This document shows positions 1 to 64,000 of a DNA stretch of 64,000 bases, piece after piece (position 1 is the stretch's first letter; every line of letters starts with the position of its first letter). The DNA lies in contig CALSNU010000001.1 in assembly GCA_943787795.1 (NCBI GenBank), positions 576,001 through 640,000 of the forward strand. The letters are read 5' to 3'. The notes under the pieces were generated by a model. It worked only from the letters and a program-made list of their open reading frames with translations, did not search any database and was not told the origin of the DNA. Position numbers and translations under genes: made by a program. This DNA comes from an uncultured bacterium. Its GTDB lineage: Bacteria; Planctomycetota; UBA1135; GCA-002686595.

Positions 1-1
1 G

Positions 2-340
2 CATCGCCGCTCTGCCGAGAGCCGGCAGAGCCTGGTGCTGGATCGGCTCGTGATCGCCCACCTGATCGAGGCCCGCAGCCTGGAGCGCTTCCACCTCCTC
101 GCGGAGCACTCCACGGACTCGCGACTCCGGGAGCTCTTTGCCGAGCTCCTCCCCTCGGAGGCCGCGCACCAGGGCTTCTATGCCAAGGCCGCGCGGAGCC
201 TCTTCGGCCGAGAGCAGGCGGAGGCGCGCATCGCCCACCTGCGGCGGGTCGAGGGGGAGGTCATCTCGACGCTCCCGTTCTCTTACACGGTGCATTCGGG
301 AATGGTCGGCGCGCCGAGTCTGTCGCCAGCGGAGCGATGA
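2..340 (+). CDS. miaE: tRNA-(ms2io6A37) hydroxylase MiaE-like ferritin-fold protein, C-terminal part (truncated by window edge)
   Basis: LDRLVIAHLIEARSLERF and SEAAH (ExxH diiron motif) match the MiaE C-terminal half; frame is open from base 2. Confidence 0.8.
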   Translation, partial: HRRSAESRQSLVLDRLVIAHLIEARSLERFHLLAEHSTDSRLRELFAELLPSEAAHQGFYAKAARSLFGREQAEARIAHLRRVEGEVISTLPFSYTVHSGMVGAPSLSPAER

Positions 341-618
341 GCGGGTCCCCATCGGAGGCGCGCCTCGTCCTCCTCGAGGGGCGGGTGCAGGGCGTGGGCT
401 TTCGCTGGCATGCCCGGTTGGAGGCGCGGGCGCTGCAGGTCGCCGGGTGGGTGCGGAACCTCGAGGACGGAGGGGTTGAGGCGCATTGTGAGGGGGACCC
501 GGATCGGGTCGAAGAGCTCCTCGGTTGGCTCGAGATGGGGCCCGCTGGGGCCAGGGTCGACCGGGTCGATGTTCGTCGCGCCGAGGTCGAGGGCCATGGC
601 GGGTTCGAGATCCGATGA
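337..618 (+). CDS. acyP: Acylphosphatase
   Basis: GRVQGVGFR and GWVRNLEDGGVE signatures, C-terminal FEIR; ATGA overlap with the upstream gene. Confidence 0.95.
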   Translation: MSGSPSEARLVLLEGRVQGVGFRWHARLEARALQVAGWVRNLEDGGVEAHCEGDPDRVEELLGWLEMGPAGARVDRVDVRRAEVEGHGGFEIR

Positions 619-678
619 TCGGGCGACGAGCAAGCTCTGGCCGTGACCTGGGGCAGCGCCGGGCCTAGGCTTCTCTGC

Positions 679-2340
679 ATGGCTCTTCACGTCGCTTGGC
701 TGCTGCTCGCCGGGCTCCTGCTGCCGCAGGAGGTCGCTCCGGCACGCCCCGAGGACCTCACCCCGGCGAGCTGGAACACCGAGGGCGAGCTCCTCCCCGC
801 GGTCGAGCTGCCCCGGATCGACGGCCGAGGGACAGTCAACCTCGGCGAGCTCCGCGGCCGCAAGCTCCTCTTGATCCACTTCGCCTCCTGGTGAGCAGGG
901 TGCCGGAGGGACGTGCCGGTCTGGTACGAGAGAGTGCGGCCCTTGGTCGAGGCCGGCGCGCTGCAGATCATCGGCATCGTCCAGGAACAGCATCCGGATC
1001 GTGCGCAGCTCTATCAGCAGTGGAAGGGGCTGGACTTCCCGATCCTCTGGGATCCGTTTGGCCTCTCGGGCGTGGAGGCGGTGCCGGACCTGACCGCCGT
1101 CGACGAGCACGGGGTCATCCGCATCGCCCGGCCAGCCCCTAAGCTGTTCGAGACGCAGTTCATGGAGGGCTTCATGGGCAGGAGCTTCGAGGCGAGTGAA
1201 GGGGAGCCTGTGCCAGCGACCTTCTTCCAGGTGAACGCGTCGGCGCGCCTGCGGGGGGACCTCTCGACGGAGGATCGGGCGCGGAGAGCGATGGCCCGCC
1301 TGATGCTGGCGGGGCCAACGGCCCGCACGATCGACGGCGAGGTCGATGCGCTGGCGTCGGCGGCGGTCGAGGGGCAGCCTCGCGATCGGTTCCGCGCGGG
1401 GGTCGGCCTGCGGATGCGGTTCGACGGGCCGCAGGCGCGTGCCGCAGACCTCCAGCGCTCCATCGACGCCTGGTTCTCTGCGCTCATGGCCTCGCCGAAC
1501 CAGTACATCTGGCGGCGCCGGATTCAGCAGTGGGGCCCAGCGCTGGACAAGCCCTACGCCTTCTACGACTGGGTGGGCGTCGCCCGGGCGGACATCCAAG
1601 CCCGCGGTGAGCGTCCCGTGCGGCTCCTCGCTTCGCTCTCAGGTGCCGAGCGAGCCCAGAGCTCGCGGGCGGTCCCGGTGCTGCGCAGTGGGGCCGTGGA
1701 GCCCGACCCCGAGGACCGGATCACCCTGGACTCCGGGAGGCTCGTGCGCCTCGAGCATGCGGTGGCCTTGAATACCGCGGTGGTGGGACCGCGGATCCGC
1801 GTCCCTCGGGGATCGCTCCGGCTTCACGTGGTCCTTCGGCCGCGTCAGGGGGCCACCTGGCCGGTGGACGCGGACCCGCCGGTGCTCTGGTTGGAGCCGG
1901 GCGAGGGATGGCTGCTGGCCAGCTCGCTCGTCCCCTTTCAGGCCCCAGGCGTCGGTGGAGAGGGACGCCCCCTGATCGCGGACCTGGAACTCTCGACCCC
2001 GCTGAGGATGCTGGCGCCGCCGGACCCCAGCGCCCCACCCCCCGCGGCGACGGCGACGCTCCGCGGCTATGTGCTCTATTCCGTCTGCGAGGCGGACGGA
2101 ACCTGCGTCTTCCGGCGACAGGAGCTGGAGGCGGTCGTCCGCTTCCCCGATCCGCGGCGCGGAGATTCACCTGCGGACGAGGCCCAGGGGGACGAGGCCC
2201 ACGGGGATGAGGCCCAGCGGGGCGAGACGCAGCGGGGCGAGGCGCAGCGGGACGAGACGCAGCGGGGCGAGACGCAGCCGGACAAGGCGCAGGCGGACGG
2301 GGGTGATGGGGAGAGCCAGAAGGGGGGCGCGGATCGGTGA
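679..2340 (+). CDS. Putative secreted selenoprotein: TlpA/thioredoxin-like domain with UxxC motif (TGA 892-894 read as Sec), helical middle region, C-terminal Cys-pair domain and repeat tail
   Basis: ORFs 643..894 and 913..2340 are in the same frame; readthrough gives LLLIHFASW-U-AGCRRDVP, matching the TlpA FWASWCxxC motif; SECIS-like hairpin at 912-928; hydrophobic signal peptide from ATG 679. Confidence 0.85.
912..928 (+). promoter_or_regulatory. Putative bacterial SECIS hairpin
   Basis: CGTGCC-GGTCT-GGTACG: 6-bp stem with one G-U pair and a GGUCU loop; 17 nt separate the in-frame TGA from the stem. Confidence 0.75.
2177..2290 (+). repeat. Degenerate 15-nt coding tandem repeat ([DG]E[AT]Q[RG]-like, about 7 copies)
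   Basis: DEAQG DEAHG DEAQR GETQR GEAQR DETQR GETQP in the selenoprotein tail. Confidence 0.85.
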
Positions 2341-3350
2341 CGATGAGCGGGCCCCGAAGGACGCTTCTCCTGATCGCGATGGCCATGGGCGCCTGCGCTG
2401 GGCCGAGCTCTGATCCGGCGCACCGGGTCCGCGGGCCGATCGCCGCGCGGATCCTCCAGCCCGCTGCGCTGATCTTTCCGTCGCCGCGCCCGGCGCGGGC
2501 GAGCCTCCCGTCGAGCGGAGACGGGCGTGCGCTCATCGACCTTCAGTACTCGTCCATCTTCGAACAGAACGCGAGCGCTGCTGGCGCCGCGAACTTCGAT
2601 GGTGAGGTCGGGCGTCTGGCAGCCAACATTCTCCTCGGCTTCGGTGAGGGCGTCGCTCTGGGTCTGGAGCCCTCCCTCTTGTTTGCCTCCAGCGGCTTCC
2701 TTGACGCGACGGTGGACGCGTTCCACCAGCTGACAGGCCTCCCTGGAGGAGGTCGGGAGAACGCTCCTCGGGACCAATACGGGATGTCGCTGGAGCGGGG
2801 TGGCGTCACCGCGTGGTCCCTCGAGGAGGACGAGCTCCTCCTCGGCGATCTTCCGCTCACGGCGATGATGACCGTGATCGACGAGGGACCGGGCCAGCCC
2901 GGTATCGCGGCGCGCTTCACCGTGGAGTTACCCACCGGGAGCGAGTCCCGCGGCTCGGGGAGCGGCGGCTGGGATACCGCGGCGGGGGTGGTGCTCGAGA
3001 AGTCCTCAGGCCGCTGGACGTTCACAGGCCACCTCGACGGTGTCCGGGTGGACACGCCGCGCGGGTTCCTCGACGCCGGGCTCGACGTGGACTACCTCCT
3101 CTTCGCGGGCACCGGTGTCGAGTACCGGTGGTCCGACGAGACCTCGCTGCTCCTCCAGCTCCAGTACCGCTCCCCGTTGACCACTGACCTTCCCCTCGAG
3201 GAGATCGATCGCGAGATCATGGACGTTGGCGTGGGCGTGGCCCACGACCTGAGCCGTGAGAGCGCGCTCACGATCTCGTTCCATGAGGACGCGGTCGCGG
3301 CCTCGGGCCCCGACTTCACCCTGTACTTCGGCCTCACGTTCGGCTTCTAG
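2337..3350 (+). CDS. Outer-membrane beta-barrel protein, DUF3187-like, possible lipoprotein
   Basis: Signal peptide with MGAC lipobox-like motif, LPTG...GSG segment, alternating strands, terminal FGLTFGF. Confidence 0.65.
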   Translation: MTMSGPRRTLLLIAMAMGACAGPSSDPAHRVRGPIAARILQPAALIFPSPRPARASLPSSGDGRALIDLQYSSIFEQNASAAGAANFDGEVGRLAANILLGFGEGVALGLEPSLLFASSGFLDATVDAFHQLTGLPGGGRENAPRDQYGMSLERGGVTAWSLEEDELLLGDLPLTAMMTVIDEGPGQPGIAARFTVELPTGSESRGSGSGGWDTAAGVVLEKSSGRWTFTGHLDGVRVDTPRGFLDAGLDVDYLLFAGTGVEYRWSDETSLLLQLQYRSPLTTDLPLEEIDREIMDVGVGVAHDLSRESALTISFHEDAVAASGPDFTLYFGLTFGF

Positions 3351-3363
3351 CCGGACGGGGGCT

Positions 3364-4512
3364 TCAGTCCGCGATCAGCTCCGCCACGGCCTCGGCGTGG
3401 CGGGCGCCGTCCTCTTCACCGACCTCCATGAGGCACCGAATGTAGTCACCCTGGAAGAGGATCGTCGAGAGGAGCTCCTGGGACCTCGCGCGGCGGGTAC
3501 CCCAGCGCCTCGTGAGGAATCGGAAGGTGCCCGGGAGCCTTGGCTCGAATTCGTTCGCGAGGCTCGCGATATCCCTCGAGGGCCGGATCACGAGGCACTT
3601 GATGGGCCGCAGGTGCGAACGTTGCTCAGGCGGGAGCTTCTCGACCAGGCCGTTGATGCGCTCGAGGTGCATGGCGTCCTGATCGAGCACGTCGAGGAAC
3701 GTGGCGCTCATCAGGTTGCCCAGGATCTGCGCGGCGCGCGGCGGCCCCTTGAAGCGCGGCTCGCGCGCCTCTGCCTGGGAGGGGCGAAAGCGCGTGGAGA
3801 TGGCCAAGACCCGGTCCGCGCCGAGGTGGACCGCGGGGGCGAGGGGCGCGGTGAGGCGGACGCCTCCGTCGCCGTACCACTCTCCGTCGACCTCCACGGG
3901 CGCAAAGAAGAGGGGGAGGGCCGCCGAGGCGAGGATGTGGTTGACCCGGAGGTTGGTCCGGACGCTGTGGCGCAGGGGCCGCTCCCAGTTCCTGAATTCT
4001 CTGCCGGCGGTGAACGAGACCGTCTGCCCGGTGGAGTAACGAAGGGCGATCAGGGCGATCGCCTTGAGCCTGCCGGAGTCGAGATTGGCCTGGATCCCGG
4101 GCAGCCCCTGTCCCCCGAAGGACCTCTCCAGGAAGCGACGGAGCGGCGTGCTGTCGACCATCCCGTCCAGGGGTTGGAGCGTGGGCGCCCAGCCGGTGGC
4201 GAGCCGCATGCCGATACAGGCGGCTCGATGGAGGAGCGCGAGCCCGCGCGTCTCGAAGACCGAGTTCACGTCAATGCCGCGCCACAGGGCCTGGAGGTGC
4301 TCGGCGGCCTCCTCGAAGGTGGCCTCGCTGTTGCCGAGGTGCGCCGCGTTGATCGCCCCGGCGGAGATGCCGGTCAGGATCGAGGGGGCGAGATCCGGGT
4401 GCGCCCTCGCGAGCCCGCGCAGCACCCCGACCTGGTACGCGGCCCTCGCGCCGCCGCCGAAGAGGGTCAGGGCGAGCCCGTGCTGCGGCACATCTTGGCT
4501 GGGGCTGGACAT
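3364..4512 (-). CDS. Patatin-like phospholipase
   Basis: GGGARAAY, GISAG (GxSxG) and DGG motifs. Confidence 0.92.
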   Translation of the reverse strand: MSSPSQDVPQHGLALTLFGGGARAAYQVGVLRGLARAHPDLAPSILTGISAGAINAAHLGNSEATFEEAAEHLQALWRGIDVNSVFETRGLALLHRAACIGMRLATGWAPTLQPLDGMVDSTPLRRFLERSFGGQGLPGIQANLDSGRLKAIALIALRYSTGQTVSFTAGREFRNWERPLRHSVRTNLRVNHILASAALPLFFAPVEVDGEWYGDGGVRLTAPLAPAVHLGADRVLAISTRFRPSQAEAREPRFKGPPRAAQILGNLMSATFLDVLDQDAMHLERINGLVEKLPPEQRSHLRPIKCLVIRPSRDIASLANEFEPRLPGTFRFLTRRWGTRRARSQELLSTILFQGDYIRCLMEVGEEDGARHAEAVAELIAD

Positions 4513-4633
4513 CGGATGACAAGCGTGGCGGGGACACGGTCGGCCCGGCGTCGCTCATCACAGTCTGCGGCCCAGGAGGCCGCTTCCGGAACCTCGAACA
4601 GGGCGAAAGGGGTGGGGGCGCCTGCCCCCGAGC

Positions 4634-4975
4634 TCAACGCTCGAGCCGGACCTCCAGCGCGCCGCCGCCGTTGATCTCCCGGACCCCGGTCACGCCCAGC
4701 CGCTGCCCCTCGGGCCCCTGGAGCCAGCGGGTCATGGCGGGCTTGAGGATCCCGTTGCCCCCCTTGCTCCCGTAGCCCTGACCCGTGATCACCTGAACCG
4801 GGCTCCTCCGGACCGCGCGGCAGCGCGTCAGCTCCTCCAGGAGCCTCCGCTCGGCTTGCTGGACCGTGCAGCCGTGAAGGTCCACCTCGTGGATGGCCGG
4901 AGCTTCCTCCTGCTCGCGGCCTCGATCCAGATCTGGATCGAACCGGCGTCTGCGGTTTCGATTCCCGGAGGCCAT
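4634..4975 (-). CDS. Stand-alone Smr domain protein
   Basis: VDLHG, VITGQGYGS and NGGGALEV motifs. Confidence 0.88.
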   Translation of the reverse strand: MASGNRNRRRRFDPDLDRGREQEEAPAIHEVDLHGCTVQQAERRLLEELTRCRAVRRSPVQVITGQGYGSKGGNGILKPAMTRWLQGPEGQRLGVTGVREINGGGALEVRLER

Positions 4976-5073
4976 GTCTCCTATATCGGCCAGGATGGTC
5001 CCAGAATAACGCCCCGGTCGGTGGAATCAGTGCCACCGAGAACCGTCGACCTCAGTCACCCCGCACAAGAGCG

Positions 5074-5295
5074 ATGACCCTCCCCCGCCTTAGCCAAGCC
5101 CTCCTGGCCCTCCTCGCCCTCCCGATCTTCGTCGCCTGCGCCTCGAACGAGACCTCCGCCCCCGCGCCCGTGGGCACGGAGGTGAAGGCGAGCGTTGAGA
5201 CCCAGGAGCTCGATCCGAACGACCCCAACGTCGAGCAGTGCCCGGTGACGGGCGCGCTCCAGCTCAAGTCGGACTCGGGCAAGAGCCCGCACTGA
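5074..5295 (+). CDS. Small hypothetical lipoprotein
   Basis: Hydrophobic leader ending FVAC; CPVTG motif; typical codon bias. Confidence 0.6.
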   Translation: MTLPRLSQALLALLALPIFVACASNETSAPAPVGTEVKASVETQELDPNDPNVEQCPVTGALQLKSDSGKSPH

Positions 5296-5441
5296 GCCTC
5301 CCCGCGCCGCGCCTCCTGGCGGCGGATTGCCAAGGCCAGCCCAGTCGGCCCGATCAGCCTGGTCAGCCCGGGCGGCGACGTGGCTCACCGCCCCTGTCGG
5401 ACGGGTGGGGTCGAACGAGCGTCGCGGGCAGGCTTCGGGAC

Positions 5442-6392
5442 TCAGCTGGCGAGCGCCGCGGCGATGCAGGCGACGTCCACGATGTCCTCGGCGCTGCAGC
5501 CGCGAGAGAGGTCCATGAAGGGACGCTCGAGACCCTGAACGAGCGGGCCGAGTGCCGTCGCGCCCGCGAGGCGCTGGGTCAGCTTGTAGGCAATGTTTCC
5601 GGCGTCCAGGTCCGGGAAGATCAGCACGTTGGCCTGACCGCCGAGGGGCGATCGGGGGGCCTTGCGCTCGGCGACGGCTGGCACGATGGCCGCGTCGACC
5701 TGGAGCTCCCCATCGCTCGTCAGCGCTGGCGAGCGCTCCTTGAGCATCGCGGCGGCGGCGCGCACCTTGTCCACATGCGGGTGCTCCGCTGAGCCCTTGG
5801 TCGAGAACGAGAGGAGCGCGACCTTGGGTGCCTCGCCAACCAGACGCCTGTGACTCTCCGCCGTGGCGATGGCGATGTCCACCAGCTGCTCTGCGCTGGG
5901 GTCCGGGACGACACCGCAGTCACCATAGGTGAGGGCGCGGTCCGGGAAGACCATCAGGAAGCAGGACGAGAGCGTCTTCATCCCGCGCTGGAGGCCGATC
6001 ACCTGAAGCCCGGCGCGCAGGACGTCGGCGGTCGCCGCTTCCGACCCGGCGACCCCGCCCGCGCAGTCGCCTGAAGCCACGAGCGCGGCGCCAAAGGTGA
6101 GTGGGTCGCGCATTCGCTCCGCGGCCTCTTCAGGCGTCATGCCCTTGGCCTTACGGCGTTCGTGGAGCGCCGCGGCGAATCCCTCCGCACGGCTGTCTCG
6201 GAGCGGGTCGACGACCTCCACCCCGGCGGGCACGTTCCCCATCCCCCGAGAGGCCACGAGGACCGGCTGCACGAGGCCCTCCCCGGCGAGCCGCGTCGCC
6301 GCCTGGACCACGCGCTCGTCCGAGGCCTCGGGCAAGACCACCCTGGCGTTCGAGCGGCGGGCGCGCTCGCGGAGCTCGAGGAGCAGGTCCAC
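5442..6392 (-). CDS. pta: Phosphate acetyl/acyltransferase (short Pta form)
   Basis: [36 protein letters not shown] and DLSRGCS motifs. Confidence 0.93.
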
Positions 6393-6394
6393 GG

Positions 6395-6739
6395 TCAGCG
6401 CTCCACGCTCTGGAGGACCTCGTCGGGGATATCCATCTCCATCCGGAGGAGCGCGAGCCCGTGGGTCTTGCCCTGGGCATCGGTCTTCAAGGATGCCGAG
6501 CCTCCGCCGCCGAGGCTGTCCTCGAGCAGGAAGTTGAGCACGCCCATGTTGGGGGCCTCGAAGCGGCGGACGCCGCCGTGGTTGATGCCCTTGAAGTGCT
6601 CCTGGACGACCTCCTCGGTGAGGGCGTCGCGGAGGAACCTGTAGGCGGCTTCGGAGCGCGCGATGACCCCGACGTTGGAGCCCTCGCCCTTGTCACCCGA
6701 GCGGGCGTAGGCGATCTGGTCGAGCGTGGCGTGAGTCAT
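6395..6739 (-). CDS. AtuA-related small protein (AtuA C-terminal-like domain)
   Basis: ARSGDKG...NVGVIAR, LGGGG and DAQGK motifs. Confidence 0.85.
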
Positions 6740-8127
6740 GACGGCCCTCCGGGCTGCAGCTCGTGGACGGAGACGGTGGAGCTGACCTTGGTCTTGTCGA
6801 GCAGCGCCGGCCAGTAGCCGATGATCTCGGTGGCCTTGGGCCTGCCGCCGGCGAAGCCCGTGACGCCCGGCGGCCCGCTGGTGACCAGCGGGACGAGCTC
6901 GGAGCCGAAGCGGTTGACCTTCGCCCGGTCGGGCCCCTTCACGCCGAGCCGCAGGACGACCTCGGAGGGCTCATCGCTCCCCGGGACCGCGACGCCTTCG
7001 TGGCAGACGTTGGCGCCGACGAACTCGACAAGCCGCTCCTCCGCGGCGTATTCGAACCCGTCGTACTTCAGACGATCCCAGACAATCTCGCTCGCCAGGC
7101 GGGCCTTGGCCAGGGCGTCGGGGCCAGAGATGGTGAGCTGCCCCACGGACTTCCAGCCGTCCTGGAAGCTCATCGACACCTTGTAGGTGGGGGTGGCGGG
7201 GGCGCCCTTCACACCGCTGATGCGGACGCGGTCGTTGCCCTCATCGTCGATATGGAAGGACGTGAAGTCCGCCACGACGTCGGGGGTGATGTAGTTGGCC
7301 GGGTCGCCCATCTCATAGCTGAGCTGGTGGACGACGGTATCCCGGGAGACGCGCCCGCCGGTGCCCTCATGCTTGGTGACGGTGAAGGTCCCGTCAGGGC
7401 AGGCCTCGACGATCGGGTAGCCGATCATCGCCATGTTCTCGATCGACTTCCAGTCGGTGTAGTTCCCGCCGGTGCACTGAGCGCCGCACTCGAGGATGTG
7501 CCCCGCGACGGTGCCTGCCGCGAGCTGATCCAGGTCAGCCTCGGTCCAGCCAAACTCGTGGATCAGCGGGCCGATGACGAGGCCCGGGTCCGTGCCGCGG
7601 CCCGTGATCACGATATCGGCGCCCTGGTTCAACGCCTCGGCGATGGGGAAGGCGCCGAGGTAGACGTTGGCGCTGGTGACGTTATCGCGGACCGGGGCGA
7701 GGGGCTCCCCCGTGTCCATGTTGGTGAAGGCCTCGCCGCCGCCCATGAGCCCGTCGAGCTCGTCAAGGATGTCATCGCCCTCGACCACGGCGACCTTGAC
7801 GCCCTCCAGTCCGTGCTTGCGAACGACCTCAAGGACGGCGTCCTTGCAGGCCATCGGGTTCACACCGCCGGCGTTGGCGACGATCTTCACGCCCTTCTCC
7901 ATGGCCTTCGGCAGGACCCGGTCCAGGAGCGTCACGAAGTCAGTCGCGTAGCCCTTGGAGGGGTCGCGCGTCTTCAGCTTCTGCATGATGCTCATGGTCA
8001 CCTCGGCGAGGTAGTCGAGCGTCAGGTAGTCGAGGGGGCCCTCCTCGATGAGTCGAACGGGGCCGAGGATCGAGTCTCCCCAGAAGCCCTGGCCGTTGGC
8101 GATGAGGACCTTGTCCTTGGATTTCAT
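6736..8127 (-). CDS. AtuA (DUF1446) family protein
   Basis: GFWGD, DYLAEVTM, ANAGG, GHILECGAQCTGGNY and YITPDV motifs. Confidence 0.9.
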   Translation of the reverse strand: MKSKDKVLIANGQGFWGDSILGPVRLIEEGPLDYLTLDYLAEVTMSIMQKLKTRDPSKGYATDFVTLLDRVLPKAMEKGVKIVANAGGVNPMACKDAVLEVVRKHGLEGVKVAVVEGDDILDELDGLMGGGEAFTNMDTGEPLAPVRDNVTSANVYLGAFPIAEALNQGADIVITGRGTDPGLVIGPLIHEFGWTEADLDQLAAGTVAGHILECGAQCTGGNYTDWKSIENMAMIGYPIVEACPDGTFTVTKHEGTGGRVSRDTVVHQLSYEMGDPANYITPDVVADFTSFHIDDEGNDRVRISGVKGAPATPTYKVSMSFQDGWKSVGQLTISGPDALAKARLASEIVWDRLKYDGFEYAAEERLVEFVGANVCHEGVAVPGSDEPSEVVLRLGVKGPDRAKVNRFGSELVPLVTSGPPGVTGFAGGRPKATEIIGYWPALLDKTKVSSTVSVHELQPGGPS

Positions 8128-8225
8128 GGCACGCAGTGGATGGGGATCGGGTGGCGTTACCGCGATCCGGGCCGACGAGTCTACCCTCTAGGCCCCCGGC
8201 GCTCCCGCCGCTGGGGCCCCCTCTC

Positions 8226-8819
8226 ATGCGCACTCTCTTGCTCACCGGCTTCGAGCCCTTCCTGGATGTCCAGTTGAACCCCAGCGGTGAGGTGGCGCTC
8301 CAGCTGGACGGCGTCCGGCTTCAGGACAGCCGCGGTGTCGCCCTCGAGGTCCGCGGCAGGGTCCTCCCAGTGGCGTTTGAGCGGGCTCCTGGGGAGCTGG
8401 AGTCGGCCCTCAGGGGCCTCGGCGAGGGGGTCGCCGCGATCGTCTCGTTGGGGGTGCATCGGGGGCCGGCGTTCCGGCTCGAAGAGAGGGCCCGGGCCGT
8501 GTTCCATAGCGACCAGCCCGACAATGACGGCCGGGTGGGGGGCGGGGTCCGGCTCGAAGGCCCGGCGGAGCGTCGGACCTCTCTGGACCTGGACCGCTGT
8601 GAGCTCTGGCTGCGGGCGGCGGGCGCAGGGAAGGTCACTCGGTCCGATGACGCCGGGGGGTACCTCTGTGAGCGGATCTACCGGGCGGGCCTGGACGAGG
8701 CCTCGCGTCTGGATCTTCCGGCCCTGTTCCTGCATGTCCCTCCGGCGGAGCGCATGGGGGTCGAAGCCCAAGCGGGGGTGGTCCGAGGCTTCTTGGACGC
8801 GCTCGCGCGAGAACTCTGA
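8226..8819 (+). CDS. pcp: Pyroglutamyl peptidase I (C15)
   Basis: LLTGFEPF, NPS, DAGGYLCE (catalytic Cys) and FLHVP motifs; start moved to ATG 8226. Confidence 0.88.
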   Translation: MRTLLLTGFEPFLDVQLNPSGEVALQLDGVRLQDSRGVALEVRGRVLPVAFERAPGELESALRGLGEGVAAIVSLGVHRGPAFRLEERARAVFHSDQPDNDGRVGGGVRLEGPAERRTSLDLDRCELWLRAAGAGKVTRSDDAGGYLCERIYRAGLDEASRLDLPALFLHVPPAERMGVEAQAGVVRGFLDALAREL

Positions 8820-8884
8820 GGACCAGAGCAGGCCCAGAGCGGGTGGCCTCGCGCAGGCTGGGCAGCTGGGGCCCTGAACAGGCA

Positions 8885-8922
8885 ACGCCCCCCCCGCCCC
8901 TTGTGGGGGGCGAGGGGGGCGT
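8885..8922. terminator. GC-rich hairpin between convergent genes, possible bidirectional terminator
   Basis: ACGCCCCCC..CGCCCC / GGGGCG..GGGGGGCGT inverted repeat; no clear U-tract. Confidence 0.45.
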
Positions 8923-9004
8923 GAAAGTGGCAAGAGGTACGGTGCGCTGGCTCCCCGTGGAGCCTCCCTCTACGGAGCGCGCCGCCGTCCATCGCCTCTC
9001 AGGC

Positions 9005-10072
9005 TCACTCGGTCTCCATGCTCGTCTTGATGTTGCCTGACATGGCCATCTCCATGCCGAGGTCCATGGACTGTCCGCCCATGTCCATGCCCATCGCCAT
9101 GTCCATTCCGACGTCGAGATCGGCCTGGAGCGTCATGCTGTGCGCGTGGCCCGCCTCGACATTCCAGAGCAGCTCACCCGTGCCTTCAAGGCTCATGGTG
9201 AGGTCCATGCGGTCGACGGTCATCTCGGCGGGAAGCTCCTCGCTCCCCATGGCCTCGGCGGCCATTTCGGACATGTCTGCGGAGGCCGAGATCTCCATCT
9301 CCAGCTCGATCACGGCGACGCTCGTGCCGTCAACGTCGCGCATCTCGACGAACTTGCCGGTGGCTGAACCCTCGACGGCGTCGTCGAAGAACTGGCGGAA
9401 GTCCGACATCATCGCCGGGTCAGGACCCATGCCTGCCTGGGCTCCGTCCACTTCCAGGTCGATCTTGAGGTCGCCGCCAGGCGCCATCACATCCACGAGA
9501 CCCATGAGGTCGATATCGTACGACTCGCCCTCGGCGAGCTCCCCGTCGGGAAGCAGCGCGCGGTAGTCCATGTCCTCGGAGAGGTTCTCGAGGAGATCGG
9601 CGTCGCCCTCTTCACCCTCGGGGAAGGAAAGCTCGTACTCACCGTCTTCGTCGTTCCACGTGAAGATGACGGTGGAGCCTTCGAGCTCGGAGGTGCCTGA
9701 GCCGTTCGGCGACTGGCTCTCCTCTTCACCCATCATGTTGATGACGACGTCCATCTCGAGCTCGGAGCCGACGGCGTCGTAGCTGCGGGAGAGCTTCTTC
9801 GGCTGGCCGGCGGCAAGCGCCACGTACTCGTCGGTGACGGTCGTGGTGGCGACCATCTCCATGCTCATCTCGATGTCCGGCATCATCGGGCTCGGCTCAC
9901 CGTTCATGGTCATCGCCATGTCGTCCATCTCCATGGTCGTGGTCGAGATGAAGGTCTTGGTGAGGGACGAGCCGGCCTTGGGGGCGAACTCGATCTTCGC
10001 GGCCTCGGTGCCGGAGAAAGCGAAGAGGGCGGGGATGGCCACGGCAGTGGCGAGGGCGAATTGGGTGCGCAT
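9005..10072 (-). CDS. Secreted acidic, Met-rich beta-strand protein of unknown function
   Basis: Signal peptide MRTQFALATAVAIPALFAF from ATG 10072; about 39 Met in 355 aa by my count, many in alternating MxMxM patterns. Confidence 0.75.
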   Translation of the reverse strand: MRTQFALATAVAIPALFAFSGTEAAKIEFAPKAGSSLTKTFISTTTMEMDDMAMTMNGEPSPMMPDIEMSMEMVATTTVTDEYVALAAGQPKKLSRSYDAVGSELEMDVVINMMGEEESQSPNGSGTSELEGSTVIFTWNDEDGEYELSFPEGEEGDADLLENLSEDMDYRALLPDGELAEGESYDIDLMGLVDVMAPGGDLKIDLEVDGAQAGMGPDPAMMSDFRQFFDDAVEGSATGKFVEMRDVDGTSVAVIELEMEISASADMSEMAAEAMGSEELPAEMTVDRMDLTMSLEGTGELLWNVEAGHAHSMTLQADLDVGMDMAMGMDMGGQSMDLGMEMAMSGNIKTSMETE

Positions 10073-10383
10073 TCGAGAGGTCGTTGCTTTGGGGAAGAGG
10101 GGACGATCGCTGTAGCAGCGCGATCGAGACCGGGGGGGGCGGGCAGTCAGCGGGCCCGCGTGGTGAGGCCTACGCCGCTTCTCGGCCGCATATTCATGCG
10201 CCTGAGGCCTCTCCCGCGCCTCAACTTTTCCCGGCAACTTGGGCCAAAAGGGCCCCTGGTGGGGCCTGGACCCAATGGCTGGCGGTTGGACGTTGCCTGG
10301 CCACAACAAGACGGCCCCCGGCGAGCTGGAGCTCCCCGGGGGCCGTGTCAGGGCGCGCTGCAGGCGCCCGAGCCAACCAGGCC

Positions 10384-13300
10384 TCAGTCGCCGAAGGAGA
10401 TCTGGAGGGCGTCCGACGTGTTGGACGTCACCTGCCCGGCGGCCGAATCACGGTGCCACATCTGGAAGTTCCAGGTGCTCCCACCAGTGATCTGCTGACC
10501 GTTGGTGAAGGGATCGGTGAAGTCGACCCGGTAGGACGCGAGCCCGAGCAGCGGATCGGACTGGACCGGGGGGAGGCGGAACTGAGAGCCACCGACACAC
10601 AGGATGCCCTGGCTACCGCTGATCGGCACCTGGGTCTGCTGGTCCCCGAAGAAGAAGAGCCCGAACGAGCCCGCGGGCATGCTCGAGGCGCTTAGGAAGA
10701 AGTTGTTCTCCGAGACTCGCACGCTCCCGTTGAAGTCGATGCGAGTTGTCAAACCGGTCGAGTTGGGGTTGGCCGCGCAGTAGCGGACAGGGTCCGGGAT
10801 GGAGCTGCCGAGCCCGACAATCTCGATGTCGTCAATGGCGGCCTCGACGATCGAGCCGGAGCCGAGGTCCGAAGCGATGAAGCGGAGCTGCATGCTGGCT
10901 GTCGGCGTCACGATGGAGGAGAGGTCGAAGCTCGCCTGGATCCAGCCGCCGTCCGTTCCGGCTCCGGTGGGGCCAACGCTCTCGACATCAACCCATGAAG
11001 CGCCGCCATCGGCGCTGACCTCCACCTCGAAGATGTCGGCGTTCGGCGAGGCTCCCGCGGTGTTGGAATACCACCGCCAGTAGCTGACCTCGACAGAGTT
11101 CAGGCCGTCCGCGTTGAAGAGGGGGCTCAGCAGGGTGGTGATCCCGCCGTCCACGTCGTTCTCGCCCACGCTGCCGCCCGGAGAACCCTGGCCGGTGAAC
11201 CAGCAGTTCGTGCCGACAGGCGAGTGGTCGTCCTCGGATTGGGCGGCGGTGCCGATCGGGTTGCCGAGCGTCCATTGGCCAGTGGTGGCCGTATCGCCCG
11301 GTGCGCCGCCGACGAAGCCGTCAGCCCCGGCCTCGAACTCGGTCACGATGATGGGGCTGATCTCCCCGACGCGGAAGACCAGCGGCGAGCTCTCGCCTCC
11401 CTCCGGGAAGGACTTGCTCGTGCCGGTACTCTCCGTGGCGTTCACGTAGTACTCGACGCGTGACGGAGAGAGCTGGCCGGGGATGCCGGCCGCAAACGTA
11501 TCGCCGACCGTGTTGGACATGGGGATGGCCGTGAAGCCACCGGTCCCGTTCACGCGGTAGCGCAGCTCGGCGCCCGTGAGCGCCCCTCCGAAGTTGGAGA
11601 CAATGTCGGCCTCGACGACGTAGGGCCCTGCCTCGTCGGGAGTGTCGCCGAGGGCGGTCACGTCGTTGATCGAAATGAGCTGGAGAGCGACGCCGGGGAA
11701 ACCCTGCTGGGTGAACCCTCCGTCGATCTGCGCGTAGTTCGGCGTGCCGTTGTTGATGTTGCCGTCGTCGTCATCGAGGGTCAGCCACTGGGACTCGATG
11801 ATCGAGCGGATCTGCGTCTGGTTGTAGCTGTTGAGCCACCCCAGGAAGAGAGAGTTGGCCTGAAGGCTGCCGGCAGCCGTCCCGAGGGGGCCGCTCTTCA
11901 GTGCCTGACGAACCTTCCAGGCCGCGCCCATCCAGACCTCGCCGTTGGCGTGGACTCCGTTGTAGCAGCCGCCGTTGTTGTCGCCGCAGAACTGGCGGGT
12001 GTTGTTGCCGTTCCGCACGGACCCTCCGCCGGTGGTGAAGAAGCGCCCGACGACGCTGTCGTCGTAGCAGTACATGGCGAACACGTCACCGTTGCCCTCG
12101 CCCATGCCGTCGTTGCCGTTGCCGGTGCCGTAGCGCACGTTGAGCCAGTGCCCCTGCTCGTGGGCGACGACGGTGCTGAAGGCCGTGTTGTTGCAGCCGC
12201 CTCCAGCGAGGTAGTAGTTCGTGGACGAGCCGTTGAAGAACGCGTTGCAGCTGCTGTTGAGGTTGACGTTGGCCGTCGCGCGGAAGTCCGCGGTGGGGTC
12301 CGTCGGGAAGGTGTCGCGGATGAAGTCGCGGAGCACGTTGAGGTGCAGCTGCGTGTTGGCCTGTGAGGTCAGAGGCTGGGTCGGGTTCGGGTTCATCAGC
12401 AGGTCGTTCTGCTGGTTCGGCTGCACGCCCTGGAAGGTGATCGAGTAGTCGGCACCCGTGTCGTTGTTGATGTTGGTGAACTCTCCGAAGTAGTCCACCG
12501 TCAGGTCGAGGGGGGTGTTCACTCCAGTGATCGTGAAGTTGCCGTCACGGTCCGTCTCCACCGTGCCTGCGCTGCTGGTGATGCGCGTCCGCGGCATCGC
12601 GATGGGCGTCGGCGGGTTCGCGCTACGGTCTGCGCTGAGCCCCGGCGTCGCGTTGGCGCGGACCGTGCCGAAGACGTCGAAGTTGTGGATGGTGTTCTCA
12701 CTCTTGATGACGTTCCTTCCGGTCGCGTCGATCGAGTAGCGGCGGCCGATGGGCTGGTCCACACCGTTGTCGAACGTGGCGTCGATCTCCCACGCCAGGT
12801 CCCAGCTCTTCACCTCGCCGCGCTCGGAGTGCGCGTGGACGAGACGTGAATCTCCCATCTGGTTCGGCTGGAGGCCAAACTCATCCTTGAAGGCCCGCGC
12901 CGCCACGAGGGCGGCGAAGCCCGCGCCGGTGGTCGGCTTACCGCTGGGGCTCGTCAGGGTCGCCGCCGCGGTGCAGTGCACCGAGAGGAGCCGTCCGCTC
13001 ATGTCGAACAGGACGTTGACGGCGCCGTCTTCCACGGGGACTCCGTTGACGACCTGCTCGAACCGCACCGTGATCTTGTCCGTGGAGTTCACCTGCCCGA
13101 GGGGCATGAACCGGAAGCGCTCCTCCACCAGTTGGTCCGACTCGATCCCGTGCATCTGGTAGGTCTGCTCGACCCAGTAGCGGGCGAGGGAGAACCACTC
13201 CACGGGCTCGGAGGTGTTCGGCTCGACCGGGGACACCGCGTTTCCACCGAACAGCATCTCCAGGGTGCCCGTCCGTGGGTTGGACAGGAGGCGCCAGGAG

Positions 13301-13461
13301 TCGCCGTGTTCCGCTCGCCAGTTGGCAAGGAGCGTCTCAGGGCTGGAGGTGAACTCGGTCGGCTGGTTCAGCGACTGTGCGGTCGCGGGGGCTGCGAAGA
13401 ATGCCGCGGCGAGAGCAACGCTGGTGATGGGAGCGATCATGCCTGGGATGGAAGGAGTCAA
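10384..13461 (-). CDS. Secreted M36/M4-like zinc metallopeptidase with propeptide, beta-sandwich domains and a conserved C-terminal domain
   Basis: Signal peptide; FTP-like VRFEQVVNGVPV; HEQGH (HExxH), GMGEGNGD and HANGEVW motifs; alternative start ATG 13440. Confidence 0.85.
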   Translation of the reverse strand: MTPSIPGMIAPITSVALAAAFFAAPATAQSLNQPTEFTSSPETLLANWRAEHGDSWRLLSNPRTGTLEMLFGGNAVSPVEPNTSEPVEWFSLARYWVEQTYQMHGIESDQLVEERFRFMPLGQVNSTDKITVRFEQVVNGVPVEDGAVNVLFDMSGRLLSVHCTAAATLTSPSGKPTTGAGFAALVAARAFKDEFGLQPNQMGDSRLVHAHSERGEVKSWDLAWEIDATFDNGVDQPIGRRYSIDATGRNVIKSENTIHNFDVFGTVRANATPGLSADRSANPPTPIAMPRTRITSSAGTVETDRDGNFTITGVNTPLDLTVDYFGEFTNINNDTGADYSITFQGVQPNQQNDLLMNPNPTQPLTSQANTQLHLNVLRDFIRDTFPTDPTADFRATANVNLNSSCNAFFNGSSTNYYLAGGGCNNTAFSTVVAHEQGHWLNVRYGTGNGNDGMGEGNGDVFAMYCYDDSVVGRFFTTGGGSVRNGNNTRQFCGDNNGGCYNGVHANGEVWMGAAWKVRQALKSGPLGTAAGSLQANSLFLGWLNSYNQTQIRSIIESQWLTLDDDDGNINNGTPNYAQIDGGFTQQGFPGVALQLISINDVTALGDTPDEAGPYVVEADIVSNFGGALTGAELRYRVNGTGGFTAIPMSNTVGDTFAAGIPGQLSPSRVEYYVNATESTGTSKSFPEGGESSPLVFRVGEISPIIVTEFEAGADGFVGGAPGDTATTGQWTLGNPIGTAAQSEDDHSPVGTNCWFTGQGSPGGSVGENDVDGGITTLLSPLFNADGLNSVEVSYWRWYSNTAGASPNADIFEVEVSADGGASWVDVESVGPTGAGTDGGWIQASFDLSSIVTPTASMQLRFIASDLGSGSIVEAAIDDIEIVGLGSSIPDPVRYCAANPNSTGLTTRIDFNGSVRVSENNFFLSASSMPAGSFGLFFFGDQQTQVPISGSQGILCVGGSQFRLPPVQSDPLLGLASYRVDFTDPFTNGQQITGGSTWNFQMWHRDSAAGQVTSNTSDALQISFGD

Positions 13462-13852
13462 AAGGAATCGCTTCTGCTCTCTTGGGAGCGCTCGGGAGGA
13501 ACGCGGAGGCGGAAGGAATGGAGTACATGAGGGTGACGCAGGGCTTGGAATCGGTGTTCCAGAAAGGACGAGGTGATTCGTTCAGAGATCGTTAACGACC
13601 CGGATCTCGTGTGCCTGCTGCGGCAGGGTGGCGCACGCCCAAGCGTCCGCCTTTGAAGTGTTCCCGCACTACCTCGGCTGTGTCGTGGCTCTCGCCGAGC
13701 ATCTCTGATTCAATCCCAAGCCGGGGCAGTATCTGCCCCCATGTGCACCCGTCGCGGCCAGGAAATGGACTGCGGGTGCCACGCCTTCGATGGCCCGTGC
13801 CGTGCACTGGCCCACAGGAACGACACCCGAAGACCCCAGCAGCGAGCCCAAG

Positions 13853-14083
13853 ATGGACGTCCAGATCGAGTACTGCACCCAGTGAAACTACGCCTCGCAG
13901 GCAGCCGGTCTGGCTGCTGAACTCGAGAGCTCGTTCGACGGCGCCAGCGTGACCCTCGTGGAGGGGAGCGGAGGCCGATTCGAGGTGACCGTCGACGGGA
14001 AGCTCCTCTTCTCGAAGGCCGCCCTGGACCGTTTCCCGGCCTACCAGGAAATCCCGAAGCTCATCTTCGAAGCCGCCTCCTGA
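13853..14083 (+). CDS. SelW/SelT/SelH (Rdx family) selenoprotein with CxxU motif, 76 aa (TGA 13883-13885 read as Sec)
   Basis: My translation: MDVQIEYCTQ-U-NYASQAAGLAAELESSFDGASVTLVEGSGGRFEVTVDGKLLFSKAALDRFPAYQEIPKLIFEAAS; carries the Rdx IEYCxxU, GGxFEV, LFSK and RFP motifs; absent from the ORF track. Confidence 0.93.
13901..13917 (+). promoter_or_regulatory. Putative bacterial SECIS hairpin
   Basis: GCAGCC-GGTCT-GGCTGC: perfect 6-bp stem with GGUCU loop; 15 nt separate the TGA from the stem. Confidence 0.8.
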
Positions 14084-14198
14084 CAGGCCGATGCCGCCCC
14101 CTGACAGGGGGAAGTTGAGGCCGCTCGCTCTGACGCCTCGCCCCGCGCTCCCGCGGACCACGCTGTGGACCCGCCGGGACACTCTGAATCACCGAATC

Positions 14199-15689
14199 AT
14201 GCAGACAGCTCAATCGCCGCGCCGGCGGCGACTCCCCGCCCGCTTCCTCAGCTCCTCGAAGCACTCGGACCCGCCCCGGTTCACCAAGGTCGTGGCCACG
14301 ATTGGTCCTGCTTCCGAAGACCATCTGGTGGAGCTGATCGAGGCCGGTATGTCGGTGGCTCGCCTCAACTTCAGCCACGGCTCGGCCGAGGATCACCGAA
14401 GCCGGATGGAGAAGATCCGGGAGGCGTCCACCGCGCTGATGACCCCGGTGGCCGTTCTGGCGGACCTCCCCGGTCCGAAGATGCGTACGGGGATGTTTCC
14501 CGACGGCGCCATTCAGCTGAATGACGGGGACGTCGTGCAGGTGAAACCCGGGCAGGGAATGGCCGGGCCTGGCGAGGTCCTGGTCGGCGTCGACGACCTC
14601 CTGGAGGCCGTCCAGGCCGGACACCGGATCGTGCTCGCGGACGGCCAGGTGCTCCTCGAGGCCCTCAGCGTGGGGGAGGAATCCGTGGAGGCGCGCGTGC
14701 TCCGGGCGGGACCGGTGGGCAACCGAAAGGGCGTCCACCTCCCGGACTCCAACGTCCGGTACGACCTCCCCACGGACGAGGATCGAGAGCTGATCAAGCT
14801 CGCGTGTGAGCTGGGCGTCGACATGCTCGGGATCAGCTTCGTGGGCAACGCCAGCGAGCTGGAGGAGATCCGAGGCCTGGCGCCGGGGATCCAGCTCGTC
14901 TCCAAGATCGAGCGCAAAGCCGCGCTGAGGAACCTGGACTCGATTCTCGAGGCCACGGATGGGCTGATGGTGGCTCGCGGGGACCTGGGCGTGGAGCTCG
15001 ACCTCGAGCAGCTCCCTCTCGTTCAAAAGGAGATCCTGCGCCGCTCCGTGCTGGCGGGTGTCTACTCGATCACCGCGACCGAGATGCTGGAGTCGATGAT
15101 CGAGGCTGGGAGGCCCACCCGCGCTGAGGTCACTGACGTGGCCAACGCGGTCCTCGACGGGACCGACGCGGTGATGCTCTCCGCGGAGACGGCGGTGGGG
15201 AAGCACCCCAGAGAGGCCGTGGCGACCATGGCCCGGATTGCTAGGGTTGCCGAGCAGTCCGGGATCTACGCGCGCCGGCCCAGGCTCTCGGCGGCTCCCG
15301 AGAAGAGCTACTTCTCGCGCGCCACGGCCATGGCGGCGGTCCACGTTGCAAATCAGGTGGACGTGGACCGGATCGTCTGCTTCTCCGAGACGGGCAACAC
15401 CGTTCGCCTGCTCTCGAGGTTTCGGCCAGACGCCGAGATCGTGGCCCTCAGCCCGCGTCCGGACACGGTCCGTCAGATGGCGGTCTTGGCCCACGTCCGG
15501 CCGCTGCTCTTCCGCCAGGAGCCGACCCTGGAGGCGATGATCGACACGGCGGCGGACCTGCTCCTGGCAAGGCAGATCGTCAAGATGGGAGACCGGGTGG
15601 TGTTCGTGGGGGGCGTGCCTGTAGGCTTCGCTCGGAGCACCAACGTGCTCAAACTCCATCGCATCGGCGAAGATTCCCGCTTCGCCTGA
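14199..15689 (+). CDS. pyk: Pyruvate kinase
   Basis: TKVVATIGPAS, ARLNFSHG, DLPGPKMR, SKIE, MVARGDLG, PTRAEVTDVANA and MLSAETAVG motifs. Confidence 0.97.
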   Translation: MQTAQSPRRRRLPARFLSSSKHSDPPRFTKVVATIGPASEDHLVELIEAGMSVARLNFSHGSAEDHRSRMEKIREASTALMTPVAVLADLPGPKMRTGMFPDGAIQLNDGDVVQVKPGQGMAGPGEVLVGVDDLLEAVQAGHRIVLADGQVLLEALSVGEESVEARVLRAGPVGNRKGVHLPDSNVRYDLPTDEDRELIKLACELGVDMLGISFVGNASELEEIRGLAPGIQLVSKIERKAALRNLDSILEATDGLMVARGDLGVELDLEQLPLVQKEILRRSVLAGVYSITATEMLESMIEAGRPTRAEVTDVANAVLDGTDAVMLSAETAVGKHPREAVATMARIARVAEQSGIYARRPRLSAAPEKSYFSRATAMAAVHVANQVDVDRIVCFSETGNTVRLLSRFRPDAEIVALSPRPDTVRQMAVLAHVRPLLFRQEPTLEAMIDTAADLLLARQIVKMGDRVVFVGGVPVGFARSTNVLKLHRIGEDSRFA

Positions 15690-15833
15690 CGTTCCTTCCG
15701 CCCGCAGGGCTTTCTGCGGACCCCGACTCGGGTCGACGCGCCTCTCTCCAGTGAGGTCGACCTCGGGGTCCGTGCATCCCGGTTATTCCGTCCGTCCCCT
15801 TCATGCTGAATCGCTTCCAGTTCGCCCGTCTGC

Positions 15834-17156
15834 GTGGATTCCGACGCGGCAAGAAGCGTGCAGCCGAGGCCGAGGAGGCGAGGAGGAGCAGGGAGAAGAA
15901 CGAGGGCCGCGGCGCTGGACCCTTCGGTGACCCGTGAGGGGTTGCCGGGGCAGACCACCGCGGGGAGCTCGGAGACTCCGCTCGAGCGCTCCGGCGGGCC
16001 CTCTGGGCGCAGGTCCGGGGACGAGCGGATCGAGGGGCTCCTGCGCCGACACCAGGAGCAACGGGGGCTCGAGGCGCCTGAGTCCCTCCACAGAAGCAAC
16101 GGCGGGGCGGCCGCCCCGGCCTCGCCCGCTCCCTCGGGCGCTCCCGCCGAGGTTGTCCCGGTGGAACAGGCGGTGAAGACGTCCACCGAGGCAGACTCGG
16201 GCGCGGCGGAGCGAACACGAATCGTGGGTGCCGTTCTGCCGGCAGCTCCCGCGCCCAACGGAATCTCGGCCCCCGAGAACGTCACGAAGACCGCCCGAAA
16301 GCCGGCACTGGAGCCCGCCCCGGCAGAGCAGCGAGTCCGCCTTGTGGAGGGCCTGAAAGCCACCACTACGGCCCGGGTCGTGTGTATCGCGAGCGGGAAG
16401 GGGGGCACCGGGAAGAGCGTCATTGCCTCGAACCTCGCCCTGCTGCGTGCCCGCCAGGGCGAGCGTGTGCTCCTGATCGACTTCGACGCAGGGCTCGCCA
16501 ACGCGCACCTGCTCCTCGGGTTGGCGCCACCCCACGACGTGGGCCATGTCATGGAGGGGACGGTCTCCGCGCGAGAAGCCCTCGTGGAGGGACCCCACGG
16601 CCTGAAGCTCCTCGCCGGCGGCGTCGGGCGGCAGTCGCTGATCGATCCCACCCGGCGTGAACTCGACCGTCTCTTCAAGGCCCTCCGGCCCCTCGAGGAT
16701 GACTTCGACCTCATCGTGATCGACCATGGGGCTGGGCTCAGCTACAGCACCGTCGCCCACCTCGCTGCGGCGAGCACCCTGGTCCTGGTCACCAATCACG
16801 AGGTGACCGCGCTCTCGGATGGCTACGCCCTCTACAAGCGGGCCAAGCTGGTCAACCCCGAGATCCGGGTTGGGCTGGTGGTGAACCGGGCTCCAGACGA
16901 GCGCCTGGCGATGGACGCCTGGAATCGCTTCCGCGGCGCCTCCCACAAGTTCCTCGGGCACGCGCCTGAATTGATCGGGTGGGTACCGGCTGATCCGGTG
17001 ATCTCGCAGGCGGTGCAGCTCCGCAAGCCCGCCGTGCTCTCCTTCCCCGAGAGCGCCGCAGCCAAGGCTATCGGCAAGGTGGCCTCCTGGGCGCCGATGG
17101 ACCACGCCCGCACGACCACACCCTTCTACGTGAAGGCGCGCCGGGCCCTCCGCTAG
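15834..17156 (+). CDS. MinD/FlhG(FleN)-like ATPase with a long low-complexity N-terminal extension
   Basis: ASGKGGTGKS deviant Walker A, DFDAGLAN, IDHGAG and DGYALYK motifs; basic amphipathic C-terminus; start uncertain. Confidence 0.85.
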   Translation: MDSDAARSVQPRPRRRGGAGRRTRAAALDPSVTREGLPGQTTAGSSETPLERSGGPSGRRSGDERIEGLLRRHQEQRGLEAPESLHRSNGGAAAPASPAPSGAPAEVVPVEQAVKTSTEADSGAAERTRIVGAVLPAAPAPNGISAPENVTKTARKPALEPAPAEQRVRLVEGLKATTTARVVCIASGKGGTGKSVIASNLALLRARQGERVLLIDFDAGLANAHLLLGLAPPHDVGHVMEGTVSAREALVEGPHGLKLLAGGVGRQSLIDPTRRELDRLFKALRPLEDDFDLIVIDHGAGLSYSTVAHLAAASTLVLVTNHEVTALSDGYALYKRAKLVNPEIRVGLVVNRAPDERLAMDAWNRFRGASHKFLGHAPELIGWVPADPVISQAVQLRKPAVLSFPESAAAKAIGKVASWAPMDHARTTTPFYVKARRALR

Positions 17157-17304
17157 GGGTGGCGAACAGCGCCCATTTGGGGCATCCTCCGACCGGGCCG
17201 CGTGCGTCCCTGGGCCCCGCCCATCCCTCATTTCGAGGACCGCGGGATTCTCCCCGTGAAATCGCACGCCTTCGCCCACCGCTCCTCGGATGATGGAGCC
17301 ATCC

Positions 17305-18231
17305 ATGGAGGAAACGTACGCAGCCAGGGTCCCCGTATACGCCTTCGTCAACCAGAAGGGCGGCTGCGGCAAGACCACCACCGCGGTCCACCTCGCCGGG
17401 GCGCTCGCCGCCCGGGGTGAGCGTGTGCTGCTGGTGGACCTCGATCCCCAGGCTCACGCGACCATGGGCCTCGGCTGCTCCCCGGACCGCCCGACGGTGA
17501 CCGAGGTGCTCATGGGAGACGCCCTGCTCTCAGAGGCCGTCGCGCCGGCTCCGGGCGGGATCACCCTGCTCCCCGCCGAGCCTCGGCTGGCGGAGTTCGA
17601 GGAGATCAGCGGCCGCCTGATTCATCCGGAGCGCCGGCTCGCGCGGGCGCTGGACGAGGCGTATCGCGCGGGGGTCCGCTTTGACCACGTGCTCCTGGAT
17701 TGCTCACCGCGAGCTGACGGCGTCCTCTGCGCCAACGCCCTCTACGCCAGCAGCCACACCCTGCTCATCGTCGAGACCGGCGCCTTCGCTCTCCAGGGAG
17801 CGATCCAGGCGCTCAAGGTGCTCGACGAGGTCGCTGAGAATCAGGGGCGCGCCCCGGCGCTTCGTGTGGTGGGGACCATGTTTGATCGCCGGACGCGCTT
17901 CGCCCGCGAGCTTCTCGTCGCGCTCCACTCGCGCTTCGGCGACGCGCTCTTCGACACGGTCATCCGCACCAGCGTTCGCCTCCGCGAGGCTCCCGCCCTG
18001 GGCCTTCCGGTCCAGGAGCTTGACCCGACCTGCCGTGCAGCTGCTGACTTCGATGCTCTCGCGGAGGAGATCATGGCGCTCGAGGGTCCGGGTCAAATCC
18101 AATCGAAGGACCGGCCGCAGACCCCGCAATCCGCGCGCTCGGATCTCATGGAGTACGAACTCCGCCCGCTCTCACCGGAGCCGGCGCCCCCCGCGTCGCC
18201 AGCTGACCGTCCGTCCGCCCAACCTTCCTGA
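17305..18231 (+). CDS. ParA/Soj family ATPase
   Basis: NQKGGCGKTTT, DLDPQAHAT, LDCSP, TMFDRRT and IRTSVRLREAP motifs; GGAG 6 nt before ATG 17305. Confidence 0.92.
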   Translation: MEETYAARVPVYAFVNQKGGCGKTTTAVHLAGALAARGERVLLVDLDPQAHATMGLGCSPDRPTVTEVLMGDALLSEAVAPAPGGITLLPAEPRLAEFEEISGRLIHPERRLARALDEAYRAGVRFDHVLLDCSPRADGVLCANALYASSHTLLIVETGAFALQGAIQALKVLDEVAENQGRAPALRVVGTMFDRRTRFARELLVALHSRFGDALFDTVIRTSVRLREAPALGLPVQELDPTCRAAADFDALAEEIMALEGPGQIQSKDRPQTPQSARSDLMEYELRPLSPEPAPPASPADRPSAQPS

Positions 18232-18250
18232 CCTGTCGCACGTCGTACTG

Positions 18251-20794
18251 ATGGACGCCCTCGCCCTCCTTTGCACCCTCCACGCGGACGGTCCCAGCTC
18301 TCTGAAGCGTCTTCGCTCCAGGGGGTGCGCGGACCTCTCGACGCTGCTGTCGAGGACTCCGGATGCCGTCGCCGAGGATCTCTCGATCGAGCGTCCGGCT
18401 GCCCGTCGACTGATTCGCGAGGCGCGCCTGCTTGCCGACCGTGTCGGGATCAGCGCTCTCGAGGTGGAGGAGGCTCCGCCGACCGCCGAGGCGCCGGCGC
18501 CGGCCCGCGCCCTCATCCAGGATTCTTCCCAGCAGCCCGCGAGCGCCGGCGGACTCGACTCAGTGGATCGAGCCCTGGTCGAGCGCATCACGCGCCCCGC
18601 GCCGACGCGTCCCGGGGATCCGAGCTCCCAGCCTGAGGAACCCGGAGATCTCCAGGGCCCGGCTGCGGCTCCGGCTGCGGCTCCGGCTCCGGCTGAGGGC
18701 TCGGCTGAGGGCTCGGCTGAGGGCTCGGCTGAGAGCATGGCTGGGAGCTCGAGCGAGAGCCCGGCCGAGGGGCCGACGGCAGACGCCGGTGTTTCTGCCT
18801 CTCTGCCCGATTGGCTGGAGGGGCCTGCGGTGCCCCACGCAGACGATCCGTTCAGCGTCCCTGGCGCCGACTTTGGCCCGGCGGTCTTCGGATCCGAAGG
18901 TGTCCCGGCCGCTGTGGACCCGGCCGCTGTGGACCCGGCCGCTGTGGATCCAGCCGCTGTGGCATCTGCCGCGCCGGCCGGATCGGCGGTGGGCCAGAGC
19001 GAGGGTGACTCCTCCGAGGAGCCAGCCGCGGAGGTGACGTTCGAGGAGGCCCCGGGGGAATTCGCGACGGCTGAGGCGGTAGGTTCGGAGGCGAACGACG
19101 CGATCTTGGAGGACCAGGATGTCCCGCTGGAAGAAGCGGGTCCTCTGGTGCCCGCGCTGGAGCCGTTGGCCCAGGGGCTCCTCCCCGGCGTGGCGGCGCT
19201 CTCGTCCGATGAGATCGCCGAGGCGCTCGACCGCGCGCTCCCGTACACCGACCTCGACCAAGCGCCGGCAGCAGCCTCGCCGGCGCCCCGGGACACGGCG
19301 GAGCCACGGGTCTTCGGGGCCTCCGTGTTCGGAGCGTCGGTCTTCGAGGATGCCGAGTCCGAGGAGGCCGCCCCTGAAGGAGGGGCCTGCGAGCAACCGG
19401 TCACGGGCGGAGCGCCTGATGGCTCCGTCGAGGTGAGCAGGGCCGATCTTGCGGCGGACTCCATTGCGGAGTCCGCACCTGAGCCCGCTGCTGAATTGAC
19501 TGCTGAGTCCGCCGCTGAGATCGCTGCCGGGCCCGCTCCCGAAGGCACCGGCGATCATCGGGAAGTCGAGGATCACGTGGTTCATCCGTGGGCTGCCGAC
19601 TTGGAGTCGGTCGAGCCAGGCCGTGACGCGCAGCAGACGCCGCCGACGACGTGGGCCGACGTCTCCAGTCCGGAACTTGCCGACGTTGAGAAGGACGCAC
19701 CCGTCCCGATTCCTGCGATCGCCGAGGAGGTCTCGGCGGCCTCCACGGCGGCGCTGCCGGGGATGGACGAGGCGTTGATTGAAGACATGGAGCGCCTCGG
19801 CATCTGCTCATTCGCGGACCTGAGCACAGCTGAGAGCCTCGCGCTCACCCGCGGGCTCGGCGTGACCTTCGCGCAGGCTCGCCGGCTCCGTTTCCTCGCG
19901 AGGCGCGCCGAGGCCGAGGGCGAAGCCTGGCCAGTGATCTCGTCTCCCTCGACTGCCGCCCTGGAGTCCGCCGCGGATCAACCCGAAGAGGTTGCTGCGC
20001 CGCAACTGGAACAGGCGGGCACGGAGCCTGAGGCCTCGACGGTTCCGGTCCCCGAGACCCCAGTGTTGGAGACCCCAGCGGGGGAGGTTTCATCGGTCGA
20101 GATTCCAGAGGCCGGGACTTCAGTGGCCGAGGTCCCTGTAGCTGAGGTCCCTCTAGCCGAGGTCCCTGTCGCCGAGACGCTGGACCCAGAGCCGGCGCCC
20201 TTCGCCGCCGACATCTTCGACGACGAGCCTCGAGGCGAGGGCGCCCCGGCGCTTGAACTGGACGTGGTCGGGGACCCCCTCGAGGACCTGCCGCATCTCG
20301 TCCTCGATGCTCCCCAGAGCCGCCCGTTTGCGGCGGAGATCAACGAGCAGGAGGAGGTCGCCGAGGTGCCCAAGCCCGAGCGTGAGCCCGAGCCCGAGTC
20401 CCAGGTGGAAGCGGATCTCGAGGTCGCTCGCGAGCCGGAGTCCGCCAGTCCCCGCGAGGCCGCCCACCTCGACGGCGCGCCGTCTTTCGTGGACCAGCCC
20501 ACCCCGGTGGCGGAGCTGGAGCAGCAGGGGGTGCGGGTCGATCCCTCGGAGGTGCAGGCGCGCCCCCGCTTCGGGGACCAGTTTGCTCGCGCGGCCCAGG
20601 CGCGGCGCGCATCGTCGAAGCCGGGGAAGACCGTCCTCGGCTGGAACTTCGAGATTCCCCGCCCAGGCCCAGAGACGCTCCCGCTGGCTTCGATCACGGC
20701 CAACCTGTCTGCGGACCCCGAGAAGGTCGACGGGGCGGACGGTGGGTCCGCGCCGGGGGACGCCGACTCGGGTGGCCCCTTCGCCGACGCCTGA
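18251..20794 (+). CDS. Large acidic Ala/Glu/Pro-rich protein with two helix-hairpin-helix-like domains, 847 aa
   Basis: ATG 20 nt after the ParA stop; N-terminal GPSSLKRLRSRGCADLSTL...ARRL and internal LPGMDEALIEDMERLGICSFADL...ARRL resemble each other and HhH folds; the rest is low complexity. Confidence 0.75.
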   Translation: MDALALLCTLHADGPSSLKRLRSRGCADLSTLLSRTPDAVAEDLSIERPAARRLIREARLLADRVGISALEVEEAPPTAEAPAPARALIQDSSQQPASAGGLDSVDRALVERITRPAPTRPGDPSSQPEEPGDLQGPAAAPAAAPAPAEGSAEGSAEGSAESMAGSSSESPAEGPTADAGVSASLPDWLEGPAVPHADDPFSVPGADFGPAVFGSEGVPAAVDPAAVDPAAVDPAAVASAAPAGSAVGQSEGDSSEEPAAEVTFEEAPGEFATAEAVGSEANDAILEDQDVPLEEAGPLVPALEPLAQGLLPGVAALSSDEIAEALDRALPYTDLDQAPAAASPAPRDTAEPRVFGASVFGASVFEDAESEEAAPEGGACEQPVTGGAPDGSVEVSRADLAADSIAESAPEPAAELTAESAAEIAAGPAPEGTGDHREVEDHVVHPWAADLESVEPGRDAQQTPPTTWADVSSPELADVEKDAPVPIPAIAEEVSAASTAALPGMDEALIEDMERLGICSFADLSTAESLALTRGLGVTFAQARRLRFLARRAEAEGEAWPVISSPSTAALESAADQPEEVAAPQLEQAGTEPEASTVPVPETPVLETPAGEVSSVEIPEAGTSVAEVPVAEVPLAEVPVAETLDPEPAPFAADIFDDEPRGEGAPALELDVVGDPLEDLPHLVLDAPQSRPFAAEINEQEEVAEVPKPEREPEPESQVEADLEVAREPESASPREAAHLDGAPSFVDQPTPVAELEQQGVRVDPSEVQARPRFGDQFARAAQARRASSKPGKTVLGWNFEIPRPGPETLPLASITANLSADPEKVDGADGGSAPGDADSGGPFADA
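18658..18960 (+). repeat. Coding tandem repeats: 12-nt (PAAA x2, AEGS x3) and 15-nt (PAAVD x3)
   Basis: GGCTGAGGGCTC x3 and CCGGCCGCTGTGGAC-like x3 are directly visible. Confidence 0.85.
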
Positions 20795-20857
20795 GTCCGC
20801 CTCTCAGCGCGTATACTCCTGGGCCTCCGCGGTCCCTCCTTACCGCGGAAGCCCTCG

Positions 20858-22102
20858 ATGAACAGCCTCATCAGCGAATCCCGCGGTCGGCCCGGTGACG
20901 ACCCCATCTTCACCATCAACGCCGCGGCGAACGCCCGTCGGGCGCAGGGCGAGCTCGTCATCAACGCGAGCCTCGGGGCCCTGCTCGACGACGATGGCGG
21001 CCTCTCCGTGATGCCCACGGTCTTCGAGGCCTTCCAGGCGGTCCCCGCCCAGCAGGCTGCCGCGTACGCTCCGATCGCGGGGGACCCTCCGTTCCTCGAG
21101 GCCGTGCGTCGCGACGCCTTCGGAGACGGCCCGATGTTCGAGAACTCCGTCGCAGCAGCGACGCCGGGTGGCACCGGCGCGCTCCTCAACGCGATGATGA
21201 ACTTCCTCGAGCCCGGGCAGTCGCTCTACACGTCCAGCTACTACTGGAGCCCGTATCGGATCATCGCGGGTCACAACCGTCGGGGGGTTGAGACCTTCCC
21301 GATGTTCGACGGAGCGGGAGCCTTCAATCTGGAGGCCTTCGAGGAGGGGCTCGTCGCGCAGCTGAGCCGCCAGGGCCGAGCCCTCGTGATCCTCAACTTC
21401 CCGTGCCACAACCCGACGGGGTACACCCTCGATGAGGAGGAGTGGCGAGGCGTCGCTGCGGCCCTCGGACGGGCGTCAGAGCATGGCGCCGTGGCGCTGG
21501 TGGTCGACCTCGCCTACGCCGCCTTCGGGACCCAGTCGCCCTCGGTCTGGGTTGACGCCATGGAGACGGTGTGTGACCGCGTGGCCGTGCTCGCCGCGTG
21601 GACAGCCTCCAAGTCGTTCGCCCAGTACGGTGCACGCGTTGGAGCGCTCATCGCCTCGATCCCCGACCCCGACCATCGAACGGACGTCGCGAACGCCATC
21701 TCCTACACCTGCCGGGGCTCGTGGTCCAACTGCAACCACCTGGGGCTGCTGGCGGTCAGCGACCTCCTGACCGATGACGGCCTGCGGGCCAGGGTCGAAG
21801 GGGAGCGGAGGGCGCTCGTGGGCCAGCTGTCCGAACGAGTGAACGCCTTCAACACCGCCGCGAAGGCTCGCGGCCTGAACTACCCGCGCTACGAGGGCGG
21901 CTTCTTCGTCTCCGTCTTCACCCCTGATGCAGCCGAGACCGCCAGGGTCGCCGCTGACGATGGGGTCTACGTGGTTCCCATGGACGGCGCAGTCCGGCTC
22001 GCCCTGTGCGCCGTCTCCTGCGCGGACGTCCCGCGCCTGGTCGAAGCGGTGGCGCGTGGAGTCGATGCGGCAAACCACTCCAAGGACACGGCCCATGCCT
22101 GA
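20858..22102 (+). CDS. PLP-dependent class I/II aminotransferase
   Basis: PGGTGAL, NFPCHNPTG, DLAY and SKSFAQYGARVG (PLP lysine) motifs. Confidence 0.92.
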   Translation: MNSLISESRGRPGDDPIFTINAAANARRAQGELVINASLGALLDDDGGLSVMPTVFEAFQAVPAQQAAAYAPIAGDPPFLEAVRRDAFGDGPMFENSVAAATPGGTGALLNAMMNFLEPGQSLYTSSYYWSPYRIIAGHNRRGVETFPMFDGAGAFNLEAFEEGLVAQLSRQGRALVILNFPCHNPTGYTLDEEEWRGVAAALGRASEHGAVALVVDLAYAAFGTQSPSVWVDAMETVCDRVAVLAAWTASKSFAQYGARVGALIASIPDPDHRTDVANAISYTCRGSWSNCNHLGLLAVSDLLTDDGLRARVEGERRALVGQLSERVNAFNTAAKARGLNYPRYEGGFFVSVFTPDAAETARVAADDGVYVVPMDGAVRLALCAVSCADVPRLVEAVARGVDAANHSKDTAHA

Positions 22103-22937
22103 CACGATGACCCAGAGCGAGCAGGGCAGAACTCCGGAGGATCTACGCCTCCAGGAGTCCATTGGCGTGGAGCACGGCTACGGGCCTCGCGTCCACATTC
22201 TCGAGGATGCCTGGACGGCCGCCGCCACGGCGAAGATCAGCTCTCCTGATTGCACGCACACCGAGCTGGTCCAGGCCGTCCGTGCCCTGACGGCCCGCCT
22301 CGCCACCGCGGCCTTCGGGCGCGAGCTCCCGACTGAGCGTCGGGCTGTGACCACCCGCATGGCCGAGAAGCACGGGGCGCTCGGGACGTGGCAGGGTGAC
22401 GCTCTCGATCCAGCGGCCGAGATCATCGTCCTCGACGTCATACGCGGCGGCATCATCCCGTCCCAGACCTGCTTCGAGCTGCTCAGTCTGGTGCACCCGA
22501 TCGAGCGCCTGCGGCTTGACCACCTCAACATGCAGCGGGTGGCAGGGGACGACGGTCGGGTGGATCGGGTCGAGCTCACCGGCAGCAAGGTCGGCGGATC
22601 CATCGAGGGCTCGACCCTCGTTATCCCGGATCCCATGGGGGCGACCGGTGGGACCATTCTCCGCGCCCTCGATCACCTGAGGGCGTCCCATGGGATGCCG
22701 TCGAGACTCATTCTCATCCCGCTCATCTGCACCCCTGAGTTCCTGAACGCGGTGCTGGCGATGGATGTGGACCTCTCGGTCTACACGGCCCGCGTGGATC
22801 GCGGCATGTCGACGCCCGAGGTCCTGGCCTCCCCGCTGGGGGCTCGCTGGGCAGAGGAGCGGGGTCTGGACGATGAGGACTACATCGTTCCCGGCGCTGG
22901 CGGGGTCGGCGAAGTCCTGAACCACTCGTGGGCCTGA
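22095..22937 (+). CDS. upp: Uracil phosphoribosyltransferase-like protein
   Basis: VIRGG, IPDPMGATGGT PRPP-binding loop and YIVPGAGG motifs; 8-nt overlap with the upstream gene. Confidence 0.82.
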   Translation: MPDTMTQSEQGRTPEDLRLQESIGVEHGYGPRVHILEDAWTAAATAKISSPDCTHTELVQAVRALTARLATAAFGRELPTERRAVTTRMAEKHGALGTWQGDALDPAAEIIVLDVIRGGIIPSQTCFELLSLVHPIERLRLDHLNMQRVAGDDGRVDRVELTGSKVGGSIEGSTLVIPDPMGATGGTILRALDHLRASHGMPSRLILIPLICTPEFLNAVLAMDVDLSVYTARVDRGMSTPEVLASPLGARWAEERGLDDEDYIVPGAGGVGEVLNHSWA

Positions 22938-23047
22938 GACCAGGGCCTTCTCACAGCGGCTCCGTACCGCTAGGCTTCCCGCGTCCAACGGGATCCGCGG
23001 AACGAAAACGCTCCCGAACCACCCGAACCAGCTAACAGGAGAGATCA

Positions 23048-23380
23048 ATGGCTTACGTCGTCGCCGAACCGTGCGTGAAGTGCAAGTACACCGACTGTGT
23101 CGACGTGTGCCCCGTCGACTGCTTCACGGAGGGCGAGAACTTCCTCGCTATCAACCCCGATGAGTGCATCGATTGTGGCGCCTGCGTCCCCGAGTGCCCG
23201 ACGGAGGCCATCTTCGAGGAGACCGAGGTCCCCGAGAAGTGGGCCGAGTACGTCGACCTGAACGCCAAGCTCGCGGGCTCCTGGCCCTCGATCACCGAGA
23301 AGAAGGACGCGCTGCCGGAAGCAGACGAGTTCAAGGACGTCGAGGAGAAGCGCGAGCTCCTCTCTGAATCGCCCGCCTGA
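23048..23380 (+). CDS. fdxA: 7Fe ferredoxin (FdxA type)
   Basis: [17 protein letters not shown] and [12 protein letters not shown] motifs; AGGAG ribosome-binding site. Confidence 0.95.
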
Positions 23381-23405
23381 TCACCGCCCGACCGGTGTCC
23401 GGAAC

Positions 23406-23448
23406 AACAGGCCGGCGTCTCGTCCATGGACGGGGCGCCGGCCTGTTT
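23406..23448 (+). terminator. Rho-independent terminator after fdxA
   Basis: AACAGGCCGGCG...CGCCGGCCTGTTT long stem ending in a short T run. Confidence 0.75.
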
Positions 23449-23726
23449 CATGGGTTCTTCGAGCCTGCTGAAACTCGGCTGAAGGAGCTCGCCGCACGGG
23501 TCGGCCGTACGGGTCGGCCGGGCGGGTCGGCCGGGCGGGCGACGGGTCAGCTAGGCGGGCCAGCCTGGGAGATCCACCGGGGAGACCTGCCCGGAAGGCC
23601 AGCCGGCGAGGTCTGCCGGAAGGCCAGCCAGCGAGGCCAGCCGGCGAGGGTCAGCCGGCGGGGTCAGCTGGGAGTCGCAGCACGGGCGAGCCCCTCCGGG
23701 ATGTCGCCAGGAAGGCTGCCGATGCG

Positions 23727-25472
23727 TCAGCCCGCAGAGGCGCCGCTGGTCTCTCCCCAGAGCTCCGAGAGGATCGCGCTCGACCGTTCGGCCACGGCGC
23801 GGACGACCTCCGGATCGAAGGGGTCGCCCAGGCCCGCGTCCCTCACCAGGGTGCGGAAGCTCTTCGATCCGCCGGTCTCGCACAGCCTCTGGTAGGCGCT
23901 CCACGCTGCGGCAGCATCGCGGAGCGAGAGCTCCATGAGCTGCAGGGCGACCAGCTCGGCGAGGACGTAGTCGATGTAGTAGAAGGGGTACTGGTAGACG
24001 TGCAGCTGGGCCTGCCAGGCGGCGCCGTCCTTTCCGTGGGGGATGTCCCCCCAGTCGCGCCAGGGGAGGTAGCGCCGTTCGACCTCGGCCCACATCGCGT
24101 GCCGCTTCAGCGCCGGCGCCTCAGGCTCTTCATACACGCGGTGCTGGAAGTGATCGATCGCGCATCCGTACGGCAGGAAGGCGATCTGCTGGGCGAGATG
24201 TTCGGCCCGGAATCGGGGAGCAGCCTCCCCGAAGAAGAGCTCCATCCAGGGCCATGAGAGGAACTCGAGGGACATGGAGTGGATCTCGGCGGTCTCGGAC
24301 GTGCACCGCCGCTGGTCGCCGAGTTCGAGAGCTCGGTGGCTGCTGAATCCCTGGTAGGCGTGCCCCATCTCGTGGGTGAACACCCGGGCGTCGCCGGCCG
24401 TCCCGTTGAAGTTGGCGAAGATGAACGGCATGCCCAGGGACGGAAGGAAGGAGCAGAAGCCACCGGCCCCCTTGCCCTCGCGCGCGGCCAGGTCGAGCAG
24501 GCCGTCGGCGCGCATCCGGTCGAAGAGCTCGCCGAGGTGCGTGCCCGCCGTGCGGTCCACGTCGCGGAACATCTCCGCGGCCCGGTCCTCCATCCAGGGC
24601 GCGTCGCCCCCAGGTGTGGGCGACTCCCCGGGCCCCTGAACCCCCTCGTCGAAGATCGAGAGGCCCTCGAGGCCCAGGGACTCTGCTTGCCTGGAGCGGA
24701 TCGTCTCGACGAGCGGGACGACGTGCTGCTCGACCGCGGACCGGAAGCGGGCGACCTCGGCGGGCCCGTAGTCCGTGCGGCGCATCCGGTCATAGGCGAG
24801 CTCGGTGAAGGACCCCAGGCCGAGCTTGTTGGCGATCCCGTGGCGGACCCTGACGAGGTCGTCGAACTGCCCGTCCAGGGCTTCGCGGTGCTCTGCGAAC
24901 CAGCCCCAGCGCGCGGCGGCGGCGGCGCGGCGCGTCTCGCGGTCGGGGCTCGTCAGGAAGGCCGCCACGGCGGGCAGCGTCCGAGACTCGCCCTGGAACT
25001 CGACCCGCGCCCCTCCGGTGAGGGCCATCGCATCGCTCTGGAGGCGCTGCTCTTCGGCGAGCTCGTCGCCGATCACGGGGTCGAAGCTCCTGAGTTCACA
25101 GGACCAGCGCTCCAGGACGGCCTCACCGAAGCGGGCGGCGAGCGCTGCGGTGAGGGTCGAGTCCAGCGCAGCGAGGGCCGCGAGGAACACCCGCCGTGTC
25201 TCCGCCAGTGCCGCGGCCGAGGCGTCGAGCCGGGCCTTCGCTTCGCGCGCCACCGCATCGCCCGTGTCCTGCCGGAAGCGGATCGACTGCGATGCGCTCC
25301 AGGTTTGCTGCGCGGCCATGGTCCCGTCCCAGTCGAGGACGGCCTGGATGGCCTCCCCAGGTGTGACGGACGAGCCGAGGCGCTCGGAGGCCGCCTGTGC
25401 CAGCCGCAGAGACTCGTCGAGGTCGAAGGGGGTCCCCGCGAGGGGGAGGGTCGAGTCGGGAGCCTTGGTCAT
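23727..25472 (-). CDS. M3 family oligoendopeptidase
   Basis: GKGAGGFC, FIFANFNGT, HEMGH, AEIHSMSLE and PFYYIDY motifs; start set at ATG 25472. Confidence 0.92.
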   Translation of the reverse strand: MTKAPDSTLPLAGTPFDLDESLRLAQAASERLGSSVTPGEAIQAVLDWDGTMAAQQTWSASQSIRFRQDTGDAVAREAKARLDASAAALAETRRVFLAALAALDSTLTAALAARFGEAVLERWSCELRSFDPVIGDELAEEQRLQSDAMALTGGARVEFQGESRTLPAVAAFLTSPDRETRRAAAAARWGWFAEHREALDGQFDDLVRVRHGIANKLGLGSFTELAYDRMRRTDYGPAEVARFRSAVEQHVVPLVETIRSRQAESLGLEGLSIFDEGVQGPGESPTPGGDAPWMEDRAAEMFRDVDRTAGTHLGELFDRMRADGLLDLAAREGKGAGGFCSFLPSLGMPFIFANFNGTAGDARVFTHEMGHAYQGFSSHRALELGDQRRCTSETAEIHSMSLEFLSWPWMELFFGEAAPRFRAEHLAQQIAFLPYGCAIDHFQHRVYEEPEAPALKRHAMWAEVERRYLPWRDWGDIPHGKDGAAWQAQLHVYQYPFYYIDYVLAELVALQLMELSLRDAAAAWSAYQRLCETGGSKSFRTLVRDAGLGDPFDPEVVRAVAERSSAILSELWGETSGASAG

Positions 25473-25488
25473 AGGTGGTCGGGTCGGA

Positions 25489-26970
25489 TCAGGTGAGGCT
25501 CTGGACGAGGCGGTCGAGCGGTGGCCGCGCGCTCGCGATGAGCTCAGGGAGCAGGCGCGGGATGGACCGAGAGAGGCGGGCCGCTCGCCGCGGGCTCCCA
25601 TAGAAGGCGAGCAGAGCGCGTCGCCGGAGCGCCGGGAAGTCATCGTGTTCGTCCCCGTCGCTGGTGGTCCAGGCGGGCCCGAGGTCCACGTCGCGTCCCG
25701 GAAGGAAGGCCGCCGTGTGGGCGGCGGTGTTCTGGGCCCAACGGATCGTGGCAGCCACCTCGCCGGCGGTCTCGGTGGGCAGCCCGAGTCGGAGCTCAAG
25801 GTGGACCAGCGCTCCGCTCGACGCCTGGACTCGCTCGATACCCGCCCCGGCGGCGCGCAGGTCGATGTTGGACTTGAGGAGCCGCTGCAGGCGCCGGGAG
25901 GCCGTCACCGCCTGGATCGGGAAGCGGCGCACTCCCGCGGCGAGGAAGGCCTCGACGACCTCGGGCGTGAGGCCGTCGCCACGGAGCCCCCGCGGAAACT
26001 CGAGCGAGAGCGAGGCTCGCCCCGGAGCGCCGCGCAACCTCGCGACCGCGCGAGCGATCTCGGCTGCGCGCTCTGGGCGTCCATCGAAGCCGTGGTCGGC
26101 GATGAGGATCCGGCGTACGCCCCGGCGATGGACCAGGTCCCGGATCTCCGCGACGACGTCTCGGACGCTGCGGTCCCTGGCGGACGAACCGAAGGACTGG
26201 TGGCAGGTCCGGCAGCCGGGCGCGCAGGCCCGAGAGGTTCGGACGGTGGCCGACCGAAGCGTCCGGCGATTCGACCAGGCCGGCATCAGGATCCCCTTCT
26301 CGCCGCCGCGTGCGGCGTAGCGCTTCAGGTCGACCAGGTCCCACGCGGGGGCGCCTTGCACCCTGGCGGGCGCTGCGGGGGGGCCACTGAGCAGCGTCCC
26401 CGCGGGGCCATGCCAGCGGGCCCCGGGCACACTCGCCCAGCCCTGCTCCGTCGAGGGCCGGCCGTCACCGGCGCGGCGCTCCAGGGCGACCTCGAGGGCC
26501 CGGGGCAGGGTCTCGTCGGCCTCTCCGATCAGGGCCAGATCTGCCGCTCCGGCCGCCAGCACCGAGGCCGCATGGTCCGGGCGGTCGCCCACGAGGGCGA
26601 TCCGAACGGGGCCCTGGCCCGTGTCGAGGCGTCGCCCCACCCCGATCAGGTCGTCGAGGCCTCCCTCGCCGTGGCGGCCCCCCGCCAGCACCAGGGCAGC
26701 GGCTCCGGCGGCGCGGAGGCGATCGGCAACGGCGGCCTCTCCGAGGCGCTCAAGCCCGCGGTCAAGCACCCCGAACCGATCCACCCCGAGCTGCCTGAGG
26801 GCCTCGTCGGAGCGAACGGCGCCTGCGACGCCGAGGAGCTCCGCGGGGGCGAGGGTCGCGCCGTCCCTGGCCTCCTGCGCCGTGGCCGCATCGGTCAAGA
26901 CGAAGGTGACACGGAGGTGCCCGTGCGGATCTTGACCGACCACCTCGGACCCTTGGCGAGCTGCACCCAT
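25489..26970 (-). CDS. Divergent cobalamin-binding/radical SAM protein
   Basis: TSRACAPGCRTC (CxxxCxxC), RSVRDVVAEI and LGLPTET motifs; eroded N-terminal B12-binding-like region ending IGEAD. Confidence 0.72.
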   Translation of the reverse strand: MGAARQGSEVVGQDPHGHLRVTFVLTDAATAQEARDGATLAPAELLGVAGAVRSDEALRQLGVDRFGVLDRGLERLGEAAVADRLRAAGAAALVLAGGRHGEGGLDDLIGVGRRLDTGQGPVRIALVGDRPDHAASVLAAGAADLALIGEADETLPRALEVALERRAGDGRPSTEQGWASVPGARWHGPAGTLLSGPPAAPARVQGAPAWDLVDLKRYAARGGEKGILMPAWSNRRTLRSATVRTSRACAPGCRTCHQSFGSSARDRSVRDVVAEIRDLVHRRGVRRILIADHGFDGRPERAAEIARAVARLRGAPGRASLSLEFPRGLRGDGLTPEVVEAFLAAGVRRFPIQAVTASRRLQRLLKSNIDLRAAGAGIERVQASSGALVHLELRLGLPTETAGEVAATIRWAQNTAAHTAAFLPGRDVDLGPAWTTSDGDEHDDFPALRRRALLAFYGSPRRAARLSRSIPRLLPELIASARPPLDRLVQSLT

Positions 26971-27045
26971 GGGGTGAGCTTAGGGATCGAGCGGGGGGCG
27001 AAACCAGCCCCGAGCGGGACGACTCTGAAGGACCCCCGTTCGAGC

Positions 27046-28944
27046 TCAGAGACCCGAGTGGTTGATCGCCTCGACGGCGCTTCGAAGTCCGCTCAGTTCG
27101 AACGAAGTCCCGAGCACCATGTCGGCTCCGTCGGCGGCGCTCCAGATCGTGATCTGGGCAGGCTCGTCCTCCGCTCGGCGCCGCATCTCACGGATGGAGA
27201 CTGGCGGCGCCTCCCCCGCGTGGAGGGATCGGAGGTTCGCGATGTCTGCGATGAGTTGGATGACATCCGAGTGGTGAACCTGAACGTCCTCGTAGTCCTC
27301 CACGATCTCGGCAGCCTCCGCGATCCGCCGGTCGACGGGAGCTTCGCTGCTGAACTCTCGGATCCGTTGGACGGTGGCCGGGGTGTCCCCACCAAGGAGG
27401 AGGAGCACGTGGTCACCGGACGTGGCCACTTTCAGGTGGAGCTTCGAGTCGCCGAGGTAGGTCTTGAAGGCCTCTCGCATGGCGGCCCGTCCATCGAAGT
27501 CGATTCGGCGGGTATCGAAGCGGACGGCGTAGTCCTCCACGAGGGTCTCGTCGATGATGCTGCGAACGGGGAGCGCCATCTCGAAGCCCCAGGAGTCCAG
27601 GTCGCACTTTGCGAGCATCAGCGAGATGGCCTCGCGGGTGCGCGCGGGGTCGGAGGAGATGAGATAGACCGCGGCGAAGGCGCGGCTCGGCCCCATCTCG
27701 AAGGAGACCGCGGCGGCGCCCTCGAAGCTCCGCAGCATCTTGAGCAGCGCGGCCTGGATCGCATCCTGGGCGGCGGACCCCATCTCCAGGGTGGGGTGAG
27801 CGAGGTTCCGGGCGTCCGTACCGTGGATCAGCTCGGACTGGCAGATCACGCTCCAGGTGGACTTGAGCTTGGCGAGCACGTCCTCTGGTTCGAACGAGAC
27901 GATCCGGGCGAAGGGGTCCGATCCGTAGACATGCCGGCTGAGACCCTCGAGGACCCGGGACTCGATGTTCGGTCCGGGGTACTGGGCATCGAAGACGTCA
28001 CCACACTCCACGAGGCGAACGTGGGCGGTGACCCGATCGGCCTCCAGCTCCAGGCCGAACGTGACCTCGGCGGAGCCGAGCAGGGTCTCGAAGAGCACCT
28101 CGGGATCGAGCTGCGTGAGCTCGTTGCTCGCCATGTAGGGTCGGGCGATCCGGTACTGTTCGTTGATCTCATCGGTCGCCGACGAGAGGTACGGACCGAG
28201 GATCTCGATCGCGGCCTCGGTGCCCATGCGGCCGCGCATGAAGCCTTGGGGGAGCTTCTTGGTGACCTCGGCTGACCCGCGCGCCTCGGGGGTGGCGGCC
28301 AGGTCCTCGTGCTGGATGAGGAGGTAGTCCCCCGGGCAGCGAGTCGCGGTGAACTGCTCGGCGGCCATGGCCGCGATCGAGCGCACGAGGGGGGCCTCGT
28401 CGGCGGCGGGCAGGATGAGGACGGTGGACAGTTGATCTGTTCCAGGGATCGGGGCGAGGGCCAGCGCGAACGGGTGTGACGCGCTCATCCTCTGCACGTC
28501 GACCCCCGCGCTCAGGAACGGCGTGAGCATGTCCCTGGGCTCCCACTCCACGAGGCCGTCCATGTCGCCCTCTGAGCGGAAGCGGAGCACGGCCTCCTCG
28601 AGAGCGTCCATCGAGGCGAACTCCACGTAGGCCGTGGCTGTGTTCGGCACGAGGTCGACCAGGTTGACCTCCTCTCGCTCGACGTCGAGCACTCCGGTCG
28701 CCTCCCCGGACCCGGTCATCGCGCCGGGGTCGGACGGGCGGGCCTCGGAGGTGATCGGCTGCACGATGGGGGCCGACGAGCTCGTCGTCTGATCGGAGCC
28801 CTCATCGGAGCCACCGCATCCACCCAGGAGCGCGAGCGAGGCGATCGCCGCGCTGAAGGTGGCGAGAGACTTGGCCGGAGGGACGCCGGTCATGTGATTG
28901 GGAGTGGGGATGGGGTTGAGCATGACGGTTTCAACATGGGTCAT
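27046..28944 (-). CDS. Hypothetical lipoprotein
   Basis: Long ORF with typical codon bias; LLGGC lipobox followed by a Ser/Gly linker; start may be a downstream ATG. Confidence 0.7.
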   Translation of the reverse strand: MTHVETVMLNPIPTPNHMTGVPPAKSLATFSAAIASLALLGGCGGSDEGSDQTTSSSAPIVQPITSEARPSDPGAMTGSGEATGVLDVEREEVNLVDLVPNTATAYVEFASMDALEEAVLRFRSEGDMDGLVEWEPRDMLTPFLSAGVDVQRMSASHPFALALAPIPGTDQLSTVLILPAADEAPLVRSIAAMAAEQFTATRCPGDYLLIQHEDLAATPEARGSAEVTKKLPQGFMRGRMGTEAAIEILGPYLSSATDEINEQYRIARPYMASNELTQLDPEVLFETLLGSAEVTFGLELEADRVTAHVRLVECGDVFDAQYPGPNIESRVLEGLSRHVYGSDPFARIVSFEPEDVLAKLKSTWSVICQSELIHGTDARNLAHPTLEMGSAAQDAIQAALLKMLRSFEGAAAVSFEMGPSRAFAAVYLISSDPARTREAISLMLAKCDLDSWGFEMALPVRSIIDETLVEDYAVRFDTRRIDFDGRAAMREAFKTYLGDSKLHLKVATSGDHVLLLLGGDTPATVQRIREFSSEAPVDRRIAEAAEIVEDYEDVQVHHSDVIQLIADIANLRSLHAGEAPPVSIREMRRRAEDEPAQITIWSAADGADMVLGTSFELSGLRSAVEAINHSGL

Positions 28945-29212
28945 CGGGTCGCGATTCGTCGGGACTGAACGCGGACCCAGGGGCCACGCCGTGTGTCCAG
29001 CTATGGGACTCGAGGCGCCCGGGGCCGCCCGGATTCGTCGTGCTGCGGGGCCGGGCAGCCGGGGAGCGGTCTGCGGACCAGCTGGGGCTCCAGGGCCAAG
29101 TGGGGAGCACTCGTGGGGAGCACTCCTGAGGGCACTCCAGGCGCAGTCCTGGCCCTTTCACGGGTGTGGACCGGGGCGTAGGAGGGGGGCGCGGGGCTAT
29201 CGTGGGGCGGTC

Positions 29213-30784
29213 ATGGTGAAGCGCTCCCTCTTGATCCTCTCGGTGCTGATCGCTCAGCCGCCCGAACTACTCCAGGCGGCCTCCGGCTCGCCGGCTCGGC
29301 CCTCAGCTCCGCTCGAGGTGGCTCAGGACCTCGGGAAGCTCGCCGAAGGCCTCGACAGCACGAAGCCGAGGGTCCGGCACGGTGCGGTGGACGCCCTCGC
29401 GGATGTGGGGACCCCCGAGGCGTGGTCCCTGATCCTCGAGCGAGGCCTGAGCGACCCCAACTCGAGGGTCGCGGACTCGGCGCAGCTGCGGCTGGGAGCG
29501 GCGCCCGTCTCGCCTGAGCTCCTCGGCCTCCTCGAGTCGCGCAGCGGCCTCGGATCCCGGAGGGCCATGTGCCGCGTGCGGGTGGCCCAGGCCCTCGGAG
29601 GGATGCCGGGAGAGGTTCCCGCCCGGCTCCTTGAGCGCGCCCTCAAGGATAAGGAGCCGGAGGTGAGATGCGCCCTCGCAGCCGCCGTGGAGCAGCGCTC
29701 GGACTCCGGAGCGGATTCGATCTCCGGCGGAGCCGCGGACATGAAGCGGCTCCTCAAGGCGCTCGACCGGGTAGCGACCCGCGACCGCGACCCGCGGACC
29801 CGATCGGCCGGGTTGCTGGCGCTCGTGGCGTTCTCGGAGGCCCAGGGGATCGGGGAGGAGGAGGCGCAGGGCGCGACCACCGATGCGCTGGCGAGTGACG
29901 ATCCGCTGCTGGTCTCCGCGGCGGTGCATACGGCGGCGGAGCGGCTGAGCGCCGCCGACCTGGAGGGCATCCTCTGGGCGAAGCGGGGCGGGCACGCTTC
30001 GTTCATGGCTGCGGTCACCGCGCTCGAGGGGAGGGCGGATCGCGAGAGCGCGCAGCTCCTCATCCGGCGGCTCGGGGACGAGCAGGCGCCCCTTCGACCC
30101 GCGGCCGCATGGGGCATCGTGCGTGCCCTGCGCGAGATCTCCGGGCTCTCGATCGCAGGCTCTGCGAAGCGCTGGCAGCAGTGGGCCGACGGGCTGGCAG
30201 CGGGCAAGGTCACCCCCGTGGAGCGACGACCGACGACGGATGACGGGCCCACGACCACGGCGCTGTACGGCCTCAAGATCCGCGGCGACCGGGTGGCGTT
30301 CCTGGTCGACATGTCAGGCTCCATGTGGGTGGACCACCAGGGAGCCCCTCGAAAAGAGGCGGTCGACGCCGAGCTCGCCAGGGCCCTGCGAGCGCTGCCG
30401 CCCACCGCCCGCTTTGACCTGGTGCCATACTCGAAGCAACCCGCGCCCTGGCGGGGGGAGCTCGTCGACGCGACGCCCAAGAACGTGGAGCGAGCCGTCA
30501 AGGCCTTCCGCGGTTGCGGGTTGAAGGGGGTCGGGGATCTCTGGGGAGCCCTCGAGTCGGTCCTGGTGGACCCCGAGGTCGACACCGTGGTGATCCTGAC
30601 GGACGGCGCGCCGTCCGGCGGAGACCGATGGAACATCGAGCTGATGGGGCGCCTCCTGGGGGACGAGAAGCGCCTCCGGCACGTGGATCTTCAGATGGTG
30701 CTGTTCGGGTCCAGCAAGGGGCTGAAGCGGCGCTGGATTGAGGTGCTGGACGGCCTGGGCGGTTCGGTCCTGAGCATCGATTGA
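29213..30784 (+). CDS. HEAT-repeat plus VWA domain protein, probably exported
   Basis: Repeated VR..A..AL helices; FLVDMSGSM MIDAS motif and ILTDGAPSGG. Confidence 0.82.
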   Translation: MVKRSLLILSVLIAQPPELLQAASGSPARPSAPLEVAQDLGKLAEGLDSTKPRVRHGAVDALADVGTPEAWSLILERGLSDPNSRVADSAQLRLGAAPVSPELLGLLESRSGLGSRRAMCRVRVAQALGGMPGEVPARLLERALKDKEPEVRCALAAAVEQRSDSGADSISGGAADMKRLLKALDRVATRDRDPRTRSAGLLALVAFSEAQGIGEEEAQGATTDALASDDPLLVSAAVHTAAERLSAADLEGILWAKRGGHASFMAAVTALEGRADRESAQLLIRRLGDEQAPLRPAAAWGIVRALREISGLSIAGSAKRWQQWADGLAAGKVTPVERRPTTDDGPTTTALYGLKIRGDRVAFLVDMSGSMWVDHQGAPRKEAVDAELARALRALPPTARFDLVPYSKQPAPWRGELVDATPKNVERAVKAFRGCGLKGVGDLWGALESVLVDPEVDTVVILTDGAPSGGDRWNIELMGRLLGDEKRLRHVDLQMVLFGSSKGLKRRWIEVLDGLGGSVLSID

Positions 30785-30929
30785 TCGGGCGGGGACGGAG
30801 CCCGAAAGGGGAGCCCTAGAGAAGAGCTCGTTGGGGCCGAGGTGCGGGTCGAGAGGGGGCTTGATTGGGTCGGTCGCGGGTCCACCGGGGAGCCGCTTCT
30901 GGCAGACTGTTCGCCAACTCCGAACCGTC

Positions 30930-31766
30930 ATGAGCCTCCGAGAAGATCTACAAGCGTCCGCCGAGGACATGCCCCACGGCAAGGTCCGCTACGCCGCCTG
31001 CGAGGGCGTCGCCCTTCTGACCCTCACCAATCCGCCCGCCAACGGCTACTCCTTCGAGATGATGAAGGACCTGGACGAGGCGATCTTGCGGGCCCGCTTT
31101 GACGGGGACGTCCACGCGATCGTTCTCGCCGGTGAAGGCGAGAAGTTCTTCTGCGCGGGTGCCGACATCTCGATGCTCGAGTCGGTGACGCCGACCTTCA
31201 AGTACGCCTTCTGCCTGCACGCCAACGAGACGATGTTGCGGCTTGAGCACACGCCCAAGATCGTCATCGCCGCGCTCGGCGGCCACTGCGTCGGCGGCGG
31301 CCTTGAGATCGCGATGAGCGCGGACCTGCGCTACGCGAGGCGGGGATCCGGCAAGTGTGGCCTGCCGGAGGTCGCGCTCGGTGTGCTCCCCGGCACAGGC
31401 GGGACCCAACGCATGGCCCGGGCGGTGGGGGCCTCCAAGGCCATCGAGCTCATGGCTGCCGGAGCGACTTTCGACTACGACGAGGCCGAGCGCCTCGGCC
31501 TCATCAACGGTCAGCTCGACGCAGCGGATGACGCAGCGTTCCTCGACGACGTCCTGGAGCGAGCTACGGGCTATTGCCCTCCGCACCGAGCACCTATGGC
31601 GGTGGGCCTGATCAAGCGCGCCGTCCAGAGCGGCGTGGACCTGCCCTTGGAGTCCGGGCTCGCCCTCGAGCGCGAGCTCCAGCAGCGGCTCTTCACGTCC
31701 GAGGACGCCAAGGAGGGCATCTCCGCCTTCGTCGAGAAGCGCGGGGCCCAGTTCAAGGGCTCGTGA
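30930..31766 (+). CDS. Enoyl-CoA hydratase/isomerase
   Basis: FFCAGADI, GGGLEIA, GLPEVALGVLPGTGGTQR and EDAKEGISAFVEKR motifs. Confidence 0.93.
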   Translation: MSLREDLQASAEDMPHGKVRYAACEGVALLTLTNPPANGYSFEMMKDLDEAILRARFDGDVHAIVLAGEGEKFFCAGADISMLESVTPTFKYAFCLHANETMLRLEHTPKIVIAALGGHCVGGGLEIAMSADLRYARRGSGKCGLPEVALGVLPGTGGTQRMARAVGASKAIELMAAGATFDYDEAERLGLINGQLDAADDAAFLDDVLERATGYCPPHRAPMAVGLIKRAVQSGVDLPLESGLALERELQQRLFTSEDAKEGISAFVEKRGAQFKGS

Positions 31767-31768
31767 CC

Positions 31769-32794
31769 ATGCGCGCGGTCCACGTCACGCGCCACGGCGG
31801 CCCGGAGGTCCTCGAGCTTGTGGATCTGCCGGTCCCCGAGCCTGGCCCTGGCGAGGTCCGCGTCAGAGTGGCGGCGATCTCGTTGAACCACCTGGACCTG
31901 TGGGTGCGCCGTGGGATGCCCGGGGTTGAGATCCCGATGCCGCACGTGCCCGGCTGCGACGGTACAGGGACGGTGGACACGCTCGGCCCGGGCACGGAGG
32001 GGTTCGCGAAGGGGGACCACGTGCTCCTGCAGCCTGGGTTCACCCATGAAGAGGGCGCCGAGACGCTCGCTGGCCTCGACCACCTCGCGCCGGACTATGG
32101 CATCCGTGGAGAACACGCGCCGGGCTTCGCGGCCGAGTTTGTCTGCCTCCCCGCGAGGTACCTGACGCCACTCCCGGCGGGGGTCGATCTCGTGGAGGCC
32201 GCGGCCCTGCCCCTCGTCTTCCTGACGGCCTGGGGGATGCTGGTGACCCGTGCTGAGGTCCGGGCGGCCGAGCAGGTGCTCGTCATCGGTGCGGCCTCTG
32301 GCGTCGGTTCAGCGGCCATCCAGCTGGCGCGGACCCTCGGCTGCCGCGTGGCGGCCACGGCCGGCTCGGAGGAGAAGCGGTCGCTCGGGTTGGCCCTGGG
32401 TGCCGAGGAGGTCTTCGACCATGGCGATCCCGAGTGGAGCCGCGCCGCCAAGGCCTTCTCGGAGGGAGGCTTCGACGTCGTCATCGAGCACGTCGGGCCT
32501 GCCACCTGGGACAGCTCCATGCGGCTCCTGGGGCGCCGCGGCCGGTTGGTGACGTGCGGCGGCACCACCGGTCCAAAGGTGAGCTTGACGCTCCCGCACC
32601 TTTTCATGAAGAACCAGTCTGTGCTGGGCTCCACCATGGGCCCAAGTTCAGCGCTCCCCGAGATCCTCTCGGGCGTCGAGCGCGGAGCGCTGCGGCCCGT
32701 CCTGGATCGCTCGCTGCCCGTGGAGTCCGTCCGCCAAGCCCACCAGCTGCTCGAGGACCGTGAGGTCGTCGGCAAGCTCGTCCTGACCTTCTGA
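31769..32794 (+). CDS. MDR family (alcohol dehydrogenase/quinone oxidoreductase-like) NAD(P)H oxidoreductase
   Basis: HGGPEVL, LNHLDLW, GAASGVGSAAIQ and GKLVL motifs. Confidence 0.9.
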   Translation: MRAVHVTRHGGPEVLELVDLPVPEPGPGEVRVRVAAISLNHLDLWVRRGMPGVEIPMPHVPGCDGTGTVDTLGPGTEGFAKGDHVLLQPGFTHEEGAETLAGLDHLAPDYGIRGEHAPGFAAEFVCLPARYLTPLPAGVDLVEAAALPLVFLTAWGMLVTRAEVRAAEQVLVIGAASGVGSAAIQLARTLGCRVAATAGSEEKRSLGLALGAEEVFDHGDPEWSRAAKAFSEGGFDVVIEHVGPATWDSSMRLLGRRGRLVTCGGTTGPKVSLTLPHLFMKNQSVLGSTMGPSSALPEILSGVERGALRPVLDRSLPVESVRQAHQLLEDREVVGKLVLTF

Positions 32795-32812
32795 TTCGTC
32801 ACATCAACCCCC

Positions 32813-33697
32813 ATGTCTGATCAAGACCTCGCCGCATCCATCCAGCGCGCTGCCGTCCTCGGCGCCGGCACGATGGGACACGGCATCGCCCAGGTGCTCG
32901 CCATGAGCGGCATCGAGACCTGCCTCTTCGACATCTCGGAGGAGGCGGTCGCCGACGGCCTTGCGAAGATCGCGGGGAACCTCGACAAGGGCGTGGCCCG
33001 CGGGAAGGTGAGCGAGGAGGACAAGGCGGGCGCGGTCGCGCGGCTCTCCGGCGCCGTCGATTTGGAGCGAGCCATCGAGGGCGTGCAGGTGGTGGTGGAA
33101 GCCGTCCCCGAGCGCATGGAACTCAAGCGTGACCTCTTCCGTCGGCTGGGCGCGGCTCTGGGGCCGGAGGTGCTGCTCGCGACGAACACCTCGTCGCTCT
33201 CCATCACCGAGATCGCCGACGCCACGGCGCATCCCGAGCGCGTCGTTGGCATGCACTTCTTCAACCCCGTACACATCATGAAGCTCGTGGAGGTGGTGCG
33301 CACCGAGCGCTCCTCTGACGAGGCGGCCGAGAAGGCGATCGCCCTCGCCCGGCGCATGGGCAAGGATCCGATTGACGTGCGTGACGCGCCGGGCTTCGCC
33401 TCGTCCCGGCTCGGGATCGCCATCGGTATGGAGGCCATCCGGATGGTGGAGGAGAACGTCGCCAGCGCCGAGGACATCGACAAGGCGATGGTGCTCGGAT
33501 ACGGCTTCCCCATGGGTCCCCTCAAGCTCACGGACCTGGTGGGCCTCGACGTGCGTCTGGCCATCGCGGAGTACCTCTCAGGAGAGCTCGGTGAGCGCTT
33601 CTCGCCGCCCGCGCTCCTGCGTGAGAAGGTGGCGAGAGGAGAGCTGGGTAAGAAGTCAGGGAAGGGCTTTTATGACTGGGAGGTGACCCGTGGTTGA
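32813..33697 (+). CDS. 3-hydroxyacyl/3-hydroxybutyryl-CoA dehydrogenase
   Basis: GAGTMGHGIA, EAVPE, TNTSSL, GMHFFNP, PMGP and GKKSGKGFY motifs. Confidence 0.95.
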   Translation: MSDQDLAASIQRAAVLGAGTMGHGIAQVLAMSGIETCLFDISEEAVADGLAKIAGNLDKGVARGKVSEEDKAGAVARLSGAVDLERAIEGVQVVVEAVPERMELKRDLFRRLGAALGPEVLLATNTSSLSITEIADATAHPERVVGMHFFNPVHIMKLVEVVRTERSSDEAAEKAIALARRMGKDPIDVRDAPGFASSRLGIAIGMEAIRMVEENVASAEDIDKAMVLGYGFPMGPLKLTDLVGLDVRLAIAEYLSGELGERFSPPALLREKVARGELGKKSGKGFYDWEVTRG

Positions 33698-34562
33698 GGG
33701 AGACATCACCGCCGGCAGCGGCCGCTCCGGCGGTCCGCCTCGCTGGATGGTCCTGACGGGCTGCGGGTGCCTGCTGCCCGGCTTCCTGCTGGTGGCGACC
33801 ATCGCGTGGTCGATGCAGCTCTTCGGCCAGCTCATCAACAAGAGCGAGGCCTGGCGGGAGCTCGCGGAGCTGATCACCTACGACGAGGTCGCCCGCGGGG
33901 TCCCCACGGGTGAGGAGGACAACCCGAACACGCCCGTGGACGAGTCCAGGGAACCCGGAAAGTACGAGCTGCTGCTCGGCGGCGACATCCCCTTCTCTGG
34001 CGGTGTCGAGGCCTACTGGTTCGGGCGTTCGGTCCCCGGCCCCGAGCAGCGAGACCGCTCGTACGGCGAGGACGCCATGAGCGTGACCTTCCTCAAGCTC
34101 CCTTCGGATCAGTCCGATGCCGCGACCTCTGCGGCGCCGGGGACGCCGTCCCACGAGGACATGACGGTGGCGGTCCAGGGCGTCGTCCTCCGCGGCCGCC
34201 GGCTGCCGGAGATGATCAGCGATGAGATCTACTTCAAGATCTCGGGTCTCGAGGAGGTCCGCGGCGCGGGCGCTGCCGTCTGGCTCCGCGAGGACTTCAT
34301 CGTCCCCGAGGAGGACGGCGAGGAGTTCGATCTCATGCTCTTCTTCCAGCGACCTGGGTCAAGCCAGCCCATCACGGATGCGGACATCGTCGAGTTCCTG
34401 GAGCCCTTCCACGTGGCCGAACTTGTCGCGGAGGCCGAAGCCGAAAAGGCTGCTGCAGAAGAGGCCGCTGCAGGGAATGCCGCCGCAGAGAACGCCGCCG
34501 GCGCAATGGAGCCCGGCGAAGGTGATGCGCCTGCCGAGGGTGGGGACGGCGAGGACCGGTGA
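33690..34562 (+). CDS. Hypothetical membrane-anchored acidic protein
   Basis: GCGC followed by one N-terminal TM helix; overlaps both neighbours in the operon. Confidence 0.7.
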   Translation: MVEGDITAGSGRSGGPPRWMVLTGCGCLLPGFLLVATIAWSMQLFGQLINKSEAWRELAELITYDEVARGVPTGEEDNPNTPVDESREPGKYELLLGGDIPFSGGVEAYWFGRSVPGPEQRDRSYGEDAMSVTFLKLPSDQSDAATSAAPGTPSHEDMTVAVQGVVLRGRRLPEMISDEIYFKISGLEEVRGAGAAVWLREDFIVPEEDGEEFDLMLFFQRPGSSQPITDADIVEFLEPFHVAELVAEAEAEKAAAEEAAAGNAAAENAAGAMEPGEGDAPAEGGDGEDR

Positions 34563-35332
34563 CCGTCCTGGAGGAAGGTGGCGGGGAGCGCGCTCAGCTT
34601 CCGCAAGGCCAGGGCCCTGCGGAGGATCGCGCTTCAGCTCTGAGGGTGATCACGGTCGCCGGGCTCCTCCTGCTCCTTGCCGCGGCGGGCTCGCTCCTGC
34701 TCAGCTCCGGGGACGGGACGCTCGAGCCGGATGACTTCCTCGCCGAGGTCTTCGCGGGTGTGAGCCTGCCCCTCGAAGGGGGCCTCGAAGTGGACGAGGG
34801 CCGCCGGCTCCCGACGGGTGAGAGGTTCGTCCGCTTCGCAGCGTCGACGCCCGCCCCCGACGGGCCGGTGGAGCTCACGATCGTCGAGTTCCCCCGCGCC
34901 CGCGGCGAGGCGGTGCTCAAGGACCAGCTCACCGGCCTGAGCTTCGAGTCCAGCGGGATGAGATCGGGGGGGATGGGGTCCAGCGGTGGCCGCGGGGGTC
35001 AGGGGCGGCCTGGCGCCGGGGGGAGCCCCTGGGGAAAGAAGGAGCCCACCTACAAGCTGCGCGAGAAGGGGACGCTCCGCTGGCACGGGTTCGACGCGGA
35101 CTTCGCGCGGCTCTGGCACCCGGACAAGGCACCTGCTCGGGGCGGCGCCGACACGGAGCCTGGAGCAGGGTTCGGCGGGGGAGAGACGAGTGGCGGCTAC
35201 GAGACCATTCGGGTCAACCTCTCCACGGGTGGGCGCTGCCTGCTTGGCTATCTGCGCTTCCAGGAAGGCCACGCGCCGACTGGCGAACAGGCGGCTGCGA
35301 TCCTCGCGGGCCTCCGCCCCGTCGATCAGTAG
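34559..35332 (+). CDS. Hypothetical membrane-anchored protein
   Basis: Single TM helix, Gly-rich inserts, GTGA overlap with the upstream gene. Confidence 0.62.
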   Translation: MTVLEEGGGERAQLPQGQGPAEDRASALRVITVAGLLLLLAAAGSLLLSSGDGTLEPDDFLAEVFAGVSLPLEGGLEVDEGRRLPTGERFVRFAASTPAPDGPVELTIVEFPRARGEAVLKDQLTGLSFESSGMRSGGMGSSGGRGGQGRPGAGGSPWGKKEPTYKLREKGTLRWHGFDADFARLWHPDKAPARGGADTEPGAGFGGGETSGGYETIRVNLSTGGRCLLGYLRFQEGHAPTGEQAAAILAGLRPVDQ

Positions 35333-35356
35333 CCCGCGCGGCCGGACCGTCAGTGG

Positions 35357-35392
35357 CCGTCCACGGGGCCCTCCACGGGGCTGTCCACGGGG
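35357..35392. repeat. Intergenic 12-bp tandem repeat x3
   Basis: CCGTCCACGGGG CCCTCCACGGGG CTGTCCACGGGG. Confidence 0.8.
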
Positions 35393-35490
35393 TTGCTCCC
35401 GGCGCGATCCCTCGAGCCTCCTCCCGATTCCGTGCCGCGAGGGGGCGCGACAGATGACGGGTGACAGGTGACCCTCGGCGGGCTGCAGGC

Positions 35491-36828
35491 TCAGCGCGGC
35501 CGGAGCGCCCGTTCGAGGACCTCGGCCAGGTGGAGGATCTCGACGCCCTTGCCGGACTTCCCGACGCCGATCTCCCACTGCTGATGGCATCCGGGGTTGG
35601 CGGTGACCAGGGTCTTCGCGCCGGTCTGTTCCAGGCTCTCCAGCTTGGGGTCGAGCACGTCGAGGGAGTCCTCGGGGCGAAGGACCGTGTAGATCCCGGC
35701 TGAGCCGCAGCAGGAGTCCGCGCCGGACATCTCCACGCGCTCGAGGCCAGGGACCAGGTCGAGGAGCTGGCGCGGCTGCTCGCGCACTCCCTGTCCGTGG
35801 CAGAGGTGGCAGGGATCGTCCCAGGTCACGGGTCCTTGGATTCCGTGACCGTCTGCGAGCCGCTCGCGGAGGCGGGGGATGGCCTCGGGCGAGGCGAGCT
35901 CCTCGGTCAGGTCCACGACGCGCGCCGCGAAGGAGGAGGCGCGCTCCCTCCACTCGGGGTCATTGGCGAGCAGGCGCCCGTACTCCTTCATGTGGGCCCC
36001 GCAGCCGGCGCTGTCGATGACCACGGGGGCAGAGCCGTCGACCTCGTTGAACTGGGAGATGGTCTTGCGGGCGAGCTCCTCGGCCTGGTCGAGCTCACCG
36101 TTGTGGGCGTGCAGCGCGCCGCAGCAGACGTGTTTGGGGACGGACCGGACCTCGCGTCCAGTGGCCGCGAGGACGTCGGTCATGGCACGATTCACCCGAC
36201 CGAAGAGCTCGGGCATGACGCAGCCATCCAGGACGAGCACGGTCCCGCGCGGCGGGCCCTCGGCAGGGGTCACCGGGGGCAGCGGGCGGCGCTCGCGGGC
36301 GCTCGGGACCCGCGGCATATGGCGGATGATCTGGCCTCGCAGCCCGAGGAGGGGGCTGACCAGGGCGTCGAGGCGCAGGAGTTGGACGGCGCGCAATCCC
36401 GCGGCAGCGAGCCGCAGGCCGGCGCGGCGCACTAGGATACCTCGGAAGCCAACCCAGCGCGCGAGGCGGGCAAGCAGGCCAGGGGGCCGGCGCTCCAGGA
36501 GCGCGCCGCGGCTGAACTCCATCATGGCGCCGAACTCGACGCCCGCCGGACAGACGCTCTCGCAGTGGCGGCAGACGAGGCAGAAATTCATCTCGTCCTC
36601 GAAGGTCGCGTCAGGCTCCGCGCGTCCTTCGGCCACGGCGCGCATCAGGTGGATGCGCCCGCGCGGGCTCGACGTCTCCAGGCCCGTGAGCTGATAGGTG
36701 GGGCAGGTGGTGAGACACAGGCCGCAGTGAATGCAGTCCAGCGCCCGCGCGTGGTCCACGAGCGTCTCGCGGCTCATGGGGTGGGGGCGTTCGTGGCCTG
36801 CGTCGGGGCTCGTGCTGGTGCTGGACAT
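35491..36828 (-). CDS. glcF: Glycolate oxidase Fe-S subunit
   Basis: CIHCGLCLTTCP, SPRGRI, CLVCRHCESVCP, two CCG motifs and ANPGC. Confidence 0.9.
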   Translation of the reverse strand: MSSTSTSPDAGHERPHPMSRETLVDHARALDCIHCGLCLTTCPTYQLTGLETSSPRGRIHLMRAVAEGRAEPDATFEDEMNFCLVCRHCESVCPAGVEFGAMMEFSRGALLERRPPGLLARLARWVGFRGILVRRAGLRLAAAGLRAVQLLRLDALVSPLLGLRGQIIRHMPRVPSARERRPLPPVTPAEGPPRGTVLVLDGCVMPELFGRVNRAMTDVLAATGREVRSVPKHVCCGALHAHNGELDQAEELARKTISQFNEVDGSAPVVIDSAGCGAHMKEYGRLLANDPEWRERASSFAARVVDLTEELASPEAIPRLRERLADGHGIQGPVTWDDPCHLCHGQGVREQPRQLLDLVPGLERVEMSGADSCCGSAGIYTVLRPEDSLDVLDPKLESLEQTGAKTLVTANPGCHQQWEIGVGKSGKGVEILHLAEVLERALRPR

Positions 36829-36843
36829 GGCGTGCGTGACCGC

Positions 36844-38136
36844 TCAGGAGCGGGCCGGGAAGCCCTCGGTCTGGAAGAGCCCCGCGGGGTCGAAGGCCTC
36901 CACGAGCCGGCGGCTCCATTGTGAGGCTGGGCCAGTAGCGACGGTCGAGGTGCCCATCGTCGAGGTGGCGATCTTCGAGCGGAGGGACTCGGGGAGCGGT
37001 CCGCGGAGGCTCAGCTGGGCCTCGAGGAGGGCGGGCCACGACGAGGCGCTGGAGAGGCCGTCCAGGGGGAGGTCGACCTGCGCCACGCCGGGTTGAATGA
37101 CCGCGCCGGAGAGCTCGCCGAGCGATCCCTCGAGCGCCGCGACAACCGCCGCGACGCGGGATGGGACCGTGGACACTCGCACCGCGCTCCCCTGACCCTC
37201 GGCTCCATCGCCGGCCATGTGGAAGGCCTCGGCGCCGGGGCCAGGGTCGTGTTCCTCGAGGTTGGTGAGCAGCTCTTCGAGGCGCCGCCGGTCCGCCTCG
37301 ACCTGCCGGTCGCGGCCGGAGAGGAGGACGTGGACGACTCGATCTCGAACAAAGACCGCTTGCTCGCGGATCCGGGTGGCGCCGCGGATCGCGAGGGCTA
37401 GCTCGACGGCGGCGGTTGCGGAGGCACAGGCGCCGGAGGTGAGGTACTGCTCGGCCTCGGGGGCAGGCATCAGCCGCATGGACGCCTCGACGATGGGGCC
37501 GAAGATCCCGCGACCGCCCGCATGTAGCCGGTGGAGGTCAAAGCCCGTGACGTTCTTCACGAGCCGGCCTCCCGACCGCAGGTGGCGCCCCGTTCCGTCG
37601 ATCATGCGCATGCCGAGCAGGTGATGCTTGGTCGGTCCGAGGCTGTGTCGATCCAGCCCGGATCGACCTGCGGCCAGGACGCCACCGAGGGTGCAGGATC
37701 CGAAGACCGCCGGGGTGAGCCGGTGGCCACCCTCGGCGACCGTGGCCCGGAGGACCGCCACCTCGGCGCCCGCAAGGGCGGTCAGGGTGCCGTCTCCGGG
37801 GACGTACTCCACCACGCCGGTCGAGGATTCATCGCCCAGCAGCGCCCGCATGGAGAGCTGAAGGAAGTCCTTGGGGGACCGGCTCGCGTCCGGCCGGCAC
37901 CAGCTGAGCTGGCCGCCGCCGCCAAGGGGGACGAGGCGTACGGTGGACTGGCTGCTGCGGGTGGGCAGGGCGGACAGGGCGGAGATGAGGACTCCGAGAG
38001 AGGCCTCGGTTGCCGGCCGAACGGCCGGGCCGCCGCCCAGGCCGCCCGCCTCGTCGAGCACCACGCCCGCCTCAAGACAGGCGGCGCGAACGAGGTCCAG
38101 GTCCAGCGCACCGGTGTGCTTGAGCTCGGCGCTCAA
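36844..38136 (-). CDS. glcE: Glycolate oxidase FAD subunit GlcE-like
   Basis: TLGG, GGRLVKNVTGFDL and FDPAG motifs; lies between glcD and glcF. Confidence 0.82.
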   Translation of the reverse strand: MSAELKHTGALDLDLVRAACLEAGVVLDEAGGLGGGPAVRPATEASLGVLISALSALPTRSSQSTVRLVPLGGGGQLSWCRPDASRSPKDFLQLSMRALLGDESSTGVVEYVPGDGTLTALAGAEVAVLRATVAEGGHRLTPAVFGSCTLGGVLAAGRSGLDRHSLGPTKHHLLGMRMIDGTGRHLRSGGRLVKNVTGFDLHRLHAGGRGIFGPIVEASMRLMPAPEAEQYLTSGACASATAAVELALAIRGATRIREQAVFVRDRVVHVLLSGRDRQVEADRRRLEELLTNLEEHDPGPGAEAFHMAGDGAEGQGSAVRVSTVPSRVAAVVAALEGSLGELSGAVIQPGVAQVDLPLDGLSSASSWPALLEAQLSLRGPLPESLRSKIATSTMGTSTVATGPASQWSRRLVEAFDPAGLFQTEGFPARS

Positions 38137-39602
38137 GACGCGTCCTCTGCCGGCTGGGCGTGGGTGGGGAGGGGGCGGGTGTGGATCTCTCTGCAGCCAC
38201 GCACGGGCAGCATCTTGCCGGGGTTCCAGAAGGCGTCGGGGTCAAAGGCGCCGCGCAGCTGATCCATGGCGGCGAGGTCGTCGTCGCTGAAGACCAGGCA
38301 CATCTCGTCCTGCTTCTCGAGCCCGATCCCGTGCTCACCAGTCAGGGAGCCGCCCGCCTCGACGCAGGCCTCCATGATGATCCGGCCGGCCTCGAGCACG
38401 CGCCGGACCTCGTCCGCGTCTCGCCGGTCGTAGGAGATGTTCGGGTGGAGGTTGCCATCGCCGGCGTGGAACACGTTGGCGAGCTTGAGGTCGCGTTCAC
38501 GGCAGGCCACGGTCGCCGCAGTGACGATCTCGCGCAGGCGGGTCCTGGGCGCCACAACGTCGGCGACGTACAGATCCGGGGCAATCCGACCCATCGCACC
38601 GAAGGCGCCCTTGCGGCCTGCCCAGAGCCGCTTGCGCTCAACGGGGTCGGTGGTCCTCCGCGTGTCGAAGGCTCCAAACTCGCGGGCGACCTCGATCACG
38701 TCGGCGCTCGTGGCGTCGACCTCCTCGTCGCCGCCCTCGACCTCGACGAGCATCACGGCCTCGGCGTTGTCGGGGTAGCCGGCGCGAAGGACGCTCGCCT
38801 CCACGGCCTCGATGGTCAGCCGGTCCAGGATCTCGATGGCCGAGGGCTCAAGTCGTCGAGCGATCATCTCGCTGACCGCGTCGCAGCAGTCATCGAGCGA
38901 CTCGAAGAGGCAGAGCAGCGTCTCAACCTTCTCGGGTCTCGGCAGCAGCTGTACTGTCACCTCGGTGACGAGGCCGAGCATGCCCTCGCTGCCGATGACC
39001 GGCCCGAGGAGATCAAGGCCTCCGTCGCCCGTGGCCCCCGGGCCGCCGAGCTCGATGACCTCTCCCTCGCTGTCGACCATGGTGAGGCCGAGCACATGCC
39101 GGTTCGTGGACCCGTACTTGAAGCCGTGGGGGCCACCGGAGTTGTTGCCCACGTTGCCGCCGATGGTGCAGGCCGTCTGGCTGGAGGGGTCTGGTCCATA
39201 GAAGAGCCCAACGTCGGCGCAGGCCGCGGTGAGGTGGACATTGACCACGCCGGCCTGGACCCGGGCGTAGCGGTCCTCAGCATTCACCTCGAGGACTCCT
39301 CGCATGCGAGCCGTCCCGACGATCGCCCCGTTCTCGACGGGGCGCGCTCCCCCGCTCAGGCCGGTCCCGGCGCCGCGCGGCACGACGACGAGGCCCGCGT
39401 CGCGAACGACCTTGATCGCGGCGGCAGCCTCCTCGGTTGTGCGGGGGAGGACGATGACCTCGGCGTTGGCACGCTGGAGCATGAACGCGTCGGACTCATA
39501 GGCGGCGCGCGCGGTGGCGTCGGTGCGCACGCCCTTCTTGCCCACGATCCGCTCGAGCTCGGCCAGGTGCTGACGCGAGAGCTGCTTCCTGCCGCTGCCC
39601 AT
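38133..39602 (-). CDS. glcD: Glycolate oxidase FAD subunit GlcD
   Basis: PRGAGTGLSGG, PDPSSQ, GSEG, HAGDGNLHP, GEHGIG and NPGK motifs. Confidence 0.92.
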   Translation of the reverse strand: MGSGRKQLSRQHLAELERIVGKKGVRTDATARAAYESDAFMLQRANAEVIVLPRTTEEAAAAIKVVRDAGLVVVPRGAGTGLSGGARPVENGAIVGTARMRGVLEVNAEDRYARVQAGVVNVHLTAACADVGLFYGPDPSSQTACTIGGNVGNNSGGPHGFKYGSTNRHVLGLTMVDSEGEVIELGGPGATGDGGLDLLGPVIGSEGMLGLVTEVTVQLLPRPEKVETLLCLFESLDDCCDAVSEMIARRLEPSAIEILDRLTIEAVEASVLRAGYPDNAEAVMLVEVEGGDEEVDATSADVIEVAREFGAFDTRRTTDPVERKRLWAGRKGAFGAMGRIAPDLYVADVVAPRTRLREIVTAATVACRERDLKLANVFHAGDGNLHPNISYDRRDADEVRRVLEAGRIIMEACVEAGGSLTGEHGIGLEKQDEMCLVFSDDDLAAMDQLRGAFDPDAFWNPGKMLPVRGCREIHTRPLPTHAQPAEDAS

Positions 39603-39695
39603 GGGTGAGATCTTAGGCCAAGGCGCAGCGCTAGCGAGCCCCTCGCAGCCCGAAGGCTTCAGGCCAGGAGCCCCCGTCCGAGCGCAGGACCGGTC

Positions 39696-40664
39696 TCAGT
39701 TGCCCGGCCGGCCCCGCGGCGCAGCGCCAGTGAGGCTCAGCCGAGCGGCGCCGATCCAGCCCGCGTCGGAACCAAGCGTCGCAGGCTCGACCCGCGTGGA
39801 CCCGCTCCCGTAGCGCTGCTCCGCCAGGAGCTCCTCGGTGCCAGGGCGCAGCACGTCGAGGGCGGCCCCGAACCCTCCACCGATGACAAAGAACGAGATG
39901 TCAAAGAGCGTCACGAGGGTCGAGAGGCCGGATCCGAGGTCGCGGCCGATCTCGTGCATGAGGCGCCGCTCCGGGCCGTCCGCGTCGCGGGCGGCCTGTG
40001 CCAGCACCGGCAGGTCGTCGTCGAGTCCCGCGGCCCGCGCGCGACGCTTGGCCGCGCTCGCCGAGACCAGCCGTTCCAGGCAGCCATAGGAGCCGCAGGG
40101 GCAGGCGAGCTCTTCGTGATAGGCGCCGTCGTAGTAGCTCCCGCTCGGCTTCGGGAAGATCACCGTGTGCCCGATCTCTCCAGCGTTGCCGCCGGGTCCG
40201 ACGAACAGCTCGTCAGCGAGCACGATGCCCCCGCCGACGCCGGTCCCAAGGGTCAGGAGAGCCATGCTGTCCTCCGTCCGGCCTGCGCCGAGCCATTGCT
40301 CCCCGAACGCGGCGACGTTCGCGTCGTTCTCCACGAGGACCTCTCGGCCCTCGAGGCCGCGCGCGACGCCCTCGGAGAGGCTCTCTCCCACGAGGTTGGG
40401 CATGTTGGCGCTCGCCAGCACCGTCCCGGTCGGCCGATCAAAGAGGCCCGCGCACCCGACGCCGATTCGTTGAGCCCTGCCGCCCGCCGCGCTCTCGAGC
40501 TCGAGCACCAGCTCCGCCGCACGGGAGAAGATCACGTCGGCCGGGACGTCCGCCGCGAAGGGCCGCAGCGCGCGCGCGAGCACCTCGCCGCTGGAGGCGT
40601 TCACCGCCCCTCCCTTGATCGACATCCCCCCGAAGTCGAGCCCGATCAGTAGCTGGTCCGCCAT
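39696..40664 (-). CDS. ROK family sugar kinase (glucokinase-like)
   Basis: DFGG, ENDANVAA, LGTGVGGG, GEIGH and CPCGSYGCLE motifs. Confidence 0.92.
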   Translation of the reverse strand: MADQLLIGLDFGGMSIKGGAVNASSGEVLARALRPFAADVPADVIFSRAAELVLELESAAGGRAQRIGVGCAGLFDRPTGTVLASANMPNLVGESLSEGVARGLEGREVLVENDANVAAFGEQWLGAGRTEDSMALLTLGTGVGGGIVLADELFVGPGGNAGEIGHTVIFPKPSGSYYDGAYHEELACPCGSYGCLERLVSASAAKRRARAAGLDDDLPVLAQAARDADGPERRLMHEIGRDLGSGLSTLVTLFDISFFVIGGGFGAALDVLRPGTEELLAEQRYGSGSTRVEPATLGSDAGWIGAARLSLTGAAPRGRPGN

Positions 40665-40674
40665 CGGGAACTGC

Positions 40675-42150
40675 TCAGGGCTTGCTGGCCTTGAGGAGCC
40701 GCCCGAGCTTGCGGTAGGCCTTCATGTACTCGCGACCGGTCTCCGCCCAGGAGAAGTCCTGCTCCATGCAACGCTTCAGGATGACCTTCCAGTCGGCTGC
40801 CTTCTTGTAGATCGCGCGAGCCTGGTCGACGGCCTCGACGAGCGCGGAGGAGTCGTACCGCTCGAAGAGGATGCTGGTGCCCTTCTTCGGAGATGCGGTC
40901 AGGTCGACCAAGGTGTCCTCGAGCCCGCTGTGGGCGTACGCCATTGGGACCACGCCGTAGCGGAGCGAGATGGCGGCGAGGGCGTTGGTGGCGTGGTAGT
41001 GGCCCGGCAGAAGCAGGATGTCCGCGCCGGCCAGCAGGGTGTGGGCGGTCCCAACGTCGTACCCCTCGATCACCCGGCAGCAGCCCGCGAAGGTCTGCTC
41101 GATGGTGTGAAGGCGCTCCACGATCTCGGGCGGGCCCGGCCCCATCAGGACGAGCTGAACGTTCCGCTCGAGGATGGGGGTCAATGATTCCGCGAGGATG
41201 TCGAAGCCGCTGTCGGCGTCGAAGCGGCCGATCACGGCCACCAGTGGCGTCCGTGGTGAGACGTCCAGCTTGAGGCCCTCTTGCAGCCGTGCCTTGCACT
41301 TTCGCTTGCCGGGAACGTCCTTCTGCTCTGGCGAGAAGTTCTGCGCGAGCAGCGGGTCGGTCGCGGGATTCCACGTCCGGTAGTCGATGCCGCTCTGGAC
41401 CCCGATGAGGTCCTTCTCCCGGCGCCGGAAGGTGTCCTCGAGGCCGTCGCCACGATCGGAGTTGATGAACTCCTTGGCCTTGCTGTTGGAGGTCGTTCCG
41501 ACGAGCGTGGCGAACTCTGCGCCGGCCTTTAGGTAGTTCACCCGTCCACCGAGGGCGACCCCCTCGACGTTACGGAAGTACTCGTGCGGGATCCCAACCT
41601 TGGGGAGGATCTCGCGCTCGAAGGACCCCTGCATGGCGAGGTTCTGGATGGCGAAGAACGTGCCGGGCTTGGCTGCGGGGTGTTCGCGCCCCGCGTACTC
41701 GAGCTGCTGTACGAGCGGGATGAGGCCCGAGGTCCAGTCGAGGCAGTGGATCACATCCGGCGTGAACGCCAGCGGGCCGAAGCCCTCGAGGACCGCCCGG
41801 GCGAAGATCGAGTAGCGCCGCCAGTTGTCCGCGTAGGGCCCGTCCTCATCGCCGTAGGGGTGGCGGTTGCGGTACAGGCTCTCGTGATCAATCAGGTGGA
41901 CCGTCAGCCCATCGATGTACCCCGTCCGGATCGTGATGGGGGTGCGACCCGATCCGTCACGGATGCGCAGGAGGGCGCTCTCTTCGAGCGGGCCCAGGGA
42001 CTCGACGTCGATGTCCCTCGAGAAGGGGAGGAACACTCGCACCTCTGCGCCCAGGCTCTGGAGCGTCCGGGGCAGCACCTCGGCGATCTCAGCAAGCTGG
42101 GTTCGTCGGACGAGTGACTTGAGTTCGGGAGTCGCGAACGCGATCTTCAC
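40675..42150 (-). CDS. Glycogen synthase (GT5) homologue with degenerate catalytic motifs
   Basis: YADNWRRY, PDVIHCLDW, NLAMQG, GIDYRTWNP, GGL-like SGLEDT and DFSW show the GlgA fold; KTGG, QKG and EPCG motifs are absent. Confidence 0.85.
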   Translation of the reverse strand: MKIAFATPELKSLVRRTQLAEIAEVLPRTLQSLGAEVRVFLPFSRDIDVESLGPLEESALLRIRDGSGRTPITIRTGYIDGLTVHLIDHESLYRNRHPYGDEDGPYADNWRRYSIFARAVLEGFGPLAFTPDVIHCLDWTSGLIPLVQQLEYAGREHPAAKPGTFFAIQNLAMQGSFEREILPKVGIPHEYFRNVEGVALGGRVNYLKAGAEFATLVGTTSNSKAKEFINSDRGDGLEDTFRRREKDLIGVQSGIDYRTWNPATDPLLAQNFSPEQKDVPGKRKCKARLQEGLKLDVSPRTPLVAVIGRFDADSGFDILAESLTPILERNVQLVLMGPGPPEIVERLHTIEQTFAGCCRVIEGYDVGTAHTLLAGADILLLPGHYHATNALAAISLRYGVVPMAYAHSGLEDTLVDLTASPKKGTSILFERYDSSALVEAVDQARAIYKKAADWKVILKRCMEQDFSWAETGREYMKAYRKLGRLLKASKP

Positions 42151-42309
42151 GTCCGGAGAGGGGCGCGGGTCGAAGCGGGTGGGCGAGTGCGTAACGCTCG
42201 TACCAGAAGGTCCTTGCGCGTGCGCCCCAAGATTAGACGCCAGGCCCCCTGGAGCCCTAGGCGCTGGCGCTCGGCGTGATCGTAAGGCTATGTAGGAAAG
42301 GCGCTTGCG

Positions 42310-43107
42310 CTACCTTGATCCCAGCGATTGCTCGTAGGCTCTGATCGCCTCGGGGAGCGCCTCGCGGATCTGCTCGATCCGCCGCTCGTCGGAGGGGTGC
42401 GTCGAGAACAGCTCGAAGGGCGCGGACCCTGACGCCGAGCTCATGCGTTCCCAGAACCCCACCGCGGCTCGGGGGTCGTAGCCAGCGCGCGCCATGTACA
42501 TCAGTCCCCGGGTATCGGCCTCGATCTCCGCATCACGCCCGAAGGGCAGGCTCACCAACAGGTGCGCGGCATCCGACGCGAGGGCCTCGGTCTGCTCCTT
42601 GGTCTCAGCGTCCTCGCTGTAGGCCTCGGCGCCCGCCTCGATGAGCTGGGTCAGGAGGTCCTGACGGGTCATGCGTTCCGTCCCGTGGCGAAGCGTGGCG
42701 TGGGCGATCTCGTGACTCATGACGACGGCGAGCCCCGTCTCGTCCCCGGCGATGGGCAAGATGCCCGTGAAGACTGCCATCTTCCCGCCAGGCAAGCACC
42801 ACGCGTTGACAACCTCGTCCTGCTCGATGAGCCGCACCTCCCAGTCAAACTGGTTGGCGACCTCGGGGTCGAGCTCCCTCGCGGCGGCGACCAAGCGCTG
42901 CGTCAAGCGGTCCACCATGCGATGGTCTGCTCCGCTGCTGATGACGGTCTCGCCCGAGAGTAGCTCGGGGTAGGCCTCGGCGCCCAGGGTCGCATCATCG
43001 CTCACCTGGTAGTGATTGAGGTTCCCGAGGAGGCCGCAGGCGGGGAGGAGGTGGACCGCGAGCGCGGCAGCGGACGCCTTGGCGAAGAGGGAGGCGAGTA
43101 GTTTCAT
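42310..43107 (-). CDS. M48 family metallopeptidase, lipoprotein
   Basis: LPAC lipobox; NAWCLPGG, HEIAH, EIEAD and STHP motifs. Confidence 0.92.
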   Translation of the reverse strand: MKLLASLFAKASAAALAVHLLPACGLLGNLNHYQVSDDATLGAEAYPELLSGETVISSGADHRMVDRLTQRLVAAARELDPEVANQFDWEVRLIEQDEVVNAWCLPGGKMAVFTGILPIAGDETGLAVVMSHEIAHATLRHGTERMTRQDLLTQLIEAGAEAYSEDAETKEQTEALASDAAHLLVSLPFGRDAEIEADTRGLMYMARAGYDPRAAVGFWERMSSASGSAPFELFSTHPSDERRIEQIREALPEAIRAYEQSLGSR

Positions 43108-43215
43108 TGGCCTGGTCGAGGGGCGTGGATGACGGGAGGCGCGACGGAGGTCAATATATCAGCGCCCGCGGCGCCGGCCGCCGCACGTCTCCCCGCACCT
43201 ACTCGAACCAGCTCC

Positions 43216-44754
43216 ATGACTTCCAAACCGCTCGTGCTCCTCGTCCTCGATGGTTGGGGACAGCGCAAAGAGAGAGACTCCAACGCGATCGTGGAGGGAG
43301 CACCGTACTTCCAGGAGCTGTTCGCCGAGAACCCGACGACCCTCTTGACCGCCTGCGGTTCCGAGGTCGGCCTCCCCCTCGGGGTCATGGGCAACAGCGA
43401 GGTGGGGCACACCAACCTCGGCGCCGGGCGGGTCGTCTATCAGGACGTCAGCCGGATCGACAAGTCCATCGACGACGGCGAGTTCGCGCGCAACGCGGCC
43501 TTCAGGGAGTTGATGGCGGACGTTCGAGCCAGGGGCAAGACGCTCCACCTCCTGGGGCTGGTGAGCAACGGGATGGTCCACGCCAGCGATCACCACCTCC
43601 GGACGCTCCTGAAGATGGCGGCGGACGAGGGGCTGGGGGCGGACAAGGTGATGGTGCACGCCATCACCGACGGGCGGGACACGCCGCCGAAGTCAGGCGC
43701 GGGGTTCCTCGAGGCGCTGGAGGCGGCCTGTGAGGCCGCGGGGGTCGGCCGCATCGCCAGCGTGATTGGCCGCTATCACGCCATGGATCGGGACAAGCGC
43801 TGGGAGCGAGTCGAGCGCGCCTATCGCCTGCTCGTGCGCGGCGAAGGGAGCCGATTCGACTCTGCGCTCGCCGCGATCCACGCGTCCTACGAGGCCGGGG
43901 TGACGGACGAGTTCGTCGAGCCCGCCGTGATTGGCGAGCAGGGTTCCGGTCGTCTCGAGGATGGGGATGGTGTGCTGCTCTTCAACTACCGCGCTGACCG
44001 CATGCGTGAGATCACGGACGCGCTGGTCCAGCAGGGCTTCGCTGGCTTCGAGCGAGGGGCGAGCGCGCCCACCGTCCACGCGGTGTCCATGACCCAGTAT
44101 CGCGACGACATCGACATTCCCGTCGCGTTCCCGCCCATCGACCTCAGCGGCATCTTCCCGGAGCTGGTGAGCGCGGCAGGGCTCCGCCAGGAGCGCATCG
44201 CCGAGACGGAGAAGTACGCTCACGTGACGTACTTCTTCTCCGGCGGACGGGAGGCCCCCTACGAGGGAGAGACCCGCACGTTGTTGCAGAGCCCGAAGGT
44301 GGCCACCTACGACCTCGCACCCCAGATGAGCGCGCGGGGCGTGACGGATGCGATCCTCTCCAGCCTGGGGAAGGGGGAGACGGATGTCTATGTCGTCAAC
44401 TTCGCCAACGCAGACATGGTCGGGCACACGGGGATCTACGAGGCCGCGCTGAAGGCGGTGGAGACGGTGGATGGGTGCCTGCAGGAGATCGTTCCGGCGG
44501 TGTTGGCCCGCGGCGGGACGGTGGCGATCACGGCCGATCACGGGAACTCTGAACAGCTCTGGGATCCATCGACGGACCAGCCCCACACGGCTCACACCCT
44601 GAACAAGGTGCCCTTTGTCCTGATCGGGGACGGGGTCCGGGGCGCCCGCATGCGGGAGCACGGCGTGCTCGCGGACGTGGCACCCACCCTGCTGGAGATC
44701 ATGGGCCTCGAGCTGCATCCCCTGATGGACGGCACCTCCCTGGTGCTCGGGTAG
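43216..44754 (+). CDS. gpmI: 2,3-bisphosphoglycerate-independent phosphoglycerate mutase
   Basis: LDGWG, MGNSEVGH, DGRDT, ETEKYAHVT, DMVGHTG and ADHGN motifs. Confidence 0.97.
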   Translation: MTSKPLVLLVLDGWGQRKERDSNAIVEGAPYFQELFAENPTTLLTACGSEVGLPLGVMGNSEVGHTNLGAGRVVYQDVSRIDKSIDDGEFARNAAFRELMADVRARGKTLHLLGLVSNGMVHASDHHLRTLLKMAADEGLGADKVMVHAITDGRDTPPKSGAGFLEALEAACEAAGVGRIASVIGRYHAMDRDKRWERVERAYRLLVRGEGSRFDSALAAIHASYEAGVTDEFVEPAVIGEQGSGRLEDGDGVLLFNYRADRMREITDALVQQGFAGFERGASAPTVHAVSMTQYRDDIDIPVAFPPIDLSGIFPELVSAAGLRQERIAETEKYAHVTYFFSGGREAPYEGETRTLLQSPKVATYDLAPQMSARGVTDAILSSLGKGETDVYVVNFANADMVGHTGIYEAALKAVETVDGCLQEIVPAVLARGGTVAITADHGNSEQLWDPSTDQPHTAHTLNKVPFVLIGDGVRGARMREHGVLADVAPTLLEIMGLELHPLMDGTSLVLG

Positions 44755-44776
44755 CGTCCCGGGTGCTCGGGTAGCG
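44742..44776 (+). repeat. 15-bp direct repeat duplicating the gpmI 3' end
   Basis: GGTGCTCGGGTAGCG at 44742-44756 and 44762-44776. Confidence 0.85.
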
Positions 44777-45062
44777 CCCGGTCAAGTCGCTAAGAGTACG
44801 GGGAAATCGCCAAGAGAAGGGGAGACGCGCACTGAGGGCCATGTCGCGCGGTAGCGGTCAGATGGCGTACCGGAGCCAACCAGGAGCCGATTGTGTCCCG
44901 CATTGGGTGAGACGGTGGCCCGGTGGGGACTCTCCATGCGCCATTCCGTGGTGACCCCTCCAAGCTTGGTATCCTTGATCAGTCGATCCCTCCACTCCCC
45001 TCCTGCGTCTTCCGCCGGGGGTACGCCTCGCCCGCCGCGGTGAGGGACCCCAAGCTCCCCGC

Positions 45063-46538
45063 ATGCCGCCGAATATTCTCTCCACGGCACTCCGTCTCTC
45101 CTCCCCGATGTGTCTGGCGCTGTTGACGGCTCAGAGCGCCGCGGCCGCGCCGCAGGCACTCTCCCGCCTCTTCGTGTCGCCAACCCCGGATGAGATCGAG
45201 GACGTGACAGTGGACTGGGCTGGGCGGACGGTCGACATCGCCGGGTTCCGGTTGGAGGCCTCTGGCTTGGGTGCCGCCAATGAGCGCGTGGACATCATCA
45301 GTCACCTCTCGGAAGGGGAGCGGCACTACGCGGCGATCCGCTTCCCACTCAACTACGAGCCCGGGCAGCCCCACGCTGCGCTGGTGCTATGCCACGGAGG
45401 TCTGGTGGGGGTCTCGGTCGACGAGGCCGCAAACCTCCTCTCGACGTTCCCTGGCCAGTGCGTCGACGACGAGTACTTCATCCTGATCCCGTCCTACCGC
45501 GGTGAGGTCCTGACGAGCTCCTTCGCCGGCCCCTACTTCTCAGGGGGAGCCCAGAGCTTTGCGGATCGAGACGTGGACGACGTGAGGTCCATGCTCTCGA
45601 CGGTCTTGGCGGAGCCGGACTACGCCGACATCGACAACGCCCGCCTAGCTGCCTGGGGCATCAGCCGAGGCGGAGCTGTGGCGATGCTACTCAAGGTCCG
45701 TGACCCGCGGATCCGGCGCGTGGTGGACATGTTCGGTTTCACGGATCTCAGTCTCCCCAGCGTTCAGGCTGAGGCCGCCGACATCGTGGATAACGGGGCC
45801 ACTCCAACCGGGATCGGTCGCGTCATTTACGAGTCGTCCGTCGAGCCTTGGCTGTCGGGTTCAATGACCCTCGAGGAGGCGCGCCTCGCCTGGATCCGGC
45901 GCTCGGTCGCCTGGTTCCCAGACAACCTTGCTCCCATCCAGGTCCATCACGGGCTTCAGGACCTGGCGGTCGAGCCGGCCCACTCGGTGCTGCTCCTGGA
46001 CCGGCTGTCCGCGCTGGGCCTCCCGCCCGGTGAGGTCGAGGCCTACTTCTACCCCAACGGTGCTCACGGGCTGAACTCGCTCGTCGGGCAGGGTCCCCGA
46101 GCGGAGAGCTTCCTCTGCAACCTCCAGCTCGGTCCGAGCGGCTACTGCGGCCCCATGACAGAGAGCGTGGCGGGCGGCATCGCCTCGGCCAGCTACCTCG
46201 GCTCGGCCTCCGTCTCGCGGAACGACCTGCGATTCGTCGTGAACAACGCCCCGGCGGGATCGGCGGGGATGGTCTTCATGGCCCCTGCGCCGGGCTACTC
46301 ACGCAGCGGCGGTGGCTATGTCTGCGTGGGTGGGGGCGCGACTCGGGTCGGATTTGGAGGGATCGACGCCAACGGGACGTTCGTGCTGCCCATCGATCTT
46401 CAGAGCAGCCACCCCGCCGTGAGCAGCTTCTTGAACGTTGGTTCCAGCGCCTACCTGCAGCTGGTCTACCGGGATCCTGGAAACGGGAACGGGAACTGGA
46501 ACTTCTCCAACGGGCTGTGCGTTCCGTTGGCTCCCTGA
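45063..46538 (+). CDS. Secreted alpha/beta hydrolase (S9-like) with conserved C-terminal domain
   Basis: Signal peptide; HGG, GISRGG nucleophile elbow, HGLQD and GAHG triad motifs. Confidence 0.85.
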   Translation: MPPNILSTALRLSSPMCLALLTAQSAAAAPQALSRLFVSPTPDEIEDVTVDWAGRTVDIAGFRLEASGLGAANERVDIISHLSEGERHYAAIRFPLNYEPGQPHAALVLCHGGLVGVSVDEAANLLSTFPGQCVDDEYFILIPSYRGEVLTSSFAGPYFSGGAQSFADRDVDDVRSMLSTVLAEPDYADIDNARLAAWGISRGGAVAMLLKVRDPRIRRVVDMFGFTDLSLPSVQAEAADIVDNGATPTGIGRVIYESSVEPWLSGSMTLEEARLAWIRRSVAWFPDNLAPIQVHHGLQDLAVEPAHSVLLLDRLSALGLPPGEVEAYFYPNGAHGLNSLVGQGPRAESFLCNLQLGPSGYCGPMTESVAGGIASASYLGSASVSRNDLRFVVNNAPAGSAGMVFMAPAPGYSRSGGGYVCVGGGATRVGFGGIDANGTFVLPIDLQSSHPAVSSFLNVGSSAYLQLVYRDPGNGNGNWNFSNGLCVPLAP

Positions 46539-46739
46539 TCGAGCAGCCAGGCCTCCCTTTGCTCTTGCCCTGACGATCGCCCGTATCGGGCGTGCTCGGG
46601 CGGGATGGTTCCACCGCGCAGTGTTCCACCACGCAGAGTCTCACCGAGCAGGGGCCCTCGTCACAGCGAGCCTCCTCGCGGATTCCTCCGTGCGGCCTTC
46701 TCTGGGGCGGGGCTCGCCAGCTGGAGATCCGGTGGCCGG

Positions 46740-47534
46740 TCAGTTGGAGACTCGGTACCAGAGCATGCCCACGTACTCGTGGAGTGCCCACGAGGAGTCG
46801 CGCATGGATCGACCCCGAGGGATGAGGCCTTGGTAGAGGCGGCTGGGCGCGGCGTGGGCGCCGGTGGGAGCCGGGAGCACGTCGACCCCTTCTCGCTCGA
46901 AGGCCTCCACAGACCTCGGCATGTGCCAGGCGTTCGTCACCACGGCAGCGCGGCCGTAGCCTCTCTCTCTCATCAAGCGGGCCACGCCTCTGGCGTTGCC
47001 CCGCGTGGTCCGGGCGTCGTCCTCGGTCCACGCCACCTCGACGCCAAGCTCGTTCTCGACGTAGTCCCTCAGCACATGGCTGACAGGCCGCCGGTCCGGT
47101 CGAAGCACACCGCCGGTGATGACCAGGGGGAGCCCCGTCTGTCGGGAGAGGCGGGCTCCATACCGGCAGCGCAACTGGCTCAACGGGCCCGGTTGGTCGG
47201 ACCCATACTCCGGCGGGTCACAGTCAACGTCTCCGGCGAGGACCACGATCACGTCGGCATCGATGGACTCGACGGCAGGGTCCAGACTCGGGGTCCTCTG
47301 CAGCCCGTCCAGCAGCAGGTAGGAGACGAGGGGCAGCGAGAGCGCCACGGAGAGGAGCGCGCCGGATGCCGCGAGGATCGTCGCCAGGCGCCTCAGGAGG
47401 GGCCGCCGGGCGCGCCAGCGCATGATGAGGCCCACGAGAACCATCAGGTACAGCCCTGCGGGCGGCATCAACATGTTCTCGAGCAACCACTTCACGGGAG
47501 ATGAGATCGGACGTTGCCCGGCTGCGGACCCCAC
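46740..47534 (-). CDS. YdcF/ElyC (DUF218) family membrane protein
   Basis: Two N-terminal TM helices; ITGG, TTRGNA, VTNAWHMPR and LHEYVG motifs; start may be ATG 47474. Confidence 0.88.
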   Translation of the reverse strand: MGSAAGQRPISSPVKWLLENMLMPPAGLYLMVLVGLIMRWRARRPLLRRLATILAASGALLSVALSLPLVSYLLLDGLQRTPSLDPAVESIDADVIVVLAGDVDCDPPEYGSDQPGPLSQLRCRYGARLSRQTGLPLVITGGVLRPDRRPVSHVLRDYVENELGVEVAWTEDDARTTRGNARGVARLMRERGYGRAAVVTNAWHMPRSVEAFEREGVDVLPAPTGAHAAPSRLYQGLIPRGRSMRDSSWALHEYVGMLWYRVSN

Positions 47535-47575
47535 CTGATCCCAGGAAATGCCGCGATCGACCGCGGTGAGGCGGA

Positions 47576-47851
47576 TCAGAAGTAGGTGGCGCGCTGCTCG
47601 CGTCGGAGCCCGTCCCGCTCCTCGGGGCTCGCGACGAGGGACACCGCGGCCTGGTCACTGGCGCCGAGGTGCTCGAAGTTCCTGCGCGCTGACCGGAGGG
47701 TGATGTGGTTCAGGGCAGAGACCTCGTCGAGGGACTCGAGGCCCACACCGTCGTCCTCCCAGTAGCAAACGGGGCAGACCTCGTGGCTCCCTCTGTGCTT
47801 GAGCGTGTAGTAGTCGCAGCAGGGACACTGCGCCGACCCCTCGGGGATCAT
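47576..47851 (-). CDS. CPCC family cysteine-rich protein
   Basis: CPCC...CPVCYWEDD...NHITL..AR.NF pattern. Confidence 0.85.
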   Translation of the reverse strand: MIPEGSAQCPCCDYYTLKHRGSHEVCPVCYWEDDGVGLESLDEVSALNHITLRSARRNFEHLGASDQAAVSLVASPEERDGLRREQRATYF

Positions 47852-49320
47852 CGCTCGTCCCCTTTCCCTTCCTGGGGGGCGGCTGTCCCAGCCGGGGCGC
47901 CGGCCTCTGTGACAGGGACGCCCGCGGCCTCGAAGGCGCGCGCCATCGGCTTGAGGTGAGCCTCGTATGGCTTCCAGCGGTCCACGGAGCTCGCGTAGAT
48001 CGGTTGCCGGACCTGGGCCGCGCTCGCGGTCTGGACAGCTCGCTCGGTCTCGTGGAACGAGAGGCAGGCGTCGTCCCAGGGCAGCCCGGCGAACTCGACG
48101 AGCTGGCGCGCGGTGCCCTCGAGGTCACGCACCAGGTCCTCGTAGTCCACCTGCAGGATCATCGAGGGCATGACGGAGGCCCAGTGGTCGCAGAGTCGAT
48201 GGGTCAGGGCGTAGGCGCTGGCGATCTCCTTGATGTCGTAGGCATAGGGGATCGTCGACGTGAACAGGGTCCGGAAGATGCCGAAGCCGTTGTCCATGGG
48301 CGCCCGACGCACGTGGATGAAGCGAGCTCCCGGGACGGCCCGGCGCAGGAGACCTGTCTGCAGGAAGTTGGTCAGGAACTTGTCGACGATCACCTCGGCA
48401 TCCGGAGCCAGCTGTCGGAGGCCCTCGGTGTAGCGCTCGCCGATGCCCGCGAGCTCAGCGTCACTCATCGAGGACGCCGCTGCGACCCGCTCCCACGGGT
48501 TCCCGTCCAGCCGTCCCATGGCGTGGGGAAGGAGCGGTCGCTCGCCGACGCCCTCGACGCTGGGGTGGCTGGCGAGGATCTGCTCGACGAGCGACGTGCC
48601 GGACCGCGGCATCCCGCAGACGAGGATCGGGCGATCCGCTGGGGCTCCCTCGGCTGCGGGCCGCTCGGCGTAGGCCTTGTCGTAGCTCCTGATGGACGCC
48701 TCGACGAGCGCGTCCAGCTCCCTGGGGTCGTACTTCATCAGGGACCGCCGAAGCCGGTTCCCGCGCTCGAAGCAGCTGAACGCGCGCTCGTGCTCCTTGA
48801 CCTCGTCGAGGGCGCGCCCCAGGGCGAAGTAGAGGGCCACCCGGGACTGATCGCCCGGCGGCAGCTTCTTGAGGATGGCCTCGGCCGCGGCAAGGTCAGG
48901 GTCATCCGGATCGGAGTAGGTCGTGAGGCCCATCAGGTTCCTGAGGGACTCACCGCTGCTGGGGTCGAGCTCCGTCGCCCGTCGGAACTCCAGGGCGGCG
49001 TCCTCGAGCCGGCCCTGGAACTTCAGGACCGTCCCCAGGTTGTTGGCGGTGGCGGCGTGGTCCGGGTTCGCCGCCTTCGACGCGAGCGCCGCGCGCTCGG
49101 CGTCTTCCAGGCGGCCCATGCGCTGGAGCGCGGCCACGAGGTTCGCCATGAGGCGCGGCTCGCGCCCGTGATTGGAGATGGCCTTGCGGAGGAGCTCCTC
49201 TGCCTTGGCGGGTTGGCCTGCCTGGAGCTTCTCGTGCCCCGCCTTCAGGTCGGCCTCCAGCTTGGCAGGTGCTCCGGAGCGTCCGCGCGGACTTGTCTTC
49301 CTGGGGTTCTTCTTGCTCAT
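47848..49320 (-). CDS. TPR-containing sulfotransferase
   Basis: N-terminal TPRs; GMPRSGTSLVEQILASH PAPS loop, YEDLV and TASAAQVRQPIY motifs. Confidence 0.92.
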   Translation of the reverse strand: MSKKNPRKTSPRGRSGAPAKLEADLKAGHEKLQAGQPAKAEELLRKAISNHGREPRLMANLVAALQRMGRLEDAERAALASKAANPDHAATANNLGTVLKFQGRLEDAALEFRRATELDPSSGESLRNLMGLTTYSDPDDPDLAAAEAILKKLPPGDQSRVALYFALGRALDEVKEHERAFSCFERGNRLRRSLMKYDPRELDALVEASIRSYDKAYAERPAAEGAPADRPILVCGMPRSGTSLVEQILASHPSVEGVGERPLLPHAMGRLDGNPWERVAAASSMSDAELAGIGERYTEGLRQLAPDAEVIVDKFLTNFLQTGLLRRAVPGARFIHVRRAPMDNGFGIFRTLFTSTIPYAYDIKEIASAYALTHRLCDHWASVMPSMILQVDYEDLVRDLEGTARQLVEFAGLPWDDACLSFHETERAVQTASAAQVRQPIYASSVDRWKPYEAHLKPMARAFEAAGVPVTEAGAPAGTAAPQEGKGDER

Positions 49321-49385
49321 CGCGAGGAGACCCTATCACGCAGCAGCGGGCCGACCCAGGCCGACCTTGGCGCCCGTCCCGTTGG

Positions 49386-49898
49386 TCACTTGGCGACGCC
49401 GAGGCCGTCCACAGGGGAGGCTCCCGCGACCTCTACGAGGACCTCGGGCCCAAGCTCGAGCTGGAGGCCCCGCTGGCCGGCGCTCACCAGGAGGGCCTCC
49501 AGCCTGGTCGCGGATCGATCCACGAACGTCGGGAGGGGGCGCAGTTGGCCGAACGGGCTGATGCCACCGGTCACATAACCGGAGAGACGCTCCGCGTCCG
49601 CCGGGTCCATCATCCGCGCGCGCTTCCCCTCAGCGGCGGCGGCGAGGCGCTTGAGGGAGAGCGTCCCCGCGGTGGGGACGATGGCGCACACGGGGGCCCC
49701 GTCCACCTCCGCGAGCAGCGTCTTGAAGACCACGCTTGGGGAGAGCCCTAGCTGGGCCGCGACCGCCTCACCGACGGAGCCCCCGGGCGGTGCGTGCCCG
49801 AGGTCGTAGGCGTGCATTTGGAACGGGACCCCGGCGCGTTCGAGCGCCACGGTCGCGCGGGTGCCGCCCCCTCGTTCTTGCTTCCTGTTCCTGGCCAC
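49386..49898 (-). CDS. ybaK: Cys-tRNA(Pro) deacylase YbaK
   Basis: VFKTL, GYVTGGISPFGQ and SAGQRG motifs; start set at GTG 49898. Confidence 0.9.
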   Translation of the reverse strand: MARNRKQERGGGTRATVALERAGVPFQMHAYDLGHAPPGGSVGEAVAAQLGLSPSVVFKTLLAEVDGAPVCAIVPTAGTLSLKRLAAAAEGKRARMMDPADAERLSGYVTGGISPFGQLRPLPTFVDRSATRLEALLVSAGQRGLQLELGPEVLVEVAGASPVDGLGVAK

Positions 49899-49935
49899 GA
49901 TTCGAGTTCCCAGCAGGGCAGGGTACTCTCTGCTG

Positions 49936-51360
49936 ATGAACACAGCGCTGCTCTCCTTGGCCCTCGCCCTCTCCATGATTGGCCCGCAGGACGAGGGCGT
50001 CGTGGAGACCCGGTGGCCGGGGGGAGGCCTCCGGGAGCGCTACGAGGTCGACGAGGCGGGGGCGAAGCACGGTGAGTTTGTCCAGTTCCGCGAGGACGGG
50101 AGCGTGGCGGTCACCGCCCGATATCGGGGCGGGAAGCGTCAGGGGCGCTACGCCGAGCTCGGCGAGGAGGGGGAGCTGCTCCTCGAGGCCATGTACGAGC
50201 GCGGGGAGCGCTCCGGCTACTGGCGGACCTACGAGGATGGCGTCCGTACGCTCAGCGCGACCTATCGCAAGGGTGTCCTCGACGGCCGGTGGGAGCGTGA
50301 GGAGGTCGACCGGAGCCACAGGGTCAAGGCGACGTATCGGCGGGGTGTCCTGGACGGACGGTTCACCGAGTCCCGACCGGAGGAGCGCTGGGAGCGGTCC
50401 GCGACCTACAAGAAGGGCGAGCTCGACGGGGCCGCCAAGATCAAGGTGGGCAACAAGGTCGTGAGTCGGCGGAAGTGGGAGCGCGGGTTTCTGGCTCAGC
50501 TGGACGGGCGCACGCCGTACCCGCGCCGGCTCAACGTGCTGACCGAGGAACTCGCGGCGGCTCGAGCGGTCGCCAGCGACGATCCGCAGGACCCCATCTC
50601 CGGGGACCGGCAGCACGCGCTCATGCGGCTCAAGGTGTATCGCGCGCTTTGCGGCTTGCACTGGCGCACGATCACCTTGGACGAGAAGTGGAACGACCTC
50701 TGCGACGCGGCCAGCGAGGTCTGCCAGGCCAACGGTGAGTTGGATCACACGCCCGAGCAGCCGGACGGCTTCGACGAGGGCAGGTACCGGCAGGGGTACG
50801 AGGGGGCGAGCCACAGCAACCTGGCCAATGGGGGGCTCGCCCGATCGGTGGACATGTACATGGACGACTCGGACCCGAGCAATATCGACCGCGTCGGGCA
50901 TCGGCGCTGGTGCCTGAACCCCGCCATGGGCAAGACCGGCTTCGGGGCCGCGGGGAGCTGGGCGGCCATGTGGTCCATGGACGGGAGCGGACCGGGCACC
51001 AAGGACCTCGACGCGGTGCTCTATCCGCCTCCGGGCTACCTGCCCCTGGACCTGTTCGGGCCGCGCCACGCGTGGAGCATTCAGCTGGTGCGGGGCAAGG
51101 CGCCCGCGACCAAGGAGGACATCGAGGTCGAAGTGGTGCGCCTCAATGAGTACTACCAGCCGAGGGGGGAGCCTCTGGAGCTGGACTGGAAGGACATCAA
51201 CCACGGCGGCTACGGCGGCGGTCCGTGCGTGATCTTCCGCCCGGTGGACCTGCAGGTCCGGCCGGGGCTGCGGTACGGCGTCAAGGTCAGCCTCGACGGA
51301 GGCAAGTCCCTCGCGTTCGACTACCTGGTGGAGTTCGTCGAGGCGCCGGGGCGAGACTGA
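49936..51360 (+). CDS. Secreted protein with MORN-variant (YwqK-like) repeats and a CAP/SCP-like domain
   Basis: Signal peptide; repeated Y..G.LDG.W/F units; LDHTP, SNL and GHRRWCLNP...GFG motifs. Confidence 0.8.
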   Translation: MNTALLSLALALSMIGPQDEGVVETRWPGGGLRERYEVDEAGAKHGEFVQFREDGSVAVTARYRGGKRQGRYAELGEEGELLLEAMYERGERSGYWRTYEDGVRTLSATYRKGVLDGRWEREEVDRSHRVKATYRRGVLDGRFTESRPEERWERSATYKKGELDGAAKIKVGNKVVSRRKWERGFLAQLDGRTPYPRRLNVLTEELAAARAVASDDPQDPISGDRQHALMRLKVYRALCGLHWRTITLDEKWNDLCDAASEVCQANGELDHTPEQPDGFDEGRYRQGYEGASHSNLANGGLARSVDMYMDDSDPSNIDRVGHRRWCLNPAMGKTGFGAAGSWAAMWSMDGSGPGTKDLDAVLYPPPGYLPLDLFGPRHAWSIQLVRGKAPATKEDIEVEVVRLNEYYQPRGEPLELDWKDINHGGYGGGPCVIFRPVDLQVRPGLRYGVKVSLDGGKSLAFDYLVEFVEAPGRD

Positions 51361-51370
51361 GCTCGTCCTG

Positions 51371-51592
51371 TCAGTCCTCTCGCTCGTCGACCCAGGCCAT
51401 CTGGATCGCCTCGAGAAGGCCCTCGTTGGAGGCTGCAGGATCGCCCACGAAACCCTCCAGTTCGGTCACCCAGCGATGGAGGTCGGTGAACCGGACCGAC
51501 AGGGGGTCGAGGTCCGGGAATCGCTCCGCCAGCCGGAAGCCGATCTCGAACGGATCGGACCAGTCGATGGTGTCGGCCGGGTCCACGCTCAC
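51371..51592 (-). CDS. iscX: Fe-S assembly protein IscX
   Basis: [17 protein letters not shown] and LEAIQMAW motifs; GTGA overlap with the hscA stop. Confidence 0.9.
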
Positions 51593-53460
51593 AGGTCCCC
51601 GAGCTTCTTCCCCGAGACGGCCTCCTTCACGACGCTGTCCATCAGGACGGCCGCCAGGGGCATGGTCGCGCGATCGAGGGTGTCGCGCGCGATCTGGACG
51701 AGGTCGAGTTCGGCGCACAGCCGGGCCTCTTTGGCCGATGCGATGGCCTCGCGGAGATCCTCCATGGACTCGCGATCAAGTCTATCTTCGGCCACGGCGA
51801 GGTTGGCCGTGGCGTGGCGCAGCATGATCCCGATCTCCGCGATCAGGTCGACGCGCCGGCGCTCTTCGAAGTCCTTCTTCGCGTTCTTGAAGGAGGCCTC
51901 CAGCATGGCCGAGACCTCGTCCTCGGTCAGGCCGTGGGACGGCTTCACCTCGATGGATGCGCTGGCGCCCGTGCTCTCTTCCTTCGCGGAGACCGTGAGG
52001 ATCCCGTCGGCGTCCAGGTGGAACTTCACGCCGACGCGGGGCAGGCCCGCGGGCATGGGGGGGATCCCGGTGAGCTTGAAGCGACCGAGGGAGCGGCAGT
52101 CGGCGGCGAGCTCTCGTTCGCCCTGCAGCACGTGGAAGTCGATGGCGCTCTGGTTGTCCGCGTAGGTGGTGAAGCCCTCCTTGACCGAGCAGGGAATGCG
52201 GCTGTTGCGCTGGATCAACTTCTCCGCGGCACCGCCCATGGTCTCGAGTCCGAGCGAGAGCGGCGTGACGTCCATGAGGAGGATGTCCCGGCTCCCTCCC
52301 ATGAGCACCTCCGCCTGGGCCGCAGCGCCGAGGGCGACGACCTGGTCGGGGTTGAGCTCGGTGTGCGGCGCCCGGCCGAAGAACCGCTCGACCTCCGCGC
52401 GCACCAGGGGGACCCGGGTCGAGCCGCCGACCAGGACGACCTCGTCGACGTCTCCAGGCTCGAGGCCCGCGTCCTTGAGGGCCCGCTCGCAGCAGCGGAG
52501 GCTGCGCTCGACGAACGGCGCCGAGAGTGCTTCGAACTCCTCGCGCGTCACGGTCCGTCGCGCGTTGACGCCAAGCTCAGGGATCGAGATGACGAGGTCC
52601 GCCGCGGGGTCCTTCGAGAGCGCGATCTTGGCCTTCTCGGCCGCGAGGCGTGCGGCCTGGCGGAAGGCGGGCTCCTCGAACACGGCATCGTCGACTGCAC
52701 CCTCCAGCTCTCCGCGCAGGAGATCGACCAGCGCGGCGTCCAGGTCGTCGCCGCCCAGGCTCGTATCTCCGTTCGTGGAGAGGACCTGGAAGACCCCCTC
52801 TTCGATGCTGAGGATGGAGACGTCGAAGGTCCCGCCCCCGAGGTCGTACACCGCGACGGTGCCCTCCTCCTTCTGATCGAGGCCGTAGGCGAGGGAGGCT
52901 GCTGTGGGCTCGTTGACGATGCGGAGCACCTCCAGGCCGGCCAGGCGGGCAGCGTCACGCGTCGCCTGACGCTGGGCGTCATCGAAGTACGCGGGGACGG
53001 TGATGACGGCGCTGAGGACCTCTGCGCCGCCCATGGCGACGCTCGCCTGGGCGGCGACCTCCCGGAGGATCAGGGCCGAGATCTCCTGGGGCGTGAAGCG
53101 CTTGCCGCCGACCTCGACCTGGACCAGACCGCGCTCGGTCTGGGAGACCTTGTAGGGGAGGCGCCGCAGGACGGACTCATCGAGCTCTCCAAGCGAGCGG
53201 CCCATGAAGCGCTTGATGCTGTGGACGGTGTGAGCGGGGTCGTCCATGGACCGAGCTCGCGCCGTCCTCCCGACGACCGCGGTGCCGTTGTCGGAGACGT
53301 GGACCACGGAGGGGATGAGCGCTGCCTCTCCCTCCACCTCAAGGACCTCGGGCCGACCGTCCTTCCAGATCGCGGGAAGTGAGTTGGTCGTGCCAAGGTC
53401 GATGCCGATGACGACGCGCTTGGGCTGGTCTTCCAGCACCTCGAGTTCGATGTATCCCAC
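51589..53460 (-). CDS. hscA: Fe-S chaperone HscA (Hsp70 family)
   Basis: [28 protein letters not shown] and DVTPLSLG motifs; position in the isc operon; start approximate. Confidence 0.92.
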
Positions 53461-53480
53461 GGTTGGATGGAGCGGGGCGT

Positions 53481-54086
53481 TCAGGATGGGCCGGCGCTCG
53501 CCGCGATGCGCCCGAGGGCGCGATCGACGTAGCGTCGGGCGTTCAGGCTCTGGCGGATCCCGGTGAGGGACTCGGCGCCAGGCTGGGGGAGGGGGGTCAG
53601 GGCCGCGCCGATCTCGGTGGAGATCCGGTCGCGGTGTTCGGTGAGGTCGCGCTCGAGTTCGAGCCACCCCGTGGAGCCAGGAGAGGCCTCCTCGAGGGTC
53701 TCGTTCCACTCCATGACCTCCATGAGGAAGGCCTGTGGCATGGAGCCGAGCTCCTTCTCGGTGGGCCCACCGAGGCTCTCCACGAGCCGCTCTGCTCGGC
53801 GGACTTCGTCCGCGAGGACCCCGTAGGCCGCGTTGAGCAGCGCGTTATTGCGCTCGGCTTTCGCGAGTGCCTGCTCGCCCTCCAGGGCGAAGAAGTCAGG
53901 GTGCACCAGGCGAGTGAATCTCCGCAGGCGGACCTTCAGCTCCTTGAGATCGACGTCGAACCCGGGCTCGAGGCCGAAGACCGCGAACGGGCAGGCGGCA
54001 TCGTCCGTGAGCATCAAGACCCCGCAGGCGCCACAGGCGAGCGAGGTCTCGAGCCCGGCACCGCAGCTCGGGCAGGTGGCGTCCAT
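53481..54086 (-). CDS. hscB: Co-chaperone HscB with N-terminal tetra-Cys domain
   Basis: CPSC...CGAC, J-domain HPD and [10 protein letters not shown] motifs. Confidence 0.9.
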
Positions 54087-54087
54087 T

Positions 54088-54417
54088 TCAGACGCTGAAC
54101 GACTCGCCGCAGCCGCAGCTCTTCGAAGCGTTGGGGTTGGTGAACTTGAAGCCGCGACCCATCAGGCTCTCCTCGAAGTCCACCACGGTCCCGTTCAGGT
54201 AGAGGAAGCTCTTGGGGTCGCAAACCACCCGGATGCCGTCCTCTTCCTTGATCTGGTCGGTGGCGCGGATCTCGTCGTCGAAGCCGAGGGTGTAGGAGAA
54301 GCCCGAGCAGCCGCCGCCCTTGACGCCGACGCGCAGCGCGGTGCCGTCCGGCATGTTCTGGTCATCGAGGATCCTCGTGACCTCGCTCTTCGCTCGCTCT
54401 GTGATTCCAATTGCCAT
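54088..54417 (-). CDS. iscA: A-type Fe-S carrier IscA
   Basis: GGGCSGFSY and NPNASKSCGCGESF motifs; start at ATG 54417. Confidence 0.93.
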   Translation of the reverse strand: MAIGITERAKSEVTRILDDQNMPDGTALRVGVKGGGCSGFSYTLGFDDEIRATDQIKEEDGIRVVCDPKSFLYLNGTVVDFEESLMGRGFKFTNPNASKSCGCGESFSV

Positions 54418-54440
54418 GGGATGATCTCCGGGAAGGGCGC

Positions 54441-54833
54441 TCAGGCGCTCTCTTCGCCGTCCTGCTTCTGCTTGAAGTCCGCGACGGCTGCCTTGATCGC
54501 GTCCTCGGCGAGGACGGAGCAGTGAATCTTCACCGGGGGAAGCGAGAGCTCCTCGACGATCTCCGTGTTGGAGATGGCCATGGCTTCGTCGACCTTCTTG
54601 CCCTTGATCCACTCGGTGGCGAGGGAGGAGGAGGCGATCGCAGAGCCGCACCCGAAGGTCTTGAACTTGGCGTCGACGATCGTGTCGCCCTCGACCTGGA
54701 TCTGGAGCTTCATCACGTCGCCGCATTCGGGGGCGCCGACGATGCCGGTGCCGACCTCGGTCGAGTTCTTGTCGAGGGAGCCGACGTTCCGGGGGTTGTC
54801 GTAATGGTCGAGGACCTTGTCGCTGTATGCCAT
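54441..54833 (-). CDS. iscU: Fe-S scaffold IscU
   Basis: NPRNVG, GAPECGD, FGCGSAIAS and LPPVKIHC motifs. Confidence 0.97.
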   Translation of the reverse strand: MAYSDKVLDHYDNPRNVGSLDKNSTEVGTGIVGAPECGDVMKLQIQVEGDTIVDAKFKTFGCGSAIASSSLATEWIKGKKVDEAMAISNTEIVEELSLPPVKIHCSVLAEDAIKAAVADFKQKQDGEESA

Positions 54834-54883
54834 CTGACTGAGTGGAGTTGGTGTGCTTTGGTGTGTATGGAGGGGGGAGCGGC

Positions 54884-56098
54884 CTAGTGACCGGTCCAGG
54901 CAATGGTGGAGAGGTCGATCCCCTCCTGCACCATCTCGTAGAGGGGGGAGAGTTCCCGGAGCTTCTTCACCGCGGTGATGACCTGCTCGGCGGCGAAGTC
55001 GATCTCCTCAGGGCTCGTGAGTCGACCGAAGCCGAACCGGATAGAGCTGTGGGCCAGCTCGTCGCCGACGCCCATGGCCTGCAGCACGTGGCTCGGCTCG
55101 AGGCTTGCGGAGGTGCAGGCAGAGCCGGAGGAGACGGCCAGGTCTTTGAACCCCATGATCAGCGACTCACCCTCGACATAAGCGAAGGAGAGGTTGGAGC
55201 AGCCCGGAAGGCGCGAGTTGGCGTCGCCATTGATGGCCACGTGGTCGAGCGCCGCGAAGATCTTCTCCTCGAAGCGCTCGCGCATGGCGATGGAGTGGGC
55301 CATGTCCTTCTCCAGGTCCTGCTCCGCTACGGCGCAGGCTGCGCCGAGGCCGGCGATTCCGGGGACGTTCAGGGTGCCGGAGCGCATGCCGCGCTCGTGG
55401 CCGCCACCGTCCATCTGCGCCACGAGGCGGACCCGCGGCTTGCGGCGGCGCACATAGAGCGCTCCGACTCCCTTCGGCCCGTAGAGCTTGTGCCCGGAGA
55501 AGCAGAGCAGGTCGATGTTGTCCTCCTCCACGTCCACGGGGATCTTGCCGACCGTCTGGGTGCCGTCCGTGAAGAAGAGCACGCCACGCTCGCGGCAAAC
55601 CGCTCCGATCTCACGGATGGGGTTGATGGTCCCGACCTCGTTGTTGGCCCACATGATGGTCACGAGGATCGTGTCTTCCCGGATCGCATCGGCGACCTGC
55701 TGGGCCGTCACGGCACCGTTGTCGTCGGGCACGAGGTAGGTGACCTCGAACCCCTCCTTCTCCATGTGCTTTGCCGTGTCGAGGACCGCCTTGTGTTCGG
55801 CGAGGCAGGTGACGATGTGCTTGCCCTTGGACCCGTACATCTCCCCGACGCCCTTCATGGCGAGGTTGATGGCCTCCGTGGATCCAGAGGTGAACACCAC
55901 CTCCTTGGAGGAGGCGCCAAGGATGGACGCGATCTGCTCGCGCGCCGTGTCCACCGCCTCCTCGGCCTTCCAGCCGAACGCGTGGCTGCGGCTCGCGGCG
56001 TTGCCGAAGGCGCTCGTGAAGTACGGGAGCATCGCGTCCAGGACGCGCTGGTCGACCGGGGTGGTCGCCTGATAATCGAAGTAGATGGGAAGGTTCAT
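54884..56098 (-). CDS. iscS: Cysteine desulfurase IscS
   Basis: [27 protein letters not shown] and LRELSPL motifs. Confidence 0.97.
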
Positions 56099-56166
56099 CG
56101 TTCTGTGTTGGATGCCGCTCCGGTTGACGTGGGTCCGGTCATGGCAGTGTGTATTCGCGTGGGGGG

Positions 56167-56643
56167 TCAGCCGGTTGCGGAAAACAGGCCAGTGGGGTCA
56201 GCAGAGCGGTCGGCCAGGGCCTGAAGGGTCACGCCCTCGAAGAGCGTCCAGATCCCCGTGCGAAGACGGGCGAGGGGGGAGCGGATGGGGCACACGGGTT
56301 CGACCTCACAGCCGCCGTCCGCGCTGGCCGCGCCCAACCCTGCGCAGCTCGTGAGCGTCGGGGGCCCCTCGAGCGCGGAGACGATCTCCCCGAGGGAGAT
56401 CTGATCCGCTGATCGCGAGAGCCGGTAGCCGCCTCGGACACCCCGCGTCGACTCGAGGATGCCGCCCTGTTGAAGGTGCTTCAGCGCCTCAGCGAGCATC
56501 CGCTTGGGCACCGGGAAGATGTCGCCGATGGCGCGCGCGCTGATGACCTCAGCCTCCGCTTCCGCGGGGCGGGCCGCCGCCAGCTCGGCCATGTGGACGA
56601 GGGCGATCAGGCCATATTCGGTTCTCTTTGTGAGGCGCAGCAT
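56167..56643 (-). CDS. iscR: Rrf2 family regulator, IscR-like
   Basis: winged HTH with [11 protein letters not shown]; three C-terminal Cys (C..C..C); first gene of the isc operon. Confidence 0.85.
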
Positions 56644-56664
56644 CAGGGGGGCGATGTTTAATCG

Positions 56665-56679
56665 GCACTAGTTTAGTGC
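56665..56679. promoter_or_regulatory. Palindromic operator, likely Rrf2/IscR autoregulatory site
   Basis: GCACTA-GTT-TAGTGC perfect inverted repeat in an AT-rich patch 21 nt upstream of the regulator start. Confidence 0.65.
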
Positions 56680-56837
56680 TCTTTTCGGCGGGGGCAACCG
56701 GGCGATGCTGAAAATAGCACCAAAAGGGGGCCAGAACGCGACGGGTGGTCCGCGGACCGCTTCAGTTCGAGGCGCGTCGGGACGGACTCGGATGGGGCCT
56801 CAAGCCCCTCGCGGGGACGCTCGATGACTCTCCTGCC

Positions 56838-57134
56838 ATGGAGAATCCGGAGACGAGGTGTATCGAGTGTGGGGGAGCGGTTCATTCGCTGAACGAGGAC
56901 GAGGCCGGAGCCCCTTGCGTGGCCTGCGCTGAGCGGCTCCTGGAGACGCTGCCGGGCATCTTCCACAGCCCTTGGGTGACCGCCCGAGAGATGCAGCAAC
57001 TCAACGCGGTGCCTGATGCCTCCACCGAGGGAGAGGTGCTGGGAGAGGCTGCGGGCGGCTCTGAGGAGGCCGAGGGCGCGGAGTGGTGGCAGGCAAAGGA
57101 CGACATCGTCCTCGGCCCCGATCAACCCGCCTGA
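56838..57134 (+). CDS. Small hypothetical zinc-ribbon protein with acidic tail
   Basis: CIEC...CVAC followed by LPGIFHSPW; divergent from the isc operon. Confidence 0.6.
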   Translation: MENPETRCIECGGAVHSLNEDEAGAPCVACAERLLETLPGIFHSPWVTAREMQQLNAVPDASTEGEVLGEAAGGSEEAEGAEWWQAKDDIVLGPDQPA

Positions 57135-57381
57135 AGCGCTTCTGGAGCCGTGCCAGCGGCAGCCGAGGTCACGAGGCAGCGAGGGTTCAGAGGGGGCTCG
57201 CAGGAGACCGCGGTTGGAGCGGCGCGCGTTGGCGGCACGCTCTAGAGCTGTGCGGGGAGGTCCCCCTGGCGCGTCGGCTAGGACAGGCGTGCGTGGCAGG
57301 ATGAGCGGTTGACGGGGACTCCGCCGTGACCTCCCTTGCTTCGTTGCCACCAGCTCCAGCATCCTGGGGCGTCTTCAAGCC

Positions 57382-57897
57382 ATGTCCGCGACGCTCCTCT
57401 GTCAGATCTTCCTGCCCATCTTCGGCCTCCTGGGACCGCTGCTGATCCTGGTCGGCCTCCCGGGGACCTGGCTCCTGCTGTTCTTCGCAGGCGTCGCCGA
57501 GTGGATCACCGAGCCTCGCCTCTTCGGGACCCCGGTGCTCGTCGCCGCGGTGGCCCTCGCCGTCGCGGGAGAGATCTGGGAGGCGCTGTCCTCCTCCCTT
57601 CGAGCTCGCCGTGCCGGCGCTGGTCGCAGGGGCTCGATCGGTGCCCTCGCGGGAGGGATTGGCGGCGCGCTGCTGGGCACCATGCTGATCCCCATCCCAG
57701 TGGTCGGGACCCTCGTCGGGGGCGGAGTCGGGGCCTTCGCACTGTCATCTGGGCTGGAGCGGAGCGGCGGCAAGTCCGCCGACAGCGCCTTTCGCATCGG
57801 ACGAGCCGCCGCCGCAGGCCACATGATCGGGCTCGCAGGCAAGCTCGTGGCCGGTGTGGTCATTTACGGCCTGCTCGTGACCGCGCTCTTCGTGTGA
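57382..57897 (+). CDS. DUF456 family membrane protein
   Basis: LPGTW motif, Gly-zipper TM helices and IPVVGTLVG. Confidence 0.8.
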   Translation: MSATLLCQIFLPIFGLLGPLLILVGLPGTWLLLFFAGVAEWITEPRLFGTPVLVAAVALAVAGEIWEALSSSLRARRAGAGRRGSIGALAGGIGGALLGTMLIPIPVVGTLVGGGVGAFALSSGLERSGGKSADSAFRIGRAAAAGHMIGLAGKLVAGVVIYGLLVTALFV

Positions 57898-57925
57898 GCG
57901 TGACCGGAGGTGCTACCTTGGCGCG

Positions 57926-60082
57926 ATGCGTCGACCCCTCCTCCTGATTGGACTCCTCGCTCTCTCCGCCGCAGCAGCGATCCAGGGAGACGAGTACCGG
58001 ACCGATCCGGTCGAAGCCCTCATCGCGACCACGCTCGCCGACCCGGAGGAGCGAGTTGACCGGCGAGCGGCGGCACTCGGATCGGCGGGAGCGGTCTCCG
58101 TGGAGTCCGGAGAGGACGGCGACGACCTCGTCCTGAAGGTCCCTTCGGTCCCCGCTATCGAGTTCGAGGTGCGCGGACCCGCGGATCACATCGGCGCGGT
58201 GAGCGCTGCCCGCGCGGCGGATGGTCGGTGGCTGGTGGCGTGGGACGAGTACCGCGGCGCCGTGGAGGAGGGAGCCTCCTTCGACGTGCTCGCCTGCTGG
58301 GTCGAGGTCGAGCCCGCCCCCGGGCCTGTGGGGGAGCCCTTTGTTGTCGCCGGAGGCCCCCGCTTTCAGGCTCGCCCGTCGCTCGCGACGGATGGCGAAG
58401 GGGCGGTCTGGATCGCCTGGGAGGAGGGGCCTCGTCACTGGGGCGGCGAGTACCGTTCGGTCGACACGCTCTGGAATAACGTCACCGATGATCTCGGACC
58501 GCTCCACACCTGGCGGACGAGTCACCTGGCCAAGGTCTTGGGCGACGGGAGCGTGGCCGAGGTGGAGGGCGGGGTTCCCATGCCCTCATTCGAGGCGGCC
58601 CTCGCCGCGCCGGAGCGCCGGGAGGGCGCCCGTCGGATCGGCGTGTTCTACGAGCGCCCCGAGATCGGGATGGATCACCGCGGCGGGCTCTGGCTCGCCT
58701 ACCGCCATGTGCACCAGGTCCAGCTCTCCAGCAAGGGCAAGACGCGCTCCCACGTCGAATATGGCTTCGCGGTCGACCTCCTGCGGCTGACGGGTCAGGG
58801 GTGGTCGGAGCCGGTCCGTCTTGACCAGCGTCAGCGTGACGGCGATCAACCCGTCCGCTTCACGAGGGACGGTCAGCAGACGCTGGTGGAATACACGATC
58901 GGGCGCAGCGATCGTCGTCGCGATCCGCAGGCCAAGGGGACCGTGCGCGCGGTCCTACCGGTCCCCGACGACGCTGCGGTCCCCCTGGGTGAGGTCCCGG
59001 TCTCGATCGCCCCGCCGACCCCGGCGGTCGCGCTCGCACCGCGCGACGTGGTTCGCGCCCGCCCGACGACCGTCGTGGGGGACCAGGGCTACGCGCTCTT
59101 CGCCGGGGACCTCCACCGACACACGGACCTGTCGCTCTGCTTCCCTTTCTATGACGGATCCCTGGACGACGCGTATCGCTACGCGCGCGGGCCCGGAGCC
59201 CTGGACTTCGTGGCGATCACGGACCACGCGAGGGACCTGGACCAGGGGAACGTGAACGGGCTGCCCTGGAAGCTGAGCGTCGCCGAGGCGGACCGACATC
59301 ACCTCCCGGGCCGCTTTGTGGCCTTTCACGCCTATGAACGGAGCCAGGGTGACACGGACCACAACGTGATCTCCCTCCGGCCTGACGTCTTGCGGCCTCA
59401 CCGCCCGCCGCTGCGGGAGTTCTGGGCGGAGTTTGACCCGGCTGAGGTCATGACCATCCCCCACGCCACCGCGGCGGTGGCGGGGCGCCGCTTCTGCGGC
59501 AACGTCTGGACGAAGCGGGATGACCAGCGCCGGCCGCTCGCCGAGGTCTACCAGGCTTTCCGTGACGTGGACTCCATGAAGGAGCTTCAGGTGCGAGCCC
59601 TCTCCGGCGGCCAGCGGTTCGGCTTCATCGCGAGCTCGGATCACCTCTCCACCTCTGGCGCCTACGCCTTCGTCTGGGTCCCCACGGAGGGGACCGCAGA
59701 GTCGTCGCTGGACCGGGAGCCGATCTTCGAGGCGTTCCGCGCGCGCCGCACCTATGGCGCCACCGCTCGTATCGAGCTGGAGGTTCGCTCAGGGGATCAG
59801 TGGATGGGGGAGGATCTCGCGGGGAGCGGCCCGTTTCCGATTCGGGTCCGGGCGCGCGGCTCGGCGAGCATCGCCCGGGTCGAGTTCTGGGATACGGGCT
59901 CCCTGGCTCACGTGATCGAGGCGGGGGGCGAGGCCTCCCTCGACCAGACCTGGTCCTGGAGGGGAGCTGCACCGGACGAGCACGGGTGGCTCATCGTCCG
60001 GCTCATCCAAGTGGACGGGCAGACGGCCTGGGCCTCCCCCTTCTTCTGTCGCTGGGAGAGGGCGGGCGACGCCCAGGACTGA
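57926..60082 (+). CDS. Secreted PHP-like metallohydrolase (DUF3604/CehA-McbA-like)
   Basis: Signal peptide; GDLHRHT, LDFVAITDH, IPH, GFIASSDH and RRTYGAT motifs. Confidence 0.8.
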   Translation: MRRPLLLIGLLALSAAAAIQGDEYRTDPVEALIATTLADPEERVDRRAAALGSAGAVSVESGEDGDDLVLKVPSVPAIEFEVRGPADHIGAVSAARAADGRWLVAWDEYRGAVEEGASFDVLACWVEVEPAPGPVGEPFVVAGGPRFQARPSLATDGEGAVWIAWEEGPRHWGGEYRSVDTLWNNVTDDLGPLHTWRTSHLAKVLGDGSVAEVEGGVPMPSFEAALAAPERREGARRIGVFYERPEIGMDHRGGLWLAYRHVHQVQLSSKGKTRSHVEYGFAVDLLRLTGQGWSEPVRLDQRQRDGDQPVRFTRDGQQTLVEYTIGRSDRRRDPQAKGTVRAVLPVPDDAAVPLGEVPVSIAPPTPAVALAPRDVVRARPTTVVGDQGYALFAGDLHRHTDLSLCFPFYDGSLDDAYRYARGPGALDFVAITDHARDLDQGNVNGLPWKLSVAEADRHHLPGRFVAFHAYERSQGDTDHNVISLRPDVLRPHRPPLREFWAEFDPAEVMTIPHATAAVAGRRFCGNVWTKRDDQRRPLAEVYQAFRDVDSMKELQVRALSGGQRFGFIASSDHLSTSGAYAFVWVPTEGTAESSLDREPIFEAFRARRTYGATARIELEVRSGDQWMGEDLAGSGPFPIRVRARGSASIARVEFWDTGSLAHVIEAGGEASLDQTWSWRGAAPDEHGWLIVRLIQVDGQTAWASPFFCRWERAGDAQD

Positions 60083-60111
60083 GCGTGGGGGGCGAGGCCT
60101 GCCGGGCGGGC

Positions 60112-60615
60112 TCAGCCCAGGCGCGCCGCGAAGGCCTCATGGAGCGCCTCGGGCATGACGCGCGGCCTCTTGGTGGAGAGATCGACGCACGCGAGCTCGA
60201 CGGTGGAGGACAGGAGGTGAGCGCGGGAGCCGTCCCGTTCGTTCCGGTGGATCTCGTAGCTGAAGGTGACCGAGGCAGAGCGCAGGGCAGAGACCCAGCA
60301 GCGGACCTGGAGGCGGTCCTCGTAGAACGCGGGGGCGCGGTACTTCAGCGCGATATTCCTCACGGGGAGGCCGATGCCGGCTCGCTCGACCTCTCCGTAC
60401 GGCGTGCCGTGAGCCCGCATGAGCCCGGTCCGCGCCTCCTCGAGATAGACGAGGTAGCTGCTGTGGTGCGCGACGCCCATCTGGTCGGTCTCGCTGTACC
60501 GGACCTCGACCTCGAGGACGAAGGCGGGCTCAACGCCCCCCGCCTGCTCGTGGAGATGCGAGGCAGGATCGGAGGGAACCGGATCCGGTGAGGCGCCGAG
60601 GGGAGACGGGGGCAT
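60112..60615 (-). CDS. YbgC/4HBT family acyl-CoA thioesterase
   Basis: VRYSETDQMGVAHHSSYLVYLEEAR motif; start uncertain. Confidence 0.9.
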   Translation of the reverse strand: MPPSPLGASPDPVPSDPASHLHEQAGGVEPAFVLEVEVRYSETDQMGVAHHSSYLVYLEEARTGLMRAHGTPYGEVERAGIGLPVRNIALKYRAPAFYEDRLQVRCWVSALRSASVTFSYEIHRNERDGSRAHLLSSTVELACVDLSTKRPRVMPEALHEAFAARLG

Positions 60616-60731
60616 GGGTCCAGCGTGACCCACAATCCGCCGAGCCACAACGTCCGAACGGCAGCGTAGCGCTGTTACGCCCAAAAAAAGACGAACCGGC
60701 CCGTCGCCTCCGGTTAGAACTCGCCGAGCCC

Positions 60732-61577
60732 ATGCCGAGCTCGGATCCCAGCAATCGAACCTCCGTGAACCCCAACGTCGCGGCCCTCCTGACCTGGCTG
60801 GTGCCGGGTGCGGGGCACTTCCTGCTGGGGCATATACGCTTCGCTGTGGCGGCGTTTGTGGTCGTTCAGGGGCTCTACGTTGCGGGCCTCGCTCTGACAG
60901 GAGGCGCCTTCCTGGACCTCCTCGCGCCGGAGATCCGGGGGCCCTTCGCCGGGGCCCTCACCCCTGAGGCCGGGAACGTCGGGGCCTTCTTCCTCCACGT
61001 GCGGCAGATTGACTTCAGCGACCTCGCCCCCGCTCCCTTTGGCCCAAGCCTCTATCTGGGGCTCGCGCTCACCTCGACCTCGGGGATCCTGAACCTGATC
61101 CTCGCGTCCAGGGCGCACTTCGATGCCCGCGCTCAGGCGGGTTCGGTGATCGAGGGGGCGGCGATTCACCCTGCGACGGCGGTCCTCTTCGGGTGGCTGA
61201 TCCCTGGCGCAGGCCACGTGTCTCAGGGGCGCATCGCGCGCGGACTGTTCAGCTTCCTCCTCATCACCGGGATGTTCGTGCTCGGGTGCCTGCTGGCAGA
61301 GGGGACCAACCTGGACCGGACCCGACACTTCTACTACTGGGCAGGCCAGACGCTGCTGGGCCCGACGGCCTTTGTGGCTGAGTTCTTCTCCGGGCACCCG
61401 GTCATGGAGATGCGGCCGCGGTACTCCGATGCTGGAGTCATGCTCGCCTCGGTCGCGGGTGTGCTCAACGTCCTGCTCCTGCTTGACGTCTACGGCTTCA
61501 GCGATTCAAAGCTCTTCGGACGCCCCCTCGCTACCGAGGTGAAGACCTCGCGGGGGGGGAAGCCGAAGGCCTCCTGA
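60732..61577 (+). CDS. Membrane protein with tandem duplicated DUF6677-like domains
   Basis: Two repeats: WLVPGAGH...SGILNL and WLIPGAGH...AGVLNV. Confidence 0.75.
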   Translation: MPSSDPSNRTSVNPNVAALLTWLVPGAGHFLLGHIRFAVAAFVVVQGLYVAGLALTGGAFLDLLAPEIRGPFAGALTPEAGNVGAFFLHVRQIDFSDLAPAPFGPSLYLGLALTSTSGILNLILASRAHFDARAQAGSVIEGAAIHPATAVLFGWLIPGAGHVSQGRIARGLFSFLLITGMFVLGCLLAEGTNLDRTRHFYYWAGQTLLGPTAFVAEFFSGHPVMEMRPRYSDAGVMLASVAGVLNVLLLLDVYGFSDSKLFGRPLATEVKTSRGGKPKAS

Positions 61578-61580
61578 ACC

Positions 61581-61781
61581 ATGGATGACCTCGGAATTCA
61601 CCTCGCGCTCTTCATGCTCTCGGCGGGCGTGATCGTCTCTGTGACCTGCATGTACACGGAGGCAGACGACGGGAAGGCCCTCCGCCTCTTCCCCCGTCGC
61701 TACGCGACCTTTGTGCTGGCCTCAGCGGCGATCGTGGTTGTGATGATCGTCATCCAGCAGACCCTGGCGTCGGTCCACTGA
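61581..61781 (+). CDS. Small 2-TM membrane protein
   Basis: Two hydrophobic helices; ATG 3 nt after the upstream stop. Confidence 0.65.
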   Translation: MDDLGIHLALFMLSAGVIVSVTCMYTEADDGKALRLFPRRYATFVLASAAIVVVMIVIQQTLASVH

Positions 61782-61908
61782 GACGGCGCGGGCAGCGCCG
61801 CTCAACCCGCGCGAACCCTCAGCGGGGGCAAGCCCTCAGCAGGCTCGATCTCTCCGCTCGTGCAGCCCCAAGACGGGCGGCGCTGTCCTTCGTGAGGAGG
61901 AGGGCTGG

Positions 61909-62967
61909 TCAACCGGAGGTGAGCCCGTGGAGTCCGCCGGCGCCACGCCGCACGATCCCGTCCAATTCCAATCCCGTGAGCGCCGCGAGGGTGACGTGGA
62001 GATCCAGGCCTGCTCTCTCGGCGACCTCGGCGGGGGTCAGGGTCTCCCCCTGAAGAGCCCGAAGGATCGCTAGCTGGAGCGGATCCTCTGCTCGAGGACC
62101 CTGGAGCCGCGTGGCCTGAAGTTCGGTATCCCGAGGTCGTGCATCTTCGGATCGGAAGTCGTCATCCCCGCGTGGCAGCCTCGGGGCTCTGGGCCCTTCG
62201 GTGAGGGCGTTGGCCCCCTCCGTCTGCGGCGCTCCTTCCGGTCTCGGGCGATCGTGGGGGAGCTTGAGTCCTCGGTGAGTGAGGACGCCGAAGGGGTCGA
62301 GGTCCCCGTAGACGTCCTCGAGCAGCATGCCCGGAGAGTCGACGGGGGTGGCCCCCTCGCGGATCAGGCGAGTGATCCCTCGGGACATGGGGTGGTCGAC
62401 TCGTCCCGGTATGGCGAGCACGTGCTGGCCCTGATCCGCGGCCCACCGTGCGGTGATCAGGGACCCTGACCTGTGGGCCGCTTCGACCACGAGCACCGCG
62501 TCGGCGAGGGCGGCCAGGATCCGGTTCCGGAGCGGGAAGTGGTGCCGGCGGGGCGGGGTGCCCGGTGGGTGCTCTGATACGAGGAGCCCATCTCGGGCGA
62601 CCCGTTCAGCGGTGGGGCCAGCGGGCCAGGGGCGATCCACTCCACAGCCGAGCACCGCCAGCGTGGCGCCACCCGATTCCAGGGCGGCGAGGTGGGCGGC
62701 TTCATCCACTCCTCGAGCGAGGCCGCTGACCACGCAGACGCCGGCTCGCGCCAGCTCACGGCCAAAGCGCGTCGCCTGGGCGAGGCCGTAGGGGGTCGGT
62801 GCGCGGCTGCCGACGATGGCGATGCGTGGGGCGGAAGAGATGAGCGACTTACGGCCGCGCAGCCAGAGCGCTTCGGGCGGAGCTGCGACGGCCTGCATCC
62901 GCTCCGGCCAGAGGGCGGCGCCCTCCCTCAAGCACATGATCCCCGAGTCCTGTTCCTCATCATTCAC
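61909..62967 (-). CDS. dprA: DNA processing protein DprA
   Basis: AIVGSR, VSGLARGVD, FPLRNRI, SGSLITA and LIREGA motifs; C-terminal wHTH. Confidence 0.93.
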   Translation of the reverse strand: MNDEEQDSGIMCLREGAALWPERMQAVAAPPEALWLRGRKSLISSAPRIAIVGSRAPTPYGLAQATRFGRELARAGVCVVSGLARGVDEAAHLAALESGGATLAVLGCGVDRPWPAGPTAERVARDGLLVSEHPPGTPPRRHHFPLRNRILAALADAVLVVEAAHRSGSLITARWAADQGQHVLAIPGRVDHPMSRGITRLIREGATPVDSPGMLLEDVYGDLDPFGVLTHRGLKLPHDRPRPEGAPQTEGANALTEGPRAPRLPRGDDDFRSEDARPRDTELQATRLQGPRAEDPLQLAILRALQGETLTPAEVAERAGLDLHVTLAALTGLELDGIVRRGAGGLHGLTSG

Positions 62968-63003
62968 ATGATGGGGACGGCGAGCGCCTCGAGGGGTGGC
63001 AGG

Positions 63004-63939
63004 TCAGCCTCGATCGCTGCGCTTCTTTCGTCGCTCGTAGGTGCGGTCCTCGCCCCAGAACCGCGCCCACTGCACGGCGAAGTCGCCGGAGAGCTTCGGG
63101 GGCTGCCCGGGAACCTCGAAGCTCCGCCGGTTGGCCTCCCACCACTGGAGCCACCGATCCGGGTTCTTCCCGGCGTCCGTACCGGTGAGGTAGATCAGGG
63201 CCGGGCGGATGTTCGCGAGGCGGCCTCGGAGGCGCTTGGCGTCGGTCTTCTTCATCTCGCCAAAAATCGCCTTGGCGGCGGCGGTGGAGCGGGCGTTGGC
63301 GACCGCGAAGACCCTGGCCCGGCGGATCATGGAGTTCTCCTCCTCAAAGGCGCCCTTGATCAGGAGCGGGATGACCTCGGAAGACCGGTGTCGACCCATG
63401 GCGCGGATCACCTCCTCCTGCAGGCCGGGGTTCTTTGCGAGCGCCTTCCTGCGTCGCGTCGCAAAGCGGCGCAGCGCGTCGAGGGCCTGCTCCTCGGTCA
63501 TCTGGCCAAGGAGCTCGGCGGCGATCATCGCGAGGTCGTTGGACTTGCCTTCAAGCACCTTCCCGAACACCTTGATGACCTCGGGGTAGGGCGTCTTCGC
63601 AGCGTCGACGAGGGCGGCTTGCCGCTCGTTGGCTTCCTCGGACCGGAGCCCGTCGGTGAGCTTCTTCACTGCCGCCTTCTCCCTGGCGGCCCGTTGCTTG
63701 GCTGTCTCCTTCTCGTCCGCTGCTGGCTCCTGGGTCGAGAGGAGTGGCGATCCCCCTGCGCCCGCCTGCGATCCCCCTGCGCCCGCCTGTGGTATCAGGG
63801 CGTTCAGCGGCGCAGCTTCGAGGTGCACGGCGTTGAGATCGACCGCCTCGGGGGATGCCGCCTTGGAGGGCGCCGCCGCGGACCGCGGACTCAAGGTCAC
63901 GCCAGCGGAGAGGACCGTGATGAGGAGAGCGAGGCGCAT
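63004..63939 (-). CDS. Secreted HEAT-repeat protein
   Basis: Signal peptide, helical repeats and LTG....WLQWW motif; contains a 21-nt duplication (QAGAGGS x2). Confidence 0.72.
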   Translation of the reverse strand: MRLALLITVLSAGVTLSPRSAAAPSKAASPEAVDLNAVHLEAAPLNALIPQAGAGGSQAGAGGSPLLSTQEPAADEKETAKQRAAREKAAVKKLTDGLRSEEANERQAALVDAAKTPYPEVIKVFGKVLEGKSNDLAMIAAELLGQMTEEQALDALRRFATRRRKALAKNPGLQEEVIRAMGRHRSSEVIPLLIKGAFEEENSMIRRARVFAVANARSTAAAKAIFGEMKKTDAKRLRGRLANIRPALIYLTGTDAGKNPDRWLQWWEANRRSFEVPGQPPKLSGDFAVQWARFWGEDRTYERRKKRSDRG

Positions 63940-64000
63940 GGGTCAGGGGAGGGGAGAGGTCGGTGGCTGGTTCCAGGAGCGGACGCTCCAGAGCCCGGAG

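What the first reader, a model, noticed from the sequence alone, without database searches (positions are those of the whole stretch)
679..2340. Hidden secreted selenoprotein: TlpA-like UxxC domain with a C-terminal Cys-pair domain
Seen: two ORF-track calls are one frame interrupted by a single TGA at the exact position of the first Cys of the thioredoxin-type ASW-C-x-x-C motif (FASW-U-AGC), followed by a GGUCU-capped hairpin. Known: Sec replaces the attacking Cys in thioredoxin-fold selenoproteins. Inferred: a 553-aa exported protein with Sec at residue 72. Its C-terminal YSVCEADGTC segment resembles the Cys pair of DsbD N-terminal-type domains, which would give an intramolecular Sec-to-disulfide relay outside the cytoplasm. 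The next gene, a beta-barrel, overlaps its stop and may be a partner. Standard annotation would split this gene.
Basis: partly seen in the sequence, partly recalled or inferred. Interest (0 to 1): 0.82.

Follow-up and report, generated by a model that had tools for sequence, protein, structure and literature searches.

The report
Hidden exported selenoprotein with DsbD-like domain
The stop codon that splits this bacterial gene sits at the enzyme's active site in nearly all relatives and is very likely read as the amino acid selenocysteine, giving a predicted exported redox enzyme that databases store cut short and that likely passes electrons between two of its own domains.

Summary
Real. Window 679-2340 is one frame with a single internal TGA at residue 72 (FASW-U-AGC). 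The genome has selA, selB, selC and selD. All 68 related loci that align across this column, of 70 examined, have TGA; they come from Planctomycetota, Verrucomicrobiota and Acidobacteriota. A 5-bp hairpin 18 nt after the TGA is paired in 95 of 95 sequences, with compensatory changes. No full-length CxxC form was found. The six TGA-less paralogues have lost the redox motif. The protein is: signal-like N-terminus, TlpA/ResA fold (UxxC), TPR-like helices, Ig-like domain with a Cx5C pair, acidic tail. The Ig domain aligns to DsbD-alpha with the cysteines in register (HHalign 94%); the fold search alone does not single DsbD out. Best reading: an exported reductase whose DsbD-alpha-like pair exchanges with the Sec site, more likely feeding it than draining it. 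Neither step was tested. The closest analogue is plant SOQ1. The downstream barrel is adjacent only in close kin, so a partnership is not supported. UxxC TlpA-like selenoproteins are catalogued; this architecture is in none of the papers or NCBIfam models checked.

The parts
679..2340 (+). Whole gene, 553 aa with TGA read as Sec
   Evidence: an ATG 71 codons before the TGA recurs in L010-L012 and L039-L042
679..744 (+). Predicted signal peptide (hydrophobic stretch, no lipobox Cys); cleavage point not determined
   Evidence: sequence; a hydrophobic 10-mer (Kyte-Doolittle mean at least 2.0) lies upstream in 62 of 65 unique homologues; no signal-peptide predictor was available
760..1191 (+). TlpA/ResA/DsbE-type thioredoxin fold, about residues 28-171, with conserved V135-P136 (likely the cis-Pro loop)
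   Evidence: Pfam AhpC-TSA and Redoxin over cut-off; PDB sequence hits; 3gl3 Z 11.9, rmsd 2.1, 132 aligned
892..894 (+). In-frame TGA, inferred Sec72, first position of UxxC
901..903 (+). Cys75, second residue of UxxC
   Evidence: invariant in 56 of 56 rows of A1
912..928 (+). Bacterial SECIS candidate: stem 912-917 / 923-928, loop GGTCT 918-922, 23 nt from the UGA to the loop
   Evidence: model criteria in PMC13188914 section 5
1267..1602 (+). TPR-like helical region, about residues 197-308, with the conserved PNQYIWRRRIQQ(W/Y)GP motif
   Evidence: helices in the model; TPR_2 hit in 15 of 56 homologues, TPR_1 in 14 of 56, none in the query itself
1729..2148 (+). Ig-like domain related to DsbD-alpha, about residues 351-490
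   Evidence: model pLDDT 91; HHalign 94.3%; 1jpe Z 7.0, 1vrs Z 7.2, SOQ1 7djl Z 7.7
2086..2106 (+). Cys470-x5-Cys476 pair on the last beta-hairpin
   Evidence: 55 of 56 and 56 of 56 in A1; pair present in 76 of 84 Sec forms
2161..2337 (+). Acidic low-complexity tail with pentapeptide repeats, not conserved
   Evidence: Pfam GETHR; differs among homologues
2337..3350 (+). DUF3187 gene overlapping the stop codon; neighbour only, not shown to be a partner

Best explanation
This is one gene whose internal UGA is very likely read as selenocysteine, giving a predicted exported thiol-disulfide reductase in which a DsbD-alpha-like cysteine pair likely recharges a Sec-x-x-Cys active site in the same chain. 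Shown by sequence: one frame, conserved TGA, Sec machinery, covarying hairpin, domain order. Inferred steps: (1) SelB with tRNA-Sec reads the UGA using the 912-928 hairpin. (2) The protein is exported by its signal peptide. (3) The genome's one detected DsbD passes electrons from the cytoplasm to the C470/C476 pair, as DsbD-gamma does to DsbD-alpha. (4) The pair reduces the U72-C75 bond, as DsbD-alpha does for CcmG-type folds. (5) Sec72 attacks an oxidised envelope protein, with the TPR-like helices as scaffold or substrate grip. The substrate is unidentified. My odds: Sec read-through about 0.97; exported about 0.9; DsbD-alpha homology about 0.85; exchange between the two sites about 0.65; pair-to-Sec direction about 0.6 of that.
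For: selA, selB, tRNA-Sec (anticodon tca) and selD are in the genome. TGA is at column 72 in 68 of 68 aligning loci of 70 (65 unique). A TGA lies inside 58 of 66 matches in 174 family genomes and 29 of 31 matches in 301 phylum genomes, the other two lacking the N-terminus. G74, C75 and R76, which lie between the TGA and the annotated restart, are conserved with synonymous variation. Five stem pairs hold in 95 of 95 sequences; pair 22:36 occurs as G-C, A-U, C-G, G-U and U-G (0 of 10,000 shuffles reach this) and pair 24:34 as G-C, G-U, A-U and U-A (2 of 10,000); kin are not independent. Val79 is GTG in 55 of 56, against 43% for other Val codons. HHalign of the C-terminal profile against 30 PF11412 domains gives 94.3%, E 1e-7, 106 columns, both Cys aligned; the reversed control gives 0.2%. 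All 6 TGA-less paralogues lack the Cys pair (3 changes on the tree), while 4 Sec forms in 3 lineages keep UxxC without the pair. That fits a pair that serves the Sec site and can be bypassed. nDsbD reduces CcmG (PMC3137068, passages). The genome's DsbD was found.
Against: No protein-level evidence of Sec. By fold alone DsbD-alpha (Z 7.0-7.2) ties with or trails unrelated Ig folds (best Z 9.0), and Foldseek found nothing at E <= 0.001. Pfam DsbD_N scores 11.8 bits against a cut-off of 25, with a weak hit in 4 of 55. The co-loss is only suggestive: TGA-less paralogues keep just 50-83% of other conserved positions, and one of the six lacks the whole Ig domain. In SOQ1, the closest analogue, electrons run the other way, Trx to CTD (10.1101/2024.11.01.621559, passages). 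Four Sec forms without the pair show that the relay is not obligatory. No redox partner gene recurs nearby in distant loci.
Confidence: 0.45

Rival explanations
1. Same selenoprotein, opposite flow, as in SOQ1 and DsbD gamma-to-alpha: the Sec thioredoxin domain reduces the Ig-domain pair, and the pair reduces the substrate, possibly oxidised methionine.
For: SOQ1 has a Trx-like domain and an nDsbD-like CTD, with exchange measured from Trx to CTD and Msr activity reported (preprints, passages). The SOQ1 CTD ranks 4th for our domain, Z 7.7, rmsd 3.7, 108 aligned; the range ends put C476 in register with C1012, an indirect reading. Losing Sec would also leave the pair idle.
Against: Three Sec lineages lost the pair but keep 86-100% of the other conserved residues, which is odd if the pair is the output. 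No donor for the Sec domain is evident other than DsbD.
Confidence: 0.25
2. Selenoprotein whose C470-C476 bond is structural, or whose two sites work with separate partners; the Sec domain acts alone as a reductase or peroxidase.
For: Exported Ig domains often carry structural disulfides (general knowledge). The pair is dispensable in 4 of 84 Sec forms. The fold match is generic. Coevolution gave no strong Trx-Ig contact.
Against: The pair aligns with the catalytic pair of DsbD-alpha and is missing in 6 of 6 TGA-less paralogues, 5 of which keep the Ig domain.
Confidence: 0.22
3. A cytochrome c maturation factor joining CcmG-like and CcmH/CcmI-like TPR functions.
For: The fold is closest to DsbE/ResA/CcmG. 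TPR_CcmH_CycH hits weakly in 3 of 56.
Against: No ccm or res gene among 108 neighbouring ORFs scanned from distant loci. The ResA, DsbE and TlpA models score far below cut-off.
Confidence: 0.06
4. Two genes or a pseudogene: TGA is a true stop and the second protein starts at GTG 913.
For: Databases hold it so: 138 of 196 stored proteins over 350 aa start at (M/V)P(V/G)W. GTG is nearly invariant there.
Against: The split would cut a thioredoxin fold at its active site and leave invariant C75 untranslated. The stop is always TGA, never TAA or TAG. Divergent members have ATT, ATA, CTG, TTG or GTT at that codon with matching changes across the stem.
Confidence: 0.02

Closest known systems
Catalogued UxxC thioredoxin-fold selenoproteins: thiol-disulfide isomerase-like (cd02966), Prx-like thiol:disulfide oxidoreductase (PF00578), Redoxin family (PF08534), Table 1 of PMC13188914
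   Same: UxxC in a TlpA/redoxin fold; UGA followed by a SECIS.
   Different: The table lists no form with TPR-like and DsbD-alpha-like domains. Whether its representative accessions belong to this family could not be checked.
NCBIfam NF041054, ResA-like WAxxUGC motif protein
   Same: Best NCBIfam hit; ResA-like domain; matched by 56 of 56 members.
   Different: 49.7 bits against a cut-off of 300, over the Trx domain only. The motif here is UxxC, not UGC.
DsbD alpha domain (nDsbD; 1jpe, 1vrs, 6dnv) and its acceptor CcmG
   Same: Ig-like fold with a Cx5-6C pair on the last hairpin, beside a thioredoxin fold.
   Different: No membrane beta domain; the Trx domain is TlpA-type, carries Sec and comes first; a TPR-like linker lies between; cap loop not examined.
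Arabidopsis SOQ1 and human NHLRC2 (10.1101/2021.03.16.435614; 10.1101/2024.11.01.621559)
   Same: One chain with a Trx-like domain, a scaffold domain and a C-terminal nDsbD-like Cys-pair domain. SOQ1 chains appear for both end domains (7djk Z 9.6; 7djl Z 7.7).
   Different: The scaffold here is TPR-like helices, not an NHL propeller; UxxC instead of CCINC. Analogy of layout; common descent of the whole protein is not shown.

Membership tests
Bacterial selenoprotein | In-frame UGA at a conserved catalytic position | tested here: met
   68 of 68 aligning loci; aligns to the first Cys of CxxC in 3hdc and 3gl3
Bacterial selenoprotein | selA, selB, selC, selD in the genome | tested here: met
   selA in 142 of 151 family genomes and in 47 of the 51 that match the gene, the other 4 being 64-83% complete
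Bacterial selenoprotein | bSECIS geometry: 3-9 nt loop, G in its first two positions, 4-16 bp stem, 16-37 nt from the UGA | tested here: met
   5-nt loop with invariant G at position 2, 6-bp stem, 23 nt, covariation
Bacterial selenoprotein | bSECIS energy at or below -7.5 kcal/mol | tested here: inconclusive
   -7.2 for the bare 17-mer, -15.1 for a 46-mer holding it; other folds win in longer windows
Bacterial selenoprotein | Sec found in the protein | not testable with these tools
   needs MS or 75Se
TlpA/ResA/CcmG (TlpA-like) | Thioredoxin fold with the TlpA-type extension and a W-(C/U)xxC motif | tested here: met
ResA, DsbE or TlpA as NCBIfam defines them | Score over the curated cut-off | tested here: not met
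   about 19-21 bits against 123-230
NF041054 WAxxUGC_long | Cut-off of 300 bits and UGC motif | tested here: not met
   49.7 bits; motif UAGC
DsbD-alpha-like domain | Ig-like fold | tested here: met
   not specific to DsbD
DsbD-alpha-like domain | Cys pair in register with the nDsbD pair | tested here: met
   HHalign 94.3%, both Cys aligned, reversed control 0.2%; Pfam match at 88-117 of 119
DsbD-alpha-like domain | Pfam PF11412 over cut-off | tested here: not met
   11.8 bits against 25
DsbD-alpha-like domain | Cap loop shielding the pair; reduction by a DsbD-gamma domain | not testable with these tools
   no model coordinates; needs biochemistry
DsbD (whole protein) | Transmembrane beta domain | tested here: not met
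   the genome's only PF02683 match is on contig C2; none in this protein
SOQ1/NHLRC2 | NHL beta-propeller between the Trx domain and the CTD | tested here: not met
   the middle is helical in the model and TPR-like in homologues
SOQ1/NHLRC2 | Trx-CTD disulfide exchange; Msr activity | not testable with these tools
   needs assays

The most novel reading that the evidence does not exclude
A Sec-only bacterial counterpart of SOQ1/NHLRC2: a soluble one-chain relay (DsbD-alpha-like pair plus Sec-TlpA on a TPR scaffold) that takes electrons from a DsbD that itself carries Sec, forming a selenium-based chain that repairs oxidised envelope proteins in Planctomycetota and Verrucomicrobiota.
Probability: 0.25. 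Interest if true: 0.75.

Novelty: new variant of a known kind. Interest (0 to 1): 0.52.

Why it matters
It adds an apparently uncatalogued selenoprotein architecture that databases store truncated in hundreds of records (612 representatives match the C-terminal profile at E <= 0.001). No Cys twin was found, which is unusual for thioredoxin-fold selenoproteins (own knowledge) and would hide the family from searches that need a Cys homologue. It offers a compact soluble model for DsbD-alpha/thioredoxin exchange and for SOQ1 and NHLRC2, with natural variants lacking either redox site. With the Sec-bearing DsbD and five more UxxC proteins in the same genome, it points to heavy selenium use in the envelope of marine Planctomycetota.

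Tried and rejected
Barrel as partner: adjacency is confined to close kin and the L013 fusion is an N gap. Conserved neighbourhood: none in distant loci. I scanned 108 of 184 picked ORFs against Pfam; the only redox neighbour seen more than once was an exported-looking AhpC/TSA UxxC gene in soil Planctomycetia. Cys orthologues: none. All 34 hits to region 30-128 start after the TGA, the paralogue profile gave 5 hits, and no full-length CxxC form appeared in 174 + 301 genomes; these searches are samples, and the protein searches were length-limited. SECIS by folding energy: not significant. Sequence search of the C-terminal profile against PDB: nothing (best E 0.15). ESM Atlas: unnamed clusters at 0.91-0.93 and a DsbD_N cluster at 0.81, a lead only. 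Coevolution (301 rows, effective 251): intra-domain and helical-Ig pairs dominate; A134-T475 (cis-Pro loop against the residue before C476) ranks 66th among look-alike noise, so it is not counted. RNA runs X17 and X18 hold contigs over parts of the gene but also over 24-25 of 30 bins of the first 12 kb, and come from the possible source study; no expression claim is made. No complex prediction was run. Literature searches with 0 papers: selenoprotein+TlpA+Planctomycetes; selenoprotein+tetratricopeptide+TlpA+selenocysteine; selenocysteine+DsbD+selenoprotein+in-frame UGA. Searches listed 3 and 4 papers that look off-topic by title and abstract start; they were not opened.

Full report
Observation. 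Window 679-2340 is a single frame of 553 codons with one internal TGA (892-894) at residue 72, in FASW-U-AGC. Standard calling gives two ORFs, 643-894 and 913-2340. Contigs of two runs from other studies carry the same letters over the TGA (X3 record 400-2108, one other letter at 1652; X5 record 400-1044, none), so it is not an assembly error.

Sec machinery. The genome (4.7 Mb, about 70% GC, 85% complete) has selA (E 6.6e-120), selB, tRNA-Sec (Rfam 69 bits, anticodon tca) and selD, which itself has an internal TGA. selA is in 142 of 151 genomes of the family and in 50 of 50 that are at least 90% complete. Because it is near-universal there, co-occurrence within the family does not discriminate. 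The closest named relatives are Planctomycetota MAGs, and runs holding the DNA are marine.

Conservation of the TGA. Of 70 loci (30, 40), 68 align across residue 72 and all 68 have TGA. These include the query and duplicates; 65 are unique. Record titles cover Planctomycetota, Verrucomicrobiota and Acidobacteriota. Across the family, 63 of 174 genomes match at 66 places: 58 contain a TGA, 2 are fragments without the N-terminus, and 6 are TGA-less paralogues (the TGA position was checked only in fetched loci). Across the phylum, 29 of 301 genomes match at 31 places; 29 contain a TGA and 2 lack the N-terminus. The six paralogues read D, S, S, D, A or C at column 72 and none has C75. No full-length CxxC form turned up in the protein collection. 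In the sets searched the family is therefore Sec-bearing or redox-dead. The 120 listed hits cover at most 84% of the query, and 138 of 196 stored proteins over 350 aa (the query among the 196) begin at the Val79 codon.

SECIS. The hairpin 912-928 fits the geometry in PMC13188914 section 5 (read): 5-nt loop, G in the first two loop positions, 23 nt from the UGA. Energy gives no support (z -0.15 to -1.26; a rival stem wins in longer windows). Comparison does. In 95 unique sequences from 102 loci the five core pairs are always paired, pair 21:37 in 89 of 95. Pair 22:36 takes five forms and 24:34 four; 0 and 2 of 10,000 shuffles reach the observed pairing. Slid registers mostly fail, though single pairs still score high. 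Kin are not independent, so these counts overstate. Val79 is GTG in 55 of 56, the most fixed codon among 44 conserved columns, against 43% background. That could reflect a start codon, but divergent members use ATT, ATA, CTG, TTG or GTT with matching changes on the other arm.

Anatomy. AlphaFold on 56 sequences gives pLDDT 92 and pTM 0.92 for residues 27-494. Residues 28-171 match DsbE/ResA/TlpA folds (3gl3 Z 11.9, rmsd 2.1, 132 aligned). Residues 197-308 are helical; TPR families hit 12-15 of 56 homologues but not the query. Residues 351-490 form an Ig-like sandwich. Foldseek found nothing at E <= 0.001, with Neisseria nDsbD at ranks 5, 6 and 10. VIA gave DsbD-alpha Z 7.0-7.2 and the SOQ1 CTD Z 7.7 among many unrelated Ig folds, best Z 9.0. 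The fold alone is thus not decisive. Profile comparison is stronger: against 30 PF11412 domains from the phylum (the 30 loci returned of 62 matches) HHalign gives 94.3%, E 1e-7 for this single pair, 106 columns, both cysteines aligned; the reversed profile gives 0.2%. No other Ig family was run as a control. A hydrophobic stretch precedes the Trx domain in 62 of 65 homologues, so export is inferred, not predicted by a dedicated tool.

Are the two sites coupled? The Cx5-6C pair is present in 76 of 84 unique Sec forms. Of the other 8, four are clear losses (L058, L145, L146, L149), one has Cx4C, and three do not align there. It is present in 0 of 6 TGA-less paralogues. On a quick tree of 88 rows (L070 and L075 left out; the trait columns were not removed; long branches meet) both labels need 3 changes. 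Loss of Sec always goes with loss of the pair, while the pair can go alone. This fits a pair that feeds the Sec site and can be bypassed by DsbD's own alpha domains. It is weak evidence: the paralogues keep only 50-83% of other conserved positions, and L081 lacks the Ig domain altogether. Coevolution showed no strong Trx-Ig contact. nDsbD accepts electrons from cDsbD and gives them to DsbC and CcmG (PMC3137068, passages), so both directions have precedent. SOQ1 runs Trx to CTD and is reported to have Msr activity (10.1101/2021.03.16.435614 and 10.1101/2024.11.01.621559, passages only). A likely donor exists: the genome's one PF02683 gene has two alpha-like domains and a TGA in its gamma active site.

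Neighbours. The DUF3187 gene, acylphosphatase, miaE and a patatin flank the gene only in close kin. The barrel follows it in 9 of the 30 family loci, in L039-L046, and in 1 of 25 more distant loci with at least 1 kb downstream. Distant neighbourhoods share nothing general and show no ccm genes in the 108 ORFs scanned.

Known or new. No NCBIfam model reaches its cut-off for the query (best NF041054, 49.7 of 300). The 2026 catalogue (PMC13188914, abstract, section 5 and parts 1-2 of 3 of section 7 with Table 1) lists UxxC TlpA/redoxin selenoproteins but no form with TPR and DsbD-alpha-like domains. Term searches in the main text of BSepDB (PMC13326102) and deep-Sep (PMC12013277) found none of the terms asked. 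Their supplements and databases were not read and may hold members under generic names; bioRxiv supplements were not seen. Three library searches returned 0 papers; the library lacks most subscription journals. An earlier AI note of this scan (e1-9918808) seems to describe the same architecture in another genome; it is not independent support, and sequence look-ups returned nothing.

Verdict. A real, very likely Sec-recoded gene; a new architecture of a known kind of selenoprotein; relay and direction untested; barrel partnership unsupported. Interest 0.52.

Noticed in passing
G000:C2, minus strand, 481749 to about 479170 (L092): The genome's only detected DsbD has two alpha-like domains and an in-frame TGA at 479457 in the gamma active site (FTGHT-U-VVC), so it is likely a selenoprotein too.
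   Followed up: partly
G000:C6:581084-581398 and TGA at 581711 (L091): A PF11412 DsbD-alpha protein whose frame continues through a TGA in SGYI-U-ICMNH (UxC); a possible second DsbD-alpha/Sec fusion.
   Followed up: partly
G000 C1:753692 (+), C2:496831 (-), C4:789560 (+), C6:69376 (+), C6:70103 (+): Five more thioredoxin-like frames with W-U-x-x-C; two appear to have signal peptides and two lie side by side on C6.
   Followed up: partly
L079, L080, L081, L082, L083, L153: Six TGA-less paralogues that have lost UxxC and the Cys pair but keep the signal-like start and much of the scaffold; possible pseudo-enzymes. G117 and G008 hold both forms.
   Followed up: yes
L072:3266-3880, L076, L078 (upstream of the gene): In soil Planctomycetia an exported-looking AhpC/TSA protein with SADW-U-P(Y/F)C lies directly upstream, giving two selenoproteins in tandem; a DUF1223 gene and an ECF sigma factor are near.
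   Followed up: partly
L074 and L152 (same contig as L067 and L133): A near-identical second copy about 6.4 kb downstream lacks the N-terminal 97-125 residues: a partial duplication or an assembly artefact.
   Followed up: no
window 10384-13461, minus strand: A 1025-aa exported-looking protein with an HEQGH motif that looks like a secreted zinc metalloprotease with C-terminal accessory domains; judged by eye, not searched.
   Followed up: no
alignment columns 101 and 109 of the query: The strongest coevolving pair in the family (V101-A109, z 26); column 109 is Cys in 32 of 56 homologues. Unexplained.
   Followed up: no
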